NCBI GenBank assembly: GCA_951406725.2
Contig: OX597825.1
Span: 40,610,001-40,674,000 of the forward strand
DNA length: 64,000 nucleotides
Source: Octopus vulgaris
Taxonomy: Eukaryota
Direction: 5' to 3'
In this document: positions 1 through 64,000 of the stretch, piece by piece
How positions within the stretch are numbered: the stretch's first letter is position 1
How the letters are laid out: each line of letters begins with the position of its first letter
Translations under genes and position numbers: made by a program
Notes under the pieces: model-generated
What the model was told of the DNA's origin: nothing
Database searches by the model: none
What the model saw: only the letters and a program-made list of their open reading frames with translations

Positions 1-34
1 TGACTGAAATAACTAAAAAATAAAAAATGCATAC

Positions 35-81
<47 letters not shown>

Positions 82-82
<1 letters not shown>

Positions 83-440
83 CAACGGTAGTGCCCCAAC
101 GAAAAGAGGTGTGTATGAGAGTGTTATTGTGCCGACAATGTTATATGGCGCAGAGACGTGGGGGCTGAGAGGCGCGGAAAGGAGTCAACTGACTATATTT
201 GAGATGAGATGTCTGAGGGCTATGGTTCGTGTGACATGGATGGACAGTATGAGGAGTGAGGAAGTTCGTAGATGAGCAGTAATGAGAGAAAAACTATCAA
301 ACAAATTAGATAGACGGACGTTAACATGGTTTGGCCTCATGGAAAAGATGGATGAGGAGCGGATGGTAAAGAGGGGGATTAAGGCTGAAGCGGTAGGCAG
401 CAGAACCAGAGACAGACCTCGCTTTCTGTGGACGGATAAG
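82..440 (+). mobile_element. RTE-clade LINE, decayed 3' ORF fragment (C-terminal to RT)
   Basis: Translation VYESVIVPTMLYGAETW...FEMRCLRAMVRVTWMDSMRSEEVRR*...LTWFGLMEKMDEERMVK...RTRDRPRFLWTD matches the RTE C-terminal pattern (LYGAETW, LR.I..V.W.D...NEEVR, WFGHV.RM, RGRPR..W.D); in-frame stop. Confidence 0.85.
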
Positions 441-677
441 TGAATTTTATTGATGCTCAAAGGGGTACGGAACCATCATGATGAGTCGAGGTTAAACCAG
501 CATATGCTGTCGAGCCCCGCTGCTGGTACTAGGGATTGCATACTATGCCTTGACCCGAGCATAGAATATGAATCTAGGGGATGAATGAAATGCCTGGTAT
601 GTGTCTTGTTATGGATACTCACTCCTAAAAGGAAAATGGGGAGTAGACCTGGGTGTATATATATATATATATAGTAA

Positions 678-990
678 AGGCGCATGGCTCAGTGGTTAGA
701 GCGTCGAGCTTACGACCATGATGTGAGTTCGAACCCTGGACCTAACCGGTATGAGTGTTGTGTTCTTGAGCAAGACACTTTATTTCACGTTGCTCCAGTT
801 CACTCAGCTGCAGAAATGAGTTGCAACGTCACTGGTGCCAAACTGTATTGGCATTTGCCTTTCTCTTGGATGGCATTGGTGGTGTGGTAGGCTGGTATGC
901 ATGGGCGACTGCTGGTGTTCCATAAACAGCCTTACCCGGACTTCTAGTGAAATACCATAATCATTCGTGATCGAGATGGCTCTCTGCATA
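678..990 (+). mobile_element. tRNA-derived SINE
   Basis: Head ggcgcaTGGCTCAGTGGttagagc...GAGTTCGAACCc (A and B boxes); flanked by (TA)n; near-identical head at 1767. Confidence 0.85.
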
Positions 991-992
991 TA

Positions 993-1031
<39 letters not shown>

Positions 1032-1072
1032 ATATATATATAGATATATGCATACTCACACATACATGTGTA

Positions 1073-1158
1073 CTAGATTTATTACCTAGCGTTGCCCGGT
1101 ATATTCACGGAATTGTTTGTCAGTTTGTAGAACGAGGAATTCATGGTACTTATGTATG

Positions 1159-1206
<48 letters not shown>

Positions 1207-1727
1207 CTAAATTCTGGACTTATTTAATTTGAAATAGCCAAACAATAGTAATCAATTTAATGTTTGAAGAAAATTGTGAGTAAAATCACCACTAACACAA
1301 TCTCTTCAACCACCACCATTATTCCCGTCACGACCTCCACTACCACCACCACCGTTATTACCCGCTGGCAACGCTCCCTCCTCCTTCTTCGTTCTATCAC
1401 TAGCTCATGTGCGATCCTCTGACTCAATACGTTTCAAATGGTTTAAACGTGTCTAATAACGACACTTAATGATCACCTCCTCCCTCGCTTCTTCTTTATC
1501 ATATCTCGTCACATTCTCCTCCACCCACTACACATCCGCACTTATTTCTTCACCTCTTACTATTGCTCGTCTTTCATATAGTGTTTCCCCAATCCTTTCC
1601 CTTAAATCTATCTCTTCCTCTTACTCAACCACCACTAATGTCGCTCACTCTCCCACTCTCTTTTTTACCTCTCTCTTTCTCTCTCGCACTGTTGTGTGTG
1701 TGTGTATATATAAATATATACATTTAT

Positions 1728-1762
<35 letters not shown>

Positions 1763-2213
1763 GTGAAGGCGCATGGCTCAGTGGTTAGAGCGTCGAGCTT
1801 ACGACCGTGATGTTGTGAGTTAGAACCCTGGACCTGACCGGGATGCGTGTTGCGTTCTTGAGCAAGACTTAGAGAGTGATAGAGTGAGAGCGAAGACTGT
1901 GTGTATAAGTCACAGATAGCGTACGTGGTTTGTGTTGATTCACACGCCATGACATTCATTATATGTGCGTGTATTCTGTATGTGTGCTGGAATGACGGAA
2001 GCCATGCTTTAGTTTTCGTTAAGAAATTATAAACAAACATTGTGTTTAAACTTTTTTATTAATAAATAGAGGTCCAAATATCACAAAAATTCGTACTGTA
2101 CTGACTTAAGTAAGTATCAATATATATATGCAAATGAACAAAGATAAAATATACAATTTCGTAGTTATTTCAGATGCAAACAAACATCTTCTAATGTCTT
2201 AGTATTATTGAGA
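1073..2213 (-). mobile_element. Non-autonomous Helitron-like element
   Basis: Minus strand starts TCTCAATAATACT (2213) with gatgtttgtttgc nearby and ends accgggcaacgctaggt (hairpin)-aataaat-CTAG|T at 1073; interrupted by SINE at 1767. Confidence 0.6.
1767..1868 (+). mobile_element. Truncated tRNA-SINE, same family as 678
   Basis: aaggcgcatggctcagtggttagagcgtcgagcttacgacc...cttgagcaagac is near-identical to 678-778. Confidence 0.85.
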
Positions 2214-2223
2214 TATATATATA

Positions 2224-3000
2224 CTAGCCTAAGTATCGGGTACTGCTCGAAGTATAAAGAATGTTAAAGGAAATAAATATACTTATTCTGATAAAAAATA
2301 TTTTTTTCAGGAAATTTCTATCAGATTGCGTGAGTATAAGCAAGGTTACTAAAACAAATCCTGAAATCAATCACATTATAATTTTGTAGAACTTCTAAAT
2401 GTACAATGTTTTCAGTGTGTCCTTTTATTGGGGTAAAAATAATAAATTCCAACTCACGAATATCCTATATATAATTGCCCATGAGAGAACCCAGGAGAAG
2501 CAATGTTAAGTCAAACAACCATGAGAAATTGTCATTGATATTTGCTTATCGACATAGCAAAACTTAGTTTCTCTGGGAACTGGAGTCGTTTAAATTCAAA
2601 GGGAAAGTCATATGGGATTAACGGGATCCGTGGAATGATACATTCTCACTCTTATATTTCCCAGTGCTAATTGCTGCCTCTTGGACATGAGATTGCATCA
2701 CTTTCACCACCAGTCTGGTGCCATTGCACAGGTGAGGTGGATCCATATTCCTAAGTGGAATGATTGAAGTCCCCTTTTTAAGTATTAAGTTGTGCGGTGG
2801 CATCCCAGATGGGTGTATAGATTCCAGGAACTCAACGTCGATGGATTTGAAAGACTGATCTTGTTCTGGCAACAGCTGCAAGAGATCTTAATTGATTTTG
2901 TCGATAGCATCATCACGTGGACCTCATAGAGCCATTGGCTGTTGCTAAAATTTTGTGCAATGTTTTGAAACATGCATTTTGACAGTGGGTGTCATTTCTC
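2224..3000 (-). mobile_element. Helitron 3' fragment: PIF1-like helicase C-terminus plus 3' hairpin/CTAG
   Basis: EFLESIHPSGMPPHNLILKKGTSIIPLRNMDPPHLCNGTRLVVK, then frameshifted RIPLIPYDFPFEFKRLQFP..SFAMSI and FSHGQLYI (to ~2460); ends cgagcagtacccg...CTAG|T at 2224. Confidence 0.9.
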
Positions 3001-3509
3001 CACAGTGTAGGTTGTTTTACGGTTGGAATTTTCCATGTAAATGATAGTAAAGTGTGTATCAAATAAAATTAAAACCTGGTTCGGTGACAGATCGATCAAG
3101 TTAGTAAAGTTTTAACATTTTTGGTAACAACATATTCTCTCTGCCAATTAAATATTGAAAACGAGAGAAAATGCCACCCTCTCTTTTCCAAGAGAAATTA
3201 AGTTAGCTTGGTTTCTGTTGCGTGCTTGATATCGCCTCTAATCCTTTTCCATGTCAAATATGTACATGCACGACTTTTAGACCTTTCTTTAAGGTGAGTA
3301 ATCGGGGGATACTCGGGGGAACGAGAGAGGAGGTTGGAAGCGTAGGGAAGCGGTTTCTCAACCCGCTTCCCCTTTACCCGGTAGTATAATTCAGAATATT
3401 ATAGGAAAGGGTATTGAAGGGGGCCACAGCAACCCTCTGGGAGGAGAAGCATCGCCTTCACTTTGCCGGCTGGTATCTAATGTTAGGTATCAGAATTAAA
3501 AAAGATAAA

Positions 3510-3760
3510 TAAATGCGCCCTTTTAAAGCCTAGCCAGGCTTATGGGCCCGGTTTCCCGATTTCTATGGCGTATATGTTCCCCAGCTGGACGGAACGCCAG
3601 TCCATCGCAGCGTTACTCATTGTTGCCAGCTGAATGGACTGGAGCTACGTGAAAGGAAGTGTTTTGCTCAAGAGCACAATGCGCCACCCGGTCCAGGAAT
3701 CGAAACCACAATCTTACGATGATGATGCTGACACCCTAACCACAAAGCTGCGCGCCTCCA
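3510..3760 (-). mobile_element. tRNA-derived SINE
   Basis: Minus-strand head ggaggcgcgcagctttgtggttagggtg...ggtttcgattcctggaccggg; body cttgagcaaaacactt...gctccagtccattcagctg shared with the 678 SINE. Confidence 0.8.
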
Positions 3761-4349
3761 CTAGGTATCAGCATGCAATATCTAAAATCGAAATATTCAG
3801 TATTAATAAGTCGAGTTGCTCTAAGAATATTAAAAAGAAGTAATGTAAGTTATCAGTATATAATAATTTTCACTCCATATCCAAGAATAAATACACACAT
3901 TGGATTTAAATGTTAAATATCAAGTGTTTATAAGGCAAGTTGTTCCAAAAATATCCAACATATGTATTAGAAGTTTATCAAGAGTTAACATGTCCTAATT
4001 CCAATCCAAGTCACATCGAATTTAAATATGAAATATTTAGTATACTCTAGGTAATTTTATTAGGTCTATTCTACGAACAATTATTTGAATAACTCATGTC
4101 GATACCTTTTACTTATGTTACGTGACTATTGAAGTTTAAAATTTATAAAGTTTATCGTATAAATTGAAAGATATCCTACAGTGTATATTGAGTAAAGGAC
4201 CGAATGAATGACATATCAATGTAATACGGGTTTTTAACCGGGTGCGCGTCCGTATGAAGAACTTTCGTTACTTAGAAACGTTATTGTTTCTTTTTCTTCC
4301 GAAAATTACAAGAGTTGTGTGTAACATCGAATTTTAATGTGTAGTACCA

Positions 4350-4665
4350 CCTTTGGTCGAGCAAATCGACCACACGGCTTATTCTTTGTAAGCTTAGTAC
4401 TTATTCTATCGGTCTCTTTTGCCGAACCGCTAAGTTACGGGGACGTAAACACACCAACATCGGTTGTCAAGTGATGTTGTGGGAACAAACAGAGACACAC
4501 AAACATATACACATATACATATATATATATGTATATATATACTTCTATATGACGAGCTTCTTTCAGTTTCCGTCTAACAAATCCACTCACAAGGCTTTGG
4601 TCGGTCCGAGGCTATGGTAGAAGACACTTGCCCAAGGTGTCACGCAGTGGGACTGAACCCGGAGC
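4350..4665 (-). mobile_element. CORE-like tRNA SINE (OR2-like), head truncated
   Basis: ccgggttcagtcccactgcgtgacaccttgggcaagtgtcttc on minus (B box + CORE-like cttgggcaagt); homologues at 22.5, 23.5, 59.3 and 61.0 kb. Confidence 0.75.
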
Positions 4666-4669
4666 AGGA

Positions 4670-4810
4670 AGTGTAGATGAGGGCAGCGGCACCGTACTCT
4701 CTCAAACACCAAATGTCAATTTCTAAGAAGAATTAGTGAGGTAAAATTATGTAGCAACACCAAATAACGGTTCCCCAGCGTGGCCACAGCTCATGAACTG
4801 AAATTAGATC
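4670..4810 (+). mobile_element. 3' part of a SINE related to the 46711 element
   Basis: Tail ccccagcgtggccacagctcatgaactgaaa matches the reverse complement of 46711-46748; followed by (ATCAA)n. Confidence 0.55.
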
Positions 4811-5669
4811 AAATCAAATCAAATCAAATAAATGACCATCTGTAGAACTCAATACACTTATTTTTCAGAAGAAAGTGTTTGACGAGTATAGAGCGGTAAT
4901 GAGAATGAGCAACAGCATACGAAAAAAAGAAACCAAGATGGTTATGTTATGCACTTCATTACCTTACAGCTGTTTAGGTTATGAGATGCAATGAATGCAT
5001 AGCCCGCATCGTATCGCAGAAATAACATCCTCTACTAATTATATTTCAAAACTTAATTGGTTCACTTAATGTTGCGATTTGATACATTATCAATATCTTC
5101 GAAAAAGGCGTTACATTTCAATCTTTTAAATACAATATAGAGAAACATTTGATGTTTTCATCTGTTTAATTAATAACTGTAAAAATATTGAGTACAAGAG
5201 AGAGTTTAGTTTTGTTTGCCTATTGTCAATGCTGTTGAGAACAATTATTTTCGATATATGACAACATCCTAGTATGACAAATTAATTGCAATCGAATTTG
5301 CTTGCCATTTAACACAATCTTCATTTCACAGGAAATCAGATCGTATATTTTGTAGAAAATTGCTTACAGCTACAAAAGAATACTAATATGACAATTTAGT
5401 TATATATAAAAAAATACCAGTCAGTCCTGTGTTGAAGATAACTAAATTAGCAGCTGTAAGGCATGAGTTAAGATATTTGACTTAGAGAAGCAAATAGAAT
5501 TTTAAAATAGAATTTTAAACTTTTACAAAAGAGATATATCGCATTTTCTGTAGACATCTAAGTGATATGACGCTGTGAATCTATGATCGACCAATTTGTA
5601 TCATATGCATTATCATCTGATTAGGCACCGGATATAATGTGAAATGGCAATTTGTGTGCATATTGCGTA

Positions 5670-5880
5670 GGCGGCGAACTAGCTGAATCGTTATCATGCT
5701 GGGCAAAATGCTTTGCAGGATTTCGTTCGTCTTCATGTTCAGAGATCAAATTGCACCAGGGTCGATTCTTTTCTCCTTGGAGATCGATAAAATAAATAAC
5801 TACAAGTTGAGTACTGGTGTCGATCATATCACTTTAACGCCTTCCTGGAAATAGCTGGCCTTGTAATAAAATTTGAAACT
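5670..5880 (+). mobile_element. Meta-domain tRNA SINE, decayed
   Basis: Aligns by eye to the 26639 copy (ggcggcgaactagctgaatcgtta...gtcgat...gatcgataaaata). Confidence 0.7.
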
Positions 5881-6328
5881 AACATATGTATTATTGTCAA
5901 TTTGTTGGAAATTTGGGTCCTTGATATGTGTAACTAGTAAAGTGATATTCATCTAGTACCATTAAAATATATGAAAACACGAAGAAAGCAACATCAAAAA
6001 TACGGGTATTTGTGATAAATAGATACACAGCTACAGAAAAGGAAACATTTATATACATATATAACCACAGAAATGTACATACACCTATCTATTTTCTTTC
6101 TTTCTCACTCTTCACTCAGACACATAAAACAAAAGATTTATTTACATACATAAACGTAAGCATAATCCTAGGTCCGTACATATTTGTTTGCTCCTAAATA
6201 CATAATATATACGCATAATTATACATAGCAGGCAAAGAACAGGGGGAAATACGAAAATACAAGGATTAGGCTCGGAAAATACGACTACGGGTTCAGGTAG
6301 TGGTTGTAGTGGTAAGGAAGGGTAATAT

Positions 6329-6345
6329 AACAATAATAATAATAA

Positions 6346-6389
<44 letters not shown>

Positions 6390-6450
6390 AGAAGAAAAAG
6401 AAGAAGAAGAAGAAGAAGAAGAAGAAGAAGAAGAAGAAGAAGAAGAAGAT
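6329..6450 (+). repeat. (AAT)n-(GAA)n microsatellite
   Basis: Directly visible. Confidence 0.95.
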
Positions 6451-6579
6451 AAACAGAAATGAACTAAAGCAACATTCCAACAATGGCTGAGAACCTCAGG
6501 ACTCAAAGCAGAGACTAAAGGTTTTATGGTAAAGATGAATCCCAACTTAGTTCCCTCGTTGATACGGTGTATACTTTCA

Positions 6580-7948
6580 GTGCTGATATAGGAATGGAGT
6601 TCAGACTGAAAAAGGTGTGGTGTGTTAGTCTTGAAGAGAGGCAAAATCAAATGTATGGACGGGCTAGCGATACCGTCCGGGGAGGTTATGAAGCAGATAG
6701 AAGAGATGGACTATAAGTACTTGGGGATTTTGTAAATGGATAAATTGATGGAGAAAGAAATGACAGAAATGTTTAAGGTGGAGTACTTGCGCAGACTGAG
6801 ACTGATCCTTAATTCGAAATTAAACGGACGGAATAAGATTGAAGCTTTCAACACCGAGGTGGTTTCATTCCTTAGATATGAAGCAGGGCGAATTGCATGG
6901 ACAGTAGACGAACTAAACAGCTTAGTTAAAAAATAAGGAAGTTGCTGAAAAGATATGGGATATTCCATCCAAATGGTCGCCCGGATAGGCTATATGTACC
7001 AAGAAAAAGTTGGTGAAGAGGACTGATATAATGAGAACACAGCATTAGAGAAGAAAGCAACATAGGATGGTATGTAAAAAATTTCACAGGTTAATTATTA
7101 TTTGAAGTAAGAATGTCAGGCTTGTGTAGGATGGAAGATTGCAAAGATAAAGCACTGTACAAGCACTTGAGAATGAATGAAACTGAAAATAGTTGGATAA
7201 AGAAAAGAATGCATGGACAATTTCATAAGTATGTTCAATATAAGACAAACAGAGAAAAAGATGCTCTGGATGACTAAAAGTAATTCAAAAACGTAAATGT
7301 GTACTCTAATATGTGCTGCCCAAGAGCAAGCACTATGAACGAATAGAAATGCAGAATAGACAATACATCAGAAATTGATGTGCAGAATTTCTGTACAAAA
7401 TGCTGAAACTCTATGGCATATTACCAGTCGATGTATGCCACTAGCCCAGAAAGAATATAAGAGACGTTATGACAATATACCAATGATTGTCGATTGGACC
7501 CTTTCCAACAAGTATGGATTTGACAGAGCAAAAGAGTGATACGAACATAAACCTGAAGGCATCATCGAAATTGATACTGCAAAGATCCTATGAGATTTCC
7601 TGATTCAGTGCGACCATGAGATGGAGAATAGGAAAACAGTCATAGTTTTAATTGAGAAAGAAAGCAACTATGCAGGATAACAGATATAGCATGCCCAGCT
7701 AACATCAAGGTATGCGATATGGAAGAAAGAAAATCGATAGATATGATAGGTTAGTTTTGGAAGTTAAGTAGTTGTGGTCGCTCAAAAAGTTGGATGTAGT
7801 ACCAATAATTGTCGGAGCCCCGGGAAGAGTGAGTAAAAATCTTGATACATATATGAAACAAATAGGGCTGCAATAAGGGTGGAGCAATTGCAGAAAAGCA
7901 GCACTGCTTAGAACCGTTTGAATACTCCGGATGGTGTGCGAAAAATAA
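6580..7948 (+). mobile_element. Dong/R4-clade LINE, 5'-truncated (RT end, CCHC, restriction-like endonuclease)
   Basis: DIGMEF..KKC, YKYLGI, EYLRRLRLILNSKLNGRNKIEAFNT, C..C..ETLWHI...C, DFLIQCDHEMENR, DIACP, VVPIIVGAPG; many stops and frameshifts. Confidence 0.9.
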
Positions 7949-7954
7949 TGGGGT

Positions 7955-10060
7955 TCAGAGCTTTGGGCTTTAAAATTTAAAAGTTCTTCACAGGAGATAT
8001 TTCGAGACAGCTGGACGAAATACTGAGTAGTAACATTCAGGTACCGGCCTGGAGGACAAAAGGAAGAACAGTACTTTGCTAGAAGGACCCAAATAATGGG
8101 AATGCGGATAGAAATGTCTGACCAATATCCTGTTTGCCACTGATGTGAAAACTGATTACGGGCATCGATGAGTATGATCTACTAGTAGTTGAACAATGAG
8201 GGTGTAGAAGTAAGAGCAGAGGAACTAAAGATCAATTACTAATTGATAATACTATACTGGCTGATTGCAAGAAGAGACACAAAAATTTGGCGTTGTCTGG
8301 GTGGACTATAGGAAAGCATTTCACATGGTCCCACACTCGTGGATTATTGAATGCCTTAAACTGATTAAGGTCTCACACAATATCCTGACGTGAATACAAA
8401 ACTCAATGGCAAACTTGGCGAATTGAATCATAGCATGGGGAGATAAGCTGGGAGAGGTAAATATCGAAAGAGGAATCTTTCAAACGGACAGTCTATCGCC
8501 TCTCCTATTTGTTGTCTGCACGCTGTCACTAACGAACGTTTGAAGAAAATGCGTGTGGGGTACATGCTAGGCAGGGTGAAGGTAAACAACATATGGTTTA
8601 TGGATGACCTAAAGCAATTCATTAAGTCTGAGAAAGAAATTGAGAGTTTGACGGCAACTGTGCAGATGATTAGCAAACATTGGCATGGAATTTGGGATCG
8701 AGAAATGTGGTGTAATAATTCTCAATAGGAGGAAAATCAGTAAAAAAACATGGTATCAGGCTGGTAAGTGGGGAAACTATAAGGGAAGTCGGAAAGGATT
8801 TGATGTAAGTACTTGGGTATCATTGAAAGAGATATGGTGAATGAACACAAAGATGTAAGAAATGTACAGGAAAGAGTATTTGAGAACTCGGCTTGTGCTC
8901 CAGTCAAAGCTAAAAGGCTGCTATAATATTAGAGCAATTAACACGTGGGCTGTTGCCTTGATAAGATATGGAGCAGGAATAGTATCTTGGAAAGCAGGAA
9001 TTATAAAAGATAGACCGGAGAACATGTAAATTAATGACAATGAACAGGGAAGTACACCCCAAGAGTAATGTGTCAACATTGTATGTAAAGAGGAAGGAAG
9101 GCGGACCTTCATGGTGTGAAGGTTGCATAAGGGAAGAGAGAAATAGCCTGGCTTGGTATGTTAAGGGGAGTAAAGAAGAAATGACTGAATCAGTGAATAT
9201 GTAGGGAACCTTAAAAGTGAACGAAGCTGTAGATCCAACCTAATTTAAAGAATACCAGAGAGAGCGGATGAAGAAAATCTGTCAGGGCAAGAGAATGCAC
9301 TGTGAGTTCTTGAAGAATAAAGATGTGATCGATTGGAAAAACACCTGGCAATAGCTGCAGAAGAGAGACTTAAAAGGACTCACTGAGGCATTTGTATGCA
9401 GCGCTCAAGGATAAACTCTCAACAAACTACTCCAAACATCACATTAATAAAAGCACTGACACGCCACAATGTAGGATATTCTCTAAGAAGGGAGAAAGTA
9501 TAAGCCATATTATTAGTGAGTATTTTAGCTCGCACAACGAGAATATAAAAGGAGCTACGACAATGTAACCAGGTATATCCACTGGCTGTTGTGCGGTAAA
9601 GCAAACCACGAGAGAGAGAGACGAACAATGGTATGAACACAAGCCAGAGCAGTAATAGAAAACGAACATTACAAAATACACTGGGATTTTAACAAGCAAT
9701 GTGACCAAGTCACAGAGGCAAGATGACCAGATATCGTTCTCATCCATAAAGATAAAAAGAGAAAAAAAGGTAATGGATGTTTGAGGTAATGGTGATTTGA
9801 GGCTGAAATGTAAGAAAACAGAAAATATTGAGAATACCAACGACTGCGGAATGACATAGGTAATTCATGGGGCATGAGGAAAGTAATGGTGATAATGGTG
9901 GTAATTGGAGTGTTAGGAGCAGCTTCCAAGGGATTTGAAAAACATATTAAGAATATTGGAGCTGCTGTCATGCTCGAGGTGATCAGGAAGACAGCCTTGT
10001 TGGGTACAGCGTGCATTCTAAGGAGAGTATTGTCTCTTTGGGTCACAGAAGGCACCACTT
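7955..10060 (+). mobile_element. Second Dong/R4 LINE, 5'-truncated (RT + CCHC + RLE), head-to-tail with the first
   Basis: PISCLPLM*KL, DYRKAF.MVPHSWI, RGIFQTDSLSP, WFMDDLK, RAINTWAVALIRYGAG, PDIV, VVIGVLG, IRKTALLGTACILRRVL; (GAT)n/(AAT)n tail follows. Confidence 0.92.
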
Positions 10061-10099
10061 GAATAATCGGTAATTAAGTACTATCAGAGTCTTTCATAA

Positions 10100-10140
10100 T
10101 AGATGATGATAATGACGATGATAATGATGATGATAATGAC

Positions 10141-10222
<82 letters not shown>

Positions 10223-10290
10223 CTGATGATGATGATGATGATGATTATGATGATGATGATGATGATGATGATGATAATAATAATAATAAT
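10100..10290 (+). repeat. (GAT)n/(AAT)n microsatellite (LINE tail or target)
   Basis: Directly visible. Confidence 0.95.
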
Positions 10291-10797
10291 AAATGCTCTG
10301 ATGCAGTACAAGGCAGTGGCTTCTGATCTTAACTGATTGGAAGTGTTATCATGTACATTGTTTTGTCTTGGTATAAAAGATGGGCTACAGCAAATATTCT
10401 GCTCAATACCACAGATTTGCTTGTCAGTTATTTGCCCTTAATCATTTGACCATGTCCCTTAGTGGGGGAGCATCATAGCCATGTGTTGAGTGGGATTCTT
10501 TGAGGTTTGAATAATTCACCACTGCAAACTTGAGTGTTTTGTTCAATATCGTTAAACAACCCTTATTCAGGGACCTTTTGAGCGGGATAGGTTACTCAAC
10601 CAGAAGAAAATTCTAACTGGACCCCACCTGCAAGGTCATGCGCTGTTTACTTTGATATGAGATCACCATGTCGCGTACACATGGTTTTGATGCATGTGCC
10701 TAGTGTACCCTTATCAGAAGGGTAGTCACGATAGTATACTGGGCTTCGTATATTTTACCCCAGTATCACTTTGATGGCATGCACTGCTCCCTCATTC

Positions 10798-10800
<3 letters not shown>
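10291..10800 (+). mobile_element. Non-coding ~0.5-kb (AAT)n-embedded retroposon, copy 1
   Basis: Homologous to 11628, 12738, 28935 and 32135; (AAT)n on both sides; no ORF. Confidence 0.85.
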
Positions 10801-10861
<61 letters not shown>

Positions 10862-11627
10862 TTATAACAATTAGATGCAAGAAATATAAGAAAACGGATA
10901 ACCACTACCTTTAACCCCACTCCACCCCACCACCACAAACTCCACTTTCTTAATGATTCACCTGGAAAAATAGCCGCAAGTGAGGTAATCCCTGTTCATT
11001 GTGCTACAGCATGTGTAAAGTGAATTCCATCACAAATCACAACAGAAATGTTATGATTTATAGAGAAGGTGAAACGTGTAAATGTTCCCATTTGGTATAC
11101 ACAGTGGAATGCACTAAACCTAATTTGTTCTATGTTGGTTGTACAATAGAATAATTAAATAAATGATTCAATGAGCGTAGATATGACGCCAGGCACAATA
11201 GCTGCAGTTTGACGGAACTTGCCGAACATTATATAATAAGCGGCTTTAATTTTGAGGAGCACCTGAAAGTACATATTCTCTGAAAATATTCTGAATCTAC
11301 TACACTTTCATTCATGAAAATGATTGAGAAGAAATATATTTGCGAATTACTAACATCGCATCCTGGAGGAATTAATAAAATGAGAGGGGAATTTCTAAAC
11401 GGGAACGCAGGATCTTCTCGTTCAATATTTGAAGGTTGGCGTTTCTGCGGTACTTTTCATTTTATATTTGTAACCTGAAGACAGACAATCCTTTGAAATA
11501 TTGCTCTATCCATTAAATAAACACTATATTACAAATTGCATTGCGTTGTTCTTTTACCATGGCTACAAGGCCTGTCTAATAATAATAATACTAACATATT
11601 ACGCTGCAGCATGTTTTGATATACAAT

Positions 11628-11937
11628 ATGGGCTACAGCAAATATTCTGCTCAATACTACAGATTCGCTTGTCACTTGTTTAACCTTAACCAGTTGAGCA
11701 TGTATATTGGCGGCTGCGATATGTGCATCTCTGATCACGAGCAGAAGTCGTGCGGGAGCATCATAGCCATGTATCGAGAGGAATACTTTGGGCTTTGAAT
11801 AATTCATCCTTGGAAACAATGGTTGTGATGCATGTGCCTGATGTAACCTTATGAGACGGGTAGTCATGGTGGGTATATTAGGCTTCCTATATTTTTACCC
11901 TAGTGTCACTTTGTTGACATGCACCGCTCTCTCAATC
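11628..11937 (+). mobile_element. (AAT)n-embedded retroposon, copy 2 (5'-truncated, internal deletion)
   Basis: atgggctacagcaaatattctgctcaatac...gtcactttgttgacatgcaccgctctctcaatc. Confidence 0.85.
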
Positions 11938-12043
11938 AATAAATCAATCTATCAATCTATCAATCAATCAATCAATCAATCAAACAACAACAATAACAAC
12001 AACAACAACAACAACAACAATAATAATAATAATAATAATAATG

Positions 12044-12127
<84 letters not shown>

Positions 12128-12149
12128 GGTCACTGAGAATGAGAAAGCA

Positions 12150-12621
12150 ACCATACTCTGAGATATGCCAATATACACAGATAGAGAATACAAGGCTAAT
12201 ACACTGGATATATATGTGGTTGTGATCATCAGGAAAGAAGATGCCGTCTAATCGATATATCACTACCAACAGATGACAACTTTATTGTAAAAGAAACGGA
12301 CAAACTTTCAAAATACAAATATCTGGGAAGAGAGATATCTAGAATGTTGAAGCTAAAACCAGAAACAATTCCTGTAATAGTTGGCGCCTTAGGTATGATA
12401 AAAAAATGTATTCAGACATATACATATCCGAAACACTAGGACGTACAAGTATAAATAACATACAGAAAATAGCACTATTAGGCTCCGCGCACATTCTACA
12501 TAAAGCACTTTCTGTAACTTGAAAGTAAAAACACCACAACAAACCACATCACATACCCAAGGCACACAGAGCTGCGCTCGGTAGTGAAGTAAAAGCACGC
12601 TATAAAAATAAAACTACTGAC

Positions 12622-12622
<1 letters not shown>
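12150..12622 (+). mobile_element. Dong/R4 3' fragment (RLE end + 3'UTR + (AAT)n tail)
   Basis: DMPI.T, LIDISLPTDDN, KLSKYK, TETIPVIVGALGMIKK, IQKIALLGSAHILHKALS; the UTR matches 63805-63900. Confidence 0.88.
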
Positions 12623-12687
<65 letters not shown>

Positions 12688-12737
12688 GAAGAAGAAGAAG
12701 AAGAAGAAGAAAAAGAAGAAAAAGAAGAAGAAGATCC

Positions 12738-13250
12738 CTGATCTTAAGTGATTGGAAATGTTATTAAACATGTTTTGTCTTGGAGTCAAAGATGGGATGC
12801 AACAAATATTCTGCTCAATACCACAGATGTGCTTGTCATTTGTTTGACCTCAAACAGTTGAGAATGTCCCTTGGTGGCTGACAGTATGCGTGTCTCTAAT
12901 AACAAGCAGAAGTAGTGGGAAGCATCATAGCTAAGTGCTGAAAGGAATTCTTTGGGGTTTGAGTAATTTACCTCTGGAAACATGGTGTTTCGTTCAACAT
13001 CCTTAAACAACCATTATTCACGGACCTTTGGAGCAGCATGGGTTACTCGCCTGGATATAATTCTAAGTAGGCTCCTCATACAAGGTCATGCACTATCTAA
13101 CCTGATAGGGAATCACCATGTCGCACACATGGTTGTGATGTATGTGCATAGTCTACCTTTATCAGACGAGTAGTCATGACGAGTATATTGGACTTCGTAT
13201 ATTCGTACTCAACTGTCATCTTGATGGCATATCCTGCTCTTTCACTCAAT
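12738..13250 (+). mobile_element. (AAT)n-embedded retroposon, copy 3
   Basis: ctgatcttaagtgattggaa...gatggcatatcctgctctttcactcaataat. Confidence 0.85.
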
Positions 13251-13439
13251 AATGATAATAATAATGATAATAATAATGATAAGAAGAAGAAGAACAACAA
13301 CAACAACGAACGCCTGGTTAAAGATCACGAGATGCATAAAAACCTTCATTCTGTCACACAGTTGAGAAAAAATTGCCTTTGATTTCATGTGTGATACCCA
13401 GCCTAAACAACCAGCGAGAAATGCGACAAGTGTCTTGCC

Positions 13440-13870
13440 GAGTAGGTGAAATTAATGGCAAGAAAAAAAGTACAACAGCAATTGGTAGATAGATGGGTTC
13501 TGCTTATGATCAAAGCTTTTTGAGCTGGATTTCCTAAGCTAATGTGATGAAAATGAGTGCCGATTCTGCAATAAGGATATTGAAACAGGGGACCACCTAA
13601 GTGTAATATCTGGATGTAAAGTTTTAGCATTAGTGGAATATAAATCAAGATATAATGGAGCTGGCCAATGTCAACACTAGCAATCAAAACTGTCGACAAG
13701 TGACATAACCATCATCCTGAAATTTTTCCTCAGGGAGAAAATGTAGCGATTCTTTAGGACTTTCCAGTACATAGATTGAACTATCTATTATATTGTTCTG
13801 AAAGACCAAAAAATAACGTTTCTTTATGGATCGACATGATTATTCTCTGTGACCATAGTATTTTTGCAAA
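13440..13870 (+). mobile_element. Decayed Dong/R4 fragment (CCHC region)
   Basis: ECRFCNKDIETGDHLSVISGCKVLALVEYKSRYN; downstream ENVAIL*DFPV. Confidence 0.7.
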
Positions 13871-14747
13871 AATGTGAGTTGCACTTGTTACTCAAAGGAA
13901 CAGCTGAATCTCCCTGAGAACTACATCAGACGTACACGTGTCTATGAATTACGCAGCCACTTGCACGTTAATTTTGCAAGGATGTTGTTCTGTTATTCGC
14001 GTCAACTGGATCACTCGTCGTCGTAATCAGTATTGAAAATAATAACATGTACAATTATTTTGGAGTGCCTGAAGAACAAAATTATTTTTATCACACACTA
14101 GTACGAATATTGTACTGTAAATTTCGATGGAGTGACTAATTCACATAAGAATCCTACTGATTATGATTGTCAACTGGATAATGGCATCTTGACTGTAACT
14201 AGGTTATGGAATACCTACTAAGAAATAAATGTCTCACCAAAAATAATGTATGTAGTTTAAGTACCATACCTATTCTACATACTTTCACTTACGAGGTGTC
14301 CAGATTTCCCATTATGAAAACAATATTTTATAATCATTTTCGAACGTCTAGAAAGAGAAATAAAGCGACAAAACTATAGCTCTCCCCGAAGGTCTGGTAT
14401 ATTGAGGAGAAAAATTTCGATTTTCGTCTAATGTGGGGAGCATCGCTTGATACGCTAACACATTTGTTATCTAGAGATATAGTAGCAAACTCTGTTGTTT
14501 GGAATTGTAAGAAATCTTCAGGTACGTAGGTGAAGTTATCAATAATTTGGATCAATTAAGGACCAATATGCCTGCATTCTTTCATAAACCAACTAGGTAA
14601 TTTTTAAGAATTCCCGGAGTGTTAGTTATGCATATAAGACTCTACGATATAGATCTTATTACAAGTAATAAAATTCGTGGGCTATACTTAAATACCAAGC
14701 AATCTCTTAATAGTTTTACTATTAAGAGATTAAGCTATTTTTACCGT

Positions 14748-14965
14748 AAGCCATTGAGCTAGCAGATTCGTTATCACGCCAAAAAAAGTACTTATTGGCA
14801 TTTCGTCCGTCTTTACATTCTGAAGTCAGCTTCCACCGAAGTTGACGTTACACTTCATCCCTTTTGGGGTTGATAAAATAAGTGTCAGTAGAATACTGGG
14901 ATCGATCTAAAAGTCTTCGCTTCACGTCCGAGATGTCTGCCTGTGTGCCAACATTTCGAATCAAT
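14748..14965 (+). mobile_element. Meta-domain SINE, decayed
   Basis: gagctagcagattcgtta...atttcgtccgtctttacattctga...cttcatcccttttggggttgataaaataagt. Confidence 0.7.
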
Positions 14966-15625
14966 ATTATTACTATTATCTTCGTAGCAGATCATATTTA
15001 AGCTAATTTTCGTGACCCTTAGTCCTAACAACATCTGCTTTTCGTATGATCAGTATTTTATATAATTAATTTAACAAGTTTTTAACTTGCGTCTACCTTC
15101 ACATGATATCTTCATAATATTTGTATCCACCCCTTTTATTACGAACTTCAAAATTCATTATTATCCAATAAATTCTCTTAACATTATGCTGCATGTTTAG
15201 CCTTCATAATTCTTCATAATTATAAATATTTTAAACACTTGCTTTGTACTCCTAATAGTTGTGAATTATTGTAGCCGTGTTTAAGCTTTCTACTTAACTT
15301 TTATCATTTTAATTGACTTTATTCTAAATAGCATTTTGACGACACTGGTTTGTTGAAGAGTTAGTTTTATAGTTTTTGTGGGGTTTTTTTATCGGGAATG
15401 TTGTTTGTTTCCTTTTCCTCTTTTCTTTTCTGGCCTCGCAACTCGTAACTTCTTTGCAGCTAAATAGCTGATATCTATAAATTTCCATATTTAACTAACA
15501 TATATTTTTAGATTCATAAATTTTTATATTTAAGTTGATATTATTGCCTATACTACTTTCATTACACTGGCACACACAAATAATTTGTTTATGCGAATAC
15601 CATTTTCCTGTCATTGTATTTATCA

Positions 15626-15664
<39 letters not shown>

Positions 15665-16611
15665 CTCTGTGATTTGTACTATTCTGTTTCTGTTATTTCT
15701 TTTCCTTTCTAGTCATGTTTTTCCTCATACCGCATTGAATTTTTTAAAGTGACAACGCTCATCTGCAATTTTCTTTACGTTGATCCCCCAGGATTATAAT
15801 TAGTTGGACTTCCATCAATTAAAGCTAATACTCTGTTAGTCCTGGAATAAATAACTGGAATATTTTTTTATGAAAACTAATGAAGTGAACAAATAAGTAA
15901 CGCTGGAATTTATTAACTATGCATCTCCTTGATGTTATTAAATTTAAAACAATTTAACTCTGTTAATGGTGTAGTTTAGAGCAGTATCTGCAGCTGTTCT
16001 TTGAACATATCTCAGTCGTGTCAAATGTCGTGCTCGGTATCCTCTATTTGCCAGTATAAAAATATTTTCTGTCACTAACAACATTAATGAACGAGATTGC
16101 TAAGTTTCATGGCATATAAGATTAGAAATGTTTTAAAACTTTTAGTCTCACTTCACTCTCCAGCCTCAAATTTGACATTTTACATTTCTTTAATATTGGT
16201 AAATCTGATGAAAAAATTCACTTGTTGATTATTCGTTTGTGAAATAAAATGTCGACGCTAGCTTGCTTATTTGGTTTGCCTGAAGAGTTGTCCGTTACGT
16301 AACATAATACGTAATTGTACAAATGTCGTACATATTACATACCTGACTTACCATGTTCACATTAAAAGCAATGAAAGTTACAATTGTAGTCATACTAGAT
16401 AGACTATTTGTCAGGTTTTATATTTTTGTCTACACTGGGAACTTTTCGAGTTGTGATGAACTCTTTCTTCATCCCTGCTTCCTGTAATAAAATTATGCCG
16501 TACTAAGCTGTCTAATTTCCTTTCATTCTTCTATGTTGACATATTTTAACATATTCCACTCTACTATGCTTCGGTGCTTTAATCATTCTCTGTAATAATG
16601 GTAATAAATAC

Positions 16612-16682
<71 letters not shown>

Positions 16683-16699
16683 CAACAATATCAATAATG

Positions 16700-16840
16700 G
16701 TTGCAAAATATGCCACAAGAGCAAGAAATTTAGTTAGGCTTATTACATCGACCCAGTATTCAACTGGTACTTATTTTATCGACAAGGCATATTCGACTTT
16801 GACGGAATTTGAACCCGGAACGTAACGACGGACGAAATGC
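16700..16840 (-). mobile_element. Meta-domain SINE fragment
   Basis: actggtacttattttatcgac...ggaatttgaacccggaacgtaacgacggacgaaatgc. Confidence 0.7.
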
Positions 16841-16854
16841 ATAATAACAATAAC

Positions 16855-16920
<66 letters not shown>

Positions 16921-16921
<1 letters not shown>

Positions 16922-17325
16922 GGGAACCTTATGATCAAGAAGGGAACCTATGATCAAGAAGGGAACGATGATCAAGAAGGGAACCTTATGATCAAGAAGG
17001 GAACAATGATCAAGAAGGGAACCGAAAATTATAATGATCAAGAAGGGAACCGAAAATTATATGAGAATGATCCCTGGCTTACCATCCCTGCAAGAAGTGC
17101 AAAGGATTGTCTTAACTGGTACATCACACGTATTGAGAAGAGCATTGTCGATGTGAGAACTGTTGCTGCTCATGTATTTTAATTTAACGATCTAATTTAA
17201 CGATCTAATTAATGAACGATCTACTGAGTTTGGTTTAATGGCCTACCATTGTATACTATGAGTTTCTCTGCCCTAGGAGTCGGGAAGACACTCGGCAAGA
17301 AATGGAAGCAAATTTGAAAGAAGAA
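16921..17325 (+). mobile_element. Very short Dong/R4 3' stub with a 6x reiterated 5' junction
   Basis: MIKKGTENYMRMIPG..LQEVQRIVLTGTSHVLRRALSM* then 3'UTR and A/(AAT)n tail; atgatcaagaagggaac repeated six times. Confidence 0.8.
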
Positions 17326-17338
17326 AAAAAAAAAAATA

Positions 17339-17397
<59 letters not shown>

Positions 17398-17423
17398 TGA
17401 TGATGATGATGATGATGATGACA

Positions 17424-17638
17424 ATCCTTTCTACTGGAAACACAAGGCCGCATATTTGAGGAAGGGATTAAGTCGATTACATCAACCCCAGTGCGCAAAT
17501 GGTACTTATTTAATCGACCCTGAATGGATGAAAAGCAAAGTCGACCTCGGCGGAATTCAATCTCAGAACGTAGCGACGGACGAACTACTGCCAATCATTT
17601 CGTCCAGCGCACTGACGATTCTGCCAGATTTTGCCCTT
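17424..17638 (-). mobile_element. Meta-domain SINE
   Basis: ggtacttatttaatcgaccctgaatggatgaaaagcaaagtcgacctcggcggaatt. Confidence 0.85.
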
Positions 17639-17804
17639 AATAATAATGATGATGATGATGATGATAACAACAACAGCAACATTGTAAAACAGTTCTTGAA
17701 GAAAATATACTCATTAACACTGCTAAATCCTAAAAATTTAGTCATTAAAGTGTTTCACTAAAAATATAAAAATAGTATTCTATCGTAATATTTTCCAAGT
17801 TAAA

Positions 17805-18015
17805 GACGGTGAGCCGACAGAATCGTTAACACGCCGAACACAACGCTCAGCTGCATTTCGTCTATCCTGACATTCTGAGTTTAAACTCCGGCAAGGTCAA
17901 CTTTGCCTTCCATCCTTCGGGGTCGATAAAGCAATTACTAGTTGCGCACAGGGCTCGATGTAATCGACTCAACCCGTCTCCCGAACTTGGCCGTCTACCA
18001 AAATTTGAGATCAAT
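17805..18015 (+). mobile_element. Meta-domain SINE
   Basis: gacggtgagccgacagaatcgtta...ctttgccttccatccttcggggtcgataaa. Confidence 0.8.
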
Positions 18016-20962
18016 ACTTTTTGAGTTTGAATTACCTTTTAAAATTATGTTTGAGAATGGCAGCAACTGATAGTTATATTGTATGAGAAACTCGGGGAAT
18101 ATATCAAAGATTTACCCTAAGTTCGAAGTTCAGTTTTCTTTATAGAAGGCCTTCTTAGTCTTGCGAAAGAATTTAGGGATAGAAATATTTCAGCGTTAGT
18201 ATTAGCCAATAAGAATTGCTAAATTAAATGACATATTTTCACTCGCCACACACCTTCTTATTCTCCGTATGTCACCCTATATCACATCTTCCTTTCCCAA
18301 TTACAGTTATCTGATTGTTTGACTTCAGTAAAGATAAAATATAAGGAAATTTTGCAGAAATAACATAAAAGAATTGTGAATTGGTTTAATATCTCGTAGA
18401 AAATACATAAACTTCAATTATAGTAAAATTTCGTTAAAAAGTTTCAAAATATATATAATATTCTGACAAAACGGATATTAAAATCAAATATTTTACTTGC
18501 AAAAACTATCGTCATCAATTTCCATTTCAATTAAAGTAATGCTGCTGCTTTGCTGTTTGTGTATGCCTATGTTTTTCTTTCTTTCCTTACAACAATGTAC
18601 GTGTGTTTAACTACTGCTCAACAAACATCACTAAGAAATATATATTGAATAATATTTTGCATTTGCTTTGAAAGAAACATTTTCCTTTAATATCTCCTTA
18701 TTTACGCCACCATCACAAGCACACACACTTCAAATATTGCCATCAAATTTCTGAAGCTTTCTGTCACTAGAAGGGAAACAAAATAGATTGATGTTTTAGT
18801 ATTTTATCATTTCCTTATATATATATATTAAGAATATATTGTGTTAATGCTAAGGAGACGTCTGTAACGTATTTAAAGTTGAATTATTCTAGTTAGTATT
18901 TTACCTCTCCTCCAATACTGAAAAACATGAAAGCGCAGCGCAAGCAAAAGATAAATATAAAAAATATAGAAAATAAGTCTTCGTTTTTTTATTTAGTGTA
19001 ATTGACTATAATTTTGCATATTTCAGAATATGTTGAGACATTATACATCATATGTATAGTGCATGGTAATCACTAATGTAATTTTTTCCGTTACAACATT
19101 GGGTAAAATGTTTCACAATTTTCATGTTTAAATGCTATTTTCTAGTTTGGGATGCAACACAGAAACTGTTTCTTATGAAGACGCTTTTAGTACTCTTCAG
19201 GCGGTTTGGCGAGTTTATTGACCTGGCGATTATGTGGTCGAGTCCCACTTTCATAATCACATAGTTATCCGTATGTATAACACTTAGAGAACCTATACGC
19301 ATAATGTGCTCTTATTTCTTACATCTAAGTCTATTCTCCAAATCCATAGGCAAATATTCATTTTTTAAATCTAAAGACTCAGAAACTTCACTCACCGTAT
19401 GTCTCTGTTAGGCCATGACCTACAATGATATCCCTGTTGCTTTCTTGTCTTATCCTTGAGAATAATTTACTTGTGTCCTACGGGAGATTTGCCGTGTGAA
19501 ATGTGTCAATTACGGTCTCTCGCTTCTGACTATTTCGACAAACACGTTTCATTGCGCTAAACATCATAAATCACCCAATGCTGTATGTTAGCAGATCTCG
19601 CTCTCTCTTTCTCTCTCTCTCTCTCTCTCACTCACTCTCGCTCCTTTGGAGGGTGGTGCATTCCAATGTATATTGGTATGTCCCAGACATTTCCCTTGGA
19701 TATAAAAGATTTGCATGAAACGAATCCGAAATCTTGGAGATGCGTTTTTGACATTTCAAGAAATAAAGGTCTGTGCATAATTTGGAGATTGTTTACAAAC
19801 AACTGTGGAGTGCAGATATACACATTTCCTTTTTCTATGTTTTTGTGGGTAATAACTCTGTTTACAATAGGGTTGTTCTGTTGAGAAAATTGCAGTTCCC
19901 ATAATCGGCATACGATGAATATCTTTGATACGAGAAATATAATTGTTTCTTACTTAATATTACTAGTATATTCTCTGATTAATTTTGTGAAGGATATATC
20001 TAATACAAGCAATTTTAGTAATAACGTACGATTAAGTAAATATGAGAAACATTTTTACTTAATATTACATTTTTATTGAAGTTAGCATTTTATCTTTTAG
20101 TCTTATTTTTCCTTTAACTCTTAAAATAGTTTATAAAATGAGTAGAGTAGAAACTAAAATTTCAGGGAATAAACCATTCGTGGATGAATAATTATCCATA
20201 TAACATGTTGAAAGTAGAGTAATTAGTACAGTGAAAACCAGTATCTTGAAATAATATAATAGCAATTTGTACAATAGTACAGAAATTCTATTAAAACCTA
20301 CGACAAGCGCAGCTTGTATTATTTTAATTCAGTACCAACTACAGCCTTAATAATATTGAATTTAGTCATGTCAGTACCTCTGAATATAAAGTGGTTCGAT
20401 TTATCAACAGGGGCGTAAATAAATAGATTAAGAAGCAGCCAACTCTTCAGAATCATACATCAAAATAGACATTAGCAAAGCAGTAATCTGCACAATGCTG
20501 TTTAGCGAATGTCAGTGCTTGCCACTGCAATGTATGAATTCCATAGTTAATGTTTAGATGTTCACGAAGCAAGCAATTTCTCAATGCGAAGTGAAACGTA
20601 TACTATGAGTAAAATTCTGCATTTAAAAGCATCCACAATTTCGTTGTACCCAGTGATGTTAGTAACCTCGAAAAGAACGTACCTTAAGTTCCTTAATGTT
20701 TTGTAAGTAATTATCATTATTGTTGTTGTTATTTGATGAAAATCTCTCTGCTTATTTTGCAAAGTATGAAGGAGAGTGTCAGCTGTCCACAACCAGAAAG
20801 CTAAGATGACATTTGTTTACTGGTCATGCTTCGAGAACTCTGCGTAGAAGCGTTACTGCTGCACGCAATGCTGATTCTTTGTAGGTGTTCTGCCTTTACA
20901 TTTGTACAAACATTCTTGAGCTACTTTGGTAGTTAAGTGGTAATACTTCCAAGTGCGCCGTT

Positions 20963-21012
<50 letters not shown>

Positions 21013-21013
<1 letters not shown>

Positions 21014-21230
21014 AAATATAATATGTGACAATTATTTGGTAGCATGATAAACCTCCGAATTTCGGATGTCGAGGTGGAAATCTACGCCGGCTATGAAAAA
21101 AGATCTATTTTTCATAGCGTTTTTTACGATGACCCGATAACTGAAGAGATGCTAGCGTGGGTTTCCGCCCCGACATCCGAAACCCGGAGGTTTACCATGG
21201 CTACCGAATAATTGTCACATATTATATTTA
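21013..21230. mobile_element. Foldback element (~75-bp inverted arms) with a hammerhead-like core in the right arm
   Basis: atatgtgacaattatttggtagcatgataaacctccgaatttcggatgtcg... pairs with ...cgacatccgaaacccggaggtttaccatggctaccgaataattgtcacatat; ctgaaga at 21141, gaaac at 21179. Confidence 0.75.
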
Positions 21231-21309
21231 CAAATGAATTCTTCTATTTACATAATATCGAGATCTCTCATTCTTTTGTTGCCTTGCCATTTCTATCAAT
21301 CTATCAATA

Positions 21310-21345
<36 letters not shown>

Positions 21346-22499
21346 TGTATGTATGTATGTATGTATGTATGTTTATGCATGTACATCTGTGTACGTGTTA
21401 CTGTGTGTCTATATAAATATATATATATCAGTTTCGTTGCCTTAATCAGATGCAAACCGTAATGCAGCATGCCATAACACACACAACAAACGTCACATGC
21501 TAATCTAACTTCCAGAGACATATAGCAACAGGACCGTTTACATGTATTACTTAACAAGTAGAATTATCCACTAAAGCAGATACTCTCAGTTATTTACTGT
21601 TTCTCTGGATATTTACAATAATTGTACAATTATTGACAATATTCAACACAATATTAGTTGCAATATATTAATACAAATTTTTTAAACATTCCCTCTTTAA
21701 TTTGCATTAAAACCCCTTATTGTTTTAAAACTGTCAACAAAGCCTATTTTTTTCAATTTTCGTGTCGCGCACAATAAAATTAAATTCATTCTGACATACT
21801 GTGAATTTTGAACTTGTAAGCTACATAGCGTAATCTATCATGTAAAATACCTTTTAGTTCTATGTTGGCTGAAATCATTGAATGTAAGGTATCGATACAG
21901 TGAAGTTGTTTAAAATTATATATTAATCAACAATCGTCACTGAACATCTCACTCTTTAAAAGCGTTTTGTTTTTAGATATTTGAATTAACTTACGGTAAA
22001 TTTGGAGGTGAAACACACACATATACAACATTTAAAAATCCACTCGTTGTTTGGGTTCAGTCCCTCTGCATAGCACCTTGGACCAGGTTATAACATGATA
22101 GCTTATTCTCCTATTTCACATTTCATATAATATATTCTGGATGAAATTTTCACAGATATGCATAGTGAATAACATTCCAACAATGGCGTTGCGTATTCAG
22201 ATGTTATTTATCTATTTTCATAGAGTGTTCAAGTCTTGCAGCATTAGCAACAGATGTATTTGCAATTATCATTGTCCATATTTTTAAATGAAATTCTATT
22301 GAAATCTCAAAACAAAACGTAAAGTTATATTATAGATATTAGAATCGGAAAACTTAGCGAATTCCAATTTTGTCGCTATAGTTTTCTGGATAATGAATAG
22401 AAAAAACAAATAACAACAGAATAAACACATACAGCCAGAGACTCATAACGATTATCACTTCTTGTACTAATCACTGCACCGTAGACATATCGCAGCGCG

Positions 22500-22640
22500 C
22501 CTTTAATAATTTAGTCAAACCCGAGTACTTATAATGTAGGACTTATACTTATACTATCGGTTTGGTTGCCGAACCTCTACTTCACAGGGACTTCACGTAA
22601 TGGTGGTGGAGGACTCAAACACACGTAAATAATAGAGATA
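22500..22640 (-). mobile_element. OR2-like SINE 3' fragment
   Basis: actatcggtttggttgccgaacc...gggac similar to 4400-4500. Confidence 0.5.
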
Positions 22641-22667
22641 CACACAAACATATATATATATATATAC

Positions 22668-23075
22668 AATAATTATTATTCGAGGGAATAAAATCCAAAC
22701 TTACAAGGAAAAACAATTCAATTTAGAAATACTAAATCAAATTACACACAATATAATATGTATATAAAATATTAGAAAAAAACACCATTTATCTATTCAA
22801 AATGAATAATTAACTTACACCATCTAGAAAATTACATATAATAGAAAAGTTAAAATTAAAATAACAATTAAAAAGTAAAGATTAAGTAAATTGCAAAAAT
22901 AATAATAATAATGTATCTACCTATTATATACATTTTTATTATTATTTTTGCAATTTACTTAATCTTTACATTTTATTGTTATCTTAATTTTAACTTTTCT
23001 ATTATATGTAATATTCTAGATGGTGTAATTTAATTATTCATTTTGAATTGATAAAAGGTGTTTTTTTATCTTATA
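22668..23075. mobile_element. AT-rich foldback element: ~90-bp head + ~300-bp near-perfect palindrome
   Basis: Arms 22771-22916 and 22928-23072; head ccaaacttacaaggaaaaacaattcaattt shared with 33733 and 44330-44398. Confidence 0.8.
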
Positions 23076-23076
23076 T

Positions 23077-23112
<36 letters not shown>

Positions 23113-23341
23113 AGAGAGAGAGAGTAATCCCTCGCCATTTCGCAATTCACCTGTCGCGGTTCACATATCACGCTTAATTATTTCAGTGTACGTTGATTCC
23201 TCCATGGTTTTGTTTTCCATTTATAATAAAATAGATGTATAAAATTTATAAAAATAATAAAAGAATATACAGTACTGTTTCAACTACACGCATTTTCATG
23301 TATCGCAGGTGGTTTTGGACATGCGATAGTTGAGGGATTCC

Positions 23342-23447
<106 letters not shown>

Positions 23448-23449
23448 GT

Positions 23450-23600
23450 GATGGTATTCTTTCAGCTTCTTTCTATCAAATTCACTTACAGGGATTTAGA
23501 CAGCCTGAAGGTATAGTAGAAGACACTTGCCAAAGATGCCACATAGGGACTGAATACATGTGGTTGAGTAACGAACTTCTCACCTCACAGCTTAGCTTAC
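23450..23600 (-). mobile_element. OR2-like SINE 5' half
   Basis: tatagtagaagacacttgccaaagatgccacatagggactgaa matches 4610-4660. Confidence 0.65.
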
Positions 23601-23624
23601 GCCAATACATGCATACATACATAC

Positions 23625-23762
<138 letters not shown>

Positions 23763-24279
23763 GACTGGAAGGCTTATTAAGGATAACGATCGTTTCGACT
23801 TACTTCTGTACTAGTCCCTATCTTCTGTATCAATCATTTAAAAATATACAAAATGTGCACCGAAGAATTCCTTACGTAGATCTTGTGACATAAGTGCAGT
23901 AAAGGCGGATGACGACTACTAGCCGTAAATGGTGAATGTGATCTGTAAGCACACTATTAGGGACATACCCAAAACAAAATTTGGCTACTACTTCTAAATT
24001 CTGCTACCTAAACTGTATTTGCAAATGTAACTTTATATGTATGGTGGGTGCATGTGTGTGTGTTGTGTGTGCGTTTATATTGAGGCTTAATAAAAACAAT
24101 TTATATTGATGGCTTCTTCTATATTTTAGTAAGTTATAAATTTATTATTGAAAAAGAATATTATCATTATATTGTTAACTCCGAAATTGTGCCCAGTTAA
24201 GCCATCGTCGGCAGTCCGACGATGGCTAAGGTGTCCGAAACTTCGATGTCACGGTCAACAACATTTTTGCTAGCGAAAA

Positions 24280-24344
<65 letters not shown>

Positions 24345-24561
24345 TTTCTTTTGGTATTTGTGTAAGCAACTGCCTTCGAAGACTCATACTGTGGTTCAGT
24401 GCTCGAAATGAAGAGTAGATAGACTGCCAACAACTGATGAAGGATCTTTCTTTATGTTACTTGTCCTGTTTTCAATTTGTTTCTCTCTTTATTTGCGTAT
24501 TCAACCCATTTGTCTTAGTATTTCATGCTGTTTACTGTTTGTGATGTTCTGTACCCATATA

Positions 24562-24566
<5 letters not shown>
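24345..24566 (+). repeat. Interspersed ~220-bp repeat ending at (TA)n, copy A
   Basis: Homologous to 26262-26478; both end ctgtacccatatatgc(at)n. Confidence 0.8.
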
Positions 24567-24626
<60 letters not shown>

Positions 24627-24788
24627 CGCCGACAATATCACTGCTAATCATCACTCGAATTTTAGGCAGAGAACTTTAAATAGAGTCAACCAATGTCACT
24701 GAAACGAACCACAACACACAAATCAAGATACAAAGTGTTGCTCTCGGCTGTGTAATGAAATCACGCAATAAGAATAAGTTTACTAAAC

Positions 24789-24880
<92 letters not shown>

Positions 24881-25883
24881 CAATAATAATTATCTCTTTT
24901 CAAATGTTAACTTTTCTGAATCGTTGTCGAAACATATGTTGTCACTAGTAGATTGGATACAAAAATACATCGAATGAAAATGAGGAAATCTGAAAAGAAA
25001 ACTTGGCAGAGCAGTATCCTATTTCGGCTTCGTAAAATTTCTCGAGGTAAAAATGCTTTTAAAACATTCTACAAATCAGCTACTTCTACAACCTACTTGA
25101 AAAATTTGCCATAGGAGTATTTTTGAACGAGTAATGGAATTTGCTTATTTACCCCTTTCAGGAAAGTGCAGAATTTTCACTCAATTCATTAAAAAATACA
25201 ACATTTACAAGTAATGTTAAAGAAGTCAATAGTCATTGTGAAATAGATATTATATCATTTCAAGCTGCACGTGTGTGTGTGTATGTGTGTGTGTACGTGT
25301 GTGTACGTGAGTGAGTGTCTTGTTAACCAATATATATATTTAAAAATTTCCTGAGGCATCTACTTGACACACAAGCTGCAGAATTCAAGTGGTATACGTT
25401 ATATACGTAAAATCATTATATTTAGTATGAAACATACAAATAAGAACGCTGAAGCATCACATGTTCCTGCTATGCTGTTACTGAAAATTTACATTGCCAT
25501 TACCAAGAAATAATAAAGTTTCCATAGTTGCTGGTAACTCAGTCAGTTTTAAAGAGAGTCTATCAAGTCTTCTGCAGATAAAACATAATAAGTGGCAATA
25601 ATATTCGTCATTTTTAGAACCGAATTTGCAGAGAGAAGTATGAGTTTTAAACCGGACGCTCTATATAGTGATGCCTCAGAGAAAGTTTTCAAACTCAATC
25701 ATAACTAGGCCATATGATGAGTCTTATATATATATATTTATATTTATATTATTTACAATATTATTTGAATGAATGCCATGCACCCATTTCCAAGTAAGAT
25801 TATCTTAATATTTTTGAGGCAACTCTACGCTACATTATTCTCGCCCCCAATCTTTTTCTCTCTCATCTATTCTCTAATTTTTT

Positions 25884-25970
25884 TTTCTCCCCTTCACAGT
25901 TTTCTATCTGTCTCTGTCTCCTCTTTCTCCCCTTCACAGTTTTCTATCTGTCTCTGTCTCCTCTTTCTCC
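25884..25970 (+). repeat. Tandem duplication of ~39 bp
   Basis: tttctccccttcacagttttctatctgtctctgtctcctc twice. Confidence 0.9.
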
Positions 25971-26261
25971 TTTACACTTTCGCTCGGTGCTCACAAGTAA
26001 CCATCGTCCATCTTTCTTTTCCTCATGTGATGAACTTTATTTTCTTTCAGAGCTGTCCTAGAGACTGGATGTATCATCTCTCTCTCTCTCTCTCTCTGTC
26101 TTTTATCTTTTCCTTTTTCAAAGAAAATATTTCTCCAGCGTTCGCTATTTTACACACATCTGGTCTAACGACACTCCGTGTTTATCTTTGTTCGGTTTCC
26201 TTGTATGTCCCCACTGACCTGTTTTTGTTCCCAACTTTGACCCTCCATAAATCCTGAATTG

Positions 26262-26474
26262 TATTTTGGTATCTGTGGGAGCAATTGCCTTCGAAGACTC
26301 ATATTGTCATTCAATGTTCTAAATGAGGAGTAGATAGGCAGCCGACAACTGAAGAAAAGTCTTCCTTACGTTACTTGTCCTATTTTCAATTTATTTCTCT
26401 CGTTGTTTGCGTATTCAACTCATTTTTTTCGTATTTCATGCCGTTTACTGTTTGTGAAGTCCTGTACCCATATA

Positions 26475-26478
<4 letters not shown>
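26262..26478 (+). repeat. Interspersed ~220-bp repeat ending at (TA)n, copy B
   Basis: Homologous to 24345-24566. Confidence 0.8.
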
Positions 26479-26539
<61 letters not shown>

Positions 26540-26563
26540 TTATATATATATATGCATATATGG

Positions 26564-26598
<35 letters not shown>

Positions 26599-26638
26599 CA
26601 TTATTATACATATGTATATATATACTATCTATACCTGT

Positions 26639-26865
26639 GGCGGCGAGCTGGCAGAAACGTTAGCGCGCCGGGCGAAATGCTTAGCGGTATTTCGTCTGTC
26701 GTTACGTTCTGAGTTCAAATTCCACCGAGGTCGACTTTGCCTTTCATCCTTTCGGGGTCGATAAATAAAGTACCGGTTTCGCACTGGGTAGATGTAATCG
26801 ACTTAATCCCTTTGTCTGTCCTTGTTTGTCCCCTCTATGTTTAGCCCCTTGTGGGTAGTAAAGAA
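26639..26865 (+). mobile_element. Meta-domain tRNA SINE, well preserved
   Basis: ggcggcgagcTGGCAGAAACG...GAGTTCAAATtcc; central gcctttcatcctttcggggtcgataaataaagtacc resembles the Meta/MESC SINE core. Confidence 0.9.
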
Positions 26866-26897
26866 ATATATATATATTACCTATATTATTATTTATA

Positions 26898-26949
<52 letters not shown>

Positions 26950-26955
<6 letters not shown>

Positions 26956-28800
26956 TCGTAACTCCTGATATTTCAGTCATGTAGCTGTCTGCATCATTTT
27001 CACCGTATCTGATGTATCTGTTACTACAGGGACCGTTTCAATCACCACATTCGGAGTACTTCTATTTCCTGATCTTTATTTTGGGTTATCTTTTAAGGGG
27101 AATATTGTCATCTGTTGGGCCGCAAACTTTTGCTGCTGAATTTCACAAAAACAATATCGTGTTAGTTAGCCTTCATCTCCCTATGTGGCTGTATTGGCAT
27201 ATTCCAGAGTATTGTTGTTGTTACTTGCTGAGGGGCTTTTGTTTGTGGGGTATGCCACTATCATTTCATTCTATTTGGTATTGCATACTGCTGGAACAGC
27301 TTTATGTAAGACCTGCGTCTGTCATCTCTGTAGATATATAATTTCACGGCAAACACTTGGAAGCTAAAGACAATCAGAGTTATGGATCCATCCATATCAT
27401 CACAGAATACATATATTGTTCTTCTTTATTGTGTATTTCAACAATTTCTAATAACGAGACTTTCATCCTGTGCCATGGGTTAAAACCCTTCTCTTTCTGC
27501 TCTGCTTCTCGCACTTCTCAGCAAATATTGGGATTTTCTTTGTCTACTTCAATTTTGGTCAGCTTATTCCACTCTATGCCATGTAAGAGTATTTTTTTCT
27601 TGTCATTGTTTAACCATCGCCTTCTGTAGTTCCAGTTTTAGTTTAAAGTTTATCTTTGTTTTTTCTTTTGTCAGTTATTATGATCCCAGTGTGTATCTTC
27701 TGGCCTTTTAGAAGAAAGAAAACAATTTTGCTTGTGCTCATATTTTGTAGATACTTACGTTAGTTTTCTTTGATTCTGAATTCTAAAATAATTGTGCTCT
27801 GATGTTTGATATTTTATAGTGGTTTTGTTGCTCTTAATTCCTTTAGATAGCGTCTTCCAAATGCAGTCATTATTCATTTTCCTTGTTTTCCTGTTTAGTG
27901 ATGCGGATGCATTTAGTGTGTAGTTAATAATATTATAAGGATAACTGAATCAACTAGAGTACTGATGCTGGTTAACTTTATTTTGCATTTTATTTTGTTG
28001 CAAATAATGAGCTAATACATCTATATTTCTTCATCTTTTCTTGTATTTGTGCTTGTTTTTTTCTAGTTCATTAATACATAAATATTTGTATGTCTGGGAT
28101 ACTAGTTCACTTAATTTTTTTTTACTACATATGATATTGTCGTCGTAAATAAATTTCCCCATTAGAAGTTTGCTGAGGCACATTTTTTCGGTTTGGATAT
28201 TGATTTTTTTGTTAAATTCGTACATTATTTGTAGTTGTATTTCTATTTGTTTATCATTTCCAGGTTACAAGTTTGCAACATCCATATATAAGAGTGCGTT
28301 GTTTTACCATCACAACTGTAATCGCACATCCAGTGATGTCTGGCGTGTTGGCTAGCATGCCAGACAGAAACGGAGAGGAGGTAGGACTTCTCCTTGGAAT
28401 ATATCTCTTATAATAGTACTGGGTTTAAATTTCATTATTTTCTCTTTAGTCTATAGCCGCAGAACGGTTTGCGATGCATTTGTGTTATGTAGGGTGTATC
28501 TTATTATTGCTGGTGTTGCTGCACTCCTGTATTAAGGTGTAAGGAATATTGTCAAAAGCCTCACACTCCTCTTTTTATTTGAGAAGCATTCATAACCGAA
28601 GGCTTCTGAAGAAACTGATCTTTACATCCGTATCAGCTTCTGAATAATCACTTCTGTACCTCTGGCAGCATTTTCTTCCAGACGCCTGTGCTTTTTCAAC
28701 GATATTATTATAGTTAAAGCTTTGCTTGTTGTAGGGAGATATGTTATCGTTGTAGTTTCTGTAGATTTCCCGGTTGCTTTCAACTGTAAGCTATTTTAAT
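26950..28800 (-). mobile_element. Old, heavily decayed Dong/R4 LINE
   Basis: Minus strand AFDNIP, DIFQGEVLPPLRFCLA, LLYMDV, LWNMPIQ..EMKAN..DIVF, KDQEIEVLRMW, TVPVV. Confidence 0.75.
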
Positions 28801-28819
28801 CCTCCACTGGTAGCTCTAG

Positions 28820-28920
28820 CTTCTTCTTCTTCTTCTTCTTCTTCTTCTTCTTCTTCTTCTTCTTCTTCTTCTTCTTCTTCTTCTTCTTCTCCTCCTCCTC
28901 CATCTTCTTCTTCTTCTTCT
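28820..28920 (+). repeat. (CTT)n microsatellite
   Basis: Directly visible. Confidence 0.95.
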
Positions 28921-28934
28921 TTTTCGTTTTCCTT

Positions 28935-29305
28935 CATGCCATCAGAGTGAAACTGGAATAAAATATACGATGCCCAGTATGCTCATCATGTCTACCCATC
29001 TGATAAGGGTACACCAGGTACAAGCATCATAACCATACGTGAGCGATATTGTGATCGCATATCAAGATTAACAGCGCATGACCTTGAAGGTGGAGCCCAG
29101 TTAGAATTTTTTCAGTTCGAGTAGCCCATCCCGCTCAAAAGTTCTCTGAATAAGGGTTGTTTGAGGATGTTGAACGAGATACCCACGTTTCCAAAGGTGA
29201 ATTATCAAAATACCAAATAATTCCTCTGAACACATTGCTAAGGAACATGCTCAACTAGTCAATGCCAAACTGACAAGCAAATCTCTGTAATAGTAAGCAA
29301 AATAT
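28935..29305 (-). mobile_element. (AAT)n-embedded retroposon, copy 4
   Basis: catgccatcagagtgaaactgg...gacaagcaaatctct is the reverse complement of copies 1-3. Confidence 0.85.
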
Positions 29306-29353
29306 GTACATGTATTATTAATATTGTCATTATTATTATTATTATTATTAGAG

Positions 29354-29419
<66 letters not shown>

Positions 29420-31990
29420 TTTACTTTTAATCCGCATGTTTGTTACAATCACTTGCCGAGACATACCCAGCCTGCTAAGGCGTGTGATGGCTAAGAGATG
29501 ATACAGTCTGAGTGAAATCTTGTCGAGGGAAATGGCAAAGGAAGTAGCGAAATATGTTTAAGTAATACAACACAAACATTTAAATTGATAGTGTTTTTCT
29601 AACGATGTGGGCAGTAATTGTTAGCACAATCTTATGGATTTCTCTGCGACATGGTTCACCTGGAATATTATCAAGATTTTTTTACATTCCCTTCTTATCA
29701 AAACTATGGCCACTAAAATAACAGGAACAAATCTCACATCTTTTGTATAGCTACTTAATTTGTCAAATTATCTTACAGATTTAAATTGTGTCAGTTGGAA
29801 AACATATCTAATAGTCTACAAGTATCTTTTCCCCTGTCTTTAATGACTATGTCTCGTCGATTAGCTTGGATCATTCTGTCAGTGTTGACTGGAAATTCCC
29901 AGAGGATAGTGACATTTTTATCTTCAACGACTAACTCAGAATGACGTTCATACCAGTAACAGGAGTGCTGATTTTGTAGTGCTTCCATATTTTCCAATAT
30001 AAATACTATCCTACAATATAGTGATGATTTTTGCATTCGTTTGGTGTAGGCACAGTACACCCCGAGACGCGATGGTCTATTGTATCATCAAATGTATCAC
30101 AGAATCTGCATTTTGGGTCAGAACTGTTTGGAAGAACTTGGTAGTTCTTTTGGTAGTTTTTTTGTTAGCAAACTACAGTCTTGTGCTGCTAATATGAGCC
30201 TTCAATCTCTGATTTCAGCCCTGAGCTTCTCAGCATCTGATGGGTTGTTGCTTGGTCTACATTATTTTGGTTTCGAAGTCCATATGTTGACTCCAGCGCT
30301 CCTAAATTTGTTTCTGCCCGTTCTTTTTTGCAGTTTGTTTGATCAGTTTTGCTTGTTTGGTGGCAGTCTCAGGTTTTTTTTATCTAATTCAGGGTGAATG
30401 CCAAGTTCCCTTTCAATTTTGCAAACCTTTTCGACTATAGAATGTGATTATTTACTGCTTTCGTGTTTGCGCACAAGCCGCACCATCCAATCCTTTGTAC
30501 TAGATAAATACGTGTTCATTGCTATTGAGGAGGTATTTTAGTACCGTTCTGCCTGCATCATTCCACTTCCCCCATTACTTCTAGGTAGGTACAGATGATC
30601 AACATCTGCTTTTGGGTGGTGCATGTTCTTAGACGTTAGTCGTTTTCTTGCCTTCCTGTCTTGGCGTTGGTGCTCTGTAAGATTCTAGTTAATGAACTAT
30701 ATTGGACTAATGAAAGTGCCAGAGTGTTAATGGCTTCGATGCGATTTTTAGAGTTGAGTTCAGTTTTAGTATGAGTTTTACTCTCTTGTAAAACTCTTTT
30801 CTTATTTCTCCTCAGAGTAGCATATTTTATACCATCTCCTTCGTTTATCCACGGATATCTTTAGCTTTCTTGTGGGTCAAGCTCCTTAATCGTAGTGTCG
30901 GTATCTAATTTAATGGAAGCTATTAGCTCGAGCGAGCATCTTACAAAAGTTGCTTATCACACTTGTCAAAGCCATAATCCATCATGCTGAACTCTTGAAC
31001 AGTTGTTAACAGCCCTACTAGCTCTTCGACATTTCTAGAAAACAGCTTGAGATGGCTCATATAAAATAAATGGCTTATCATAATATACACTTTGAACCCA
31101 ACCTGGTGTTCCTGAATTCGTTTGAGGGTGCGATCAGTGCCATGCAAAAGATTAAAGGGGAGAGGGAGTCACATTGAGAGATGCTTCGTTTGATGTTGAT
31201 GCTGTTAGATTGGTTCATCCCATTACTATGGTGTAGAAGGAGACATGTATTCCACTTGGCCATGCTACATTGTAGGAATTGGGCGACGACAGGAGAGCCC
31301 TTATATATCTCAAGAGCTTTGAGTAACCAGTTATGTGGGACTATATCAAACGCCTTTCCTGTAGTCTATCCATGACATATTCAATTTCTTCTTTTTGCTC
31401 CGGCAATTTTCTACAATCATATTATTTATAATTGATATTTTCATCCATAAGAATTCCTTTTACAATTATTTGAGCATGTGGGAGGATAGAGTTCAGTTCA
31501 AGGAAAGTGTGTATACTTTCAGTTAGTATTGATGCGAGGATCTTGTGGTTGGTAATAAGACTTGTTATTGAGTGGTAGTTCTTTGAAATTTTCGTGCCTT
31601 CAGTTTTTGGTAGAAAATATGTTGTTCCTTCAGTCAGCCAGACAGGTATTTGCTCTGGCCTCTGGTTGACATCAGTTAGGGTTGCAACAATATGTCGGTG
31701 TACTTCGTCAAACATTCAGCCAGAAGTTAGGGATCTGGTCCAGTCTTAGCTGTTCTACTCTTATTGCCTCCCATTTCTGCTCTTCAACTTCATCCAGTTT
31801 CACTTTCTCATGTTCTATCTAGTGAGCTTCGGCATTATATTCTTTTTTGCTGCTCTATATCTTCTTCCAGAACACTTCCATTTCCTCAGTCATAGATGAC
31901 TCTTTTACTTCTATCTTGCTTTTGACATTTTTCCTATAAAATTTCCTGCATCCGTCTTGAATACCATGTTATTTCGATAAAATTTGATTT
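29420..31990 (-). mobile_element. Dong/R4 LINE, 5'-truncated (RT, CCHC, RLE, 3'UTR)
   Basis: IPVWLTEGTTYFLPK, DYRKAFDIVPHNW, ISQCDSLSPLIFCMAL, SHLFYMSHLKLF, TILWEFPVNTDRMIQANRRDIVIKD, TAHIVRKTLS; (TAC)n/(TAA)n tail. Confidence 0.92.
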
Positions 31991-32009
31991 TTTTTGTCAT
32001 TCTGAGCCG

Positions 32010-32098
<89 letters not shown>

Positions 32099-32134
32099 TA
32101 TTATTATTATTATCATTATTATTATTATTATTAT

Positions 32135-32674
32135 TGAGTGAGAGAGCAGTTCATGCCATCAAAGTGACAATGGGGTAAAATATACGAAGCCCAATATACC
32201 CATCATGACTACCCGTCTGATAAAGGTACACTAGGCACATGCATCACAACCATATGTGCGCGACATGGTGATCTCATATCAAGATAAACAGCACATGACC
32301 TTGCAGGTGGGGCCCAGTTAGAATTTTCTTCAGGTTGAGTAGCCCATCCCGCTCAAACGGTCCCTGAATAAGGGTTGTTTAACGATGTTGAAAGAACCAC
32401 CCATGTTTCCAGAGGTGAACTATTCAAACCCCAAAGAATCCCTTTCAACACATGGCTATGATGCTCCCCCACTACTTCTGCTCGTGATCAGAGATGCACA
32501 TATCGTCAGCCACTAAGGGACATGCTCAACTGGTTAAGGTCAAACAACTGACAAGCAAATCTGTGGTATTGAGCAGAATATTTGCTGTAGCCCATCTTTT
32601 ATACCAAGACAAAACACTTCCAATCAGTTAAGATCAGAAGCCATGAGAGCCACTGCCTGGTACTGCATCAGGGC

Positions 32675-32679
<5 letters not shown>
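32135..32679 (-). mobile_element. (AAT)n-embedded retroposon, copy 5 (most complete)
   Basis: Minus strand aaatgccctgatgcagtaccaggcagtggc...gaactgctctctcactcaataat; (ATT)n on both sides. Confidence 0.9.
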
Positions 32680-32735
<56 letters not shown>

Positions 32736-32737
32736 TG

Positions 32738-32881
32738 AGAAGAATATTTGGTGTATCCCATCTTTTATACCAAGACAAAACAATGTACATGATAGCACTT
32801 CCAATCAGTTAAGATCGGGAGCAATGAGAGCCACTATCTGGTACTGCATCAGGGCATTTATTATTATTATTGTTATTGTTG

Positions 32882-32973
<92 letters not shown>

Positions 32974-33098
32974 TGAGAAGAATATTTGGTGTATCCCATC
33001 TTTTATACCAAGACAAAACAATGTACATGATAGCACTTCCAATCAGTTAAGATCGGGAGCAATGAGAGCCACTATCTGGTACTGCATCAGGGCATTTA
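32738..33098 (-). repeat. Two near-identical 5' stubs (~120 bp) of the same element, tandem with (ATT)n
   Basis: gagaagaatatttggtgtatcccatc...ggtactgcatcagggcattt at 32736-32860 and 32975-33098. Confidence 0.9.
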
Positions 33099-33119
33099 TT
33101 ATTATTATTGTTATTGTTG

Positions 33120-33205
<86 letters not shown>

Positions 33206-33732
33206 ATTGTCGTCGTCATCATCCGCAGCAGCAGCAGATTGAGTTTCTAATGTATGTTGCCCGGATGTATTATGTTAGTAAACAAATTACAACTTTTGAC
33301 ATGGAATGGCGAGCTTTCGCTGATTATTCTACACAGGTATCTTCTACTCTTGCTACCTGTTTTTACAAAATGTCGAGAGCTTCTCTAGCAATAATTCTCG
33401 TATAAGCATCTCTGCATAGCATATTATGATGTTACGATCAAGTTTTAAAGATTCGGTTTCAAGTATTTTTGTCATCGCTTCCAAGGCTACATTTCTGTGG
33501 TTCTATAAATTGTTAAGCATCTGAATGTAGGTCAATGTTAATGCTTACATTTTCAGCTAAATCTCAATCATTTGACACAACTTTTAGAAATTTAAGTAAA
33601 AGAATCGAAAACGTATTTCTAGCACCCTTTATTACGACGAGTTCAGGGTGGTTGAAATACCTCTGATCATAGATATTTTGAATCACTGTTTACCAGGAGT
33701 AAAAAGGGACATGAAACATATATGTATATATA

Positions 33733-33799
33733 TAACAATATTAGAGAGTACGACTCCAAACTTAGAGGGAAAAATTCAATTTGCTATTAAATCGAATTT

Positions 33800-33839
<40 letters not shown>

Positions 33840-34231
33840 TAGAGAAAACCACTATTATGTAATTCAAACAATGGTAGATATAAATCATACCATATAGAAT
33901 AAATGAAATTTATGATACAACATTTACCTAGATCACAATAAAATACATAATAATAAATAAAAGTATATATTAAGCAAATTGACCTGAGGAAGTGACTATA
34001 GTTTCAAACTGAAATGATTTTGGATCGATTAAATTTAAATTTAATTGTAATTCTAATTGAAGATATAGCCACGAAACGTACGTAGTGTATTTACTAATTA
34101 TATACTGTTTATTTATTATGTACTTTATTGTGATCTAGGTAAATGTTTTATCTTATATTTTATTTTTATGTATTGTATGAATTACGTCTGTCATTGCTTC
34201 AATTACATAATATTGGCTTTTCTGTAATTTA
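33733..34231 (+). mobile_element. Foldback element with a central hammerhead ribozyme
   Basis: Head 33733-33803, (TA)n, inverted arms 33836-33983 and 34085-34231 enclosing the hammerhead. Confidence 0.8.
33971..34097 (+). ncRNA. Type I hammerhead ribozyme with long stem II
   Basis: CUGAGGA (33984)-a-GUGaCUAUAgUUUCAA...UUGAAGaUAUAGcCAC-GAAAC (34073)-GUAC-GUA; predicted cut after 34084; stem I imperfect. Confidence 0.75.
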
Positions 34232-34288
34232 TATATGTATATATATATATAGCGATATAGAGAAAAACATACACATAGATAGATACAC

Positions 34289-34348
<60 letters not shown>

Positions 34349-37300
34349 TCTATTTAAGTATTCATTGTTTTGGAATATATACCACTGCTTCATTTTCCTG
34401 CATAATAGAGAAAAGGATAGAGGAAAATGTGGTGCAATTGCAGATGAATAAGGACACATTTCAGAATAAAATTCAAAATGAATGAATGTGTAAGAGACTT
34501 GTTGCATAATATTGACAATAAGATAAGGTATATTAAAAAATATATCAAGATATAAAGCCCTGTATATATTTAGTTAAACAGTAATTGAATTTTTCTCTGT
34601 ATATCTCTATCTCATTAATTTCTTTATAAGCTTGTACCTTTTCTTTCGGAATAAAAACGGAAATATATCTTGCATAATTATTTAAGACATTTCGTCAATT
34701 TTATAGGCTTTTATAATCCGTGCTTTCAAATTTACTCAAAATTTTGGAAGCTACAGAATACTGTCTTTAAGCGAATACTTCAATATATTATTATGCATAC
34801 ATTAAGGGATTAAAAATATAGTCCTCAATTATATTTCTTTCAAGAACTCAAAAAAAAAATAATAACTTTGAAGACAACGATATAATTCTCGCTACTATCT
34901 GAGATTTTATAAGAAACTTAAAAATGGAGATCATATTCTTTACTATGAATTCCTTGTTGTGGTAATTAGGTTGAGCTTTTAGCGCTGCAAATTCAATATG
35001 CTACATCATGGGAACAATGATTAAGTAATCATAAAATTTCTTTGAATTATGACTGAGAAAATAAGTGACAGAGGTGTTGGAAATGTGATCAGATCATCAG
35101 TTCCAATCAAAAGACAAGCACTGTGTTGTGCACGCAAGGACAATCAAAATAATTTGAAATTTGTTATGGCCTAAAATATCCTTTGTTATATGTCGTATGT
35201 AATGATTATTTCCCGGACTTGGGAGAATATAAAGCACCGAATCGGCGTATATCAGTGGCTTAATGTCATTCATAGAGAAAATCACTAATATTCTTTTCTT
35301 CCTCCTTATAACCACTCTCTGTACATTTTGGCGCCGCAATTAATGGGGACAGAGCTACATAAATGCAAAAAGTGTTTGAAACAAATCTGCTTGGAGTATT
35401 CACGTTTTTATTAGAAATGTGACCTAATCTAGAATAGATTACACGATAATTAGCACTATATTGGCTTTCCAGCTTAGCATGCCGCTTTCTATGAAGAATA
35501 TATGGATATTCATTGTCTCAGCGTTTCTGGGTTGCAGTATATTGCCATAGAGGATTTTAAAGTCTATACCATGAACTTTTGTATTTGCTATGATAGCCTC
35601 CTTGTGTCGTCTCATATAGAAGCAGTCATTCTTTACCGAAAATTTCTGTTTATATATGTAGCTATTCTTTATAGTTACGCTGTTCTTTTCATATAAGCCC
35701 TTTCTGTCCTTCATGAAGAAGTTTATTCCAGTTGAGGTAACTATATATCTTATTGCTTACTGTCGAAATTAGGAGTCAGATAGATGTTCAAAATGTATGC
35801 ATTTATGTTGCAGCTTTAAGGTTATTCATTTAGTCCACATTACACCTATAGCCTAGATACCTAATGCCATCCTGAGTTGATTTTATGTACAGAAAACTCG
35901 AGAATCACTATCAGTGTGTCACATAAAGACACCTCAATCAAAGACACAGTAATTTTATATATCAAAAAACAATATAACTTCTAGAAAATATGCAACAAGA
36001 AAACTCAACGTAACAACAAATAATAGGTACATTATCAATGGAGATTTCAAATAGCAAGCGCACATCTGATCTGCACCGAAGGAAATGCATCACGATGTCT
36101 GTTTCTCACATTTAACCCAAGATCATATTTTAGACCCTAAAACCTATCAGATCTCTAAAAATATTAGGTGAGTGCCAAACTTATGCACTAATCCCGTACC
36201 ATGAATTAATTCATTAACACGCTCCACAATATATCTTTCTCAAAATTATTGTCTCGTATTACTTCTATTTCGACTTCTTATACAGCTGCTCCTTCTCAAC
36301 AGATATACTTCCGATTAGACACTTTCGAGTCATACATCTCTCCTCCGCACGTCGTTCATATCGTGTATACAGCCCAATACTCCGCAAATATGCCACACCT
36401 CGTCCTTACTAAATAATATTAGATGTTTGAAATTATTTTCTTGTGCAATTTTCCATTAATTTGAAAATGTTCAAAATAAAAGTCAACTATTTTCATTTCG
36501 ACTACACACTACAAAAAAAAAAGAAGTAGTAAAAATTATAGATTATAAAATATTCTACTTAGTGGAGAAAAATTTGCTCGGTGGATTAAGTATTGAACCT
36601 CTTTGTCCATGTGACTTGTATTAAAGTTTTCTGAGGGTTGACTGTGTTTATTGATTTAAACGTGCATCAGCCCCATAACTACCCTGATGTATCAGGCCAA
36701 TGATCAAAGTTAGTCAAGCCATGATTATCTTCTGTAATACTTGATTTAACTTTGACAGCAGGTCATGTGGCCATACAGATGCTCGTTGACGAATAATTTA
36801 TGCAGTAAATGAAGACATTTTATCTAAAATTGCACTTTTAGAGATAAGATTAATCATAATCTAAATGATTATTCCGTGCAAATGAAAAAATGACTAATAT
36901 AGTGTTAAATATTTTACCTTTAGTAGTCTTCTTAGACCGCTTTAATGAATAATAGGCTGATATTAATTTTGATATTTCCCCAAAGTATATTTTTATAATT
37001 TCGTATTTAGAAAATGTATGATTACATCATATATTTACTTTTTAATAGTTAAAATATATTGCTTTGCTACATCAAACATCGTCGTACCAGGAATTCTATA
37101 CAACAGATATAGAACATATTGAAGTAGATTATAAAACCGCAGCGTGCTTCTTTTACACACACACACACAAACACAAGCACATATAACTGTGTGTGTATAT
37201 CTACTATAATGTGGCGTGATTCTATTTTCTAAAAGTCTTCCGTTCATCTCGATATTTACTCTAAATAGTGTTTTACATTTATCTGGGGAAATTGGATATG

Positions 37301-38254
37301 TAACCGAATTTTTAAAGAAGTGTATATCAGAAATAAATTCGTACTAGAAAGGATGAGACGATTCATGAAACTTTAATCTGGGAATAATGCCCAAGAGCAT
37401 TGTTCAAAGAGCTTCCAGTTCCTTGAACCTGGGTGGAAATATCTTAAATATGATACCGTCTCAATGGAACAGCGTAGATGAACATTAATCGCAGAAAAAC
37501 ATGCTCCATTTGCAACTTATAACGCCGACCAATTTCTGATTGAGTTTGTTTGTGTAGCGCTTGTTAGACAGTGTGTGTATGTTTCTGGTAAAGTATCCGA
37601 TGTCATATAACTTCATATTCAGAAACAGAATATAAAACAAGACTTTTGAAAATATGTATAACTGTACAATTCAAGAAGCAGCTATAATACAGAATCATAG
37701 TAATGCTCTATGTGCCAAAAGAAGCGTGTAAATATCAGTTACTCGTAAGTCAGTAACAAAATCACACACTATAACTATTCGATAGAACTGGTATGTTCTT
37801 ATACCGCCACTCAATATATTACTACTTATAACATATAACTGCTCAAAATAATGTTTACGACTATGCAGCCTCGCTTTCCGAGTTCAGGAAGCGCTTGTTT
37901 CGCGTGAATTTTTTAGACTAATTTTGTTCTCCAATAACTGGAATATTCATCTTATCGTTCATAGCCTGTCCTGACAACCGCTTATAAAGTATAAAACCTA
38001 GTAATGGCTGCCAGTTTCAGGATCTCTGATCACCGGTAAATATGATTTAATGCAGTGCGTTCCCTACTTAATACAAGGCTTTGGGAACTACATTGCTTAC
38101 ACTCACAACCAAGTATCTACAAGTGCAGGAAGGTCACTTGGTTTCCTTTCATTAGTCATCGTGAAAATCTGTATGATAGCACCATACCTATATTTAAGGA
38201 TAAACTCTTTACTAGAAAACATAGATTATGTACACACACATATATATGCATGTA

Positions 38255-38550
38255 TGCTGAGGTTCCAGGCTATAGGTGTACGTAGAGAGAGTGTATAAGA
38301 AGAACTCTTCGCTAAACCCCCTTTCTCGAGGAAGGGGGATATGGTAGTTAGAAACAGTAGTTGTATATTCCAGAAGGCGGTATTTAGAATTAATAACAAA
38401 TATAAGATTATTGAATTATAATGTGGTGAGTGTGCGAGTATCTAAATTCAGTAACATGTAAATTATAAAGGTCTGGAGTGGGTCCTACAAATTTAGCGAA
38501 GAATTCTTATACACCCTCTCTATGTACACCTATAGAATGGAGCCTCGGCA
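38255..38550. mobile_element. MITE-like element with ~60-bp terminal inverted repeats
   Basis: tgctgaggttccaggctataggtgtacgtagagagagtgtataagaa...ttcgctaaa vs tttagcgaagaattcttatacaccctctctatgtacacctatagaatggagcctcggca; no clear TSD. Confidence 0.7.
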
Positions 38551-39027
38551 GTGTCTTAATGATAACTTATACACTGCTCAGCTACGGGCAACCAAGCATC
38601 TTAAATGCGATTGCTGCCGGTGCAACATGAATACCTTCATTTAAAACATTCAACTAACACAGCCCGAAATCGCGTTACCACATAAAAGAAAACGTCTACC
38701 GACTGCGTCATCGGTAATAATTATGGCACCTGTTATAGAAATTACAATAACCCTCACTATCCAATCACTTTCACAAACAAATTCGGAAGATATTACTATG
38801 ATATAGCTAAATTAATGTACTTGGAGTGAGATGATTAAGAGCTCAAAGCGGGTTAAAAGGTGCGACAAAGACTGTACATGAGGGAAAAATAGATGTTCTG
38901 TATAGCTGGAATGACAGACATCTTTATTAGTTCGAAGAATTTGCACAGTCCTTCTAAATTCGAGATTAGAAATTGTACGAGCTGTATACATCTCGACAAG
39001 TTTCATTTATCGACTGGAAAACTATAT

Positions 39028-39420
39028 TTTCTACTCTAGGCACAAAGCCCGAAATTTGGAGGAAGAGATCCAGTCGATTAGATCGACCCCAGTAGGCAAC
39101 TGGTAGTTAATTTATCGACCCTAAAAGGATAAAAAGCAAAGTCGACCTCGGCGGAATTTGAACTCAGAACGTAGTGGCAGACGAAATACCTATTTGTTTA
39201 CTACCTACAAGGGGCTAAACACAGAGAGGACAAACAAGGAGAGACAAACGGATTAAATCGATTATATCGATCGCAGTGCGTAACTGGTACTTAATTTATC
39301 GACTCCGAAAGGATGAAAGGCAAAGTCGATCTCGGCGGAATTTGAACTCAGAACGTAATGGCAGATGAAATACGGCTACGCATTTAGCCTAGCGTGATAA
39401 CGTTTCTGCTAGCTCGTCAC
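39028..39420 (-). mobile_element. Two Meta-domain SINE units in tandem (dimer or nested)
   Basis: aactggta..taatttatcgac..aaaggat..aa.gcaaagtcga.ctcggcggaatttgaactcagaacgta occurs twice (39100, 39282) with different tails. Confidence 0.85.
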
Positions 39421-41539
39421 AAGACAGACTATCTCCAGCCTTTTAACATTCAAACAATTCTGCAAATTATATACATTTTTATATCTTCGACATGACAGTT
39501 GCCACCTAACTATGGCATATTAGTCGCTCAACATTAACATCATTCTTTATCTACAAATTAAAGTGATATATCGTTGCTTGTAAGAACGATATTTCATTTA
39601 CTCTAAAATATTTCTTTACAAATTTTCCTTATTTTCTCACATAAGTTCACAATGTATCCATGTTATATAAGCCGAAACAATCTTGCACAATTTCTTATAA
39701 GTCTTCATTCAAATAGTGAAATTTAAGGCAATTTAAGGGCATGGAACTTAAAGTATTTCATGTATAAATCATTCCCTTATACGTGTGTGCATACTTGCGT
39801 GTATGTGTGTATGTTAGTGTGTTTGTGTGTGTGTATTCATAAATACGTGCATAGATATATGCATAGACACACAGTTACGTTTAGATTTGATCTATTTCAC
39901 TGAAGAAGTTCATTGTGACCAAAATATATCCAATATTCTACATCTGGTAAAACTGAAACTCGTGCACTTCTACAATCCGTATTAAATAGATTTTTGCTAA
40001 ATACGGTTTAGATTCCTAAATTTAAAACTTGTCTATTCAGATAATGAATGTGCTCATCAGTAAAAAATGTTAATTATACCTTTACTACGGTTACACCCGC
40101 ATCATTCCATTTCACATTGTATGAATTTAGATAGCTGTTGTAGCCAAATAATTTGAAATAAACTCTGACAACCATATTTAGCCCAACTTCGGAGAACATG
40201 TCATCTTCATCTGTTTCAGACCTTGGGTGTTGAGCTGCAAGCCGACCTATGAATATTTCTTTTGGGTTTAAAATATGTGCAACAATCTCTCGTTCTCTGA
40301 TGTACACAAAGATTAATAACCTTTTGGTTACATTTAATAAAGTCATGTTGAACAGAGCTTCTTGTAGGTTTTGATATAATATCTATTTCATGTTCTTAGT
40401 TAAGAGTTGTAATACATACACTTGAAGACACATTCTTAAATGTTACTGCTGAAGGAATGGTATTACTACTGAGAATTAACTGAAAACGCTAGAAGTGTAA
40501 GCCCTCAAGAAATAGACATGCAGAGACCTCGTCACTGAAAACAGCTTTTATTATCAATAAAAAATAATTTTGAGGACCTTTGTGAGACTTCTACGAATAT
40601 TTCCTTCATTCTGCTTAGTAATTATCAGAACTCTTCTTTTAATTTTACATTAATGAAAAGGTCTCAGCAAATACGTCTTTGTGAAAGGAATAGTTGTTCA
40701 TAATATATATATTTCTAGAAGAAAAATTATAGAAAATCATTTTAGATATAAATTATGTTGTAGGCTTTCTTCTTTGTCACATTTGTTTTAAAAATTTATA
40801 TTTGCATACACAAGTCACAAAATATTGTAATTTTTATAAACATAGTTAGAAATATTTATATTCCTTGTATCTAATTTTATGTTATACACAGAAAAAAATC
40901 AATTTATTTTCTCCTATTATTATGAAATGTTTTGAGATTTTGAAAGCACAATTTCTCAGAAATTATGCACATCTATCTTTTCATTTTAATTTTATTATCA
41001 ATGATTTCATATCTATTTACAATTTCCATTGATATTTAAGATGTATTCTTCTGTTTTGAATAACGTCATTGTTAAACTGAAGTATATTGTTGGCACACAT
41101 TCATTTTAAATCGCTGAAAGAATTTTCAAAGCAATCATAACTGCATATTTCTTATAATACATTTCGCTTTCTTCAACTGGAAACATAAAAAAATATTTTA
41201 TCAATATAATTTACTATGTCATTTTAATATATAAAATATTATTATTCATCTAATTTGCAATTACATTCTACTTAATTTTAGATATATTAAACTTTCGTTA
41301 TATTATTCTAAAAGAACATGAAAGTAAAAATATATTCCATTATTCCATTAGAATGGCTTAATATCTATGTGTAAGTAATGAATACTTAATGAAGAATTGA
41401 AGAAATATATAGCTATCTCCCATTATGCACAGGACATTAAAAAAGAATCCCTCACTCTTTATAATTTATCATTGGGAAAATGTAAGTATATATGTGTGTG
41501 TGCATATGTTTGTGTATGTATGTGTATAAGCGTGTGTCA

Positions 41540-41591
<52 letters not shown>

Positions 41592-42989
41592 ATATATACA
41601 TACACTCACCCGCACACACGCACACGCACACACACACATACACACACACACACACACTAATATATATATATATATATTCACACGTGGATTTATTTACAAA
41701 GAATGCATTATAATGTTGCTTATATAAGCGTGCAATATATATAAGTGCAAGTAGTGTTCGGAGAAATCCAACTTTTAAACTTTAACTTCTTCATCATGTT
41801 TAGATAACCCGGAGTTTAGAAAGTCAACCACGAGAACGATCATCCTTCGGCGGTATAGAAGTAGAAAGTCAAACATACAATAACAGAGGAAAGGAACGTG
41901 TTTACATGAACAGATGCCTAATCAATTTACATGATAAAACTATTTCTTATCCTAACAGCTGTGTTAGATAACTGATGACTGGTTGATATCTAAATGCATT
42001 ACTGTAGATATATAAAAAAGCAATGTAACGGTATCAACTCGTTCTTTGTAGTAAAATCATTATATCTTCATCAGAAGGACCAGGCAAATAACTTAAGTTA
42101 TTGGTAATAAAAATTATAAATTCTACTAACGAGAAGCACAGATAGTCATGAAAGCTGGGTTTATAGATAAATGCACAGAGCTACGATAATCAGAGCTGGT
42201 TGACACATTTTCTTTGCTTTATGTATAGCTACAGCTACAGTATTAACTCAGTTTGGGATTCGTTACTTAATATGCACGAGTATATCGCCCATCCAACGAT
42301 TATATCATAGTGAGGTAAATTGTATATGCATGTTAATTGCAAATGTAACTTACCTTATGAATGTATACCTTATGTTTATTTTTTTACGTATATGTGTGTG
42401 AGTGCGTGTATGTGTATGTTCCTACAATAATAGGAATGATGAGGGTGTTCCTACTACAGCAGGAATGTGAATCAGAGTTGTGGAATGAACAAAGTTTTAA
42501 AGCAGTTCAAATATGTTTGGGATATAATTCATATATAAAAAAGGTTATTTTCACTGCAGTTTTCCGTGAAGAAAATACCCTGTTTAGGCAACAAGTATTA
42601 AAGTATCAACAATGAATTCAGAATGCCCCCAGGGCACCAAGCAAGATGAGTCTGAAATTAGCTTGGAAATCAGAGATTCCATGTATAAATCAATAGAAAG
42701 AATCCACTGTATAAGTGCTCAAATAAATTATGTAGTAGGCTCGGAAAGCAAGTTGGGAAATAGACATATATTTAGATCAATTGAAATATCGTTGAAATAT
42801 AAGTGACTTATAAAAAAGGACATTTTCTTTGCAGTTTGCCTGCGTAAATTTTTTTCAGTTCAGGCAACTACTGATAAAACACCAACAACGCTACATGTGA
42901 CCGTACTGCTTGTAGCATATACCAAAGAGTATGACCCGAAAATCATTACGAAATCATGGCTTCTAATGTGTGTGTGTGTGTGTAGTGGG

Positions 42990-43500
42990 TATATACGTTC
43001 GACGTTTAGATGGAGATATACAAAGGTCGGCCCCCTTAAAAGGACGACGGCCTGCCAATCCCAAGTCATATGAATACCCACGCCTGATAAAAATATTCAT
43101 CAAATCAGGCCAGTAAATAATAGTGTCCACCAACTTGACAACGGCCAACTCCCTAGACGGGACTCTAGAGCTGAAAATGAGCGAGTATTTCCCTTACAAG
43201 AAGCCCAAATCGGAAACTGCTTACATTTGCAGAAACTCGAGTCACCCCACTCACTTTCATTAGATACCTAGTTTCAGACGTTAGCAGAACATTATCTAAG
43301 CTTTCAGACGATAGGGCGATCTTTACAAGGCTGCCCTCCACTACATTGAAGCACTAGGTGCGAGTGGATTTTCTGGGAAGTTAGAATGTAGGTAGTAACC
43401 TAACTCCCACTTCCATACTCGAAGAGAACCAGAAAGCATAACATAATTTAGTTAAACCCTTCATTTACCCTAAAGGTTTCAACCCATGTGGCTAGAGGTT
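42990..43500 (-). mobile_element. Possible highly decayed non-LTR RT fragment
   Basis: More GC-rich block; weak minus-strand ENPLAP/.FNVV and RYL motifs only. Confidence 0.25.
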
Positions 43501-44149
43501 TTTTGTCATTGGCTGAGAAATATTTCCCAAGGGAGCGTAAATTGTATGCGTACATTCCTATGTGCAACAATCATACATACGCAAATACGATCATACAAAC
43601 ATCCTAAACACACTGGTTTTATATGCGTATACAGCAGGCACTAACTCACATGTATTCAAACACACACGCACACACACATACACACACACACACACATACA
43701 CACACACCTACACCATACACACATATACAGCGGATACATACGCAGCTGATATATACAACTGCCACATATACGCGCATGTGAGTACTCACACGTGGCTGAT
43801 ACACGCCCGTACTCTTATGTACACACACCTTGGCAAACATGCAACATTGAACTCATGCCATAAGCTCTCACCCAGATACCATCTTACACACGTGCAAACT
43901 CGTGTTCCACACAAGCATAGCTGATATACACATATAGGCTCCAGACACCCTCATCGAAACAATCATACATTTCGAATAGACACACACACCCTCACTAGCC
44001 ATTTATTCAATGAGTATAAATGGAAACAAATATACGAAGAAATGATTATAAGTTCATAATTATTAACCACTAACTTTCCATTTTCTTCTCTTAATTTGAT
44101 ACGGATTACACCCACCCCCCCGCCATATATATTTATATATATATATTAT

Positions 44150-44277
44150 TCTACCAATTATATAGTTTTTATTATTTTTTTGCAATTTACAATCATCGGT
44201 ATATTATTGTTATTTTACTTTTCTAGATGGTGTAATTTAATTGTTCATTTTGAATTGATAAACGGTGTTTTTTTCTA

Positions 44278-44319
<42 letters not shown>

Positions 44320-44398
44320 GTGTGAAATTTAATTTAGTATTTCTAAATTGAATTTTTCCCTGTAAGGTAGGATTAATATTCCCTCAAATAATTATTAT
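44150..44398 (-). mobile_element. One arm + head of the 22668 foldback family
   Basis: ttttttgcaatttac...ttctagatggtgtaatttaatt.ttcattttgaattgataaa.ggtgtttttt matches 22940-23066. Confidence 0.8.
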
Positions 44399-46391
44399 AT
44401 ATATATATATATATAAATGCCTGTGTCTATGTGATTGTGTGTCTGTGTATTTATATATTTCTGTCATTCAGTATAAACACGGTGATGCTTTTCTACGTTT
44501 CTATTTACTGCTACGAAATTGTTTTGAAATAGAAACACATGCACACAACAATATATGCATATATATTTTTCATCTATCTATGATATTCACTTGACCCTTT
44601 TAGTGTATTTCTCTAACGTCCTTGGTTTCCGAGAAAGACATCAGAAAATATTATCTTACTTCTAAACCTCTTTTTAGATCTCTTTAGAAAGTTTGTTAAT
44701 CATCCTCATCATTTAGTTTTATCTCAACTCCTTTACTTCGGTGCGGAACTTAAAATAGAGAAATATTCTTTCATAAAACTACTTTTTTGTGAAAATGTGT
44801 TATATTGAACTTGTAACTGGGAAATGAAATGCAGAGTTGTTCTTGGCCTAGTTCATAAAGCGAGGAGCCTAATGGTGCAAGCTATTTTACCAACTGTATT
44901 CCGATTCACTCAAACAAACATTGAGTGAATAAGGATGCTTTATTTTCATTCGACTCGTCATCGATTGAGTTCTACTACATATCATTTTAGTAGACTTAGT
45001 TTTAAAATGTGTCAAAGCAGTAAACATCACGCAATATTTCCGAAAGAAAATATCTAGGATTATTTGTGACAGTAGAGTGTAATTTCACAGAGTTCGGCGT
45101 TAATTTTTGAGTAAGCAACGACGCATAGGCTACGTGAATTAATTGTCCTCATGATAATTAAAGAACAGGAGTGTTTAGTGGTATTTGTTTTGTCACTATA
45201 GTCAACCTTGGCCAACATTGATCGAGCAAATTACAATCAAAATGTATTATCATGTCCACATTTTTCTGCAATAGGTATGCATAATTCTAATATATTAGTC
45301 AATGCATGTTTTCATCCTTAAAATGATGTAATTTGAAAGCGTCCTCGCTGTTATACTTAGCAGGAAAATTGATTATGTAGAGGCTCTCTTTGCCTTTGTT
45401 GAAGCTAGTGAAAACGGATGTGTTGTTTTATTTGTTGGCAGTGCAATTCGCTTTACGTTTTTTTTTTGTGCTACATTAATAATGCAGCATTTAATATGGC
45501 TACGATATATGCTACTGGAGCTGCAAATAATTTAGCCGGCGTTTTTATATTTACTCCTTTGTTCGGAAGAAGGACGGTTATAACGATCCCTGTACGAAGC
45601 TCATCTTACTACTCCCATTGTTGGAACAGTTATGTTTGTTTATGACGACTCATCGACTAGTAAACAGACACGGATTTTCTCCAGAGAAGGAAATGTGAAA
45701 AGCTACTGATGATATCTTGGAAAGTTCAAAACTAATTTGTAAAAATCGTTTTGCGTAACAGGAAAATATATTTTTTTTCCAAACATAGTGGAGCTGTGCT
45801 GAAACTTTTCCCTCGAGTAAAAGTTAAAACATTAACACTGATGATGAGGAGAATGATGATGATGAGGAGAAGGATTGAGATAAAGGCAGATTTGACAAAA
45901 ATGGCCACGACGATGATGTTAAGGAAATGGTCATCATCGTAAAGTTAATAATAACTGTAAGGATGTTGATGACAATGATGAGAATCTGTGGTTGTGGCAT
46001 AGAACGTCGTGGTGGTGGTGTTGGTGGTGGTGGTGGTGTTGACTGTCGACCTTCTGTTTGTTGTCGTTGGAGCGTTTAGTGTTTACGTGAATGGTATTAA
46101 TCAGGATGGAGAATACGGCAGAATGACAGGGTGATGCTGCTTTTAATGATAAGAATGAAGAAAACAATGTAGATAGATATGTAGAATAGGTTGATAAGAA
46201 AGATGGGGATATGGAAGGGAGAGGAAAATAAAATAATCCTCATGGATTTAATAGAGCTTTCTTCAATATATTTTTTCCATTGTGAACAATATATTATATA
46301 ATACAGATCTCTATTTAAGAGATGAGGAATTATGTATATTATTTGCATTGTTTACATTTGACGGATATTTGTTCTCACCTTGTTTGTTGTA

Positions 46392-46437
46392 AACACAACA
46401 TTTCGACTAATATATGCTCCAGTCTTCATCAGGTGTC
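46392..46437 (-). ncRNA. Minimal type I hammerhead ribozyme
   Basis: GACAC-CUGAUGA-A-GACUGG(agcauaua)UUAGUC-GAAA-UG-UU-GUGUU: intact core, 6-bp stem II, 5-bp stem I, loopless stem III. Confidence 0.8.
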
Positions 46438-46492
46438 TTGGGGAAATTTCGAACCTGGTTTCCCATTCCTAAGGTATTTTTCGATGTTATCA

Positions 46493-46532
<40 letters not shown>

Positions 46533-46559
46533 CATCATCATCATCATCATCATCATTCT

Positions 46560-46632
46560 GGTCACTGCTTGGAATCGAACTCAGAATATTGGAGTTTGTA
46601 GCCCGTGCTCTTAAGCACTACGCCATATGCCC
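46560..46632 (-). promoter_or_regulatory. tRNA-derived internal Pol III promoter
   Basis: gggcataTGGCGTAGTGCttaagagcacgggctacaaactcc...GAGTTCGATTCCaagcagtgacc (A and B boxes). Confidence 0.75.
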
Positions 46633-46710
46633 ACGGACAAATATCCGTCAAATGTAAATAATGTAAATAGTGTAATATATTAGGTATGTTTTTTTTTTGT
46701 TTTTGTTTTT

Positions 46711-46918
46711 CCAGTTTCAGCTCTTGAGCTGTGGCCATGCTGGGGCACCGCCATTGTGGTGAAAGAGTACAGCAGGGATCACCACCCCCTGCCGGAGCCT
46801 CGTAGAGCTTTTAGGTGTTTTCGCTCAATAAACACACACAACGCCCGGTCTGAGAATCGAAACCGCGATCCTGCGACCGCGAGTCCGCTGCCCTAACCAC
46901 TAGGCCATTGCGCCTCTA
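46711..46918 (-). mobile_element. tRNA(Arg-like)-derived SINE
   Basis: gaggcgcaaTGGCCTAGTGGttagggcagcggacTCGcggtc...GGTTTCGATTCtc; tail ggcggtgccccagcatggccacagctcaagagctgaaac. Confidence 0.85.
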
Positions 46919-48684
46919 CATCTATATCTATTTTCTATATCTTCAATTTATAAATCACGAAACACTGTAAATGTCCCTAGTCATATATAATTATTATTTT
47001 CCCAGGAGTTTTAATCCACGATTTGACGTGTACATAATAAGTAGTATTTACTGCCTTTTGACTGGGAAAAGATAACTTTCACAAATTTTTACTCCCTTAC
47101 AAAAACTATATGAACTAAGCAAATGACATTCTCGAAATGCCTTAAAAACACTTTTCTTGAATTCTTTTATTTGTTTCAGTCTGTAATGATGTAATTGTAT
47201 AGCTTTCAAGAAGTGAACTTCAAAGTCTTCTGCTATTTATAGATGATGCTAAGGACTCAACTAATAATTTGCATGATATTAAAGTTCAACAAACCAGTGC
47301 AACAATACTTCGTCGACTAAATCCATTTGTGACTCATTATATCTCCATCTAATGTAGTGGTATTGAAAATATTTTCTATGACTTTCGAAAACTGGTAAAT
47401 TATCAATTATCCAAAAACTGATAATACAATATTTAATTTAATACGAATTCTTTAAATTTACAATGATAAGACATACAAATTAATTAATGTAGTTAATTCG
47501 CAAACAAATCGAAACAAAGTATATTTCTAATACATTTCATTAGATTAATGTTTATCCTGAAATATTTAATTACTCAAACTAAACACCATAGGAATATTTG
47601 TGTGTTCTATCAATAACTGTTGATAATTACCTAGTTATTGATTTGATACAGACATACTACTGTTTGCTAAATTACAGCAGACTAATGCTAAACCACAAAA
47701 ACAAAACTAGTGCCATTAACAAAATAATAAGACTACAACCATGACTACCATTAACAATGCTAATAACGAGACTATGAAGAAGCCACTGACGTGATTGTTC
47801 ACTCTGCTGTAAATATCAAATATATCGCTCTCAATTATCGCACAAACTTCGTAAACGAAGTATAATTATTATACTAGAGAATGCAGTCCGATGCATTCTT
47901 TATCAATGCAATGGCTGATGTCCATTCCAGTAAGACCTTTGTTCATAAATTCCATTGATCAGAAGTGACTCAGAGCAAAGCAACAACTACATTTAACTCG
48001 ATACTTACACCAATATACATTGTTGCAACATAAACGTCTCCCAGAAAGTTAAAGCAATTACAGATCCATTAATAAAAAAGCCATAACTTCAAAAGTTGCA
48101 GTAACAGTAAATTTGCAATATTTCATCTGGCTGTTTCTATAATACTCTAATCCAAAAGACAAGAGTAATCGCATTCACATTTAACCTAACAGAAAAAACA
48201 GTCAAGTTTTCTGACCTCCCACTCTTTTATGAAATAGTAATACTCATTAGATAGCGTAGCCCACGATAGAAAATATCGGACGATATGGACACACAGATAG
48301 GTAGATAGATAGGTCGATTGATATATATATGCATGTATACAAATATATTTGCATATATATGTATATTATGCGTACATATACAAAACGTATATATATGTGT
48401 GTGGTAAGTTAGACAGCTGTCTTCTAGTATAACCCCGGCCAGCGAATCCTATGTCATCGTAGATGATGATGTTAATTTTAATTAATTAATTAATTTGTAT
48501 CCATTGGATATCTCCATTTTCAAACTTTATAAAAACATATATATATGCTGAAGGATCTGGTCTCACTCGGGTTATAAACTCTTTGCTATAACACAGATAG
48601 ATAGAGAGAGAGAGAGACAGACAGACAGACTTACAGGCAGATAGACGTTGATAGACAGGTAGATAGAGTAGCATAACTACAGAT

Positions 48685-49030
48685 GTGTACAACACCCGAA
48701 TTTGTTGCCTCATAACTTCCAGAAAAATGTATACTTATTAACGAAATTTTCCACAAATACCGCTTAGATGCTGTGGAAGCGGAATACATAATGATTTATG
48801 AGAAAGTTTTCCGAGGGGAGTTTCAGAAAATTCACACTGACTTTTTTTCCCTCATAACTCTCCGGAAAAGGTATATCTTTTGAGGAAATTTTACACAAAT
48901 ATCTTTCAAGCGGCATAGGTTACGATAATAAAGAAATTTGTGGAAGCAATTTGCTCAGAGGAAGTAGGGAGAGGAGTTTCGGATCAGCAAAATCAAATAT
49001 GTTGTGGCCATTCCTTTTTGACGGAGATTT
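48685..49030. repeat. Decayed element with an internal ~145-bp direct duplication (possible DNA-transposon derivative)
   Basis: cctcataacttccagaaaaatgtata...gaaattttccacaaata at 48708 and cctcataactctccggaaaaggtata...gaaattttacacaaata at 48850. Confidence 0.45.
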
Positions 49031-50649
49031 TTCTCATTGTTTATTTTACCACGGCCTTCGAATTGATGGGGCGGGGACATCTTTTTATGAAAAGTAAGTT
49101 TTGAGAATATTTTGTAGAATATTTTATTCTCCACTCCGGACTGATTTTGGCCAATATTTTTTGCACTTCAAAGCTATGGCAGGAGCCTTTTCGGTAGAAA
49201 TATATTTCAAAATTCGCTGATATTTTTAGAAGGAAAAATGAGTGATTTAAAGGAGATTTGGCTGCCGTTTCTAGCACATCTTAAGACAATCCTTCGCGTT
49301 TCTTTCTCACAATGTATTGAAGTTTTTCAATATCTTTCTCCACATAAATACATTTATATTCTATTACAAATGTGAAAAATTATGATTATTTTGCAACCTC
49401 ACTCACTGCCTCCGACTGTTTCTAATTTAAAACACTGGTGATATTGAGAATGTGAATGCTCATATTTATCCAGTGATTTTTAAAAAGGGGCTATGTAAAC
49501 CATAATTCGTTTCCATTGCATACTTTTCTGATAGAAAATGTGTTTTCATAGGCACACATGGCTTCGCTTGACTGAGATGGGGTTAGAAATTTACATTAGT
49601 TCTTTTGTTGCTTATAATCCACCAATGGACAACACGTGCGTTACTTCGGCATAATAATTCCATAAAATATGTTTGATTGGAGACAAAATTGGAAAGAACA
49701 TCGATATATGCGATGATGCAAGAGTGAAAATAGAGGGGTGTTTGGTTGTGCTAGAAACAACAACCAACTCTCCCTTGAATCGCGCACCTTTTCGTCTGGA
49801 TATATTCACAATTTTTTCACCGAAAAGGCTCCTCCCATGGTCTTTATTTCTTTCAGTAATTTATCGTAGTTGTTTGCAAATAGTGAATTAAAACTTGAAG
49901 TATAAACCTTAAAGTAGAAAGTGAGAGGTTTTGCAAAGGAAAACGGAAAATTTAACCGTTGCTACGTCAATACCTGGAGTTCATGTTGAAAAACCTTTTT
50001 AAAGAAGTGAATCATAGATATAAAGCAATATTATTTATTTTTAATAAAAAAACAGAAACTGACGACCCTATTATGTATCCGAGGTCAAATTACTCATGCA
50101 TTCCAATTATGGAAGCATTCGCGCAGCCCTTTTCGCGTGAAAAGGGAATACACTCACGCACAGGTGTATTTTATATATATATATGTATGTATGTGTATAT
50201 ATATATATATATATAATATGTACAATTATATTTATATATATATATTTATGTATGTATGCATGCATGTGATGTATGCGTTTGTTTTTGTCACTCTGAAATT
50301 GAAAACGGCTTGGTTTTTTAATGTTCGTGTATCCAGACACTTCGGCTAAATATGGATCATACTTAAATATGGATCATGCTAAATATGGATCGTACTTAAA
50401 ATACATACCGTGACCGACTTAAGTGACCAAATATTTCCTGCCAATGCCCTAGCTTGGTTGCAGTCTAGTGGCCGAATCAGATAAAAGAATACTGAAATGT
50501 TTATGTATGTCTTTGTGAATCGTCTTTATCAATACTCGAAGGATATGAATATCAGAATGAGAATGGAATAAATAAAGCAGCTACATGAGAAGTCACGATG
50601 TTTCTCTAAATCAAACTACAGAAAATTCTGTTCTATTATCAGTCTCCAA

Positions 50650-50855
50650 ATTTTGGCAAAAGGTCATCAATTTTGGCGGAGGGAGTAAGTCAATTATATC
50701 GACCACAGTGATCAACTAGTAATTTTTTTATCGACTCCGAAAGGATAAAAGGCAGAGTCGATCTCGGCAGAATTTGAATTCGAAACGTAAAGGCGGATAA
50801 AATGATGCTAAGCGCTTTGCTCCACGCTGTAACGATTCTACCTATTCGTCACCTT
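50650..50855 (-). mobile_element. Meta-domain SINE, decayed
   Basis: tatcgactccgaaaggataaaaggcagagtcgatctcggcagaatttgaa. Confidence 0.8.
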
Positions 50856-52799
50856 CATTTTCTACTATTAATGCCATCAATAATGCCATGAATCAGTTTC
50901 TGATTCGTTTAACACTTGCATATAATGACATTGTACTTCACTATTTACAACATGATTGAAAATCTTTGTAACTTTCTAGAATACGCACTTTCGCAATTCT
51001 AGACTGTTGTTGCTGTTTCAGGGTAATAGATTTTCAATTTTTATTTTGTCTACGTCTATATAATCAGTCAGTATAGAATTCGATACTTATGACATTCATA
51101 TTTCGAAAACAGATACCACATTAGAAAGAATGCAAATTCAATAAACTGCATCACGTAACTTCCACAATTGCAAGAACAGAAATACAATACAATAATCATT
51201 TAATAGAGCCAAATAAGTTCACCTTTCCTCAAATAAAAGGAAAGAAAACTTTCGCAAACTAATTTATTGCTACTATTTTCAATGCAAAAGGTTACTAGAT
51301 AATATATATAAAATTTCAAGAACGTTTTATGCACTAGGACCATCATGTAGAGGTGGAAAGTTTTCCTTCGGTGTGAAATTGGTATATATAATAATATTTA
51401 CATATGAAGTTAAAATGTACCTCGCAACTCTATGTAGCAATCTAACACGATGAAAATAGGTAAGTTAAAATACTATTAAAATGACTTAATTTTTAGAAAA
51501 TAGAACTAACAGTTATCGGCTCTTAAATTGTAATGCATTCTCTAAGGAAGCAACAGATAGACGGTTTGCTTCTGTCCACTAGGCTTCTTTTTTTCTTATT
51601 CACTCTCAGATTAGTGCTCATATAAAAACAAAGTTTGTCTCTGTTGTAGACGGCTTCTATGTAATTTTTTTACCCTTAAGTTACGCAAGTAATTGAATTC
51701 CGAAGTGTATTTTGTTAGTATTGACGGGGTTCAGTGACTATATCATTACGTTAGGTTATTTCATGAAGATTCAATTGTTCAGATCACATCAAAGACAATG
51801 CATATTTCGTGACATTAAAAACTTACAAATGTTCATTGTCAATGTTCCTCTTTCACTAGATTAAAATAGTTTACTAAAAAATTCAATTTCTCGCATCATG
51901 CAACTATTGTTGGTCTACGTTTAATATTGCAATTTTTCTGGCCGGTTTAGTTTTTTATTGTTATTTTGTGTATGTTAAATAGCTCACACAGTGCATGTCG
52001 TGCAAAACTCTTTAATTATGCAACGATACAAATGATTTCAACCAGCGAATTATATTTCATTCATTCATAGATATTTCAGACATTATGAAGAATTGATTTT
52101 ACATTTTGAACTCTTTCTACCATCCCCCGATTTTTCTTGCTATGAAATACTGTGGCCAATTAGCCAAGTTTGAAATGGAAGATGTCTAATTGTGTTGTGT
52201 TTATGCTGGCAATGCAGACTCAAAATCATTCCATAGTTAAAGGAAAATAGATTTTTATTGTCATGTATACACGAAACCAATTGCTATATTGTCTTTTTAC
52301 AATCAACTTACTTGATACAACTCCTTGATACAACAAACAAATAAACCCTAAATCTTGCCTACACCATGACACAGAAATGTAATTTTAAAACTTGTAGTCC
52401 TAATTATTTCAAATCCCGGATATTAACAGCTAGAACAACGTTGTTCAGAGTTACTCGATCTAGGCAGAGAAGATCAATACCTGACAATTATGAGGAAACA
52501 ATAACATGGAGAACACCCAGTACGTTTTTATATCCTGCCACAGAAGTTGGTATAGATAAATTATGCAGAGAAGTGTTAATCAATGTGTTCACACGACGTA
52601 CTTTGCGAAACTACCAAAACGCTCTGACTACTACCGACCACTACTCTTTATAGGAGTTCGGCTAGTCCATTCTTCCAATCATCCAGGGGTGTCAATGACT
52701 CTCGCCACAACTTCTCCCATCTGTAAGATTGTCTTCCGTTGGAATATTTTTATTTATTTTTACGTTGTCACTTTTATATCCTAACGACTGGTTGCCATA

Positions 52800-53314
52800 T
52801 GTAATGTAATTGTTACCCAACTCTTAGGTAATATTGTTCGTTTTTTGCACACAGCACTCTTGTTTTTGTTCACTAAGCATTCTTGTTAGCAGTATAGTTT
52901 TTCCCTCGAACGGAATTAGTGCGATTTTTTGACCTCAAGAAAACCTCTCGAGCTGGTAAACACTGCACAGCTGCATCCGATATATTGTCAGCAGGGGAAT
53001 CGAATTTTTACAACATTCTAGAGACGGAACTAACACAGTAATTCGAACAACTACCATTACGGCAACTTACGCATTCGATACGAGTTCAACGCGGAACTAA
53101 CACACCGACTCTTACCAGCCTCTAGCACAATTCTTCAACGACTTCTGCTGACTTGCCGCCTTTTCACTGGACATGATAGCTATTTTACTGTTACCACTTT
53201 AGCTGCTGAGCGCGATCTTCCAGATTTCTCCAATTTATCGATGTCCCCGAGCACGCAACAGGTGTACCCACTGCGACAATTTATGCTGAGTGTGACTGGT
53301 TGTACTGGGTTACA
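52800..53314 (-). mobile_element. Candidate LTR (~515 bp)
   Basis: Minus strand TGTAAC...TTACA termini; preceded by ggaaagg and followed by ta-TGGCAACCAG (PBS-like). Confidence 0.5.
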
Positions 53315-53324
53315 CCTTTCCAGT

Positions 53325-55975
53325 AGCACCCAAGAGCAACCTGACCTTGTAGTGAGGTAGGCATTGACGACTCTCTGTGAATACATAAGCACATTATCAC
53401 ATATGGAAAACAAATTCGTATTTCTTTTTGTTTCTTCTGATTTCAGTATTGTTTTCCTTACTCGTCCGTTTCTGCCTTGATTTTTATTCCCTCCAATATC
53501 AAGGACAATTTACACACAGCATTGCACAATAGTTTTCATTTCAATCTCGAGTTTTAACGTTGCTCTCACTGTCTTCTTTTGGTTCATAAGTTTGGTATTA
53601 ATCTTGACAAACCATCTGCATGTCTCAATTTTTCGATAGCAAATACTTCATCTTGAAGTCGTTATTCAGTAGGATCGTTCCCCAGCGCTGCAATCTGTTG
53701 ACTGCATGAGTGGGAATATCCGGTTTTGATCCATAGATAGACGAAAGTGGGAGGCGGTCTGTCTGCAAATGGAACCTTCTTCCGTGCATTAAATGTATGG
53801 AATTTTTTACTGCAAATATGATGGCTTATGCCTTTTTTGTATTTGACTTTAGTTTTTCTCAGCCGACTATAATGAACGCAAAGCATGAGCTACTGCCAAG
53901 CTGCCATCTTCATACTTGTGTAAAATCACAGCTCCAGTACCAGTTTCACTATCATCTGCTGCCACTACTATTTCCAAATTCGGGTCAAAATGGGATAACG
54001 ACAATTCCGACGTTAGGGCGTTTTTAATTTCTTCAAAGGCTTTTAGTCATTTGTCCGACCAGTTCCACTTAACGCCATTTTTAAATAGGTTTTTTACAGT
54101 GCTCTTAAATCGTGTATATTTGGTATGTATACTTGGTACTTATTTGAACATCCCCAAATGCTTGTAACATTGTAATGTTCGGCGGGGGAGTCATAGTTTT
54201 TAAATTGCTCGCCCTAGTCGGGTCTAGTCTGCGTTCATTTCCATTTATAATCTGCCCTAGATATTTTATTGTTGACATAACAAATGCACACTTTCGAAGA
54301 CCTTTTTGACATGCACAGCATACTGACCACGAGATTCACTTTTTATGAGGATGTCGTCAAAGTAAGCTGCGAGAATAATGTCCATAATTTGTTGGAAAAT
54401 ACCAGGTGCTACATTTATACCAACGGAAAGTCGATTGAATTTGTACAAACCTTCATGTTTATTATCAATAATTTTGAACATTCCTCATCGACATTTACCT
54501 GCAAATATGTTTCAGATAGGTTCAACTTTGAACACAATTTTCCTCCATTCAACTTTGCAAAAACATCTTCCAAACTTGCTAACGGTTAACTATATGACAT
54601 CAAACATCTGTTTAATCCCATTGAGAAATCAGTGCCTACTCGGATTCTATTATTTTTTCTTGATATAAACTGCCAGGGATGCCCAGTTTGAGTAATCAAT
54701 TTTTTCAATAACGCCAATTTTTACAAGTTTATCCAATTCTTCGTTGACTTGATTCAACGCTGCGAAAGTTAACATTCTTTTTGGTTTAAATACCGGTGTA
54801 GCGTTTTCTTTCACTTGAAACTTCGCCTCTGTTTTGGTGCAAAGATTGAATTCCTGACAAAAAAAAACTTCAGGAAAAGTTTGTTTTAATTCATCTTATA
54901 AATTTTCCGACGCCTTATTTTTACTGACAGAAGTACCATTTATATTCATACAAAAAATATTTATGGGTAGGTCCCATATGTTACATAGCTCCATCCAGAT
55001 TTTTCCAAAAAATTTGTAGTATTTTTTCTAGGTTTTTTCCACGAAATGTAACATCGCTTATCATTTCGCCCATAAAATGCAATTGTATTCATGAAACACC
55101 TCACACACTTATCACAGTTTCCTTTAATCGAGGTTTCTTTAATTTTAACCATGCATCTGTATTAATTACTGTGGTTTCACTGCCTGTATCCAATTGTAAC
55201 TTGATATTAACATTATTCATGTTTATGGACACAAGATTTCTTTTCTGAGCCTCGCTTAGAATTATTTTTATCAATACATTCTTTCTAGAATGTTTTTATG
55301 TTTGTCCCTTTTTCTTGCCACTGTACGATGTGAGATTTTAAGCCCGATTTTTCCACGATCAAAACATTTACGATTTTTTAAAGGGTCAATTACTTTTAAA
55401 ATGTAAATCTTTGCAACCGTAGCATGGATTTGGCCTTAACTTTCGTTTTTCTATTTTCTTGTCCCTTTCAGGACGACACGTATGTATCTAAGAGCTATCT
55501 TTTTCTTCAATTGTATCTGCGTCACGTCTTAAATTTATAATCCTCTTACATTCTTGAGCCACTGCCTGTAGAATTAATTTTTGGTTCTGTTCTAATTTTG
55601 ATAATAAACGGAAACGTATATCAAAATCTTATCTTGCTTTCACATTTGAACAAAATTAAACATTTGAATAAATCTGGGGTTAATTCATATAATTTGAATT
55701 TTTCAACTCCGTTAACAACACCAGGATATGTGACAAAATCATCATCTTTAACTAAATTTAAACATTGACAACAAGTATTGAACAGGGAACTTCTTTCACT
55801 AAACATTCTCGATAACAAATTAACTGTTTCATCGAAAAAAATCTCACCTGATTTCTTCGGAAGAATATAGCTACAGTATTTTTTGTGTTCGGCAGAGGAT
55901 AACTTTCTTAAAAGTAGGTGCACCTTTTCGTCATTCTAATTGAAGATTATTCGTATATTCGAAAATATGAATCTG
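53325..55975 (-). mobile_element. Gypsy/Ty3 (K02A2.6-like) retrotransposon remnant: gag-CCHC-PR-RT-RNase H
   Basis: HLLLRKLSSAEHKKYCSYILPK, CYGCKDLH, LQLDTGSETTVI, GLYKFNRLSVGINVAPGIFQQIMD, YFDDILI, AVAHA, SICDNVLMYSQRVV; many stops. Confidence 0.92.
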
Positions 55976-55977
55976 TC

Positions 55978-58100
55978 TACATTACGGGTACCAGATCTGT
56001 TCCTAACGTAGTGTGGTTCTCCATCTCAGTGTCATACTTGCCTGTCCTATATATTTATGCTCACAACCTGAGCAAGCTATAGCATGAATTAGATTCTCGG
56101 AAGCACAAGTGAAGTTGGTTTTAATTGTGAACTTTTCTCCTTGTTTGAATAGGAATTCTGCGCTTCCCAGTAGGTTTGGGCATGTTTCACAGTTTGGGTG
56201 TCCACATTTTTAACCGTGGGTTTCATTAGTTGTTGTGTAAAGCTTCGCATTTGTTAGAAGTATTTTTAACGATTTGTGTTGCTTTTTGCATTTGATGAAA
56301 ATATGTGTCTTCAGAATCTTGTTCATTTTGGGGTCTCTAGAGGGCATAGGTAGATTTTGAACAAGTTCTGTATACCTCATTGTTTCTAGAGTTGTGAGTG
56401 ATACATGCAGTAGTATTTTGAAATGCCTTTAGCATTTTAATGTTTAATTTCTCAGCACGCTTAATTCCATCATTTTAAGTGAGGGTGGATATTGTCTTTC
56501 ATTTAATGTTGTTCTGAGGTCTTGAAGACGAAATTCCCTAGTATTTCTATCAGACAATATTGTGCAAATCCTTTTTGCTAAAATAAAGGGAATATTACTT
56601 TTGGTGTGTTTTGGGTGGCATGAGCTATACAGGAGATATTGTTTCGAGTCCGTTGGTTTATGATAAATGTGAGTTACTATTTAGGTGTTGAATTTTTTAT
56701 CATGTCCAAGAAGGGAGCTGTTCTTTGCTATATTTATTGTGAACTGAATGATAGGGTTTATATTATTTAGGATTGATTGCACTTCAAAAAGTTTATCAAT
56801 GGTCTCCTTTCAAATGATAATGCAGTCATCCAGGTATCTTTTCCAGTTCTTACTTATATAATTAGGAAATGGATATCCATATTTTTGGAGTAACATTTCA
56901 TATATAGCAATTTCAAAATAACCAATAATTAGGTTCGCAAGAACAGGAGCTGCTTTCGTTGCCATCGCAATTACGCATTTTTGACGATTGTAGGTGTCAT
57001 CAAAAAGGAAATAATTGTTCTGAAGTATAAATTTTATAGATTCACTAAAGACCTAGTTTATGCGTTTCAGAAATACTTTGGGGTACTTTTATAACCAGAA
57101 TGTTAGTGCTTCTATTCCATAGTCATGTGGATGTACGTATAACGATTAATATCATCGAAGGAATTCAATAATACTTCTTCATTAGTTGTTTTTGGTAGGT
57201 GCTCTAGCATGTCTAAATCGACTCTAATGAAATATTTGATATATTTCAGCAAGGGTTTCAGTAGAATGTCTCGAAAATTGCTTAGGCGGTGGAATTCAGA
57301 GGCTGGACTTGCTATATTGAGGCTTACCTTTAAGTCTTCTGGTGCTTGGATAATTATCTATTTGGCTCGTGATTGTATGCAGGCTTCATTAACTATTTCC
57401 TCTTCTATATTTTAGGTAGACCGTAAAAAAGACTAGGTTTACATTTAAAGTTCGTGATATAATCTATTTCTTTTTCTGTCAGGCCTTTTCCACGTAGTAT
57501 TAAGGATGCTAGATTTTTCATATTTTTTTGTTGTTTATAGTTGACAACTTTTTCGGAGAAGGTATAGTTTTCTAACATAGATAATGCTAGGTTTTCGTAG
57601 TATTCTGTGTCTATTAGGACTGCAGCACTTCCTTTGTCTGCTTCTTTAATTGTCACTTTCTTGTCGTTTTGCAGTTCAATTAGATTTTTCCATTCTGGAT
57701 TGTTGAGATTTGAAGTAATGTTTCGGTTATGGAAAATATTTGGGGAATTTTAGATATGGTCGCAGAAGTCATCTAGTGTTTTATTCTTACGTTTAGGTGC
57801 AAGATAATTACTTCTGATTTTAACTAGTGTTTCATCCTCGTTGTTTTAGTCAGTTAATGCTTCTGTGAGTCGTAGTTTCCTGCAGAATTCCGAAATATTG
57901 TCTTTAATTTCATTCTGGTTAAATCTTCATGGGGCTGGGGTAAATTTTAATCCTGTAGCTTGTATACTGATTTCTGTTGCACAGAAGGTTTTTTTGTTCA
58001 ATTTATTTTTGGCTTTTTCCTGTATGTTTTGTTCCAACGTGTATCCTTGTTCCTCTCCACTGGGTCTAAAATGTTTTTACTGTAATTTGGCTGGTAGAGG
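55978..58100 (-). mobile_element. Penelope-like element (Neptune-type RT + GIY-YIG), decayed, 3' end lost
   Basis: GLKFTPAP, IKEADKGSAAVL, FYGLPKI, IAMATKAAPVLANL, WKRYLDDC, Cys linker KCGHPNCETC, LIHAIACSGCEHKYIGQ. Confidence 0.92.
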
Positions 58101-59100
58101 TGGTCAGCGTTATTATTGTTATTAATTTTATTAGCATTGCTGGGAGGCTGGTGTTGCAGTTTGGGTAAATTAGTTGGAAGTACGTGGTTCGGGTTTCATC
58201 GTTGGAATAAGTTGTTGGGGGTACTTAATTATGTTTGAGATACTGACGTGGTTTTGCTGTCTGGGTAAATTAGGTTGAAATTCCTTCATTAGACGTTTCT
58301 AGTTGCTGGGGAGAAATAATTACTCCTAAACCTAGGTTGGTTTCTTTTAGTTTTTCTTATTAGTGAGTTGTCCCTATTACTACACATTATCCTGATTGTG
58401 TAACTATATAGACCAGACGGAGAACCATACAACATAGGAACAGATCCGGTTCCCACAATACAGACAGATTCCTTTGAGTGATCACAAACAGAGATGTTAA
58501 GTTTATATCCCACCGATCGCCACATTTCTCACCATCTACCACAGTAAAAACAATTTCTATACAAGAACGCCTATATAGAAGAAATTAATTCATCAAAAAA
58601 ATGTAGAACACGTCTAAATATGAACGCATGACCAAATTTAATTTCAGTATATATTTTAATTCAGGATTACATACCCATCACTATACGAATTTTCTTCGCA
58701 CTACTTCAGCATTTGAGTTTTTGTGTATATTCTATCCGCTCCGTAAAATATGAACAATTACCACTCCTATCCCCTATAATTACGATCACTAATTCCCTCC
58801 CCTTAATTTTTCTATTGAAATCACTCATTCATAAAATTCTACACACTCAAAATGGACTAAAATCTTAAAAAATACGAAATTACAATAATTTCAAAGTCAT
58901 GATTAGCAAAAGCAAAACCGGTCGACAAACACAATAAAACATATATTAAAAAGTATATTAAAACTATGTAAATTTTGAATATTTTCCTTCTTTTATTTCA
59001 CATGTGTGTGTCTTTGGGTGAGTATGCTTGTATGTGTGGGTGGATGTGGGTGGTTGTGTGTCTGTAAATTAATATAAACAGGTAGGCACAATATAATACC

Positions 59101-59169
59101 ATGTTTGTGCCTGATAAATATGTAGTTTGTGCCTGATAAATATGTAGTTTGTGCCTGATAAATATGTTT
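59101..59169 (+). repeat. 23-bp tandem repeat x3
   Basis: gtttgtgcctgataaatatgta repeated. Confidence 0.9.
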
Positions 59170-59339
59170 GAGATATTTCTCAACATATGACACTAGGTGT
59201 AGCACCTAAAGATATGTCTCGTGTCCTTTGAATAAATAATATTTTCTCTTACTAGATGGAGTGATTTTGCGTTGAATTTCTTTCACGGAATTGTTCATTA
59301 TATATATATATATATATACATGTTTCTTTGCTTTTTAAA

Positions 59340-59475
59340 TTGTTTCAGTAATGTGGCTGCGGCAATGCTGGAGTACCGCCTCTAGTAGAACAAATCGAGC
59401 CCAAAACGTATTGTGTGTAACACTAGTACTTCTGCAATCGGTTTCTTTTGCTGAACCGGTAAACACACCAACACT
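59340..59475 (-). mobile_element. OR2-like SINE 3' fragment
   Basis: gtttcag...gcggcaatgctggagtaccgcc...caaatcga...atcggtttcttttgctgaacc.gtaaacacaccaaca. Confidence 0.65.
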
Positions 59476-59642
59476 AATCTAAATATACGTATTTGCTTAA
59501 ACTTTGTATTACTATTATTACATAAATATGTATATGCATATGTATATATGTTCTATTTCTATTCCTGAGCGCCATACTAATACGTTTGTTTGTTTGTACT
59601 CCACTAGCCTTCGTCTTTTGTTTATTTTCGTAAACCTTCCCG

Positions 59643-59720
<78 letters not shown>

Positions 59721-59722
<2 letters not shown>

Positions 59723-60480
59723 CTTATAGATAAGGGCTAAACATTTTATCCGCCGGCTTCCCAGATTTCAGTTTTTCGTGTTTTTTTCCTGTAGCGAGTA
59801 AATAATGTGAAAATTGACGATTTAATAGTCTGTTATCAGCATATTGGCATTGAAATAATTTTCTTTAGCCCTTATTTATAAGTTGTTTATAATTTTAACC
59901 GTAAAGGTATTTTAATATACTGCTACATTTTTTGATGGAATTTTTCTGTAAAAAAAAATTCATCCTATATTAGTAGTAGACTTATTACTACTCGCTATAG
60001 GGACTGGTAACCACTATAACCGGTAGTGAAGAAAAGTCAACACGTTGCGCTGAGGCTGACCAAAGAAATTTATTTTTAGATATATCTGGGGTACTTAAAT
60101 GTACTCATTTTTTCTTCGGATTTTTTTCCATGGGCGCATGTAAGTATCTTACATCCTTTCGTATGTTCTACTGAAGAGGAAAGAATATTTTATGAGATTA
60201 ATTCCGAAATTGATTCAAAATAGAAATAACGAACTTTAAAAAAATGCTATCGGCCGGCTTCCCCGATTACAGTTCTTCGTGTTTTTTTCCTGTAGCGAGT
60301 AAATAATATGTGGAAATTGACGATTTAATAGTCTGTTATCAGCATATTGGCACTGAAATAATTTTCTTTAGGCCTTACTTATAAGTTGTTTATAATTTTA
60401 ACCGTAAAGGTATTTTAATATGCTGCCACATTTTTTAATGGAATTTTTTCTGTAAAAAATACTTCATCCTATATTAGTAG
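59721..60480 (+). mobile_element. Non-coding 1.5-mer element (501-bp period) with an inverted 5' stub and a degenerate hammerhead
   Basis: Direct repeats 59747-59976 and 60248-60480; 59721-59741 is the reverse complement of ~59865-59885; hammerhead-like 60166-60225; (TA)n on both sides. Confidence 0.85.
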
Positions 60481-60481
60481 C

Positions 60482-60522
<41 letters not shown>

Positions 60523-60528
<6 letters not shown>

Positions 60529-60711
60529 ATCCCAAAATGAATACACAAAGAGAAAACACAACAACGCTAGGACGTGGTACAAGTATAGTATTATTGGACG
60601 CTCAGGAAAGAAGGAGAGTTTAACGTTTCGAGCGGAGCTCTTCGTCAGAAACATAGGTAAAGAAAAGATCTAAAGAAGGGAAGACAGAAAAAAAATCGCC
60701 AACGCGGTCAC
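60523..60711 (-). mobile_element. ~190-bp (TA)n-flanked element carrying a minimal hammerhead (pLTR-like)
   Basis: Contains 60618-60652; a related 3' part lies at 59560-59643 on +. Confidence 0.75.
60618..60652 (-). ncRNA. Minimal type I hammerhead ribozyme (35 nt)
   Basis: GUUU-CUGACGA-A-GAGC(ucc)GCUC-GAAA-CG-UU-AAAC; palindromic AACGUU stem III. Confidence 0.8.
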
Positions 60712-60736
60712 ATATATATATACATACGACAATATA

Positions 60737-60780
<44 letters not shown>

Positions 60781-60781
<1 letters not shown>

Positions 60782-61009
60782 CTTTACTACCCACAGGGGG
60801 CTAAACACAGAGGGGGACGAACAAGGACAGAGAAACAGATTAAGTCGATTATATCGGCCCCAGTGCGTAACTGGTATTTATTTAATCGACCCCGAAAGGA
60901 TGAAAGGCAAAGTCGACCTCGGCGGAATTTGAAGTCACGACGTAGCGACAGACGAAATGCTGCTGAGCATTTCGCCCGGCGTGCTAACGTTTCGGCCAGC
61001 CCGTCGCCT
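60781..61009 (-). mobile_element. Meta-domain SINE, well preserved
   Basis: Reverse complement of the 26639-26865 family. Confidence 0.9.
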
Positions 61010-61039
61010 TATATATATATATACACACACATACATTCT

Positions 61040-61180
61040 TTCATTTTCCATCTACATAATCCACCACAAGGCTTTGGTCTGCCCGAGACTATAGTAAAAG
61101 ACACTTTCCCAAGATGCTGCTCAGGGGGATTGAACCCAGGTCCTGTGGTTGGGAGGAAATCTTCTTACCACACAGCCACC
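61040..61180 (-). mobile_element. OR2-like SINE 5' half
   Basis: cacaaggctttggtc...gacactttcccaag...gattgaaccc...cttaccacacagccac. Confidence 0.7.
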
Positions 61181-61192
61181 CAGCGTCTATTT

Positions 61193-61273
<81 letters not shown>

Positions 61274-62339
61274 CTTATATATATACATATATGTATGTAT
61301 ATCATAATAAATGAATAAATGGGCATATATTAAGAAAGCGTAGACGGAAGAATAATATGGACAAGGATGTCATACACTGGACTGTTCAACATTTCCCTTG
61401 TTATTGGATATAAAAGTTTAAATGCGATAAACAAGTAAATAATATTTAATGATATTAGAATGAATCGAGTATACTTAACTATGTATAAAGCATAGTTCAA
61501 CACAAGCTGAGAACTCAAATATCGTAGTAACCGGCTTAAATTCTGCAAATATATTTCTAATGTAGTGCAAGCATCTCACCTTAAGTTTCCATAATTCAAC
61601 GCATTAAACCCTTTGCTCATATCTATCATTTGAATAGAGTAATGCACTTGTTACTATTTTTCAGGTAATTTGGAATCTAATTTTCTTGTTTTTTACTTCC
61701 CAAATTTTCTCAGTAACGTAGCAGTAGCTCTATATAATCGCCGCTTAAATTTGCAAGAAATTTAACCGCTGTAGGTAAAAGCTGTTAAATTAGTCATTAT
61801 ATCACATCTATAGAAAATAGTTTTAGTGTGGTAGAAATTATTGAGAGTGTACAGAAGTTTGCTTTTACAATCATGTAGTTTAAGAGTGTAATGGACTCTG
61901 AGTGTTATTGGAGGATCGCCGAGAGTGAATTACTCGCATTACCTAGGGTTATGTAAGAGTTGACAGGTTTGTGAATACTGGTAGTATCACTTTCATTTTG
62001 ATGGTGATAGTTAATATAGCTACCTAGATTATAAACAGCTACAAAATAATCATGTTTATTAGAGTCACTGTGGGCGGTATTGAGGTTGGTTTCGCCATTA
62101 TCAGGATTAAAGTGTATATCGTCATATAAACTATTACTGCTACTTGTCACTATTGCTGCTAGTAGGATAGTTAGTACTGCTAATGATGAGCTAATACTGT
62201 TAGAGGCTGAAGTAGCTACGCTTATTGCCATGGCTGTGAATGTTAAAGCTGTAATTATTATCAATATTACTGTTGTTACTACTGCCATCATAATTATAAA
62301 TATAATTATAATTATAATTAGCATTACCGATAGTGTCAA

Positions 62340-62354
62340 TACAATTATTATTAT

Positions 62355-62418
<64 letters not shown>

Positions 62419-62485
62419 GTTGTTGTTGTTGTTGTTGTTGTTGTTTTTGTTGTTGTTGTTATTATTATTATTGTTATTATTATTA
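62340..62485 (+). repeat. (ATT)n/(GTT)n microsatellite (tail of the minus-strand Dong)
   Basis: Directly visible. Confidence 0.95.
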
Positions 62486-62486
62486 T

Positions 62487-63680
62487 GTACTTTTAATTTG
62501 CAAGTTTGTTACAGCATACTAGGGCGAGTGAAGGATAAGATATGTTACAGCATGGCTGAAAGCTTTTGGAGGGTAAGTGGCAAGGGCAGTAATAAAATAT
62601 CTTCATGCAATATAACACAGACATTCAAATTGATAGGGCCTATCTAAGCATGTGGGCAGTACTTGTATTTCTCTGAGATATGGTTCTCCTGGGATATTAT
62701 CTAGATATTTCTGACCTCTCTTCCTTGTCACACCTATGGCACCCACAATAACAGGAACAGTTCTCGTTTAATATGCCACATCTTTTGTGTTTCAATTTCC
62801 AGGTCCTTATATTTATTTAATTTGTCAAATTCCTTTACGGAAATATTTTTATCAGTGGGAACACTTACATTTATTACTCAACAAATATATTCTTCCCTGT
62901 CTGTAATGGCTATGCCTGGTCGATTAGACTGGATCTTTCTGTAGCTGTTGATTGGAAAATCCTAGTGGGTAGTGACATTTTTACCTTCAACAACTGACTC
63001 AGGATGATGGTTATACTAGTAAGTAAGAGCGCTTATATTGTAGTATTTACATAGATTCCAGTGTAAATTTTGTCCTAACATATTGTGGGGATTTTTGTAT
63101 TCGCTTGATGCCAGCCCAGGACATCCCGAGAGACGGGATGGTCTGTTGTTTCATCAAATTTACAGCGGAATTTGCATTAAAGGTCAGAAACGTTTTGAAG
63201 AATATTAGCCTGGTAGTTTTTGGTCAGCAAGATATGATCTAGTGGCGCTAATATGAAACCTTCAGTCTCTGCGTTCAGTCCTGCACTTCTCATCCACTGA
63301 TATGTTGTTACTTGATCTACATCAGCATTTCAGCTTCGAATTATATACTGTCCCTGCAGAGGCTTCTGGCTCCACCGCTCCTCAATTTGTTTCTGCCCGT
63401 TCATTTATGCAGTCTGTTTGATCCGTTTTGCTTGTTTGGTGGCAGTGGTTTCAAGTTCTTCCTCTTACAAATTTGAAAGCATTCGTGTTTCCACACAAGC
63501 TGGAGCATCTACTTCTCTGAAATAGATATTTATTTGTTCGTTCCTATTGTGGATGTTTTATAGCACACTTCTACCTACATCATTCCTTTCCCCCCATTAC
63601 TTCTAGACTGGTATAGGCGATCAACATCTGCTTTTGGTTTGTGCATTTTCTTAGATGATTGTTGTTATCCTCAGATATTT
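62487..63680 (-). mobile_element. Dong/R4 LINE 3' fragment, related to the 29420 element
   Basis: PKADVDRLY, GLNAETEGFI, CKFRCKFDETTDH, QSNRPGIAI, KYKDLEIETQKMWHIK, VPVIVGAIG, TAHMLR*ALS; 3'UTR similar to 29420-29460. Confidence 0.88.
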
Positions 63681-63804
63681 ATAGCATTTTTGGGAGTCAA
63701 GTTCCTTGATGGTAATGTCGGTATCTTATTTAGTGGACGCTGTTTGTTTGAACCTGCCTATTATTATTGTGATAATCATCATCATCATCATCATCATTAT
63801 TATT

Positions 63805-64000
63805 ATCATTCAGTAGTTTTATTTTTATAGCGTGCTTTCACTTCACTACCGATCGTAGCTCTGTGTGCTTTAGGTATGTGCTGTGATTTGTTGTGATGCT
63901 CTGATGGTTATTGTATGGAAAGTGTTCTGCGTAGGATGTGTGCAGTGCCTAGTAGTGCAATTTTCTGTATGTTATATGTGTTTGTAAGTCCTGGTGTTTT
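63805..64000 (-). mobile_element. Dong/R4 3' end (continues beyond the window)
   Basis: KTPGLTNTYNIQKIALLGTAHILRRTLS; UTR near-identical to 12520-12620. Confidence 0.88.

Follow-up and report, generated by a model that had tools for sequence, protein, structure and literature searches.

The foldback at 33735-34230 is likely a dead, 5′-truncated insertion of the hammerhead-bearing 3′ end (pseudo-LTR, pLTR) of an endonuclease-bearing Penelope-like retroelement (PLE), which probably entered a TA microsatellite in the form of two cDNAs joined head to head. The order of parts at this locus, here called A, is a candidate target-site duplication (TSD), a tail, an inverted copy that starts from the predicted ribozyme cut, the hammerhead core, a sense copy without the tail, and the second candidate TSD (Table 1). 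It lies in a 64-kb stretch of AT-rich, microsatellite-rich, animal-type sequence, with repeats that may be of an octopus-like kind, and the whole stretch is referred to as the window. Its family is high-copy, and relatives exist that are without the core or without the second arm.

Table 1. Positions, in the coordinates of the window, of the parts of locus A and of its two relatives
Feature	Position	Strand	Remarks
Left candidate TSD copy, a TA tract with one G interruption	33718..33734		17 bp; identical 17-mer at 34231-34247
One-sided tail of ~70 bp, the element's 3′-most sequence, on the inverted copy only	33735..33802	-	77-79% identical to the tails of B and C
(TA)17 separating tail from arm, probably an expanded internal AT seed	33803..33836		B has a short AT-rich stretch here, C a TA tract
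Inverted, 5′-truncated copy of the element's 3′ end	33837..33983	-	homology reaches the base matching +1 past the predicted cut
Hammerhead core, 5′ half (CUGAGGA), with extra A between positions 9 and 10.1	33984..33991	+	
Helix II, an imperfect 81-nt hairpin closed by G10.1-C11.1	33992..34072	+	-13.9 kcal/mol; 3′ strand deeply covered in family contigs
GAA, 2-bp helix III with palindromic loop ACGUACGU, A17	34073..34084	+	predicted cut after 34084
Tail-less sense copy of the T-rich 3′ end of the element	34085..34230	+	homologous to B and C; high depth in family contigs
Right candidate TSD copy	34231..34247		17 bp; same 17-mer as 33718-33734
Relative B: tail, inverted copy and sense copy, a foldback without hammerhead core	22660..23085	+	centre about 22911-22932
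Relative C: one sense copy with tail, set between TA tracts and lacking both core and inverted arm	44140..44400	+	

The two arms of locus A (33837-33983 and 34085-34230) are inverted repeats in which 124 of 146 aligned positions are identical (84.9%), and folding of 33733-34231 gave -150.5 kcal/mol with a z score of -14.5, none of 100 shuffled sequences being as stable. TA tracts stand on both flanks. The locus is asymmetric, with 33735-33802 falling outside the inverted repeat, and the last ~10 nt of the inverted arm (to 33983) could alternatively belong to helix I as its native 5′ strand. The 17-mer that encloses both tail and foldback is found at only three other places in the window, one on the plus and two on the minus strand; it is plausibly a target-site duplication, with only moderate weight because it is microsatellite-like and a chance match stands at roughly 1 in 20. 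Between the arms lies a type I hammerhead motif, with the core consensus and all three helices of that type: CUGAGGA (33984-33990), an extra A (33991), helix II (33992-34072), GAA (34073-34075), the palindrome ACGUACGU (34076-34083) and A17 (34084), after which the cut is predicted. An earlier note, made from the letters of this stretch, had described inverted arms of ~145 bp in a nearly fully paired fold, (TA)n flanks, the cores CUGAGGA and GAAAC, a stem II of ~80 nt, and a palindromic loop, with a predicted cut after 34084. Our analysis confirms this observation and adds the extra A, which was not in its account. The closing pair of helix II has a probability of 0.98.

A descriptor requiring the core, G10.1-C11.1, three helix II pairs, a palindromic helix III and no fewer than 3 of the 5 pairs of helix I, which was composed post hoc with the motif already known, matched two sites in the real window (locus A, and 60648 on the minus strand) and none in 300 dinucleotide shuffles. 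The second site is a compact PLE-type minimal hammerhead with an extra A, an 11-nt helix II, a palindromic ACGU and a paired helix I, in an insert of ~190 bp between TA tracts (60525-60712, minus strand, core at 60648); the insert is probably the stub of another Penelope-like family. Rfam (Rfam 15) gave no match at gathering across the 64-kb window. In 33600-34400 it gave 20 matches up to E = 10, none of them a hammerhead, and a generic core pattern whose gap is limited to 30 nt is blind to the motif at locus A. Hammerhead patterns had no match in viral contigs, metagenome contigs or prokaryote genomes, a 22-nt arm motif had none in viral contigs, and a plasmid search gave no match. One Bermanella MAG locus that matched the 22-nt arm motif was alike over only 23-24 nt, and was taken as chance.

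As modelled, the copy of the ribozyme at locus A is probably weakened. In the monomer, the pair probabilities are 0.98-0.99 for helix II, 0.21 for the first pair of helix I and 0.006-0.008 for helix III; in this copy G faces G at the third pair of helix I, and the minimum-energy fold is more stable than the active one by 2.5-2.7 kcal/mol. The palindrome ACGUACGU forms a self-duplex of -9.8 kcal/mol, which is consistent with dimeric action. The modelled dimer lies 11.6 kcal/mol below two monomers, a figure to which AT-rich palindromes in helix II may contribute and to which we give no evidential weight. The ribozyme would cut mainly as a dimer via the palindromic loop III, perhaps with the aid of protein.

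Relatives of locus A were sought within the window by self-comparison and by profile search, and two were found, B and C. Relative B folds with a z score of -25.1, and its arms are 92.5-93.5% identical. The tails of B (22666-22760) and C (44318-44400) are homologous to that of A, and in all three loci this tail of ~70 bp is found at just one end, past an AT tract, being borne by the inverted arm in A and B. The identity of arms within a locus (85% in A, 92.5-93.5% in B) is higher than that between the arms of A and either B or C, which is 54-67% in a multiple alignment and 70-77% pairwise. The target is TA at each of the three loci, and the flanks of B and C give no TSD information. An adjacent inverted, 5′-truncated copy in head-to-head orientation is found at loci A and B, and a further foldback joint is found in two public sequencing runs, X1 and X2, described below.

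That two loci with long inverted arms and differing centres both sit in TA tracts would also suit a DNA element of the MITE or Foldback type that targets TA, ends in long terminal inverted repeats and captured a hammerhead-bearing fragment in its centre; the TA flanks at locus A would mask a 2-bp TSD. We regard this as very unlikely. The conserved tail lies outside the inverted repeat and on one side in 3/3 loci, the candidate TSD is 17 bp long and lies outside that tail, the single-arm copy C exists, and symmetric, fixed terminal inverted repeats are not present in all copies. Moreover, the core runs into the right arm in family contigs (34006-34126), and there is no transposase match among the 148 window ORFs analysed. 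The earlier note had preferred an RNA-intermediate element to a DNA MITE and had proposed comparing the termini across copies. The tail at one end only is what this comparison gave, and it argues against a MITE; the RNA-intermediate reading is likely right because of the PLE traits of the hammerhead, the asymmetry, the single-arm relative and the 17-bp candidate TSD outside the one-sided tail.

For a view of the family beyond the window, 4 of the 24 public runs listed (best share of words 0.29) were compared with 33837-34229 at 80% likeness. The contigs matching the stretch numbered 743, 667 and 700 in runs X1, X2 and X3, with a summed depth of about 12,000-51,000 over 34019-34102 and a maximum of 228,000 close to where the left arm has its 3′ end; it should be kept in mind that run depths are not copy numbers and that holes in depth can stem from filtering. 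In the bin that holds the arm-core junction (33977-33990) depth was 15.5, 14 and 6.9, and no listed contig spans the whole of 33837-34229; it is unlikely that the arm-core junction is common to the whole family. The 5′ side of helix II is thinly covered (500-1,700), the locus A copy being divergent there, and the 5′ half of the core (33984-33990) is poorly covered, and the drop in depth may partly reflect divergence or filtered contigs. We infer that CUGANGA is present in the family, the motif itself not having appeared in family contigs. In contig pieces spanning 34006-34126 the core is continuous with the right arm, and two long contigs, in X1 and X2, continue for ~310 nt upstream of 34006 in sequence that does not fit the stretch. 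A joint of 33956 to 34094, seen in X1 and X2, represents another core-less foldback, with its centre ~10 nt past the cut; the remaining 7 listed joints were uninformative, most of them being explicable by one arm matching both sides.

The variants of the family pair better than the locus A copy. A C at 34087, which completes helix I, makes up 73%, 53% and 90% of depth in X1, X2 and X3, and a T at 34063, which has an A opposite in the loose-end consensus and closes a mismatch in helix II, makes up 73-83%. Among 40 of the 86 variant rows, none falls at 34073-34077 or 34083-34086; at the CpG sites of the loop, variation in family contigs is 4-17%. There was no step in depth at 34084 in X1-X3, and no pile-up of ends among those listed, which speaks against a strong signal at the cut. 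A fourth run, X15, which is RNA by guess only, held 14 family pieces, none of them at 99% or higher likeness to locus A; the other RNA runs among the 24 had word shares of at most 0.08 and were excluded from the comparison.

The lack of a variant at those positions of the 3′ core among the 40 rows, together with the very stable fold and the fact that the inverted arm joins the core exactly at helix I, would be expected of a self-contained, non-autonomous foldback "retrozyme", in which the rod, hammerhead at its centre, is the unit that undergoes transcription, selection at the RNA level and copying. Against this stand the depth of 7-16 in the junction bin versus 10^4 nearby, the lack of a spanning contig among those listed, and the two relatives, of which B is a core-less foldback and C has one arm. 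The arms themselves differ at 22 positions, of which 5 are G-U-compatible and 4 are A-C mismatches as read on the plus strand (p = 1.0, in a small sample), and on this count, small as it is, selection for RNA structure in the arms was rejected. Further, there is one hammerhead and no tandem unit, where non-LTR retrozymes need two in tandem. We find the self-contained rod very unlikely, and the reading implied in the earlier note, of a viroid-like rod with a catalytic junction as the functional unit, is not supported, given the core-less or one-armed relatives, the low depth at the junction and the absence of a wobble bias.

Pfam was run on the 148 longest of the 174 stop-free frames of at least 65 aa in the window, low-complexity frames having been removed first. 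It gave 6 matches, none of them near locus A and none to a transposase or GIY-YIG domain, and there was neither an RT nor a GIY-YIG domain near the stub. That no coding sequence is seen at the locus would also fit an inverted, truncated insertion, by the same insertion mechanism, in which the inserted element was a short PLE derivative without autonomy, from a family of solo pseudo-LTRs or non-LTR retrozymes, and according to the part of 10.64898/2026.07.22.740005 consulted non-LTR retrozymes stem from PLE pLTRs and are often monomers. We regard this version as very unlikely: the window is without a tandem unit, a long helix II and an additional nucleotide following position 9 mark PLE-type and not canonical retrozyme hammerheads, and the contigs in X1 and X2 extend upstream of 34006 with sequence foreign to the stretch. 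Penelope-like families have been reported in Octopus vulgaris (PMC13282606, consulted in part). Naiad_Obim, Naiad_Ovul and Naiad_Omin were considered as parents and set aside, being unlike the stub by eye, with 0/6 motifs in the portion of the PMC8557442 supplement consulted.

A pathway from an intact PLE to the present foldback can be envisioned from what has been described of PLE insertion, where one protein cuts and extends both strands and two RT start sites delimit the tail (PMC11167929, in part). The GIY-YIG/RT protein of an intact copy elsewhere would have nicked the two strands of the TA tract ~17 nt apart. Both DNA ends would then have served as primers for reverse transcription, which began at the tail end from one of them and at the tail-less start site from the other. 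One cDNA would have read through the ribozyme core and the other would have stopped at the cut site, possibly on a self-cleaved template, and the cDNA ends would have annealed via the complementary strands of helix I, leaving the hammerhead centred in the foldback, followed by neutral decay of the arms to 85% identity. The central place of the hammerhead in the foldback is probably due to the microhomology that helix I provides, on which the two cDNAs joined, and the arms of locus A are best read as a by-product of the element's insertion mode. A simple snap-back of one cDNA is less likely, since it cannot place the tail on the inverted arm alone, though the part of PMC3846280 (Arkhipova et al. 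2013) consulted favours self-priming at such junctions.

The position of the junctions relative to the predicted cut deserves separate consideration. The inverted arm of A begins at +1 from the cut, the sense copy of B begins at +1 to +7, with its first bases doubling as the end of the inverted arm, C begins at +4 to +7 of A's cut, and the foldback of X1 and X2 begins at about +10. One junction thus falls within ~10 nt after the predicted cut in 4/4 loci, a tiny sample, and there are exceptions in that the sense copy of A includes the core and the inverted arm of B is at about +18. Copies that start just past the cut are expected if the cleaved 3′ product is a main template of reverse transcription; helix I microhomology, or stalling of the RT at hairpins, could give the same pattern. 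It is a tentative possibility, which we hold with some doubt, that locus A belongs to an abundant PLE family with a hammerhead of ~80-nt helix II, missed by Rfam and by the published descriptors, whose genomic stubs record self-cleavage in vivo. If true, the role of PLE hammerheads would become testable by genome-wide counts of junctions, and a genome-wide pile-up of junctions at the cut would argue, from events in vivo, that the ribozyme has a role in processing. That role is called unclear in the part of PMC8557442 consulted. In the portion of PMC11167929 used here, the PLE ribozyme is protein-assisted, cleavage is dispensable for insertion in vitro, and no RNA-seq reads end at the cut.

The window holds other repeats and remnants. 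A GC-richer palindrome of ~220 bp (21013-21230), with arms of ~73% identity by BLAST, adjoins a TA/TG tract; it has a small central hairpin with no convincing hammerhead and resembles an old palindromic DNA element. A fragment of a Pif1 helicase 2B domain (2621-2887, minus strand, E 2.7e-14) is probably a Helitron remnant, and fragments of RVT_1 (E 1.8e-6) and DUF7083 (E 2e-7) at 54269-54484 and 55624-55935 (minus strand) probably come from a decayed LTR-type retroelement. A 238-bp tandem duplication with 99% matches (32677-33208), whose unit ends in (TTA)n, is related to repeats of ~600 bp in inverted orientation at 10235-10857 and 12629-13285. Finally, a SINE-like dispersed family has many copies in both orientations (14756-14910, 16742-16840, 17458-17627, 17807-17980, 26611-26943, 39059-39418, 50650-50842 and 60712-61033).

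Viroids and viroid-like satellite RNAs can form a rod with a hammerhead, and the predicted rod of locus A is like them in this respect. Locus A differs in being a linear repeat of genomic DNA, AT-rich, with one hammerhead in one polarity and with arms that decay without a wobble bias. With the animal non-LTR retrozymes (Cervera and De la Pena 2020, PMC7229834; Li et al. 2026; both consulted in part) it shares a non-coding, AT-rich sequence of a few hundred bases and a type I hammerhead with a weak palindromic helix III. These elements are defined as tandem units (PMC7229834; 10.64898/2026.07.22.740005), whereas locus A is not tandem, has one ribozyme only and is of inverted architecture.

The hammerheads of PLEs are closer. 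As described in the consulted portion of PMC4209133, they have a nucleotide that sits after position 9 and before 10.1, the pair G10.1-C11.1, a palindromic 15.2-16.2 and loop 3, and a long helix II, their activity is weak and needs dimers, and they occur mostly as single motifs in truncated copies. Locus A shares with them the extra nucleotide, G10.1-C11.1, the palindromic helix III and loop 3 that imply a dimer, the short native helix I and the single motif in a truncated copy. It differs in the helix II region, which is 81 nt as against stems of 6-8 bp there, and this length also exceeds both the 7-17-nt spacer of the Craig et al. 2021 descriptor and the 35-50 nt of its "half core", of which 8 cases are given in the part of PMC8557442 consulted. 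In the literature covered we found no PLE hammerhead with a helix II of ~80 nt; the supplements of PMC4209133, Repbase and Dfam lay outside that scope and may hold the family. With a helix II of this size in view, descriptors built for short stems may well miss a share of the PLE hammerheads.

The architecture of the insertion finds its counterpart in the endonuclease-bearing (EN+) PLEs (Penelope/Poseidon, Neptune). In the consulted text of PMC8557442 (Craig et al. 2021), these insertions have an adjacent inverted, 5′-truncated copy, a tail of 30-40 bp that is often one-ended, and (TA)n targets, and in that of PMC3846280 (Arkhipova et al. 2013) the pLTRs are inverted head to head, with the tail on one of them and a TSD of 8-10 bp round the whole insert. 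Locus A shares with them the head-to-head inverted and truncated copy, the tail at one end only, the TA-microsatellite target and the hammerhead near the 3′ end, and a TSD may likewise enclose the whole unit. Its tail is longer (~70 bp vs 30-40) and so is its candidate TSD (17 bp vs 8-10), and, the stub being without a reading frame, we assign it to no clade. Locus A thus fits the published insertion pattern of PLEs and is likely not a new viroid-like element. For now it amounts to an ordinary stub of a dead retroelement, and it illustrates that a foldback of "MITE-like" appearance, in a TA microsatellite of an animal genome, can be what is left of a Penelope element.

Follow-up and report, generated by a model that had tools for sequence, protein, structure and literature searches.

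A decayed copy of a 503-nt non-coding octopus repeat with a predicted hammerhead ribozyme, likely inserted in the manner of Penelope-like elements

Introduction

Two direct repeats, a short inverted arm and a hammerhead-like string lie between (TA)n tracts at positions 59721-60480 of a 64-kb stretch of Octopus vulgaris DNA (the whole stretch analysed, hereafter the window), raising the question of what kind of element this is and by which route it was copied into the genome. We propose, with a probability of roughly 0.75, that the locus is a decayed copy of a 503-nt non-coding repeat with a predicted type I hammerhead, likely inserted by the reverse transcriptase (RT)/GIY-YIG enzyme of a Penelope-like element (PLE) through two-strand nicking of (TA)n and priming at two fixed internal sites on an RNA longer than the unit. 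A literature search combining hammerhead with octopus or cephalopod returned no description of an octopus retrozyme family; the main text of the O. vulgaris repeat annotation (PMC13282606) does not mention hammerhead, ribozyme or retrozyme, and a giant squid paper only counts 235 hammerhead loci.

Results

Anatomy of the insertion

The insertion and its flanks comprise the following features:

59644..59721, no strand: left target microsatellite, (TA)39, masking any target-site duplication
59721..59741, minus strand: inverted arm (stub), reverse complement of 59864-59884 at 20 of 21 letters
59739..59976, plus strand: R1, the 5'-truncated upstream unit (pseudo-LTR), 238 bp, overlapping the stub by 3 nt
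59887..59891 in R1, equal to 60390-60394 in R2, plus strand: site A, the commonest 3' end in the family, followed by (TA)n
59977..60239, plus strand: single-copy part of the 503-504-nt unit, non-coding
60240..60480, plus strand: R2, the last part of the full unit together with the tail, 241 bp, from alignment to R1
60395..60480, plus strand: tail of ~86 nt, from site A to site B
60479-60480, plus strand: site B, right end of the insertion
60482..60524, no strand: right target microsatellite, (AT)21.5, flanking the element

Aligned within the window, R1 and R2 are 92.1% identical over 241 columns (E 1e-96), with an offset of 501 at the 5' end and 503-504 further along. The original prediction had described two ~230-bp direct repeats 501 bp apart, a 21-bp inverted stub at the 5' end and (TA)n on both sides, a description that holds throughout, the repeats being slightly longer than stated. 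The stub is readable out to 59714 as a decayed site-A end, giving an arm of 21-28 nt, and a 22-letter stub probe allowed up to 3 mismatches matches only the stub and the two repeats, a result equalled by none of 100 shuffles. The sequence copied in the stub runs up to 59884; if two letters decayed towards TA, it reaches site A itself. Since this places the end of the stub no more than 7 nt from site A, and since the right end is site B, both insertion ends are read as 3' ends, site A on the left and site B on the right, with the ~86-nt tail at one end only. A short AU-rich hairpin has site A at its base. The unit is without coding capacity (longest ATG frame 20 aa; GC 32%), and no second copy of the element was found within the window.

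An abundant and divergent repeat family

Evidence for a family was drawn from short contigs of eight public runs, of 24 runs listed, aligned to 59721-60481. At a likeness of at least 80%, four DNA runs under three organism labels yield 2,590, 2,024, 1,415 and 2,084 contigs; summed contig depth, used below, is not equated with copy number. With divergent contigs mapping to the element in their thousands, it belongs to a repeat family, and an abundant one. Both junctions of the unit are bridged by other divergent copies, 59976/77 in 5 of the 32 pieces shown and 60239/40 likewise in 5 of 32, with at least 31 letters on either side and 14-22 other letters in each bridging piece; at the family level the sequence appears continuous around the unit. 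None of the pieces shown holds two hammerheads, the longest (289 nt) being too short to do so. None of the 24 listed runs is catalogued as RNA; the four runs guessed to be RNA contribute 26-195 contigs each, which are not evidence of expression, and a motif scan of metagenome contigs and viral contigs gave 0 matches.

Four letters common to R1 and R2 are in the minority in the family (59788/60289, 59826/60329, 59851/60354 and 59867/60370, the last also shared by the stub), and eight listed differences between them are private, 3 to R1 and 5 to R2. From these shared minority letters and private differences we infer that R1 and R2 came from one template and then decayed. The decay of ~4% per arm would, in a rough inference, correspond to roughly 10 million years (divergence scale: distance 0.09 = 25 My; PMC13282606).

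A divergent relative of the unit was also observed in the RNA-guessed runs X17, X19 and X23, with loose ends at 59893, 59944 and 60190 and a similar spacing of 245-250 nt; it keeps the hammerhead core, and its helix I and helix II letters differ.

A predicted hammerhead, apparently intact in the family and damaged in the studied copy

The ribozyme motif and its enclosing helix are located as follows:

60158..60233, plus strand: predicted type I hammerhead, the one descriptor match in the window
60166-70/60221-25, with distal 60158-62/60229-33, plus strand: helix I, from descriptor and folding
60171-77 and 60206-09, plus strand: hammerhead core, with helix II of 4+5 bp
60219, plus strand: position 16.1, A here and T in over 99% of family depth
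59989-60003 pairing with 60287-60301, plus strand: predicted 15-bp long-range helix enclosing the hammerhead domain

A descriptor with helix I of at least 5, helix II of at least 4 and helix III of at least 3, and any letters at positions 16.1 and 17, was scanned over both strands of the 64 kb and gave a single match, its core starting at 60171; none of 200 order-3 Markov mimics matched. The scan recovers the fold that had been proposed at 60166-60225 between the repeats, and the suspected mutation of the cleavage-site U proved to be real, position 16.1 (60219) being A in the studied copy. A second private change, at 60187, breaks distal helix II. Helix III is near-palindromic with a 3-nt loop, and the predicted cut falls between 60220 and 60221. 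Rfam gave no hammerhead match in the 64 kb at gathering score or at E<=10 (weak unrelated matches only at E<=10), and the 61-nt motif of the studied copy folds no better than shuffles (z +0.34).

The original prediction had looked to the consensus for a restored NUH near 60219, and there it is: T accounts for 99.4, 99.9, 100.0 and 99.8% of depth in the four DNA runs. Furthermore, 60187 carries C in 93-98% of depth, which restores a pair in distal helix II. Because over 99% of family depth carries T at 60219, the family core appears intact at 16.1 and the studied copy is likely dead: its one ribozyme, with a changed core, is likely unable to release a monomer. Given T at 60219, and given that neither 60220 nor the other core places appear among the 40 of 67 differences listed for the DNA runs, the triplet at the cut is most likely AUA, with the cut after 60220. 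Position 60219 is not among the 40 of 64 differences listed for the RNA-guessed runs.

With majority letters at 60219 and 60187, the best predicted fold of the monomer (-17.6) buries the core, the active-type fold reaching -12.4, and the best two-molecule fold scores -38.7 versus -35.2 for two monomers. Because this two-molecule fold has double-hammerhead geometry while the monomer fold buries the core, the family ribozyme is predicted to be dimer-favoured. Modelled as a circle, the unit forms helices I and II with a predicted probability of ~0.75 for majority letters versus 0.05 for the studied copy, helix III being absent from the predicted circular folds of both, and predicted circular self-pairing has z -3.2 for the studied copy and -3.9 with majority letters. 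The long-range helix is predicted at -27.8 kcal/mol, a strength reached by none of 200 shuffles (a length of 15 bp alone is reached in 5 of 60), and two common family variants preserve its pairs as G-U.

Preferred 3' ends and inverted joins

Site A (59891 = 60394) is followed by (TA)n in 24, 21 and 12 contigs of DNA runs X1, X2 and X4, and the RNA-guessed runs X7 and X19 add 4 and 7 such contigs; in DNA run X6 it is not among the loose ends shown. At site B (60479), (AT)n comes next in three X1 contigs and one X23 contig, and three further pieces end near it, at 60477-60479. The end counts derive from two listings, of 24 among 758 and 24 among 107 loose ends, in which site A exceeds site B by about 8 to 1 in X1. 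The 3' ends of the family thus appear not to be scattered, with two preferred sites ~86 nt apart lying against (TA)n; the freely permuted copy endpoints for which the original prediction had proposed a test were not borne out, and the two preferred sites resemble those of PLEs. The stub-R1 junction, present as one contig each in X1 and X2 (two of the four DNA runs) at depths of 55 and 38, is for that reason a feature of a single locus and not a family boundary.

Opposite-strand joints account for 5 of the 15 rows listed, of 24 in all, in the DNA runs, one of them explained by the internal helix, and for 2 of 7 in the RNA-guessed runs. The joint 60286/60396 is found in X17 and X19 (two of the four RNA-guessed runs), and depth sums place the X19 joint contig on 60396-60480, with presence also at 60353-54 and none below 60286. 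By this depth arithmetic, at one locus, a second copy has the tail (60396-60480) as its forward arm, beginning 2 nt past site A, head to head with an inverted arm. Two primers acting on a single RNA would be expected to leave such a join, an arrangement called "twin priming", a name from L1 work. Several of the joints in other copies begin at 60283-60293, in the 3' arm of the long helix after a T run; truncation may be frequent there, or the position may reflect the edge of an alignment.

Neighbouring elements and other repeats

A decayed Penelope-like element occupies 55960-58450 on the minus strand, with RT, a CX4CX2C linker plus a GIY-YIG-like piece at the C-terminus, interrupted by many stops and frameshifts. 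This decayed frame, 2 kb upstream of the repeat, has its best matches in Octopus sinensis (74%) and O. bimaculoides (64%), and the element has relatives in Octopus and Mytilus. Neither blastn nor local alignment nor a relaxed hammerhead scan linked it to the repeat at the DNA level, similarity staying within that of shuffles except in one of eight comparisons (31 versus a null maximum of 28), and Pfam gave no relevant family for its four stop-free pieces. All that the neighbour shows is that this genome contains PLE-type enzymes.

The window has a high AT content and many microsatellites. A dispersed ~620-bp repeat, 74-87% alike, lies in triplet microsatellites at 10235-10857, 11612-11942, 12629-13285, 28933-29305 and 32076-32735, and a 238-bp near-perfect tandem accompanies it at 32677-33208. 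Three self-inverted segments (21013-21230, 73%; 22751-23095, 90%; 33807-34259, 75%) are possibly other two-armed insertions. A short dispersed repeat with at least 6 copies (60712-61033, 17428-17627, 17807-17975, 26611-26943, 39028-39418 and 50647-50839) is presumably SINE-like. Two 1.3-kb copies of a further repeat, 69% alike, are at 29313-30647 and 62379-63669, and a 22-bp unit occurs in three exact copies at 59103-59167.

Discussion

Proposed insertion mechanism and template

Insertions of PLE type are marked by a partial tandem with an inverted 5' arm and by two preferred 3' ends bounding the tail at a microsatellite target, all of which are found here. Having no ORF and fitting this pattern, the element likely borrows a PLE enzyme. 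The reverse transcription by a PLE-type RT put forward in the original prediction is thus supported by the stub, the partial tandem and the two 3' ends; its circular RNA is one of several candidate templates, and free permutation of ends is not supported. In the mechanism that we propose, a Penelope-like RT/GIY-YIG enzyme would introduce nicks into the two strands of a (TA)n tract, with priming at two fixed internal sites on longer-than-unit RNA; the site-B primer would copy 742 nt, or 1.47 units, across the ribozyme, the site-A primer would copy 21-28 nt, and the two cDNAs would be joined head to head over the 3-nt overlap. Candidate templates are a circle ligated after hammerhead cleavage of tandem source copies, an uncut linear multimer, and cut monomers bridged by a jump. 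Synthesis of the RNA by Pol III is unlikely for the full unit, since no consensus A or B boxes are present in it and it has 10 T-runs; no tRNA genes were found.

Because the long arm, at 1.47 units, crosses the predicted cut, a single cut linear monomer cannot be the template without a jump. A ligated circle is tentatively favoured, at somewhat less than even odds, because the core is conserved (U16.1 and the helix II letters are kept in nearly all family depth), because circles have been demonstrated for mussel, coral and axolotl retrozymes (PMC7229834, available text) and because linear copying cannot lengthen an array; the 1.5-mer as such is explained equally well by a linear multimer or a template jump. 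An uncut linear multimer is possible as template, if rather unlikely, and we think it similarly doubtful that the element is an internally deleted PLE copied, with no circle, from uncut linear read-through RNA, the hammerhead being a passenger from the parental pseudo-LTR. The order of ribozyme, site A, tail and site B does match the Anolis PLE, in which uncut RNA was the main template and RNA ends were not found at the cut site (PMC11167929, available text), and RNA-guessed pieces extend past 60220/21, although contigs cannot show ends. Against this stand the retention of U16.1 and helix II in nearly all family depth and the inability of linear copying by itself to extend a 1.5-mer, together with a weak point: the divergent relative (loose end before 60190) keeps CTGAAGA while ~7 of 22 neighbouring letters differ (~0.07 by chance, in a rough count).

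A jump between cut monomers is improbable. Here the RT would start at site B on a hammerhead-cut monomer, jump from its 5' end to a cut 3' end and copy almost another unit, which would suit the stop of R1 at 19-21 nt before the next cut position (~4% by chance, at one locus and noticed after the fact) and, weakly, one other contig whose forward arm starts at the equivalent place, 60240. Yet other inversion joints begin elsewhere (60114, 60286-60290 and 60396), the loose ends shown have no cluster just 3' of the cut, and the studied copy has no indel at 60220/21. Reading R1 and R2 as the LTRs of a miniature LTR element (TRIM or LTR retrozyme) would account for a short non-coding middle between two direct repeats, but is very unlikely and largely refuted: the hallmarks whose presence the original prediction had named as refuting it are absent (no TG..CA, no primer-binding site beside R1, no polypurine tract before R2), the 5' end of R1 is no family boundary (depth 0-83 versus over 100,000 a hundred bases on), other copies read straight through both junctions, and the ribozyme is of type I and outside the repeats, where the class has type III inside the LTR. 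The chance that a one-off local duplication happened to carry a hammerhead-like string, which the original prediction had named as its other undoing, is slighter still; the studied motif does fold like shuffles, has no Rfam match and no second copy in the window, but the thousands of divergent family contigs refute it, the majority restores the core, none of 200 mimics gives the motif, and both unit junctions are bridged elsewhere.

Should the circle reading be true, genomic copies would directly record retrotransposition that was twin-primed and templated by a circle, and circles combined with two-site priming would test the still-hypothetical copying of retrozyme RNA by a Penelope-like enzyme. 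The most specific version, a 503-nt octopus family with a dimer-only hammerhead, whose protected RNA circles are copied by a Neptune-type Penelope enzyme from two fixed sites at once and whose tail is two to three times the usual length, is speculative and has the odds against it. The class is already known, the studied copy is old and broken and its value is modest; what it adds is a cephalopod family to the known retrozyme/PLE class.

Comparison with known systems

The comparisons below refer to the available text of each source. In PLE insertions the full copy is preceded by a truncated one, a 5' copy is inverted, one end bears a tail of 30-40 bp, and there is a bias to microsatellites (Craig et al. 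2021, PMC8557442). A PLE protein in purified form introduces nicks into both strands of AT-rich DNA, and synthesis begins at two internal positions that delimit the tail, hammerhead cleavage being dispensable for insertion in vitro in the one PLE tested (Frangieh et al. 2024, PMC11167929). With these endonuclease-bearing PLEs (PMC8557442, PMC11167929) the octopus element has in common the 5'-truncated copy before the full unit, the inverted 5' arm, the one-end tail, the microsatellite targets and two apparent internal start sites downstream of the hammerhead; unlike them, it has no ORF and a tail of ~86 nt versus 30-40, and its site A is AU-rich, whereas the Anolis PLE has an AC-rich stem-loop (PMC11167929).

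With metazoan non-LTR retrozymes (Cervera and de la Pena 2020, PMC7229834), among which a mollusc example of 350-390 bp is known from Mytilus, the family shares a non-coding, AT-rich unit (32% GC), a type I hammerhead, the absence of LTR, PBS and PPT, head-to-tail continuity and strong predicted self-pairing. Cleavage and circles are demonstrated for those retrozymes, whereas the octopus family is known from sequence and the single ribozyme of the studied copy is damaged. The monomer had been thought longer than those of animal retrozymes, which is so against the 170-400 nt of PMC7229834 (503 nt here) but not against the consensus range of 51-972 bp in a survey that proposes a PLE origin for animal retrozymes (Li, Clavereau, Pollet 2026, bioRxiv 10.64898/2026.07.22.740005). 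In the available text of that survey the species groups named include no mollusc, monomer-like dead offspring are common and 1 of 9 retrozyme dimers cut when assayed; the studied copy fails its rule for "active" elements, two consecutive intact hammerheads. The survey draws its PLE link from pLTR homology and co-occurrence, whereas in octopus the link lies in insertion anatomy only.

Like dimer-dependent type I hammerheads (Cervera and de la Pena 2014, PMC4209133), the octopus motif has a weak near-palindromic helix III and a G10.1-C11.1 pair, and the best predicted fold of the dimer is a double-hammerhead; unlike them, it lacks an additional base separating positions 9 and 10.1, and its helix III is longer, at 3 bp plus the 15.1-16.1 pair versus 1-2 bp or none. 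By its sequence, then, the family has the features expected of a retrozyme and the studied copy would be a dead derivative, and the element likely behaves as a non-autonomous PLE that belongs to the non-LTR retrozymes.
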